From Trichoplax adhaerens (Eukaryota; Animalia; Placozoa), in NCBI RefSeq assembly GCF_000150275.1, contig NW_002060948.1:1449983-1513982 (forward strand): DNA of 64,000 nucleotides, read 5' to 3'. Below, piece after piece: positions 1-64,000 of this stretch. A program made the position numbers and the translations under genes. The notes beneath the pieces are model-generated. The model was given only the letters and a program-made list of their open reading frames with translations, did no database searches and was not told the origin of the DNA. Every line of letters begins with the position of its first letter. Position 1 is the first letter of the stretch.

Positions 1-286
1 CTGAATCATTTTAACTAGCATACTAATATCATATGAATTGCACTCCAAATTAAGACTAATAATATATAGAATATGTGTTAATACCGCCTATATCCTGCGT
101 ATTGCATAGATAAGCGTGCTATGGTACAGGTTACCTAAAAAAGATGCTTGCGCCATCATAAATCCAATCGACTCTATGATATACATATGCGTACAGTATA
201 GCTATTGATTATATACTACAATGAAATACATTTTGTTTTAGCTTCATGTTTCTTGCCTAATATTATCTTGTCCTCTTTCATGTTAG

Positions 287-2740
287 TGAAAAAGCTCTAA
301 TAAATGTAAATAATCGCGGAATTGAAGGAGCGATCGATTGGTAAGATGCTAGAATATCGTATACTTCTCGTACATAACATATATAAAATATACAGTATAC
401 TACCGTTTCATGAAATTGAACTTACTGCTAGTTATTGTGTCCGTTACTTTGTACAAGTATACTGCTATAAAATATATTTATTAACAAAACGCTGGATTTG
501 GTAGTTAATTCGCATCATATTTTGTAGTTACCATGATTAAATCGCTAGTATTATGCTGATGTCTCTTATTTCCGAATAGGATAATGGCTCATACAGACTC
601 TAATGATCAATCTACAGATCCAACCGCAAGCGCGAATATGCAAAGTAATGTCACAGTATTAACAAGGATAAAGTGCCTACTTTATGAGCTTACAGAATTG
701 AAATGTTTTTGAAGTTGATAGATACAGTATCGGGCTTTAACAGAATTTGGATTAAAATTTATTACTATAATGTATCACTATATTATTATCCTACAGTATA
801 TAGCGATATTATTCTTGAACTATTATCAACTACTTTAACGAGAGCTTTGCTACTAAAATGCTGACACCCTGGGGTTGACAATTAGCCATATTGTCTATCA
901 TTTGAATGTACAGTAGACTACTCTATAATCATTTTTAATAAGTATGTTGCATGATTTTTATGATAATTTGTAGGCCAGGAAGGTCAACCTAGCAGCGAAA
1001 CGACTGTAAGGCAATATATAAATGCATAATTTATATTAGTCTAAATTATAATCAGGCTGTATTGCAGTATTTAAAATGAATGAAATCTACTGATTGCTTA
1101 TTCGTATAATACCCGTGCAATATTATAGGCAGAAACCAATCGTCCGCTAACGGAAGAAGAAAAGAAAGAAAAGCTAGAGAAGTAGGAGATAATGCTTTAA
1201 TCTACATTTAAATATTTATGTCGGAGAATGTTAATACCACATAATTTGGCATCTACAGTATTGTAAATCCCGAATTCACCTTTTATATCTTAGACTGGAA
1301 TCTAAAATTAAGGAAAGACGTAGACTGCGAGAAGCTGAAGAACGTAAGGTAATCTTTGATTTGAATTATATAGGCAAATGCAAGGACTACTAGAAGAGAG
1401 TACATCGAAGGTTCTCTTCTAGTAATTTTTGGTAAATAAAGCAGAGTTGAGTTTGTAGAAACAATTATTCTGTCACGACTAATTATAGTATTAAACGCAT
1501 ACTATCTTAGTTTTTATATAACTATGAAAATTTGAATATCCGTTTTACGATGTTAATTATATTACCATAAATTGATAGCTTGAGAAAGATCAAGAAATAA
1601 GTCGTCGGGAATCTGGCAAAATGATTACAGATGTTAAAAGAAAGTATGCTTACATTAGGCATATAAATAGTAATTACAGAATCAATAAACAAAACTATAA
1701 ATTTGTTGCTTTTTATTGAAAAATTTAGAGTTGAAATCAAAGAAATGCAAAAATTAGCAGAGCAAAGAAAGAGAGAAAAGATGGAAGATAGATTAGCAAG
1801 GTAAATAATCTCTATGTTGCTACCGTAGCTATTGCATTTACTTATGCTTATTATGTATTATGGATAATAATTATACTATATTTAATCCTATAAATGCCGA
1901 AGAAATGTTTCATATAATTTAAAAGTTAATAAGTACCTTTTGCCCGCATTAATTGTAATTGCGACTAAAATTCTTTCAGGGAAAAAGTGAAGGCTATGAT
2001 CGCTGAAGATAGAGCAAGAGTAGGTTTAATCAATATCAAGCTGTTTTAGCTTATTTTGTAGACACGTAGCTGTAATTTAAGTGAGTGAATGATTCAATAT
2101 ATTAATGATGCAGGCAAAAGGCAAGCCTGACACAACTAACAGTGTTACTAGTCAGCAAACATCTACCAAAGTCGAATCTTCCACTGAATCAACTGTCAAA
2201 AAGGAATATACAAATTGTCGTATACAGGTTTTATAGTCGCTTTTTGATATTGTCTATATTAGTATCGTATAATATTTAATTTTATAAAACCCATTATAGT
2301 AAAGTTGCTACTGATTCCATTTTCTTTTTACTATAGGTTCGCCTGTCCAATGGATCAAATATTTCTGCAACCTTTGACGTAAATGATACGATTGCCACAG
2401 TTATGGATTTTGTGAGAAAAAACAGAACTGATGGTGACTGTCCGTTTAACCTAATGACAACATTTCCGCGTAAAGTTTACTCAGAAAACGACATGGACAT
2501 GACAGTCAAAGATGCAGGTAACTTTTACTCATTTCGATTAAACTGTAAATTAATTATATATTATTGCTATGTAGCTTGTCTATATGAAACGTAATAAAGT
2601 ATCCGTCCGAGAAATACTCGTGTTGCTACTTATGAAAGCTATTATTTGATATAAAAATTTCAATTTGTAACCCTAACTGTATTTTTATGCTTTTGCCAGG
2701 ATTTGTTCCATCGATATCCTTGGTGTTAAGGAATATGTAA
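287..2740 (+). CDS. UBXN1: UBX domain-containing protein 1 (UBA-coiled coil-UBX p97/VCP adaptor), multi-exon; first exon lies upstream of the window
   Basis: Spliced exons read EKALINVNNRGIEGAIDW (UBA end, 287-340), RPLTEEEKKEKLEK, EKDQEISRRESGKMITD, EQRKREKMEDRLAREKVKAMIAEDRAR, then a UBX domain KEYTNCRIQVRLSNGS...FNLMTTFPRKVYSENDMDMTVKDAGFVPSISLVLRNM* (TAA 2738-2740). Introns are GT-AG. Matches the UBXN1/SAKS1 layout. Confidence 0.9.
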
Positions 2741-4083
2741 TTCTTTCATCTTAAAGATATCACACTGTCGTGGATACGAACATAAAATGTATCATAAAGC
2801 CATGCCAGAGATAATTTACATTTTACATCACTTGTTAACTGATAGTGCAAGTTTTTCTACCGCTGAGTTTGGCAAGTTTTCATTTAATGGCAAAGTATAA
2901 TTGTCCTAATTCGATAATATTTAGTACTGGATTGTTCATTATCCAGCAATTTGATTTCAAGAATTCATTCAAATATCATATAAGTGAACCTGCTGTATTG
3001 CCTGTGGTATAAGAAGCTATCATGAGATGTTTGATCAGCTTCTTATTGTAAATAAGCGTGTAGACTTGTCTTGATGCATAGTTGTAATTTTAATGAGATA
3101 AATACATTGATATCGTATAAGATGGTCGATACACTGTGCTATTAGTAGCTGACTAAGGCTATATTCCTGGTCAGTAAGATGCAGTCTTATTCAATTCACT
3201 ATGCTGTGAAAAGACAAAAACGACACGAGATATATTTTGGATGCGCTATATCAACTTTATTTAACAGGTATATTTGATATGGTGTGAGGCAGTGAGTTAT
3301 TGTCATGTGTTATAGAGAAGCTAGGCGTTAGAGGACTATAAGACATCTGCTTATTTTATCCACATAATTTTATATTTATACGTACATACGCATTACTATA
3401 TCGTCGTTAACATCTACGTTTATAACTTGAAATCTCATCCATGGCAAAATTTCATAATTCATGCATTAATCCAATCACGATCCTACGATATAGCTCTCTT
3501 CGTGCCAACAATTTACCAATTATCGAGCTTGAAAATTAGGTTTAAAATGCAGTGATACACCTTGAATATCAATACTATTTCCATAAGAGGTGGTATCTAA
3601 TATTGAAATTGTCATTATTTCATGGTAATTATTTAAATTAATGAAGAGACCTACATCAACATTTTTAGTTCGGCCAAATTGAAATGTCCTTAATTCTTAC
3701 ATTAATACAGTCATAATTATGAACAAATTTCCTCCTATGCCAAGAAGTATAGACATGACCAAATTCTACGATAGGACTATGTACTTGCACTGATATTCAC
3801 TGTTCGTATAATTAAATTGAATGTTTTGACAGGTAGTAGTAGTGGCTTCTCCATGTTATTACTGCATAAGTAAATTCTGTTTAAGATAGCAAACTGATTT
3901 TTCTTTCGGCAAGACGAGTCTTGGATTGCTGTCGACAAGTCATACTTGTAAAGAAACCATCAAGAGGAGGGTGATGTCGGCACTTAACTAGATAGGATTT
4001 AAGAAATTTTATTTATGTAAGAAAACAAATCAAGGTTTATATTATTGACACGAAAGCAAACTAGCATCGAAGCTCCCTACTTG

Positions 4084-4270
4084 ATAGTTAAAATTAGCAA
4101 ATTTACTCCATGGTTGATTTAATTTGCATTCATTAGTCTATATCGTGATTAATATTTATTAATTGTATGATAGTAAATTAGCATTGAATTTCTCTATTCG
4201 ATAGTTAACTTTAGCAAATTTTCTCCAAGATTGGTCTTAATTTCATCCGGTAGTCTATACCTTGATTAAT
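4084..4270. repeat. Diverged two-copy direct repeat (~116-bp period), intronic
   Basis: gatagttaaaattagcaaatttactcca...agtctatatcgtgattaat at 4084 versus gatagttaactttagcaaattttctcca...agtctataccttgattaat at 4200. Confidence 0.7.
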
Positions 4271-4565
4271 GTCATTTGTAGATATAATATCCTTACTTGG
4301 GATATACAAGTATATTGTGTAATACGAAGGACGATATTTGCAGTATTTCCATATCATCCATCGTTGATTAACTTAACTGAACAATCTATTATATGCTCAT
4401 TAAGACATTGACACTTGATGCGTACCAGTAGTATTCACCTTTTATCATTATAACATGGACAGTACATTTATTTCTCTGCCTATTTCAACTATTAATAAAG
4501 TAGAACTTAGCTAGTAATCGTTGTAGTTATATATATGTGCATGCACTGTATTCACCCGTTTTGAC

Positions 4566-4880
4566 TTTAATATGTTACTTTAAAGTATCGCCTTGCTTGT
4601 AACATACTTTCTATTTACTTCCTTACTAATTTTAGTGATGATTTTATCCATCTGTTCCTTCAATATGTTGGTATAAAGTATCATCTCATTTCTAACATGC
4701 ACCGTATTTTCTTTCTTATAAATTTCGCGATAGTTTTATGGATCATTTCTTTCAATATGTTATTATAAGTATCGTCAGATTTCTAACCCACGGTGTATTT
4801 ACATTTCTATAGATCTTAACGTTGTTTACCCATTTTTTCTTTTAATATGTTGTCATTGAGTATCATCTTGCTTACTAGAA
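4566..4880. repeat. Diverged ~92-bp tandem repeat, ~3.5 copies
   Basis: Anchor ttYaatatgtt...agtatc recurs at 4566, 4659, 4751 and 4841 (periods 93/92/90). Confidence 0.75.
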
Positions 4881-7800
4881 GATACAATAAAGAATTTGGA
4901 TTCCTACTAATAACATTTTAATTACACACTCTATAACTTCACTATGACTCGTAGTATCTCCGCTTGACTTCTTTGCCAAGTAGAGTAGTAGCTTCGTTCA
5001 TGGATATCAATACAATAGTTTTCATATTTATAATTGTGCTGATAGAATTTTAGTATAGATGTAGTTATCAGGCGACTATAAGATTATAAACAATCATGTT
5101 AATTTCGTATCTTTGCGGCTATATCACGTATAAAACAGAACTTATCAAATTCTACTATAGGGATGTAATATGTAAACAATTTACTGAAAGCAGCGTTAAC
5201 TATCTTATAAATAGTGCTTTATAAAAGGCGTTCACGATCCACATTGAATAGCATGCATTTAAAATTGAAAAAAATTATTCTAACTAAACGAAATATAAAA
5301 TTGGCTTCCATTGCATTATTATTAATCATTTTCATATCCCTGGGATAACTTAAAATAAATTTCAAGTGCAAGATGAGTAATATACTATTTTCTAGTTTTA
5401 TATCATTCGATCATTTGACTTGCAATTGATGAATAAAAATAAGAATCACAAGAAGCTGTTAGAAAGATTAATTTTTATACTTGAATACCCAAATCGGCAA
5501 AGCTCGTTCCATGGACTAAGAAATTTTTATATCTATACGTACATATATAATTATGTCTTATTATTACTGATTTTAATTTTTCGTGCGAAATGACTTCCAT
5601 GATATAAATTAAAATCTTTCTATTACTTAGAATTTATGAATGAAAGAGATTGGTAAGAATGGATAGCAAAAAATGAGCCAAGGCTTGAGAAGTAACGATA
5701 ATAATTAAATTATCCTAGATTAAAAGTTTAAATCTATTTTCTCTCGATGTTGTGTCTAGGCGCAAGTGGTTATTAAACTGTGCGATTGGCTCTTCTCTTA
5801 GTAAGACGACAGGCTCATAATTGGCAAAAAATTGAATCATAACCGTGATGAAATAAACTTTAAAGTGAGTCAAATTGCATGAAATTAAAGTCAATTAGAG
5901 AACTTACTTTCTATGCATTGATAGATCGTTTCAACACCATCTTGAACTATCGATTTCTGCTTATGATTAGCTCCATCACATTCAATACTAGGGGCTGCAT
6001 TAGACCAATTGATCATCAATCCGATAGCAAGGATGAAAATTGCCAATCTGGTCATGATAGTCGTATTATTTGTCCAATGATTTTAAACCAATTTCAACAC
6101 AGATTTTTTCTGCTCTTCTTCTATCGTCAATCAGATAGATTTCAACTTTCAGCTGTCACAATTACAAATAATTATTTTGCTATCGTCGAGACTTTATTAA
6201 GGTGGGCAATAAAAATAATCAATAGACGCTTTAGGCGTGAGATCCAATATATCTGTGGTATATTGAATAAAAGACGATAAATAAAGACAATAACACTATA
6301 GTCAGTTTTGATTGGTAAATAGTCTTGGCAGGATATTAAGTTCTAGGTGCTATAGGATTCACTATTCCTCCATGAATTAAATATATTGTCTTAAATGGAT
6401 AATATAGGCTCGATTGAAGAATACTTGGAATGCATAAGAGTGGTGAGATCAAGGTCATGCTATGTAACTAAAGAAAGAAAAGAAACAATTTAGAGGATTG
6501 TAAAATTTCCTTTTACATCGTTATTCATCAAATTGATCATCTTGGTAGTGAGAAATAATAATAATCGTCATGACTAAAAACAATAACAAGACTAAAAAAT
6601 GGAATATTTCATTTTAGAAATGAAAATGAAACGATCGTTTTGGTAGTGAGAAATAATAACTGTTTTAATTAAAAATTAATAACAAAAGTAAATCAAAGCT
6701 GGATTGGAATGAACGATCATCGATCATACAGTTCGATAATAGTCTATTTTTATATTCATTAGATGATGGAATAAGTTATTAACTATAATAGTAGAAATAT
6801 CTATGCTGTAAGTCGATTTTTAATTCATTGATACTATTGGCAACCACATAGAATTGTAAAATAATGGTATAATATTAGGCTAGATAGATCGACTATAATA
6901 GTTAGAAACTCTTTGGATATATATTCATGTTGATTGTGAATGAATAACCTGCCGTAATAGTGCATGGATACTATTGGCAATTATTGAATAAAAAGGATAT
7001 CCAACCAGATAGATTGATTCATTAGGGATCCTATCAACTAGGTTCTGCTTTTCTTAGGTTATTGCTACTTTCTAGTAGCAACATGTTTGATAGATCAAAA
7101 TTGATCAAGGCAAATAATTTATTCTCGTTCCAAATTGCATATTATGTAGCACAAGCGAACAACCAAAGATACCCTTTGATAGCAGACAGATATCAAAAAT
7201 AACAATGACTGCTGTATTTTAAGTCTGTTTTTTTATGCCGGGCCCTTTCACGAAAAATAGCCTTATTATTTTTTATCTTTCCTTCCTTCCTATGCTATGC
7301 TATCGTTCGGTTGTTCTTGTTTTGAAATGACTTCAAATTATTCAATCTGTAGGTATTCTATTGCAAGTTAACTAAAATGTCAACTTCAAAAATAAACTTG
7401 TCATTAACTCATCCTTTGAAGATATTTATCGAAACAACTAAAAATCGTCAACAAAATATTATCTAAATGATACTATTTGTTATTTGTACCATTACGTCAG
7501 GGCTGGATGTTATTTTGTTGAAGGCCGGCAATAATAAAGCACTATTTATTCTGAGTCAGGTTTAGAAAGGAACTATAGAATAGGTAAAAAACATCTGCTT
7601 CCATTTGAATAAAATTATGATATCAATAGCCTAACTTTTCACTGGGTAATATGGGCGGTTGCTCTAATGGCGTGATCACCACTTAGAAACTGATTTAATA
7701 TAAAATACTTCTCCATATTGTCTTCAAAAGGAGATTCTACAATAAGCCACAGTATCGATAAGTTAACGCACTAATGCACACAATGAATCAATTGCTAGTG

Positions 7801-10587
7801 TCATAACTGCTTATTTTTCACATTAATTCTAATAGGATAATACTTAACCATTAAGTTATCTATAGCGAGCATTGCTGGCGTAGTTGTTTACGTTATCAGA
7901 GAATAATATCGATTGAAATAATGCTCTAAGCTAGGTAGAAATTTTGATCAACAATTTTCAAACAAGCAATATCTATGCAAGATTGATTGATAGATAGGAT
8001 ATTTAATGAAAAAGTTAAAATTCCTTCTGGCCGTTCTGTTCATAAGATTTATGTAATTATCGAATAAATATAAATGATCACTTCTCAATGTAGTGTATTC
8101 AGAATATACTGTAACTATATTCTACTCTTAAATATAGACATGTTGTATTGCTCTTATATTTAGACAGATCTACAGTCCGCTTACTCTACATTCATATATA
8201 GACTACTGTATTTAGTTATTACGGTACTCGCTGTTTTCTACAACCATCTGCTATTTTGTAACCTATTATGGTATATGTTGTATCTAATTCCACAATCCTA
8301 TTCTCTGCATGTGCTCTATCTTTAAAACTATAAATACCGGCGATTTCTACCTCAGAGTTCATTAGCCTCTCAGTTAGTCTTCTAGTTAGTCTCTCACAGT
8401 CTAATACTTCTACTCGTTACTCACGACAGCTTGCACGCTGATCTACCGTAACTACCTCACTGTACTTCACATTACTAACCTACAATAAAGCATAACTTTT
8501 ATAAACCCTTTGTTGTAATAATTGTAAATGGCGACTAAATCTCAATCCTCTGAGATATCGAACCCTCCATCACACTCAAAGTCTAAACAACATTGCTTTT
8601 GCTGTATTTTAATATGTCTTCTGGTTCGCCCGTATACTTATCGCCATAGAGTTTTTACACCCTTAATTTATCAGTTATTGGATCTGATTTCAATCGATGA
8701 GGTTGTTACATTAACTTGAAAAGCAATCTCTCCAGGATCATTTTGCTATCTCGAAGCGATTATTACACGAGTACTGTTTAGCAAATTAGACAAAATCAAT
8801 CCTTTTCCTACATAACAACAGTGGCTAAGGTATGATAAAGCCCAAGCGAAGTAAATTTTGTGATGTATTGAATCCTAAGTAAGGAAATACTTGATTACTA
8901 GAGAGTAAACAACTTCGCCAGTGGTTAATTAATTCAGTTCCGTGTGTTATAATAATTTATCACCTTGAAACAATGCTTTATGTATTTAATAAGGCATGAT
9001 GTGCTTGTTATCATAAATGGTGCAGTAACATTATACGAATGAATCACTATATTATACAAGCATGGGCTACTACAGTTCTAGGCTAGTTTATTAAGTACAG
9101 AATTACAGATCATACAAATATTTATTTTTGTGGTCGAGATAAAGCGTCTATGCAGCATAACTACTATACAAATAGATTTTTAATTATTTCTGTGCCTACG
9201 TATATCAGAAATTGCTTCTTTTAGCAATTAAGAATAGGCTGTCATATATCTGTGTATTACTCATATGTACAGTATATATTATATACATTATATGATTGGA
9301 GTCTAGATCCAGTACATGTGCTGCTCACATGGATTCCTAATTATAAGTATTGAAGTCTATATACAGAACCGGGACTGCTTCTCCTGCCTATTCTTATTTT
9401 CTCTGTCATAACATGCTATACAAGTATACATTGTACTAAATTCTTAATTATCTCAGGGTACATCGCAAAGATAAAGTATGAATAGAGCACTTGTGCTGTA
9501 TAAGACGGTCTCTCAATTATTTCAATGTACACGTAGAGTAATATTATATGTATCGACAGATAAAATGTAGATAAAGCACATGTGGTGTGTATAGGTAGGC
9601 TTTAACAAACCGCATTACATTATATCTAATCAACAGGAGTATTACTCTAAACCAGAATAATAATTATTAATAAATCCTAAACAGAATATTAGACTCTTCA
9701 CTTTAAGTACCCAATAAGAATCACACGTTGAAATAAAGCTGGATATAATTTTGTATTAAGTTCCTTCCAAGGTTCTCATCAATCAATTATATATTATTAA
9801 ATGTTGTAAAAATACATCATCGAAAACCAAAGAAACAGCAACCATTACATATACCACTATGAAATCTTATGTACAATAACTGGTATTATGAATTTTTATA
9901 TGTTCTGGTGTCAAAAATATATTAGATAGTTATACAGCAATATCTCAATTAGTATTTGCAAATATGATCACAGTAATCTCGCATAGATTATTAACAAATA
10001 TGATAAAATAATACAAGGTTTAAGAATTTGGATTACTTTACGATCGCCGATATTAAATAAACTATTTAAAAATATATTAATATTTAGTATGATAGAATTA
10101 TTCAATTAAGTTATACATATTACAGTATTGCTACATAATCAATGCACTGCACTTTCATCTAAAACATTAGGCTTTAATAATTACAGTTGAATATATATAA
10201 TCTTATAAAACATCCTTAAAAATATATGATTACAAACGTAGCCGTGTGTACAATGAGGCATTATATCGAGTCCTCATTCAGTCTCGACATATAATCTCGG
10301 TCATGAAATTCATATGAATAAGATGTTAGTAATTACTGCAGCAATAGCAGCTTGAATGAATCGATTTTGTTAGTTTCAACACAATCTGCATTTGCGGAAG
10401 CACTTATATTGTATAAGAGTTAGAATCGTAGTAGATGATAATCAATAAATTTGAAATCTTTTATCGGACACATAAAAGAATTTCGTTGAAAGGTAGACTT
10501 TAAACGCCGTGCTATAATTTATGAGATGCAACCACTCGATACATTATTAAACTCTCAAAAGAAGGATCAGAATTTCTAATGACCATA

Positions 10588-13500
10588 TTAACGTGTCGTT
10601 TTCAGACCCTGCAGAACTGGATCATATGAATGATGAAAATGACTATAAATATTTTCGGCACGTGTTAAACTGATAGCTTTCGCAAACATTTTTTCAAGTT
10701 CTTTCGGTGTTCTATCATACGAGATCATACATTAATAGCTAATAAAATCATTACATTTATTTTCTAATAATTAGAATATGATATGCAGTAGATATCACAT
10801 TATCTTACTTGTCGATGAATTCAGTCAAGCTATTAAATTTGGCGCATGTGTCAAGCGCTAAAATATAGCTTACACTCGGAATAGACATCATGATTTTAAA
10901 TAACTGTTACGATAAGGCAGATTAAGTCAAAACATTGTTACCCTGAATGATAAAAGTAAGGACCTGATTTACCTGCTCTTTTTCTCTGACTGGTTTCAGC
11001 GGAAAATCTATTTTGTAATTTTTCTTGCACTCAATAGCAGCAAGCTGGACCAATAAATTAGCAGTGTGTTCTGTACAGGGTATATTTAGGTGTAATCTGG
11101 TTAGTAAAATCAATATTTCCATCCGCAAATAAACAGCTAAAGCCTACCTTGGGATTCACTAAATAACAATTTCACGCGAGATAATGCAAGTGATGTGTAC
11201 GTGATACATAAATATTTTGTAATAAACCTGCGATATGAAGTTTTACATTAGCAAAATTCCGTAATGAATAAGGCTAATACTAGATTCATCTGGTAAATCT
11301 TTCTTAATACTTACTGTGTGTTGGTTTTCGAATCATCTACATTTTTACTTCTATCTTTTTCAATAATCAAGCATGATCTATCGTATAGTCCACACATATG
11401 CCTGATTCTATCTACAAATTTATCGTTACTACCACCTACTAAAGCTGTAATAAGAAAGGAGCTTTAGTATCATTAAATATTGATGTAGGATGTAGCATTT
11501 GAATAGGTTCATGTTTACATGATAGCAGCTGTCGTTCAACCCCCATTCTGGTGCTTAAAACGTACGAACAGCATTTTAAACTGCAAACTTCTGTTTTAAC
11601 ACGGTGCTTGAAACGCAATTCAGTGATAGTCTGTTAAATACATAATAATTTTTTAGCATACCATTTACCGTAAACATCAAAAACCAAGTTTTATGACATA
11701 AGTACTAAAAGTAAAGCTTTACAACTACCTACAAAAATAATCAAAGAAAATAGCTAATGGAATATACCTGACTATTACTCGAAAGCTCTCGCGTATCAAC
11801 TAAAATGGATAATTCGTTGTTTGATTTCTGTTCATCAATAGGTAAGAATTAGTTTTGCACTGATTATGCTAAATTTAAAAGTTAATTAGCTTATAAAAGA
11901 ATAGTGCACTTAAAATGACTCGTATAATTATTAACCTTCGTATCGGAAGAAAGAGAATAAAGTGAATTTGGCGCTTCAAAGTTTTTAACACTAGGCTCTT
12001 GTTTAGGCTTTACACTTATCGAAATTTTATTGTTATTGTCCATCTTATGAGACTGATCACCAATCGTCACCTTTGTGAATTCTCTCTTGTTACTGAAAGG
12101 TTTCGTATTATCTGTTAAGGGTATATCGATTCCAAGGCTGAAGTCAGGAACAGCTCTATAAAAATTTGTTATTAGTAAACAAGAATAGATTAAGAATATA
12201 CGAATAATATGTATTACATAACTAGTAAAGCCGACAAATAAATCTACTTTAACTCTTTCGATTTTATAAAACGTTACAGCAATCCCATGAAATTTGCATA
12301 CGTACTCATTGACAATTTCCTCATCTAACGGAACCGTAACTAGAGACTTAGATTGATCGGTTATTTCGATTACATTCGTCGGTGCAACATTATTAGAATC
12401 AACCATAGCTAAAACATCATCATCATCTATCCAATCATTTAATTCTAAATTAAAATTTCCAATTTCTTGTTCCTGATATAAATAAGAATAGTTAAAATAA
12501 AATAAATTATAATTCAATTAGCGCTTTATTATCATGAAGCTGCACACGCTCGCATAAATTCAATAATGCAAAGAGAATACAATCATCATAATAATAGTTT
12601 ATTTCTTTCACATAAATCGTGGTTGCAGCAACTTACTTCATTGGTGACGGGTAATACAGGACACTCATCGATATAATTGAACTTCATTTTATTCAAATAT
12701 TCATCACAATTCAAGGACGATGTAGTACATTCCTCAACTTTGTCTGACTTCAAATTGCGCAAATATTCACTGTCTTTTGTAGCTGATGTCGCACATCCTT
12801 TATCTTCATCTACATTAAATTTGCTTACTGTAGGAGCCAAAGCGTCCACAGTTTCTTCAACACTATTCCATGAGTCGTCTAGAACGGATTTTCGCTTTCT
12901 ACGCTTACTAATACCTATGCAAATTCCGTTATTGACATCACTTTGTACAGATTCTTTCGAGGCATTGTGACCATCGACTGATCTAGGAATATTAGTTTCC
13001 GGTGATATATCAACATTTCCTGAGTTGTCCATTATTATGGATTCGTCTTCGAGGTTACTAAGATTCCTACTTTTACGTTTTCTACTACATTTAGCTATTA
13101 ATTTACTTTCTAAATCATCTAATACATTTTCTGCTTGAGTTAAGTATTCGATAGCATCATCTTCGTTTTCAACACAAAAGCTATTATATTCATAGTCTGA
13201 TGAACAATCCGATCCTGTCTTTGGATCACCATCATTTCGATCATAAAGGTACTTTTTAACTTTCGTAGGGGTTGGCAATGGGTTATTTTCCTTATTTAGT
13301 ACAGATCTTAGTCGATGAGATGCCTGAAATTTTAGTTTACTTGATTTTCTACAATTGATGTTTGGACTGAATAGCGATTGCTGATAGACAGCTAGCATAC
13401 TCCCAGGAGAGGTATCAGCTTGCTAAATAAACAAACATTATCAGCATGTTTATTACTTATGTAAATTTTCGTAATAGTATTGCAAGGATTACATATTACC

Positions 13501-16500
13501 TTGTCACAGTAAGGCGTTGGTTGACTATTATCATTAATAAAACTATCGTTTATAGCGCCTGAAAATTCATATTCATATTCATCTGAATCAAATTGACTAA
13601 TATGTTGAGATGAAACTTCAGCTTCATCGTCAATAAAATTCTTTGCCATATCTTTCTTTTGATTTCGATTTGCCTATATTTATCGAAGCATAATAAGAAT
13701 TTTAATTTTATGGGTAAGTATGTAGATAGCTGAAGATTCAGAGGAGACAACTTATTGTTCCATTTCAACTTTCTAACTTACAGAGCTTGTCGTCTGAGTT
13801 TTTGATTGGTTGCGATCTAAGACACCATTTGAGGATCCATCCTTAAATAGCGTTCTTTTTCTTTGATTACGAGTTACGAATGTTGCCTTATTATCTGCCG
13901 CACAGCGATTATTATTGCTAACTTTTACGTTAAATGGAGTTGAATTTAATTTCTGTGACCCTTTAATTGTATTAGAATCAGGATGATCGTGCATTGTACC
14001 CTTGCCTTCATTAATCTGTAAAATCAAGTAAAAAAAAACAGTGATTTAGTAATCTAAAAGCATTTCAATATGAATAATATATTAAAGAAATAATATTACC
14101 GGAGTTCGATCAGGTTTGCATAATTGAGGTGTGACAGCGCTCAGAATTTCTATATCATCATCCTGAAAACTACCTAATATCGACTCGTATGGTGTTTTAC
14201 TATTATCCATATGACCACTATTGCGAGCATGTGTAGAATTTAACTTCATTCTTGATTTAGTCATTTCATCACTTTTGGAAGGACTCTGTTGGCGTTGTAC
14301 TATACTTGAAATAGATTCGACAATAGGACTAACTTGTCCCTTCTTACTTCCCTTCGTTATTGGTTGGTATGAGTGATTAGATTGGACATTACGATCTTTA
14401 GCATTAATATCACTTTCAGTAGCACACAATAATAGGCTATCGTCGATATCATCATCGAATAGATTGATACTAGATTCGTTATCACTCTTACTTGCGCCAA
14501 CTTGCTTAATTTTCTGATGCAACGATGTTGTATCGCCTTGATTCCCTGATTCATGTAAAGCTGTTAACTTATCTTCAACTTCTTTTGTCCTAATGCTGTT
14601 AAAACAATCTATTTGGTCATCGCCAATTTTATTTAGCAGTTCGTAATTTACTGGAGGTGGTGGACAAATAACGACATTATCGTCACTTATGCGTTCCTTG
14701 ACATCAGGCCATTCTTGTTTTTTGGATATAAATTCAACTTCTGGCAATGATGACATCAATTCATCACTGACATCGTCATCAAAACCTGGTGGATTATTTT
14801 TGGTTTGCAGTTCCTTGAATGGATTGTCATCAATATTCATATAATTATTACCACCGTTTACTGGGATCTTATTACAATCAGTTACAGCTGCCGATAAATT
14901 GTTATACCACTGACTTAAAATCTTCGAAGTATTTCTCATATCTTTAAAATTTCTTACTTCATCAGGAAGATCATTACTAGCCAAATCTGATAAAATCTCA
15001 TTCTGTTCAACATTTCTTTCATGAGTATCGTTATTTACGTTATCATCTGAATCACTATGTAAGACAGGTATTTGTGACTTCGACATTTCCATTGATCTCA
15101 AATGCGTTCCAGTACACGTTACTTCATTATCGTTATCACTATCATCATCATCATCCAGAAAACGAGAATACTTATTTCTTCTCGTTCTTTTATTTCGTGA
15201 TTGGTAATCTTTGCTATCGAGTGACGTTGTAGCAACAAATTCTTGAATGATGTGCTGTTTTCGTAGTTGCTCGTTACCACTATTTGCATTTAAAGCAATA
15301 TCAGTTTTAATATCTGATTTATCTAGGAAAGCCGTCATCTCCATATCGTAATTTTCAAGCATAGAATTATTATGGCCTAGTGCTTCACAAAAACTAGAAA
15401 TTTCGATCAAATCTTTAGTTCTCTGTGTGTGCTCTATTTTATGATGCGGTAATAACACTTTCTCATAAGATGAATAATGTGGTAGATCATCAAAGGCAAT
15501 GGTATAAGCTTGTGAATTACTGCTCGTTAGTACTTTAAAATTATCGTTCCAATATGAAAATTCTTCATCATTAAGATACCAAGCATCTTTTTTATTCGTT
15601 CCTTTGCCAGTCGAACCTTGTGTCAAAGTACAAATGACAACGTAAAACAACTGCAAATCTATACTATGCGAAAGCTTATAAAAAAATATGAATTTATATT
15701 AATAAAAATAATTAACTGTTGCAAGTTATGTAGAACGTTATAAAATTATAAAGTAAACAGAATATTAACTATGAAGCGTTCATGAAATTTTAACAAATAC
15801 CGATAAAGGCATACGATCAATTGATAGGTAGTAAAAATCGTACCCTTCTTCAAATAGGCCAGTATATTGTCATTGCTATGGGTACTCTTTGTTATATCTT
15901 GTTCATCATCATCTAACTTTTTAACAGTTAATTCAGTCTTATAGGGTTGGGGTTTTAGATGAGCTGGAACCATTCTTGGATTATGTTGGTATAATTGAAA
16001 TGAATTGACGCTGTCACGAATGGCTCGGTGAATACTTTTCTTTTTATTTTCTGTTTTACTTTGAAGCTGCAATTGGAAAGAATAAGGGTTTAAGAATTTA
16101 ATTAGAAGTGCAATTTACGGTTTCAGTAAAACCAATTTAAGTTATCTAATAGATAGCTAGTTTGTCAATACTCCATTTTACTGAACTTGCCTGCTCCTCT
16201 TTACCTTCCGTTACTAGTAGGACGACTCTTCCTCGTCTCTTACGGCCAGTGCGACCCATTCGTTGCACTAATCGTATAGGTGATGTGTTGGAATCATAGC
16301 ATATAATTAAATCAACATCACCTATATCTAATCCTTCTTCTCCTACGCATGTTGAAACTAGAGTATTATAACCGCCACGACGAAAGTCTTGAATGACCTA
16401 GAACATGAATAGAAAGGACATTCTTCTTATCATTTTGGTTAGCTTAATAGCTAACTATATCCAGAATTGGCAGCTTTTTAAAGATCACCTTTAATTGTTC

Positions 16501-19500
16501 CTTTTGAGATAAGCCGCGTGAACTTTTACCTCCTGAAGTTGCTTGACCCGTAAAGCTCATAACTTTCACGGTCGGTGAATAATGTTTGAGAAGATCAGTT
16601 ATTTCTACTACAGAATCTCGATATTGAGCAAATATCATTATCCGTGTTTTTAACGATGATTGTCCAGACTGTTCATATATATATAAGCATAAAAATTTGA
16701 TTAAAAGAGTTGATAGATATATAAGAAAATGGCAGTACAATATCACTGGTAAGATTACCAATGGCTTTTGTTATCGCATTAACTTTTGATACTTACGTTA
16801 CTGTCTGGAACTATAAAGTTTTCGAAGTGCCCAATGACAATGTCTCTTAATTTACTTAATTTTGGATGACTATTAAGCAAAAACTGGACGTTAGTAGTTT
16901 TTGATTTAGGAGTCAACTGACTATTGTAAGAGCGATTAAATTTAAAGTTTAGTTCGTCCATAATTTCGATAAATATGCGATTCTTAGCCAAGTTTCCTCT
17001 AACTTTAGATGTACTCTTGCTATTGTCAACAATGCCTTTAGCAAATTGATAGAAGGATTTCATTCCTTGCTGTATTAATAATTCATAAGCATGATATAAA
17101 CTGATGGCTAGAGCAAAATCTCCTTCAATGCTTCCACGTTGAGTTGAAAACTATAAGGCGATGGAAGAGTCCACGGAATATCCACGAAGAGAAGGAACAT
17201 AGTTCACGACAAACAAATCATGCACAATCAGCACAATCGATTAGAAGTTGATCAATTTTACAGCTCTTAATCAAGTTGAAAAATTAGTAAATTGAATTAG
17301 TAAACTACTTTATAAAAATCAACGTACTCCGGATGTCCCTTTCCGAAATTGCTCTCGCGCTTTGAGAATTTGATATTTAGATAATCTTTCAACTTGATTA
17401 CTGTATAGTACTTGCTGTCTATGCAAACGTTCAATTACATCACCAAGAATCTAAAAATAAACCAAATCCAATTTATCAAAAAAGCAGTTAGATATCACGA
17501 AGACCATTGTACCTTACTTTACAAGTCCAGTAACTTTGACCTGCTTTTACTCTTTATATAGCAAAATGTTCAAACACATTAGCTTCATAACACTGTACCG
17601 TAAGAAATTTGGCTTTAATCGCTTTTAATTCTTCACTTAATGGAACAACAATTTTCTGAATACTTCTTTTATGTGTGTAAGGTCGAATATCGATTGACTC
17701 TTCCGATCTTATTTCCACATCGGATATCAGCAAGTTTGCAATAACTTTTTGTACATTCTAAATTTCGTAAATAAAAATTAATGTTTTCTGCTAGCTTAGA
17801 CTACCCTTGCGTTGGTTAATACTATATAGTAAATAATGTACGGTTAATTATTTCTTTCTATTTTAGTGAACGAGTGAGTAATGTAGTATACTCATAAGAA
17901 ATGTCGTATCAGGACATATAATGATAAGGGTATATTTGGCTTATAGATGTTTACATCAGGCATTAATTGTTATTTATACAAAAATCTTTTCTCTTACATA
18001 CTTGAATATCATCACCCGGTGTTGCACTTAAGGCTAGAACTCGAAAGTTTCGCGTATAATTGCAAAGGCCTCTAATAACCTGTTATTGTATATTGATAAA
18101 TATATATTCATTCAATCTTTAGTAACATGATTTGTATTGACTGCTTTCCTTAACCAAATAATAATGAAAATATGCTAACAAAAATATATAAAATATGTTC
18201 GCATCTAGTACAAGAACGTTTAAGGTTATCCACTCAACATAATACATTAGTCATTGTCTTAATAACCTGACAATATGCATGATTTCCTAAAGCTCGATGG
18301 GCTTCGTCTACAACCAAGCAAACGATATCATTGGCACAACAGGTCTCTCGATTAAGATCATTTTGTAATACTTGAGGAGTTAGAAAAAACACACGCTTAG
18401 ACTGCCAGACTTGACGTCGTTTATCGGGATTCATAGTTCCTAGATTTATAAACCAAGTATTCTTTAATTAGAGTTAACGACAGTTGCAGCTACCTACAAT
18501 AGTCCGAAAGTTCGGTAGTCCAAATAACAATGGATACTGACGAATCATTTTTATAGAAATTTAAACTGGATTATATTTATAATAATAATCTATTTTCAAG
18601 GGTTTAGCTACTAACAATTCGTATCAACTGTAATTGTTTCTAAAATAGACTGAGCTTACGTTGTATAATAACCTATTTAAACAATAAGGTTTTATTTACT
18701 ATTAATATTAAAATACATACACTAAAAATAATAGAATTGTACGACGCATTTACTAATAGAATAAATTATACACCATTTTATGTTAATGTATGTACTCCAG
18801 TTTCCAAATAATGCAAGGCATGGATTTGTATTTTGAAGTGATTGGTGTTACTAGAAGGAATTGTTACATGAGAACAGAAAGTACTGAATCTATCCTTCGA
18901 TTTCGTTTTAATCTATATTTTTATTGGGAGCTTATAACCAGAAGGTTGTAATTGTTTAAGTAAATTACACCAGGGCTGGTGATGTTCTTGTAATAAGACA
19001 CAATGCTATCCACAATAGGTGTACAATATTGTATATCCAACTGGTGGTGGGTTATCCTTATTGTCGTAAACAAATGTGTAGTTTATAGGTGAAATCAATA
19101 CAGTATATAATATAAAGATGCATCAATGAAAGTGGTGTTAACACTAAATTGATGCTTATGAAGTATTCTACTATAATTTGATAAAATTATCGACACGTAT
19201 ACAGCATTGATCTAAAGTAATTTTTACTATCCTGTACACTGTATTTATACCGTAGCCATGTAATGGATAGAGGTTAGGATTGAGTTTGACGTGTTAAAAA
19301 TAACAGGCAACTATGTGCATATACATTATAGGTTTACGTTCTACTTCGGTAACCTGTCAGCCTAATGGTAGTATCTCGTGGAATTCCCGTCACATTATAG
19401 CATGCTTCTTCTTGTTGAGCAACTAATGGTTTAGTAGGTGCCATAAAAACAACCTTGCCATTGGGATACCAACGAAAAAAGTTGTACATAACAACAGCAG

Positions 19501-19852
19501 CGATAAATGTTTTACCCAGTCCAGTAGGTAATGTCACTAAAGTATTTTTAAATAGAGCTTTTTGTGTAATATTATACTGATAATCACGCAGAGGATAATT
19601 AGTAGGATAAATCCAGTTGTTCCCACTATCCACATCGAAACCAGGTAGGACTTCAATCTTTGGCTTGCTACTATGCATGATCGAATGCGATGAGCTCGTG
19701 GATGGAATATTATCTGGTTTATTTTGATCAACACCAACGGCAAGCAATAAGTCATCGTCATCATCTGGTATTTCTATTACATCTGTTACAGTAGAGTTAC
19801 TTGTGGTCTTGCTCTTACTGTTAGACCAAGAAGTTAGTTTGCTTTGCTTCAT
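10588..19852 (-). CDS. FANCM: Fanconi anemia group M DNA translocase (DEAH helicase + degenerate ERCC4 + HhH), multi-exon
   Basis: [13 protein letters not shown], motif [20 protein letters not shown], motif [51 protein letters not shown], acidic [11 protein letters not shown] motif, and a C-terminal ERCC4-like ILVDTRE...[12 protein letters not shown] segment. HhH end reads [16 protein letters not shown]...TTR* (TAA 10590-10588). Confidence 0.95.
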
Positions 19853-21756
19853 GATGTCTTTTAAATTTTGATATCGCTATGACTGGCGCAAACGGAGAGC
19901 TAACGGAATGGAGAGGCTATACAATAGGTGTAAAGCGTTGTGTCTTCTGCCATGTCACAAAAATCCTAACTTTATAAAATAAAGGAGAATTTAGTTATGC
20001 GTACACACGACGTAAGTTTAGTTATATTTAGTTATACGTAAACGCGACTACTCCGCATACTACTATTATAATAATTTATTATTTACTAACGTGTCGAATG
20101 TAATAAAGTTGGGGCTATTTATCAGTCATTGCCCTACAGAGGTAGGTACTCTTAGGTATGGGCAGTGTTACAGCTAGCCTAAAGTTGCATACTACTGCTA
20201 ATAATATGCTTGAGAAAAATATCGATGCAAAAAGTTGACACCGAACTAATCAAATGTAATTGCTAGTTTGAGGCTATATCCAATTTAATACAGCAAACAT
20301 TTTGAAATGCTACCAAGGTCTATTGACATTAGTTTGATTAAGAATAGGAGAGAGATCCAATGACCTTTCAAATTGTAAGCTCTAAGTACTGCACAATATA
20401 GAAAGCTAAATGCAAGGCAAGGATGATGATCGGTTTACAAATATCCAACTATTGCATTCGAAATTACTGCGTCGCTTAAATATGAGACCCTTTCTTGTTA
20501 TCAGACCATTGCGAGCTAGCAAGTGGTAAAAATTTCTACATCTATTAACCATGTGATTCTGTTTTTAAAACATTAGTTTAATTTTAACAGAGTACATGGT
20601 AGGCTGTTGGTTAATAATAATAATAATTATTATTACTTCCAGCTATTGTATTAGATACAGTACTACTAAGTGCCTTAAATAGGAAAGCCTGATCGCTATC
20701 TTACAAGCAAGCTACCAGCTGTTTTCGTATCTATCATCCATTGATATCAGATTATCTTTTATTAACTGATTCAAAGTTCTTTTCTTAATTCAGCAGGTCT
20801 TGATGAAGACAAACGATCAAAATCTGCCTCTGTCTTAATGGAGCTAAGGGATCCAAGTCGAATGTGGAGGCAATCCACATGCTTTACATGAGCATAAAAC
20901 CGATCATTTCACACACTATCTTGTCTACAGTATTTAATACGATGACATGATAGCTACTTTATCGTTGCTCACCTGTAGATTAGAATAGAAAATTGTATCC
21001 CGATCGGCAAATATCTTGAAGGTTCTTGATAAAGACTGGATATTTGCTAGGCTAGATCGTCAGCATAATCCTCGTACTGTACTGTACAGTAATAGTGTGA
21101 CGTCAGGTCTAGTGTGACATACTGTACGTCTGGTCACTGTAGACAGTATTGTGTCTATTTACAGTACAGTACAGTACATTCCCTTAGCGTCTAAGGTACA
21201 GTATACAGTAGGATTCGATTCAATGAACAGTTTTATGCTCGTCGAATATCAATACACAACATTAGAAATAGCGAGATGGTAATAGTAAGTCCTATATCAC
21301 TCAAGGCTATAACAGCACTAAATCGATGTTGTTGACATCGGCGGCAACACGATCAAACACGATTGTCATTCCTTTCTACAGTCTGCTGTACTGTACACAG
21401 TACAGCATACGGTAGGACTAGGACTAGACCGGACTGGAATGTGCCCAAGTCTAATACAGTGCAGCCAGGGAAACATCTCAACTTTTTTGTCCCTGGTACA
21501 GCAGTGTCCTTTTTTAAGGTCATAGAAGCAGTTTGATATCGAATTCATCGATTTTGAAAGATTTCCAAATGTTGAAGATTTATTCGCCGATAGTTCCATT
21601 CTCCATAGTAGAAGAAAGAAACCACCTTGATCAAATGACACCTTTGTAATAATGTACTTATTGTACTACACTATACCCTACAGTATAATGTCTCTATCAA
21701 TACCAAATTTAACTGCCGTACGCTAAGAGTTATGTTTATCAACCATAATCAATCAA

Positions 21757-22092
21757 GGATTCCATAACTACTACAAGCATGCGTAAACGAATCCTTATCA
21801 AAGCGCCAAGATCAGGATAGACCTCTATCACTACTACAAGCATGCGTAAACGAACCTAATCAAAGAGCCGAGATCAGAATAGATTTCTATAGCTACTATA
21901 AGCATGCGTAAACGAATCCTAATCGAAGCGCCAAGATTAGAAAGGATTTCTATAACTACTACAAGCATGCGTAAACGAATCAAATCTAAGCGCCGAGTTA
22001 ATTTAGAATAGATTTCTATAACTATAACAAGCATGCGTAAACGAACCCTAATCGAAGCAATGGAGCTACAATAGATTTCTATCACTACTACA
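21757..22092. repeat. Tandem array A, ~63-bp unit, ~5.3 copies
   Basis: Invariant AAGCATGCGTAAACGAA at 21775, 21838, 21900, 21963 and 22029 (periods 63/62/63/66). Consensus core is GATTTCTATAACTACTACAAGCATGCGTAAACGAA, followed by a more variable ~27-nt part. Confidence 0.95.
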
Positions 22093-22095
22093 CTG

Positions 22096-22380
22096 TCAAA
22101 CAAGCAAAGGAATACGCAAGATGTCATACGGAGCACAGTAAATGGATACGCATGCGTACAGTACTTTTACGCTTAGGTCCCTATCAAACAAGGAAGGAAA
22201 TACGCAAGATGTCATACGGAGCACAGCAACAAGCTACGCATGCGTATAGAACTTTTACGCTCAGGCCCTTGTCAAACAAGGAAGGGAATACGCAAGATGT
22301 CATACAGAGCACAGCAACAAGGTACGCATGCGTACAGTACTTTTACGCTCAGGTCCCTGGTCAATACTGGTCAAACAAGG
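22096..22380. repeat. Tandem array B, 88-bp unit, 3 copies plus a stub
   Basis: TCAAACAAG...AATACGCAAGATGTCATAC...TACGCATGCGTA...ACTTTTACGCT starts at 22096, 22184 and 22272, with a stub at 22371 abutting the inner inverted arm. Confidence 0.95.
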
Positions 22381-25300
22381 TAGTATATTATTACAAAGGT
22401 GTCATTTGATCAAGGTGATTTAAGAATAAATCCGCAGTATGCTAGTCTAAAGCACTCATCACCAACTATGATTCTGTATGGGAAACTTCAACTATGGAGA
22501 ATGGAACAATCGGCGAATAAATCTTCAACATTTGGAAATCTTTCAAGATCGATAAATTCGATATCAAACTGCTACTAGGACCTTAAACGGAAGCAAAATT
22601 CTCTACGATTGAGATCAACTCTATATATCAATCCAGTGACGACGGATGAGCTACAGACAGACCAGAACAAGCAAGGTAATACAGGACAAAGAATCCGAGG
22701 TGATCTCTTGCAGTATGCTAGTCCAAATCACTACTGCTGTACTATGGTTATGTATGGATTAGCTCACGGGGATTAAGTCACAGCTGGACAACTTCGAGCA
22801 TGTTAAGAATGCACCGCCCTAATTAGTCGAACTACGTCATCGGCAGAAAATTCTACAAGATTGAGCAGACTTTCAAATTGGAACATGGCGGTTTACTGAG
22901 TTTGGTATTGGCATAACGAAGTTATTGGTTCAGTAATAGTAGAGACTAATATTAGAAATTCAATATCGCTGAAGATTCGCTACTTGAAGAGCTCAACGAT
23001 GGCGATCAGCATGCTAGACGGTAAGACAAATCAGCCAAAAAATCAAATGCCAAATAGCAAATTGATTGCCGTATTGTAATATTATAATATATATTGGATC
23101 ATCAACCATCCATTGGGTATCCTTCGTAGCCAAATATCAGGATAATTAAACTATTCTGTACCTTGTAGAAAGATAATGTTGGTAGAAATTATTATTAGCT
23201 GTCAATCTTTTCAATAATCTCTTGATGATAAATCGTTTACGTACGCATATTAGTCGCACAATCTCAAATCCAAAAGATTCTCATCAACATCCCAACATTA
23301 AAATTGCTCATCATCGCATCCGTTGGATGATAAGCTTCTACATCGTTATAGGCTTAGGATAGGAAATACAAACATTCTTAGTAATGAATAAATCGATCGT
23401 AAAGGTACAGTACGAATACCATTTGCTCATCAAGTTCATGATATCGCATTTAGCAGTATATCAACATAATGATCTATGGTAGTAAGATCAAATGGCGTAA
23501 ATGAAGGACGGACACGAATGATAACGTTAACTGTCTTTAATTAAAGGCTACATCGATCAACAATTAACAATCGGACGTAAAAATGGACGAATATTATCTA
23601 CCCAGTTGATAACCTCAAATCCTATATTTCGCTAAACTCGTAAACCTATGCATCCAAGATATTAAAAATCACATCACGTAGATGGATAAAAGCGAGCTAC
23701 TCTACCGTCACTCTACGTATACTGATGTGAACATCCATCACAAGATGTGTGAATCCCATTTGCACTGTTGAGAATATCCCGTCTACTGTAATGATGACAG
23801 GGACTACTCGAAAGAAGATAAGTCTCTGTCAGTAATGAGTAAATGAGCGTGAAAGATCCATGACATGAAATTCATATCTCATATATGGATGATATTGCGG
23901 CTAGAAGTTTGGGATGATGATCGATTCAGGCCTTTTTTAGTAATGTATATCCACAATCAATTTTAAAATGGGCAAATACTACCTGCATACTGTAGTTCAT
24001 AATCTCAAATTTAGTGAATGCCAGTATAAAGATCCTAAGGTTAAAACCTAATCATGTAGATGAATGTAGTTGTTAATGAGTCATTACCCTACTTTTAAGC
24101 GTGATAGATACAAGCCCTTTTAAACATCTGCCAACATCAATCGTAAAATGTTTTACAGAAGATTAACGAATATTTTCTCTACATATATTGAGATTTAAAT
24201 TTTTACAATCAATTTGGTTACCGTCATACTGACTAGATCACGGGAACGGTGCAATCAAATTAGTTTCATCCGGTTCCATAACTTAAATTAAGACTTCCCA
24301 GTGTAGACCTTTAACATGGTGCAGGAGTGCAAACTATGTACTGTACCTTTTCGCATCCTTTTACCTTTTATAACATAGTGTGCATAATGATTTCATTATG
24401 GATCATCATCATGGGCTACTACTGTACAGTATAATTTACCTTAATTAAATATCTAATCCTGATTCTCGTACAATACGTTTATGCCAGGATGCTTGATTAG
24501 GGCCTAAATCGTAACATAATCAATTAATTGGAATTTTCAATTATCATTATATTCCATCGTTATCATTAGTAATCATTATAACTTATATCTTATTAGTGCA
24601 GTACAGACTACTGTACAGTACTGTAGCGTTGTGCATAGCACTTGTAATAAATAATACAATCTGTTAACATCTACTACTTATTACCACCAAGTTAACCACC
24701 ACAGAGTCCTGAATGAAAGAAGTTTAATTTCCTTCAAAAACTGGCTAATGATCTACAGTATTTGATGACGATGATCTCACTATAACTCTGCTGTGCGATC
24801 CCAATCTGTTTAGTATAATTAATCAATACGCCGATAAGCTCAAGAACAATTTTTCGCCATGATCTCCATAATATTAGGCTTAGGTATTTATAGTTAATTC
24901 GTTCTGTCATAATACGGACTAAGTAGAACATGACATTACTGCAATGAAATGGGCAACAGTAATTTTATGAAACTTGTAGTTTGTAATGTGCTTTCGATAT
25001 ATTTTTACAAATCGTTAAAATATCCCATCGCTCGATTATGATCACACTATTGCTTATTGCTCTTGCTTTGTATGATTTATCATTCTACTACTAGTTCATT
25101 TTCTACAAGAAGTGAACTTTGATGTAGTAGTAAACCGGATTAAGTTAGGACCGCAAACTTAGATCAACTCCAATTTACTATAGTTCGGATTAATGCAGCT
25201 TGAACAACTACAGTCACACCTCCAAATGAGATCGATTGTTTTCTAGTGAAATCGTATACTACATCTTTAGCAAATCTGTATGGTCTGTTAGAGCCTGTAA

Positions 25301-25488
25301 ATTACTGGTTAATAATAGATGGGCAGCATAGTGACAGTAAAAGGAACTATTTTTACTGCTGCTGAATGCTAATCAGAAACGAAACTGTTGACCATTATAC
25401 AATACAGCATGACATGGATGTGGAATATTTTTGTTGTATTAAGATTGATACCTCTTAATTAATCTATAAGATTGGTCAAGGTTTATAG

Positions 25489-27321
25489 ACGTTGAACAGC
25501 ACGGTGTTAGTAAAGGATACCAAAAACCGAGTTATTAATACAAAACACACCAAAAGAAGTACTAACTTTCCTTGAAGCTAAATCTGAAATTTGTAATGCT
25601 TTCTTGATTTTTTGTTACCATGGTCAACGCTGTAGCAATTACTTGGAATTCCATCGCCTTGATGATTACTGGCATAACGTTCTTATTAACAGCTGAAATT
25701 TTATGCAAGTAAGAAAACCAACCATCTTCTATCCTAGTAGCATAGCATAACATCCCTTTCTATTCTCTTAACATTTCTAATTAAAACTCGTTTTACTAAG
25801 CAAGTAATACAAATAAACTTATCACTTTATAGGAATCGATTTTTCTATTATTTAATTGGTATATCCTGCGGCATCCTGATTGCTTTACTGATTATTGTTC
25901 ATTATTTAAGTGGATACGTTCCTCAGGTTAGGAAAATCTTGTCAAACTAATGCTGTTTTAACTATCTTGAGGTGATAATTTAGTAACTTGATAAGCTACT
26001 AGTAACGTTTCTTACTCTGTGATCAGAAAAACTTATCGCGGTTAGTACTTGTCAGTGGATTTTTTGGCTTAGCCTATTTTACGGAACAAGTCGTATTAAA
26101 TTTTCCGCTGATAATAAATTATTATTGGCGACCACTGGTGATATACCTTGGAGTCGCTGGAATTATTAGTTTCTTTGTTTGCTACCTATATGAGCCCCCT
26201 AAAGTTGATCGGAAGGTAAGCAAATCTGTTATTGTGATAGCAGAAGCTTGTAAATAGGTATATCTATATAATCGGGATACAAAATGTATACTAAATTAAG
26301 GAAAATGTCGTATTCAGTATAGTTTCAATATTATGTATTAATGCATTTCTAGAAGCAGAATAGATATTGATATCTTCTTATTTACTACTACGCGCAGTAA
26401 GTTTGATCAAATTGACAGTAGATTGTACGCTTTAAATTACCTTAATCAATAGTGATGTTGCTATTACGAATTTGCCACAATAGCCATTTCCTAATGACTT
26501 GTTGAAGATATTTTTTCTAATTGTTAAAATGATTACAGAGAGATATTCTTAAGTGGATCATTCAGTTATTGGGTCTAGTTCTCATCTATAACGCATCTTA
26601 TTCTGAAAGAATGGGCGTGGGTATTGTAGTAGCTTGTTGTGTGATGAAATGGCATCACGATATATATAGTCTCTTCATGAGCGTTTTGAATGGTTTTAGC
26701 ATACTTAGGTCAGCAACAATATAACCTTTTTCATTTGTCATGATTTTTACTAACCCTTTTTGACTTAGTTTAAAGATTAAAATTGCAGATAATGATGGCT
26801 CATTTTAATGCTTTATGGTCTGTTTGCTAGAAAATATTTACCGAGATACACGGTACCTGAGCCACGACGTTTATTAACGGAGGCAGAATATGAAATAGAA
26901 GGTAAAATTGCTACTGATAATGCCCTATTGGATCTTCGTCGATATTGCTTAAGTTCTGAATGTAATTCGTGGGAACTTATTAGCAAGCTCAAAGATCCGA
27001 AGAGGTAGGAACTGGCCGATTAGTATCAGTCTGGCTTAGGTCCTGAATTTATAAAATAATCATTATCCTCCTACTTCCGTAATTTTTTCTTATCTGCATC
27101 TTGTAACAACGTACATTTCGTTAAAAAAGAATGCCCATTAATGATACGTTTTTATTAACTATATTAGCTTTGCAAAGTTTCTATGTGGAGAAAAGGACCT
27201 CAATGATGACACAATGTTCACCTGGATGAATGACAGTATGTTTGAGTTAGAAGAAAACACCACTCGTACTGCTACGCAAGAGCCTGACAGCGAGGTATCC
27301 AACACAGTAGATTCCAATTAG
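25489..27321 (+). CDS. NEMP1: Nuclear envelope integral membrane protein (NEMP/TMEM194 family), multi-exon; 5' end unresolved
   Basis: Exons read NRFFYYLIGISCGILIALLIIVHYLSGYVPQ, YWRPLVIYLGVAGIISFFVCYLYEPP, DILKWIIQLLGLVLIY, RRLLTEAEYEIEGKIATDNALLDLRRYCLSSECNSWELISKLKDPKR, FAKFLCG...DSN* (TAG 27319-27321). These follow the NEMP domain pattern. Confidence 0.85.
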
Positions 27322-28679
27322 AAGATAATCTACAATTAATTTGAAAATTAGATTTTTGTATTTCCACAGAAAGTCTAACTCATTTATTGTACTGTTAAAG
27401 TGCATTTTAACTCATTAATTATTATCATTAAAATTAGCACTTATCTCCGAATGGTATGATAAGTCTAATAAGCGATGCATTTGTAATAACATGAGATGTC
27501 AGTTTCAATATAATATTCTTACGGGTGTGAATATTACGTGTACCAGAAAATTTTTTGTCTATTTCAACTGCAAATTTATCTAGTAACCCAATAAAAGACT
27601 GTAAATATGATCTTGAATGGATACAACTATTCGATCTCAAACACGAACGTACATATGTTCTATAAATATCAACTTGTAATCGAACTTGAAAAATTGTCCA
27701 ATTTTTCACCGGACTATACAAGTGCATATATTTATTTCTTAGTGTAGAAAGCATGGATTGATTTAGCATGTATAAGCTCTTTGATGAAGTAAAATAATTT
27801 ACCGATTATTTCATAGTGTCATCGTACAGTGTACATTATATGGTTGTAATCTAAATGAAGACACTGTCTTCGCTGATATAATGGCAGTGCAGCAACTGCC
27901 TATAAGAGCTGTCATGGAGTGGCATCAAAAATGTTTTATATCTGGGCACTAGAGGAGCTCAACCTTGGCAGCATACTGTAATCAACTTCGTGCAGCAATG
28001 TGGGTTAACGCTAGTGCAGAATATTAGAAGTTACTCTTACAATCACTGAACATATCGAACAAAAAGAAAACTTCTGGCCATTTAATTATGACAAGATTCA
28101 TTAAAAAGTGCTACAGTGTACGTACATATTGGCTTAAGAGATAAAAATTCTACATAATACAACACTTTCAGTACCACATGCATCATTAGAATTTTATTTT
28201 TGTCACTGATGAAAAATTCATTTTTTAGCCTCGTCATTTCTTACTAAAACACTAGATCTTCGAAGAAAGAAGATATAGACTTCTCTACAAAATCTGTTTT
28301 ATACTATACTTTTCAATATGCATTTTAGAAGGGCTACTGATGCATGCCTGTATTGGTATATGCGAACATATCTATTTCAATATAACGGAAGTTTCTTTCA
28401 TTTTAACACAAGTGCTACCAGTGGCGTTAAAAATTTTACATCTCTGAAAACATTACTTCATGCCAGATATATCCGAATATAACATTCAAATCAAAATCTT
28501 TTCATAATGAAACGTTGTGTTGACAAATATTCGATTTCAACTACTTCTTAAAGACTAAATATGTTCAAATGGTTCCTAAATTTACACTTCGATATCTAGT
28601 GTAGTATGCGTACATAAAAACGTGTTAATTCTATCATGAAGGGTTCTGCATATATACGAGTGTATCTAGTCTCATTCTT

Positions 28680-37771
<9,092 letters not shown>

Positions 37772-40700
37772 GATTTTACCAACTATTGCAGTATTAGTGA
37801 TTTTGAATTTGGTTAGCTCTTTATGGTGTCGCTGATGACGATGATGATAATCCTGCTAGAGAAAGAATTATAATTCAAAATTTTCATTTCAAAAAGATTG
37901 AATATGCAGATACCTATTCGGCCTCCCTCCATACTAATATACGAGTACAATATTGTATACTGTGCGTATACTGGACTACAATAGCTATAAGCAAGCTACA
38001 GTAATATTATACAAATGGAGATAACATGATTATTTGTGAGCCTCACGATTATTGTATCATTGCTGCAAAACACAATGACTACAGTTTACAAGCCCATAGC
38101 ATGACTTGAGCTGAAAGCCATATCTGAAGTAATTTACTAGTACAAGCAGGAAAGCGCATGGTAACTGGTAGATCTATTAAACTTGATAATATTATTGTGT
38201 ATGCCTACGGAAATATGTGATAGAACATGTAATATGATTTCTTGAAATACGCAATGATTGCTGTTAAGGATGATGAGAGGATGAAGAGCAGGTTTATTTG
38301 TAGATTGAGAATGAACGCACATAGGTAGTAACAAGCAGTTACATTGATAATATATAGTAGGTTATCTATTCATTATATTACAGAACAATATTAAGCTGCA
38401 AGTCAGTAGCAAGGTTCCAATCTGAAAGTCTACTACTTCAATGGAAAAGTTATTTAAATGGCAGCTTCTATATTCATCAGTAGAGCACTGTCGTTAATAT
38501 AGTACACTACATTCCACGTCTATCCTAATGTCCTTATAAACTTTAATTGACTGAAATAGTTGTGATTACGTAATTTGTAGTGATTCAAATAATTGTTTAC
38601 GCATTTGTAGTTACTATAGGTACTATACTACTGATGTAATCGTATAACGAGTATATTGTTTATAATTAATTCTTCGAGATAATTAAGCTGTACACACAGT
38701 ATAATAATAATAATGCTGCCTACAACATTTGTACGTTTTACAGATGATGCCTACCACCGTTTCGGTTTGATACTGCTTTAGCTTTTACTGTATACTGAGT
38801 CAGACTGATTGCACATCGTATTTAAGAAAATGAACCAGAATCAAGCAGTAAATATTGTGTATGTCAGAACGTTGAGGCATGATGTTGTGTAGTGAACCAG
38901 TATGCTTAAAACTTGAGGTGGTCTGGGAGTCGAATAAACTTGTAGATAAAACAACTGTTACATACTGTCTGTTGCTATTAAAAGGATTGAGCTATCATGT
39001 ACAATCTTGTAGGCTTGGCATCGTTACTTTAAACCTAATGTTGAGTTCATTCTTACTACCTACTAGTTAACCTAAATTAAGTTCCCGCATCGACAATGAC
39101 CATTGAACAATATCTCAAACCCATGTCAATTATTCCGTTCAACCAATAATTGGATGGTCATGATGACGTAGATTTACGATAGAATTGCATCATCTTTCCA
39201 AATGTAGTACCTAATAGCTATCTTGTGAAGGAAAGAATGCAATTCAAAGGGTAATCAGTTTCTACTCGGCCATTTTCTATTCCTAAGCTTCTTTTACTTT
39301 GATTTTTACAGTCTTCAATCAGTGAATTCATTGCCAAGATTGGACAAGAATGATTGGCTATCGCCTAACAACCACTAAAGCATGTCGTGGTACTTACCAG
39401 TCAATCAGTGGAGTGACTTTAGTCCGCGACAATCTCCTGCGGGTGACGGGTCTGATTGTTAGCCCCTTGAGTGGGATAATGTTATCTAAGACTATCACTT
39501 ACCGCAACTTCACAGTATATCTGACGTAACTATCATACAGGATTACTACAGTTTATGGTGAATGGTTATCAGCACGTTGTTAGTTGAACAGTTCACTTCA
39601 CTTTACATCGATGTCTGAAGATTGAAGCTCAGCAAATTCTTCAAGGCTTCTGCCGCACTGCATTAACTCAATGTTGTTTGAACACTCAATTGTGACGTCA
39701 TTGCTAGCCTATAATATTCAGCATTCCTGTACAATGTATGTACGGTGTAGAGTAAAACCAACCAACAGCAACTAAATAAATAAATTACTAGTTAAATTGA
39801 CTTTCAAGATTCAAGACCGTTCTTCATCAAAGGATTCTTTCACCTAAACTACATACAATATGGATGATGTAGACTACGCTCTTTGATCACTTATAAGGAC
39901 GTGTAGTTAGTGTTCTACTTTGCAATTTGTAAATAGCAATGGCTATTACGTTGGAGATTACTGAAAATGTCGCCATTCATCATTAAAATAGGTGTATCCT
40001 TACAATAATAGACTAAAAGTCCGAACCGTAGCGTAATGTCATGTCTGATAATTATAATTATATTACATAAGGTATAAGTTATAATAATCATAGACTACAA
40101 ATTATCAACATGTTATGTTATCAAAATGTTTATCTGTGTCGTGTCTAGCAATGGAGTCAACTTCAATATCTGTAGAGTACGACGCTACTAAGTTACAAAA
40201 CGATCCGTTACTATTACAGCTAGAATCTTATAAAAAGGAAAGTCTTAAGACCTCTTCGGTACTGCTTCACACGACCATTCAATAACTCTGCTAATGTATG
40301 TACACTACAAGCTTCAATAAAGTCAATGAACTAGTAGCAAAGCGCGAGTTGCATGTTATGAAAAGTATCTCTAGCCAACCTCAAGATCCACCACAGAAAA
40401 GACGCATTTTGAGTTCAGATTGCTTATGCAAACATCGTGGCATAAATGGCGCAATAAACTGTCAGCCTTTTCACGTTCACTGCCTCAGGCAGGTAGTATG
40501 AGCATGTCATGTTGTGGACAGGCAATAACGTATATGCTTGTTTTTACTGTACTGGATAATGTATGACTGACTCACAATTTTCCTGACAGAGGATATAACT
40601 TTATCTGAGTAGAATGCCACGAGTATAATGATATACTCGTATTTTATCTGCATGGACGCTTACTACATTACGTATTTTTATATTTATTGGGTGTACAGTA

Positions 40701-41302
40701 TGTGTGGGGGTGGGGTAAGTAGCCTCCGTTACTTTGCTGCCATTCTTGGTATATATCGTTTCAGCTGTCTTAAGTCAAATGTGCATCGATTGGAATTGGA
40801 ACGATACAAAAAGGTGCAGCAATAGTTTAAAGCTGTTCGAACCACTGCAGTCAAATGGATATTCTCCGTAGAAGTATCAGCAAATGAATATTGTAATGAC
40901 AACAAGTCTTCCCAAGTTTTCAATGAATGGCTGGGTGTCGGAAAATGTAGAATTAATGAATTCTATTACCGGTAGGAAATTTTTCAGAATACTGTACACT
41001 GTACAGCACCGGTCCCGATCGTACCTAGCGGTCACATTGGGAGGTGTTGGCAGCAGTAGTGTATGTTTTAATCATTTGCAAATTTAAGCACCTCAAAAGT
41101 ACGTTAGAAGAGTTAGTAAGATTTAAGTTTAGATTCATGAGCAAAATGATAATGCAACTTCCAATTTTTGGAAGTCGTGCACATTCTATTTACTGTATAA
41201 CATATTATATACAGCAGATTTCCGACTCAAGACGATGTAAAATCGCAGGTGTATCATTCTAGCATAGAGAATAGTACAGCTTACGGTATCGTTACAGCGT
41301 GC

Positions 41303-41777
41303 ACGTCATACAAATAATGACGCAATCCCTAGCTGTTATTATTATTTTATTATTCTGTTCCGTTACAGACCGGTATTTCGACGTGACTTGTAAAATGATT
41401 GGAGTGACGTTACATGTAACCACGACTGATCGTTTGTATTAGAAACTTGAAAGAAATACAATGAATTGTTCAATACTGCAATCAAAAATATTCTAAATAT
41501 CGAGAGCCAATTGCTCAAGGTTGCACTAATCTATCTGCATGGAATTGAAGCCAAATTTACAGCACATTTCTTCTAAGTTGAAAGACAGAACTGGCAACAC
41601 TCTAGCTCAACATCTCTCTTTTCAACCATTTCCGAAGGTTCGTCACGTCCCTGTCATAGTAGTCTAGTTTTTGTACTGATCCGGTACGGTACCAGGTGGA
41701 ATGGGTACTATGATTTGTAAAGTAGTATCAGTACAGTACAGTACCGTACTGCACGTCGTACAAACGTCCAAGTGACG
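41303..41777. promoter_or_regulatory. Putative promoter of ABCC copy 2 with clustered CRE/ATF-type half-sites
   Basis: TGACG/CGTCA at 41304, 41318, 41405, 41641 and 41773 in a locally CpG-rich stretch 0.7-1.1 kb upstream of ATG 42435. Confidence 0.35.
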
Positions 41778-42434
41778 CATGAGTAACGTTCTAAATAAGA
41801 CCTGTCAAAGCGTGGTCTATCTTTGCCCTTCACCCCAGTCAGTCTGTCACCGGTTGCCTGCAGGACCTTGAATGTAAGAATTAAAATCTTCCTTGGAAAA
41901 TGTTTCCTTTGAAATATTACTTTATCCGTTATCCTTTGGCTTAATGATAGCTAAGACTATTCTATAATTAAGCTATCCCTTTTATATTGCTTTCCTTATA
42001 TAGTACATAGCTTAAAATTTACTTACCACAGTAAATTGACCGCGGCTCACTATTGGAGTTTGCTAATCCATTCATTAATGAACCATCGTAGCAGGACTAG
42101 ACCGGCTATCGGCCTACCAATAATTTTCTCATTTAAATCTTTCAGTGATTGCAATTACTTTACTCAAGGTATAATCGTTTTATTGTGGCTCAATTTATTT
42201 TAACTATCGTATGTACTATCGCCATTTAGACCTGCAATACTGGAAATGCCTCGGTTAAGAAGTTACGTAACTTACCATTAAGGTGCTTGGCAATCATTCA
42301 TCGATTACTCTCGTATACTGTATGTAAATTTACTGCTCATCAGAAGTACCCGCTAGCTGAAATACAGTGCGATCGATAGGCTACTATCCATTTCTAGGCC
42401 ACTATAAGACTAGAAGAGCAATTTGAGTTATTCT

Positions 42435-52943
<10,509 letters not shown>

Positions 52944-53814
52944 ATTTGTCACCAACAGTGCTAAACCTTTTTATATTGGGCAGCCGTAAAGAGAAACTTT
53001 TGGAAAGAAACGTCCTTTATCCTATCTTATATGTTAACCTACTTCATAATTGTACAAGAAGCTAGTCTTCATCTGTGTCCGTGTATAGTAAAATATTCCG
53101 AATATCTTGATTGACGCAGCAGACTTAAAAATATATTCTAGATGTATTCTTTACTCTATTTTAAAAATAATTTGCAATTTTAGGACTATTTTCTCGATCT
53201 CTGTTCTATTTAAAATAAAGGGCAATATTCCATGCTCTTGCTACTTTTATCTATCTACGAAGTCAAGATGTTAAGAATGTTTGATTGAACCTTTTCTTTT
53301 ATCATATTTTATTACTTTATTTGTGTTTCACATTTTGAACTTTACGTCATGCTGATGATGGCATTGGTATGATTCTGCTATTAATAAATTTACAGAAATT
53401 GATTTTGTATTCGTGCAGTATCACCTTCTTTAATAATAAGTAGCAAATATTCAACGTCAGTTTGTGACTTATCACTTGGAGTTATAAGAATTTCACCATT
53501 CGGTCTTACTATGATGTACATCATCCGCCTCAAATCTACATGCGAATATGAGCAAGGACTACTAAATCGTCATTGGAACGTTTTGAATGCGTCTATTTTA
53601 CTGTATTGTCAGTATCTTGTATCTTGTCAACTGCATACTGTACTGTACTGTGTAGTACAATAGTGTACAGTACATACAGTATAGTGTAGATCATACAGTA
53701 CCTAGTCAGTACCTTCATGATGACGCAAACAATATCATTGCTCTCTATACCAATCTGTAAAATCTCGTCAATATCCGGGCCGAGCCATTGGAGACGACTT
53801 TATTTTGGGCTATG

Positions 53815-53869
53815 AAATTGCGAGAAATACGCGTAGGTTATATAAAATTGCGAGAGAAATACGCGTAGG
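53815..53869. promoter_or_regulatory. Duplicated motif in the putative GPATCH3 proximal promoter
   Basis: aaattgcgaga(ga)aatacgcgtagg occurs twice, each copy with the palindrome TACGCGTA, 150-200 bp upstream of ATG 54015. Confidence 0.35.
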
Positions 53870-54014
53870 CTCTACTTTGCTTTTTATTCGAATTCCTAAG
53901 ATGTTCAAGTGGATCAAAAATAATCGATTTCTAGTCTTTATTAATTGGCAAGACATTGCATTATAATATCAACATTATTGATCAATCGGAGTTTATAATT
54001 AAGCCAATACTGTC

Positions 54015-56441
54015 ATGGAAAAGCACAACGTTCATGTTTTAATTGGAAATATCCCTGAAAAACTTCGCTCTGCTGATTTGAGGGCATTCTTTTCGCAGTT
54101 TATTGAAAGCAATGGATTTATATGCTTTCATTACAGGCATAGACCTGAAAGTAAACTTTTTTCAAGCGTTAACGCTACACAACAAGATAATCCTGAAAGT
54201 AGGAACAGTAATAGCTTAGAGAAAGAGTCGTCTTGTGAAAGTCAAACTGTCAACAAAGATTCAAATGATGGAAACGATAGCCGTCAAGCATTCAACAAGG
54301 CAAATGTTCCCAACACAAAATGTTGTGTTACTGTTATTGAAAAGAAAAATTTTCAAAATTTCTTTCGTGATTATCAGAGAAAAATATGGACTGACAGAGA
54401 TGGGAAGTACTTCAAGAGTAGGACACTTATATCTCGTATAAAACTAAAGGATTCTAAGGAAGTTGATCAGCTTGGTGCTGGCGATGTTTCAACGAAACCA
54501 GAGCATTCACAATTAACTACCGATGATTTAGCTAGATTACCAGGTACGTACAGTATGCGGCATATTCACTTATACAGCAAGGACTAGTGATTTCTTTCCT
54601 AATCATCTTGTGCTTATGGTGTATACTAAGCCAGTACGTAATCATTTAGTTTCAATTTAATAGTGTACTAGTAAGCATATTCATCGCCAATGTTATCAAC
54701 TCAAATAGACCAGTCGTTAATTTAGCTACAAAAAACTCGTATTTAGCTACAGTACTATGTATAAATATCGTTATTACAAGCATCGCTATTAAAGAGTGAT
54801 GATACTAGTGCTCACGATCATTGATTGAAAAGTCTATACCATTTCTTAAAAACCGGCAATAGAGATAACGTATCGCTTAAATAATGTATTCTATCTTTTA
54901 TCTATTTAGAATTAAATCCTCCTCCCATTATGCCTAATGGTAACGTTGGAACGCCATTATCTGTACTTATGGACTTGATTCGTACCTGCCGCTTTCCTCC
55001 AAGAATGATTAGCAAATTAGATCTTAAATTCCCCAAAAATCGGTCTTCAAGAAAATACGGTGCTTTAGGCTATAACTACTCTAAGAAAAAAGCTTTCGAT
55101 CTGCGTAATAACCAATTCGATACGACAGAGACGAATTCTAAAATAAATGACAATGAAGAGTTATTGGATGATGAGGAAATAAATCATCAGTACGAAGATA
55201 AAAATAATGACGATGATCATGTAAGTTTGCAAAAATCTTATAGTAATTAGATTATAAATTCTGTCGTTATTGACCTGATAATATTGATACGATAATACTT
55301 GATTATAATAATTATGAACTGTAAATACAGGACCCAGATGTCGAAGAATGGGATAGATACGAAGCTATATTCGACGATGTTGATAAACAGGTAATAGAAA
55401 TAGCAAAAAATTTCTTAAGCATCCAGTTGTGTACTATACTTTATTGTGTTATCATCTTCGCTCAACTTCACTTTGGTTATTTTATCGCAGGGTCGAACTA
55501 AGGAAAGATTATTCGAAGATGAAATTGAATTGAAATGGGAAAAAGGAGGTAGTGGACTAGTATTTTACACTGATGCTAATTACTGGAAAGAACAAGAAGG
55601 CGACTTTGATGAACAAACAGTTGATGACTGGGATGTGGACTTCAGTGCTTATTACGAACGTGGTAAGATTAAATATTATTCATCGAGTAATAGAATTTAA
55701 ATCATTTTGAACTGTTGCATTTCAGTGAAACACTTACGTATATGATTATAGATGGCGGCGACAAAGATGTTCGAGATATGATTCAAATGAGGATTGAGAA
55801 GCGTCGGAGGGAGGGTATAGAGGATACTTCCATCGGAACTACTGGCGGAATTGGAGAATTTGAGAGGCATACAAAGGTGCGTGTACTTGCAACGTAGTTA
55901 TGACTAATAAGTATGCGAACTCAGCTGTTCGAAATCATGTTATTAGAAATTGTACATCAATATGAATTGCAGATGGGTGAATATATCGTTATTACTAATG
56001 TACTGACAGGGATTTGGAGGGAGAATTTTGCAAAGTCAAGGATGGAAGAAAGGTGCTGGAATAGGTCGTATTCAAGACAGTATAACAGAACCAATCGAAA
56101 CAAATGGTCAAAATCCTCGCTGTAAAACAGGATTTGGGTTAGTATTCGATTAATTGCCATTGTAACATGACAAGGATAATGCTCTACAATTCTAATGTCA
56201 ATTAATATAATTGTTTATTGACGTATTATATTTATATTACAATTTATGATATAGCTACCATGGTGAAAAACTTAATCGTAATGTCAAGAGACGTAAGGCA
56301 GATAGCAACAGATTAATACCCACAATATATGACAATTTGGAAAATGAACCAAAAGATACCGCGTACCGTTCAGCTGGACCGGACACTTTGAAATATCGCT
56401 TTGTAAATTTTGTTTCGGCTTCAGAACATTCGCAGCCGTAG
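54015..56441 (+). CDS. GPATCH3: G-patch domain-containing protein 3, multi-exon
   Basis: IGNIPEKLRSADLRAFFSQFIESNGFICFHYRHRPE, LNPPPIMPNGNVGTP, EEWDRYEA, LFEDEIELKWEKGGSGLVFYTDA, and G-patch FERHTK|GFGGRILQSQGWKKGAGIG...TGFGYHGEK; ends EHSQP* (TAG 56439-56441). Confidence 0.93.
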
Positions 56442-57646
56442 TAACCATGCTTCTAAATCACAAGTAACGCGAACACTGTCCGTCATATTCTGTAACGCAG
56501 CTGTAAATAGGGAATTGGGTATAAGTAATTGCGTACATTTAGTGTTTTGCTATTTGATTATAATACCCTGGGTACATTATGTACACGGTGTTTTATTGCC
56601 TACTATCCGGGGTATTACAAAGAACCGATTTTATATATATATCTATAAAATGACTTAGTGCCATGTTATGATTAAGTTAAATGAATTGTAGGCACGATAC
56701 ATAAAGTGATCTAGTAAGATGATTATCTAATAACAAAGATAAATCTGTTGGAAATATCATATTTATGATCCTGTGTATAAATGCGAATGAAAAATGTCAT
56801 ATTTATTTATGTTTGATACTGTGATTCATCAACAGAAACCTTTATTGATTATACTGTCTTGAGAATCCTTGTTTGTGAAAGGAAAGACGAAATGGTATCG
56901 ATTAGTAAATTAATCGATTTCAAAAGAAGATAACTTTCTCGAATAATCGCAAAAATATCTTGTAGTATAGGCTTTAATTTTGTGGTGCTCTGGTCGTTCT
57001 TGATATTATTCAGATTTAAGTACTATTGAAGCCATCATCAATTATTAAACAATTTATATGCCTGAATGTTACATACTGTATATCTTACCAATTGAAATCG
57101 CATAAAATATAAAATATCAAAGCTTTTTATTTTATAAATATTTTCATTTCATGAAACTCTTAAGGCTTGTATAACATTTATTAGAGTTCTGGTCATAAAA
57201 ATTCGCGTCAGCTTTTCCAATAAATAAATAAATTTGTTCAAAGATTTATATTTTCTAATTGATAATATGACGGTAGTAAAATTGCAATATCTTTAAAAAT
57301 GAGATGGATATAAATGTACTGAGAATGTTAATCCCATTACATTGAACATTGGTAAAGTACCATTTCATAATATTGAGAAATTAGGTATCGTCATTTTAAA
57401 GTAGTACAGTAAGTCATATAACTGTGGACTGTTGACACCTTTTATTAGACGCAGCCCAGTAAATAATTGAGATCGCAAGCATTGAATATCCTGCGAATGA
57501 TAGTGTTTCAAACAGCAGAAAGCAATTTTATAATGTTAATGATTTAATATGGTTACAACAGAAGTTGGTAATAAAAAATACTTTAATTATAAACAATAAT
57601 CCAGAAAGATGTCATAAAAAATATCAACCACATCTCTCTTTTCACT

Positions 57647-60600
57647 TTAGAAGTTATAGTCATGCATTACTGCTTCAGCCAAAGCATAACTTTGATAATC
57701 TGTTTTTTCGTGATACAGAGCGGCTAAAAAGCGTTGAGTTTCGGGTGTGATGTAGCTATCCATGACATGATCAACCGATCTAACGCAAGATACACAAAAT
57801 TTATTAAATGAGTAAAAGTAATTACAGTTAAACAGAACAAGAAAGGTTTTAAAAAATACTAAGATAAAATCTTTATTATATACTAATTGACTTACCTATC
57901 AATAGGTTTAATAATGATTGGAATTAAAGCTAAACCAAGGGCTGTCGTCATTACTTGTCTATTTCGAACATGAAGTAATTTAAAGAAACTATTAAAAGCT
58001 GCACAGCATCGGTTAATAACGAAACCAGGAATTATTACGGAAGCCAGTGACTGCCATATTAACGTTTCAGTAAATTTTGAAGCTACTTGGTAGTCATGTT
58101 CGCTCTTGAATTTGAACTAGATTAATACAACAGGATACGTTAATTTTTACTTTTTGTTTTACGTTTGGCAATATAATTATCTAATTCCTTTACTTTATGT
58201 GCATATCGAACAGCGTTTAAGATACTATAATTCGTTCTACTATAAAAACATACTATAAAACCAATAAGATAAAAGTTCATGAAGACAAAATCCTTGAATA
58301 TAGTTTTGCATAATATTACAACACTTAAGAAATAATAGCCAGATATATATTTATAATTAAACTCTAAATCAATGCAGCAGACAATCTGAAATGAAGAAAC
58401 ATTCAATATAATTTTGAGTCCTAACTTAAATCTGTATACATTATTCTATTTTACTGGCTACTAAGAGCTTATGCAATCAAGTATAATTACTATTTTGTAT
58501 ATGCCTTGCGGTAGAATAATTTTATAATTTCAAATCGACCTTAATTCCTCGTAAAGATAAAAAGGTTTTAGAATTGTACTTTAATCTAGCAATTAAGTCC
58601 AATTATCTTATTTATACGGCAAATGGTGGTAACTTTACGTTGGCTGACTACCAAGTAGAATAATCGGTAATGCTGCTAAGTAACAGTATGCTCGTATGGT
58701 ACTTTTATTTATACTACATCGTAATATTACAATAAACCAAATTTCTCTTATGTAGAAACTTCAGCAATGCTAATCTACAGCTAGATACTACGACTATTCT
58801 TCCAGTGATTTTAATATTTAGGATGAAATACCTGAAAATGCTCTTAATTTAAGAGAACAAAAAAGTATGATCGATTTATTATCATAATTAATATAAGAAT
58901 GAAATAAGTTATATTAATACAGCTGGAAGTATTCTTACAAATCGATGTCAAAACCTTTTTTAAGCAGGTTAAGTAAGATTTATGAGTTTCGTTATATTCA
59001 TTTAGATATTTCATCCTAAATATTAAATAATGTATGAAATACTTTCCGAATAAAATATCCTAATATTAGTATTTATAGATTACTGCTGCTTGTTACATTC
59101 ATGGACTGCTAAAAGAAAGATTTCCTTCTGGTAGTCCATATCATATTGTGCTTAGTGTTACAGCAATTCACAGATAAGCGTTTGGCGTCATTTATTATTT
59201 TTTGGTGTGGTAATCATGCAATAGGTATTGCTAGTAGTTTATATCATATTGTACTTAGTGTTAAGCAATCCGTAGATAACTGGTGGCGTTGTTTATTATT
59301 TTTAGAAATGCTAATCATGCAATAGGTGAAGTTAGATGTTAATATATCTCTTATATTGATTAGTATATCAATTATCTCGTAAAGCCACAGTAGGGAACCC
59401 TAAACCTGCTAATTATATACAGTACTTACACGATCAGAGGTTAGAGAACTCTTGTTGCAGGTATCAGCCAAAACATAACCACCAGCAATCATATAACTTA
59501 ATTTGACATAGCGGACAGGAATAGCACCTCGAAATGCTTCACCTACTTCATTGGCATAACCTAGATAATTGATATTAATGATAGCATTATAGAGCGATAA
59601 AAGTATTTGGATACTTGCTAAGAGCACATAAAAATTACTCATGACGTACATAAACAAATTTTATTTATTTATTCTATTAATCGATCACGAAGATCACGAT
59701 CAATAAAATAATCTATCATTGATTCTCGGCTCACATGCTATACTATATTAATGTAGATAATATATTTATAGGAAGAAAAATTGAAGCTAAAAGAAAAATG
59801 CTCTCATCTACAGTAGAATTGGTAATCCTATGTACAGTAGATGCTGTATGACTATATCATCATTTCTACCAGAATTTTATTTTACAGTTAAAATTTTCCA
59901 TGCCCCGATTTACGCGTTGACCGATATCGTTATCATGATTATGGCTACAGGTAAATGTTGAAAAGCAATACTTGTATGTAGAGAAAATGGATTTAATCCC
60001 TTTCATTCTCTAAGGTGTGCAATCAATTACAATGTGAAAACATAGTTTAAAGTCATCTAGTGCGTAAGATATATAAGTAAATTACAACATTTCATTTTAT
60101 CGAATATGATGGTGTATAGCGTTGAACAATTTGGAAATAAGAGCGGATCGTCATCATACATGGGAAAAGCACAGCTAGAAACCTTGTTTGAGTTTATTGC
60201 TTTTGCTTTACGGTGTGCTGTCATAGAGCTACAAGATCTGCAGTAAGTGATGATAACATAAGCACATAGTATACTCTCGCAGCTTTATAACAGTTTTGAA
60301 AGCTTTAAGAACGTGATGATTAAATTAAATTACTTCCATTTGACAAGCGCATCTTTGGCGTAAGAAATAGTTCAATTTAGATCAAGGTATTATTGAATGT
60401 AAATTGATATACTGATGTTTGAATCGGTAATACAGTGGGAAAACAGTAATGAAGTAGCGTGAGCTATTACATCATAGGGTACCGTGTAAAATATATAAAC
60501 TGTCTGTCAATACTGCATGTATAAGAATCTCCATCGATATACGAGTATACATGCCATTGCCGTCTTAACGTGGATCTATCTGTCCGCGTGGATTACTCCG

Positions 60601-61497
60601 GAGAGACATTTTACCTTACTCACAGTATGTAAAATTAATCTTACTAACGTACGTTAAAAAAATTTTGCTAGTGATGCTCATAATTAAAATATCAATCAGG
60701 ACTTTAAATTCACTGAATAGATCGATCGCAACGATAATAATAAATTTAAGAAGGGGGAAAAAATGATAAGAGTGAGGCATGTTATTATAGATCCGCTAAT
60801 GGGATTAATTAATTTATTTAATTTAAATAATCTAATATAACCATGGTGGATTGGATTGGATGAAGGATTGATGCGCTGCTAAAGCATTTATAAGAGGATT
60901 GAAATGATATATTGTATCTCCATTCTAATTTTCATACTCGTATGAGTAATATTAAAACTAACTTGGTTACTGCATTTGGTCGATGAATACAACTGCGAGA
61001 CTTTACCAAGTTCCAAGCTGTTGGAAGTGAAACTATTTTAATTATCTAACTAAAGGTTGATCGGATTTGATGAAGGATTGCACGACGAGTGAAGTATTGA
61101 CAACAGTTGACATGATATTTCACAATCTATTTGGATTTTGATCATGAAAATAACTTGACTAGTGCATTTCATCGATCGTAAGATTGGTGAGATTGAAGCC
61201 AAGCCAAAGGGGTCGTTATGCGATTATTTTAATTTAATCTTGTGAAAACTAAAGCTTGATCCAAATTGGATTGCATGACAATCTCGAATGATCACCCATA
61301 TGAAATGTTATCCATCCTGGCTCTCTATACCATATTATGATTTTCTTCGATTGCCTCGGTTAAAATAAAGAATGTTCTACTGTCATTGAGTAATAGACAC
61401 AACCATGCTTACCTAAATAACGCAATGGAGTATGACGATAAATGTCTACTGTTGAAGTAACTTCTTCCCTTTTCTCCATCTCCTCCTTTTCAACCAT
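57647..61497 (-). CDS. MTFP1: Mitochondrial fission process protein 1 (MTP18), 4 exons
   Basis: Exon 1 MVEKEEMEKREEVTSTVDIYRHTPLRYL|G. Exon 2 YANEVGEAFRGAIP..SYMIAGGYVLADTCNK. Exon 3 ETLIWQSLASVIIPGFVINRCC..LGLALIPIIIKPID|R. Exon 4 SVDHVMD...HDYNF* (TAA 57649-57647). Confidence 0.92.
59139..59327. repeat. Diverged two-copy direct repeat (~103-bp period) in MTFP1 intron 2
   Basis: tatcatattgtRcttagtgtta...ttattattttt...taatcatgcaataggt at 59139 and 59242. Confidence 0.8.
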
Positions 61498-63948
61498 TGA
61501 ATACGACAGTCTGTAAAACTCTACTTTGATCTCAACAAAACTAAATGGATCTTGTACAATATCTAGACGTCAAATACTAATCCAAACTTGCAATGGTTGA
61601 CTGAATGATCCAAGAAATTTTCATTTAATGAATTTAATTTTCCTGCCCCAAAATGCCAAACCGACCGACTAATTTCTTAATTGGCAACCTGTTGATCGCT
61701 GAGTGTCACTTCAATCGCATGATCGCATTGTTCCAAGAATTAATTGGCTTTGTTTATTTTGTACATCGTGACGATTGTATTGTGTGATTTAGAACGCTGA
61801 TAAAGCCCAGTGGTACAGCGAGGATAATGTAGTGGTGTTACAGTATAATACCTTGGACTAGTCAACGTGTTCGCGTCACTAGTGTAACGCGATGGTTCCA
61901 CCCACCTGACTTGGAGTTACAACCCATTGAGGTTCAAAGTGCACTAGACAGACGGACATTTCTTACCAAATGGCTGAAAATGATCGATCAATGGCTACTT
62001 AGTAAAAGATCTTCCGTGTCTGTTTTCTAAATCGTTGATACTCATTTCAATAACATTGAAGATGCTCTATAGAACTGTTTCTAAGCAGAACTTACTGATG
62101 GATAATGAGATTCAACGTACTATGACTTAATTTAGAAAAAAAATTGGTCAATTCAAAATCGATCGTCTGCCTACTCAAGTACTGTACTGCGATCAAGAAG
62201 TGAAGATGAGGTCGAAAATATCTGTCTATCCAACAGTCCAGTCCAGGACACTGAGTGTACAGTGTACTGAGGCTGTTTCATAACATTTTGTCACTTTCGG
62301 CCCATATTTTTCTTTAAAAATACAGTAAAGCTATAATAGAATGATATATGAGGTTGATGGAGAGATTCTGAAATATCTGAATCTGGTAAAGTTAGAAAGT
62401 TAAACTTGCTCTTAAGTCCATAAATGATGAAAGTATCACTGACCGTTATATCCCCATTTATGAATGATCTACAGTACTGTACATATAAAGCAAGAATTAC
62501 AATACAGTATAGTACTAAGAATACTGAAGCCGTTCCTACGTACAGTACAGTACTGTACAGTACTGTACGTGCACTCTAGTGTCAACCCTGGGTGTCATCT
62601 CTTAACCTTTCAATCGACACTTGACGCCTATCTGGAAGATATCTAGCAAGGTGGTTATCACTACCGTGCCCATCAAGGTAAGAAAGGATCAATCGGATAG
62701 GACTCCTAAGACGCGATCCTATCCATTCCATATACCAATCATGCATCCATTTGTGCAAAATTGATCGTCAATGCATGCTTTTAATATGTAGTGGGTAACT
62801 TTCTACAAGAAGAGACCTATGTGTATAGGAAGGTCCATAACGATTGATCTTTTTGGAGCGTTTTACTGTACGTAGTTTTTACCAATCAAACAGATCCATC
62901 TTGTCGATAGGTTAGAGAGAGTGAGATAGAAATTCAACATGAAACTGCAACGAATAGCGTACAACTGTAGATTGCATGGGATGAGAAGGAGACTTTGAAC
63001 ATGTGTATGGCCAGGAATTACACAACCCATTAGCGTATTCGTAGGTTAGGGATTGCATCCTTGACAAGCTAGTTAAGGTTAAAGATTCATAAAAGCACTC
63101 TGCAAGCTACCGTTGTCGATGGCTTAGCATCACGGGGTATAGCCCACCAATTTTATCCTTGCCAATAGATGTCAATCTGTACAACTTGCAGTATATGCCA
63201 CTCTTATTCTATCAATTAATAGTTTTACTCAATGTCAACTTAGATCCTGCTACAAAGCAACTGTTCATAAAGGATAATGTATCAGATGCAACTGTACACA
63301 ACATACTGTCCATGAAACCTCCTTGGCTAGCAAATCGACATTGCGAAAGCATGACTAGCTGCATAGAATAAACCAACGGTTAAAATAATAGAATTTCACC
63401 TCAGATACTTCTGTCTAATCCTGATAGTTCTATCACAAACACCTAGTAAAACGACTTAAGAATTTGAAGGCATTTTCTCTGCCACAATCTAGGCGAAGTA
63501 TTGCTAGCCATTAGTTTCTAGACAGTCAAGACATCGAACGCATTTCAGGTGATGTGGGAGTTAAAATTCAATTCCTTAAGCTTATCTGCGATTACCCTCA
63601 ATCGAATCCACATACGAGTATAGTATTCTACTACATTTGTACACTTGCTTGTTTACAAATATTATTCCTAAATACGGTAGAGTACAATTGCAAATTGGTC
63701 AATATCAATCAACTATTTCCTGTTACTAGCCGTTAATACGAACTGATTCGAATACACTTTATTAACGATGAATCGTTGCGATGAATATTAATTTGATACC
63801 ATCAAACTTTCTATATACGTGCATACACGTGCATATATACCAAGTAGAACATGCGATAATCAATCAAATCTTATTAAAACACTTATTGTCACATACTCGT
63901 AACTTATACGACATTCTAAATTGCCAATTGGTCTTCTATTTTGCAGGA

Positions 63949-64000
63949 CTGCCCAGCCAGGAAATACCAGAGAAGCACAAAAATGTCAACGTTACTCAAT
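63949..64000 (+). CDS. Possible exon of an unidentified gene running off the window
   Basis: A strong acceptor (ctattttgcag) is followed by an open frame LPSQEIPEKHKNVNVTQ. No recognisable homology. Confidence 0.2.
   Translation, partial: MPSQEIPEKHKNVNVTQ

Follow-up and report, generated by a model that had tools for sequence, protein, structure and literature searches.

In Trichoplax adhaerens, the intergenic DNA that separates a FANCM-like gene from a NEMP gene contains a cassette (positions 21518-22582 of the window, the 64-kb stretch of DNA analysed here) that has TTAA on each side and inverted arms enclosing two tandem arrays. We tentatively favor a reading in which this cassette descends from a non-autonomous DNA transposon of the cut-and-paste type that inserted at TTAA, had very few copies, and has since decayed and lost its mobility. 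Judged from its terminal bases, it resembles Kolobok-type elements more closely than piggyBac. Mobility is unproven, given the confinement of the arms to one locus, a third arm copy outside the TTAA boundary, the lack of an autonomous partner, and the foreign origin of one array.

Anatomy of the cassette

Repeat searches gave outer arms at 21513-21614 and 22486-22587 (102 nt, 94% identity, six mismatches; self-BLAST E value 1.5e-36) and inner arms at 21619-21658 and 22382-22421 (40 nt, 95% identity; 5.6e-11), with a gap between outer and inner arm of 4 nt on the left versus 64 nt on the right. This is the feature described in the initial annotation, with limits slightly different from the 36-nt inner arms and 8- and 68-nt gaps given there. 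Both pairs are real, but they are not nested: global alignment showed a single arm of about 146 nt at 94% identity, interrupted by a 60-nt indel. The left copy, L (21513-21658, forward strand: outer segment, 4-nt link, and inner segment), and the right copy, R (22382-22587, reverse strand), differ at eight sites plus the indel, with R retaining 60 nt missing from L (the stretch of R lacking a counterpart in L spans the 64 nt at 22422-22485). L scores 140 bits against the arm model R1 and R scores 204 bits against the arm model. The cassette arms are the sole inverted repeat of at least 35 nt within 3 kb across the whole 64-kb window.

The ends read T-TTAA-GG at 21513-21519 (forward strand; TTAA at 21514-21517, GG at 21518-21519) and CC-TTAA-A at 22581-22587 (CC at 22581-22582, TTAA at 22583-22586), in agreement with the TTAA|GG..CC|TTAA ends reported initially, and the complementarity of the arms therefore takes in TTAA plus one further base. 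As TTAA lies within the inverted repeat and is palindromic, a target duplication is indistinguishable from the arm ends. The inverted ends of the cassette start with TTAAGGTCATAG, the end being GGTCA next to TTAA. Within the first 14 bases L and R are mismatched at two, and thus the ends are conserved no better than the remaining arm.

Inward of L is a 101-nt single-copy segment (21659-21759) with ACAGT-type words in its first ~40 nt, followed by a 63-bp minisatellite (21760-22092, forward strand; 5.3 units, 80% matches by TRF) and an 88-bp array (22094-22381, forward strand; three complete units and the first part of another; TRF 22096-22358, 3.0 copies, 88% matches). The two arrays abut, as noted before and now confirmed by TRF, and the partial fourth 88-bp unit reaches the right inner arm at 22382. 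Units differ among themselves by 7-20%. Kinship of the 63-bp with the 88-bp unit was rejected, as they have only a 23-nt inverted motif in common (p about 0.03).

No transposase-size ORF is present in the cassette, where read-throughs of arrays and arms reach at most 100 aa and have no Pfam match, bearing out the earlier statement that it lacks transposase coding capacity. Coding arms or arrays were also rejected because all six outer-arm differences are non-synonymous or stop-creating. A structured RNA was rejected as well, as Rfam (E values up to 1) and tRNA scans were blank and no G-U bias was found among the arm mismatches. Taken together, the arm ORF changes, the missing G-U bias, and the blank scans mean that neither coding nor RNA-level constraint is visible, which fits a relic.

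The cassette sits at the edge of a cluster of ACAGT/GTACA pentamer tracts (21074-21402, from repeat searches; tracts at 21074-21091, 21160-21178, and 21387-21402), the left arm starting 111 nt after the end of the nearest tract. On one side, the FANCM-like helicase gene (reverse strand; a homologue is named Fanconi anemia group M protein in one source) has its first coding exon at 19334-19852 and its ATG at 19852, 1.66 kb from the cassette. On the other side are the exons of the NEMP-family gene (25822-27014, forward strand), which has an upstream start beyond these exons, probably near an ACAGT tract at 24609-24625. The two genes are divergent, with the cassette between them.

The arms are confined to one locus, where a third copy lies outside TTAA

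The genome searched was a 105.6-Mb draft assembly of 1414 contigs, in which the cassette locus is C1409:1471200-1473000. In this assembly, BLAST matched the 63-bp array, the unique segment, and the interiors of the arms to this locus only. Three arm probes of 22-24 nt allowing up to three mismatches gave no further copy genome-wide (a terminal 21-mer apart, see below), and an arm profile search of the whole genome gave nothing outside this locus. BLAST of the cassette and its parts, the probes, and the profile search exclude a multi-copy MITE family. The composite is unique in the genome and only its 88-bp part recurs, inside another element. Many dispersed copies with identical termini, which the initial annotation had put forward as support for mobility, did not materialize, one extra terminal 21-mer being the only find. 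Exact-match metagenome scans with an arm 29-mer and with 20 nt of the terminal 21-mer returned zero matches. The relatives from representative and homologue searches, made in collections that omit very near genomes, were all at most 70% identical. In another placozoan lineage, the orthologous sequence upstream of FANCM contains ACAGT tracts, but neither a long inverted repeat nor anything resembling the arms.

The third best match genome-wide in the arm profile search was a degenerate third arm copy, R' (22697-22883, reverse strand, the same orientation as R), located 109 nt beyond the right TTAA and hence outside the cassette. R' scores 19.2 bits (E value 5.6e-6; z 7.4 and z 8.4), against at most 9.4 bits for unrelated control loci in 66.6 kb. 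It spans arm-model positions 36-177, the 60-nt stretch included, and its core (22710-22757) matches 22434-22481 at 77%. Because R' lies outside TTAA and has the 60-nt stretch, that stretch is ancestral and L is a derived, shortened copy. The identity of R with R' is about 67% versus 94% for L with R, which gives a divergence order of R-R' (~33%), 63-bp units (~20%), 88-bp units (~12%), and L-R (5.6%). L, R, and R' are all of the clear arm copies, and they lie within 1.4 kb of one another. The initial annotation would have read single-locus arms, with homology of any other copies not stopping at TTAA, as a local inversion-duplication, and half of that situation is what was found: the arms are single-locus bar the 21-mer, and the third copy is outside TTAA.

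Several further candidates in this region were discarded. A fourth arm copy at 22913-23052 scored 6.1 bits, within background. A degenerate 88-bp unit before R' (z 2.8) was unsupported by a 21-unit profile (E value 7.4). Homology of the left flank with R' (p 0.03) was driven by ACAGT words. The sequences following R and R' showed no homology past the arm ends (z 1.4).

The 88-bp array derives from a TA-flanked MITE family

Nine 88-bp loci were found in the genome by BLAST. Elsewhere, the 88-bp repeat forms the tandem interior of a family of MITEs that are flanked by TA and carry the end TACGGTGGCTCACAAG, and such ends lie beside 88-bp arrays at C545, C1406, C920, C724, and C1410. At least 30 ends of this family can be recognised. 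They are closely restricted to ACAGT clusters, and the family is mostly present as 22-35-nt stubs and solo ends. The cassette 88-bp units are 86-99% identical to its internal repeat, whereas TACGGTGGCTCACAAG and its reverse complement are absent throughout the 64-kb window at up to three mismatches, and the cassette arms are unrelated to the family. The cassette array is a fragment of the internal repeat without the family's ends and, as flanking-TA TACGGTGGCTCACAAG ends are lacking at the cassette, the cassette itself is not a family member. Of the bipartite cargo proposed initially, the 63-bp array is indeed private to this locus, but the 88-bp array is borrowed.

A terminal 21-mer recurs once, and no partner was found

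The terminal 21-mer of the arm has one further exact copy, on another contig (C1410:8456816-8456836); the start of this copy coincides with that of the arm. The chance expectation of this exact copy is estimated at about 1e-4 to 4e-3, and a reversed-pattern control gave just scattered three-mismatch matches. Blank interior probes together with a shared 21-mer are the pattern expected if only the end sequence is common to the two loci. Near-matches to the end on C1404, C1334, C1412, and C1384 were at chance level (44 versus 87 in the control).

An autonomous partner at the C1410 site was rejected, as no partner end was found in the 11.5 kb examined and no ORF of at least 100 aa within 10 kb inward of the 21-mer. 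A repeat ~330 nt from the 21-mer belongs to an unrelated dispersed family without inverted ends, and a second arm-like piece at C1410 (10.6 bits, z 4.0) was only marginally over controls and was not accepted. The autonomous partner with the same termini suggested by the initial annotation was likewise not found anywhere in the assembly.

Frames matching PF13843 (piggyBac-type) gave 15 matches in the genome, several of 448-528 aa without stops. Two of the piggyBac loci are 99.4% duplicates and are interrupted by an assembly gap. A piggyBac partner was rejected, as a 20-nt arm match in a piggyBac locus was weak (E value 0.017); at the one locus checked (L077, C1397:1064265) no inverted ends were found. 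Note that piggyBac-type transposases are expected to use CC..GG ends, whereas the cassette termini are GG..CC, which does not fit a piggyBac-derived MITE.

Origin of the cassette

For the favored relic, we suppose that a TTAA-type element with arms of originally about 206 nt inserted in this intergenic region, at the edge of the ACAGT pile, and that its left arm later lost 60 nt. The 63-bp minisatellite would have grown in place inside the element, the interior then being no designed cargo, and the 88-bp piece of the TA-flanked MITE may have come by nested insertion or repair copying before losing its own ends. That a transposition occurred is suggested by the inverted repeat stopping one base past TTAA, by the TTAA|GG...CC|TTAA ends, and by the exact C1410 copy that begins at the arm's start base. 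A cut-and-paste element need not leave copies behind, and the stubs of the TA-flanked family show that other transposon relics here commonly persist as ends only. Kolobok is defined by TTAA duplications and 5'-RR..YY-3' ends (PMC9587614; PMC6004289), the latter being the termini found at the cassette, and Trichoplax transposons have been described as single or low copy (PMC2871265). Against this reading stand the restriction of the arms to this locus apart from the 21-mer, a C1410 match that has neither a partner end nor an inward ORF, termini conserved no better than the rest of the arms, and a diverged R' beyond the right TTAA that is more simply explained by stepwise local duplication. Moreover, Kolobok is absent from the list in the Trichoplax transposon survey (PMC2871265), and the piggyBac-type genes that are present should act on ends of the opposite kind. 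The initial proposal of a TTAA-type non-autonomous element therefore keeps its formal hallmarks and gains the extra 21-mer, but it loses the family: with no dispersed copies sharing the ends beyond C1410, the cassette cannot be assigned to any MITE or Kolobok family, nor can it be called a Kolobok element. A narrower version, in which a Kolobok-like TTAA-inserting single copy survived in the ACAGT pile and picked up part of another MITE's satellite, we consider doubtful.

It is also quite possible that no transposon was involved and that the arm sequence is native to the locus. An old direct duplication would have given R' and R; after a break in the ACAGT pile, R would have been copied in inverted orientation ~870 nt leftward by template switching, with 60 nt skipped and A/T-rich TTTAA serving as junction microhomology, and the enclosed arrays would be ordinary ACAGT-pile content. 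This accounts for three arm copies within 1.4 kb and no clear copy elsewhere, for an R' that carries the 60-nt stretch outside TTAA and so makes L derived, for ACAGT-type words on both flanks of L, and for a divergence ranking consistent with arrays that were already present when the inverted copy arose as the final step. Transposons account for 0.13% of the Trichoplax genome, and tandem and local duplications for 2.4% (PMC2871265). However, no direct trace of the repair event is demonstrable, and a copy boundary falling exactly on TTAA with GG..CC has an estimated chance of a few per cent, to which is added the small chance given above for a second-locus 21-mer starting at the same base. A selected function, either as a regulatory or insulator cassette with arrays of GCATGCGTA-type sites or as a hairpin-RNA locus, seems very unlikely to us, although the cassette is intergenic and adjoins promoter-associated ACAGT tracts (PMC2871265), eight GCATGCGTA sites are spread over both arrays, and strong pairing of the arms would be expected in single-stranded DNA. 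The motif common to both units is only marginally above chance, all positions of the 88-bp unit are about equally conserved and show no site-specific constraint, and the 12-nt palindrome occurs at 25 sites (control, 5), of which 13 lie in the nine 88-bp loci, leaving hardly any enrichment beyond the 88-bp arrays. The blank Rfam search, the missing G-U bias, and the orthologous FANCM upstream region of the other placozoan also speak against function. A chimeric clone, a fold-back clone, or some other artefact of assembly would have been conceivable in a draft of 1414 contigs, where repeats are hard to assemble, but artefactual fold-backs yield identical arms, and arms at 94% identity with eight differing sites and an indel, together with the diverged array units, make this hardly credible.

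Comparison with known elements and relevance to Trichoplax

The relic reading draws on the fact that inverted-end elements carrying tandem repeats are known. Xmix/T2-MITE with Xstir, a Kolobok-type system of Xenopus (PMC6004289), shares with the cassette TTAA ends, purine-purine termini, an internal tandem repeat, and the lack of a transposase. However, T2-MITE has thousands of copies, an AGGRR end, and Kolobok transposases in the genome, whereas the cassette is one copy with GGTCA, and one of its arrays belongs to another transposon family. Tetris, a foldback element of Drosophila virilis (PMC4079207), is reported to have long inverted arms around tandem repeats that are also arrayed elsewhere, and DTC84, a tandem-repeat-containing MITE of the clam Donax trunculus (PMC3879986), to have inverted ends around tandem repeats with arrays elsewhere. 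Both are reported as multi-copy with their own repeats seeding satellites, in contrast to single-locus arms and an 88-bp repeat from a TA-flanked element. The cassette has the inverted ends round tandem repeats of foldback and tandem-repeat MITEs, but not multiple copies of the composite. Template-switch and fold-back inverted duplications resemble it in their single-locus arms, an older paralogue (here R'), an A/T-rich junction, and a site in a break-prone repeat tract, although nothing in such events would favor ends at TTAA with GG..CC, or 21 terminal nt in common with another chromosome region.

Taken alone, the cassette is a minor curiosity, a non-coding intergenic inverted repeat, and is slightly more relevant to the biology of the Trichoplax genome. 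According to the published description (PMC2871265), this genome has hardly any transposons, only one MITE family (about 20 copies), and a promoter-associated ACAGT microsatellite without an explanation. Membership of the 88-bp repeat in a TA-flanked MITE family confined to ACAGT clusters supports the idea that transposons move and DNA is locally rearranged in these clusters, and the cassette is a further product of such surroundings. An empty TTAA site in another strain, if found, would be the first evidence of a Kolobok-like element in Placozoa. A Kolobok-like single copy would be a case, caught in the act, of a transposon with another family's tandem repeat. It would show how satellite seeds move from one promoter-proximal repeat pile to another in an animal lineage that branched off very early, and such an element would persist in a genome reported to be without active transposons or Kolobok.

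Anatomy and genomic setting of the cassette

The arms, arrays, unique segment and ends of the inverted-repeat cassette (21513-22587) were all found as described in the initial annotation. The inverted outer arm pair (21513-21614 and 22486-22587) spans 102 nt at 94% identity (self-BLAST E 1.5e-36), and the inverted inner pair (21619-21658 and 22382-22421) spans 40 nt at 95% identity (E 5.6e-11). The left arm is followed by a unique segment of 101 nt, then by a 63-bp array of 5.3 copies (21760-22092) and an 88-bp array of 3.0 copies (22096-22358). The ends read T-TTAA-GG on the left and CC-TTAA-A on the right, and the cassette is the sole long inverted repeat within the 64-kb window. Although both arm pairs stand, they are not separately nested: global alignment gives a single 146-nt arm, with 64 nt in the right copy versus 4 nt at the matching place in the left. 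In keeping with the stated lack of coding capacity for a transposase, the read-through ORFs have no Pfam match. Each of the six outer-arm differences is either an amino-acid change or a new stop within the arm ORF, no G-U bias was seen among the arm mismatches, and Rfam and tRNA searches of the cassette found nothing. These data suggest neither coding nor a known RNA in the cassette.

The cassette is flanked by a divergent gene pair, a FANCM-like helicase (first coding exon 19334-19852, minus strand; Pfam ResIII/DEAD; one source calls a homologue FANCM) and a NEMP-family gene (exons 25822-27014, plus strand). The Trichoplax adhaerens genome contains abundant ACAGT/GTACA pentamer tracts (Wang et al. 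2010, PMC2871265), and three ACAGT tracts are found at 21074-21402, the last stopping 111 nt short of the left arm. Two metagenome-derived contigs from another placozoan lineage (L088 and L089) carry the FANCM orthologue, whose exons are 70-90% identical, and have likewise retained ACAGT tracts ~1.0-1.4 kb upstream of FANCM exon 1. Given these retained tracts, tract position appears conserved upstream of FANCM, whereas the adjoining sequence is not. Two exact-match scans of metagenome contigs for arm sequence were blank.

Copy number of the cassette and its parts

The assembly searched comprises 105.6 Mb in 1414 contigs (roughly 32% G+C), and the window occupies C1409:1449983-1513982 within it. 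Dispersed copies had been suggested as a check of mobility, but when the full cassette and its separate parts were run through BLAST, the cassette locus was the only one matched by the arms, the 63-bp array or the unique segment. Genome matches to two 24-nt arm-interior probes (up to 3 mismatches) were confined to both arms, and a two-arm sequence profile returned both arms and then only noise, except for R' (22697-22883), a degenerate third arm copy. As several copies with identical ends are usually required, the cassette is not a MITE family by the usual criterion.

The 88-bp repeat belongs to a separate TA-flanked MITE family

Of the two array units, only the 88-bp unit recurred, at no fewer than eight further loci on contigs C920, C1406, C724, C1410 (two loci), C1414, C545 and C1412. 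Homology between loci ends at the array edges, the start and end phases within the unit vary, and unit similarity is 88% between loci versus 89.5% within loci; the third unit of the cassette is 99% identical to a unit at another locus. Elsewhere the arrays are immediately flanked by TACGGTGGCTCACAAG and its reverse complement, to which we attribute their dispersal. A complete element of ~115 nt with both ends and a single unit is present at C545:682-796, whereas the C1406 locus (C1406:439216-439850) has the left end plus a right stub, the C920 locus (C920:1360-1862) has the right end, and degenerate ends occur on C724 and C1410. The 16-mer TACGGTGGCTCACAAG gave 30 genome matches at up to 1 mismatch versus 0 for the reversed control, and the 20 sites fetched (L056-L075) comprised palindromic stubs, TA-flanked and 22-35 nt long, as well as solo ends with a common interior. 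The end matches together with these stubs and solo ends thus assign the 88-bp repeat to a separate TA-flanked MITE family, of which it is the internal tandem repeat. A search across the window found no copy of the family's ends, and therefore the 88-bp array of the cassette is an internal fragment of this family lacking ends.

The interior of the family is composite (the 88-bp tandem repeat, 22/59-bp repeats and a short unique part), and many copies have been worn down to 22-35-nt palindromic stubs or solo ends. A published survey of Trichoplax reported one MITE family only, of ~20 copies (PMC2871265), which may or may not be this one.

All eight other array loci (L002, L003, L005, L006, L007, L011, L012 and L013) lie inside dense ACAGT/GTACA clusters, with 4-8 ACAGT tracts each, the nearest 0-115 bp away, versus 4 tracts in 68 kb of unrelated control loci. 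In one unit (L005:682-784) its own GTACAGTAC word has grown into an ACAGT tract. Most stubs of the family are also within such clusters.

Origin of the cassette

Two readings of the cassette are nearly even in likelihood. That it is a relic TTAA transposon is a tentative reading, with a probability just short of even. TTAA plus purine-purine ends is the published Kolobok signature (PMC9587614, PMC6004289), and Xmix/Xstir are known Kolobok-type MITEs that likewise have an amplified internal repeat (PMC6004289), although a published Trichoplax transposon survey has no Kolobok among its entries (PMC2871265). A 22-nt left-end probe (up to 3 mismatches) found three sites in the genome, both arms and C1410:8456815-8456836. 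The match between the C1410 site and the left arm is exactly 21 nt long and begins at the T preceding TTAA, the same base at which the inverted repeat starts; 1e-4 to 4e-3 such matches are expected by chance, as estimated from base composition. Both differences between the arms within this terminal stretch belong to the right arm alone. Inward of the C1410 site there was neither a partner end nor a sizeable ORF, and beyond the 21-mer the arm-like signal was marginal (10.6 bits, z 4.0; controls reached 9.4 bits in 66.6 kb). Looser end patterns were not enriched genome-wide (44 matches versus 87 for the control). On the relic reading, the cut-and-paste element would have to have left no family behind, and R' and the C1410 end would be remnants of greater age.

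Formation of the cassette by local inverted duplication is a substantial possibility that we would not, on balance, prefer. Its single-locus status, its pile-like interior and R' argue for such an event, and the ordered divergences (R-R' ~33%, 63-bp units ~20%, 88-bp units ~12%, left-right arms 5.6%) agree with the inverted copy having arisen last, around pre-existing content. R' starts 109 nt beyond the right TTAA in the orientation of the right arm (22382-22587) and ranks third among the genome-wide matches of the arm profile. Its unfiltered score was 19.2 bits (E 5.6e-6 in 7 kb); it is colinear with arm model positions 36-177 at ~67% identity (shuffle test z 8.4). R' also holds a 60-nt stretch missing from the left arm (21513-21658). 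The 48-nt core of this stretch (22710-22757) is 77% identical to 22434-22481 (z 7.4), and this motif is absent elsewhere in the genome. These properties indicate that arm-type sequence was present at the locus well before the arms diverged, and that the long arm form is ancestral and the left arm a shortened copy. Against duplication, the TTAA/GG..CC termini and the further copy of the terminal 21-mer favor a relic TTAA transposon. Selection of the cassette for a function is improbable, because conservation is uniform along the 88-bp unit, the shared GCATGCGTA motif is marginal and scarcely enriched genome-wide, and the DNA upstream of FANCM in L088 and L089 has neither arm-like sequence nor a long inverted repeat. 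That the cassette is an artefact is hardly credible; a small share of the probability is assigned to none of these readings.

Candidate transposases and other repeats

The ends of piggyBac elements are expected to be CC..GG. The genome has 15 matches to piggyBac-type (PF13843) frames, several of 448-528 aa without stops, but none could be tied to the cassette ends as the autonomous partner that had been envisaged. No inverted ends were found at L077, the only piggyBac locus checked. Stop-free frames occur at several loci (L076-L079; C1409:5016939-5018069), and one pair, on either side of an assembly gap, is 99.4% identical. The frames represent either genes that have been domesticated or elements that were active recently.

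The left end of the cassette (21514-21522) reads TTAAGGTCA, which fits TNAAGGTCA, the extended half-site of ERR-type nuclear receptors; in the right arm this match has been lost. Trichoplax possesses an ERR gene, and the match is probably a coincidence. Another repeat, dispersed, ~500 bp long and without inverted ends, lies at C1410:8456058-8456485 (L024:744-1171). It opens with a tRNA B-box-like motif, GGTTCGAA, occurs at five or more loci (L024, L047, L048, L049 and L050) at 65-80% identity, and may be a SINE-like family. Solely through 17 nt in common with the arm end, a local tandem duplication of ~2 kb surfaced at C1404:599632 and 601688 (L042:2032-2048 and 4088-4104), with a third copy on C1334 (L043).
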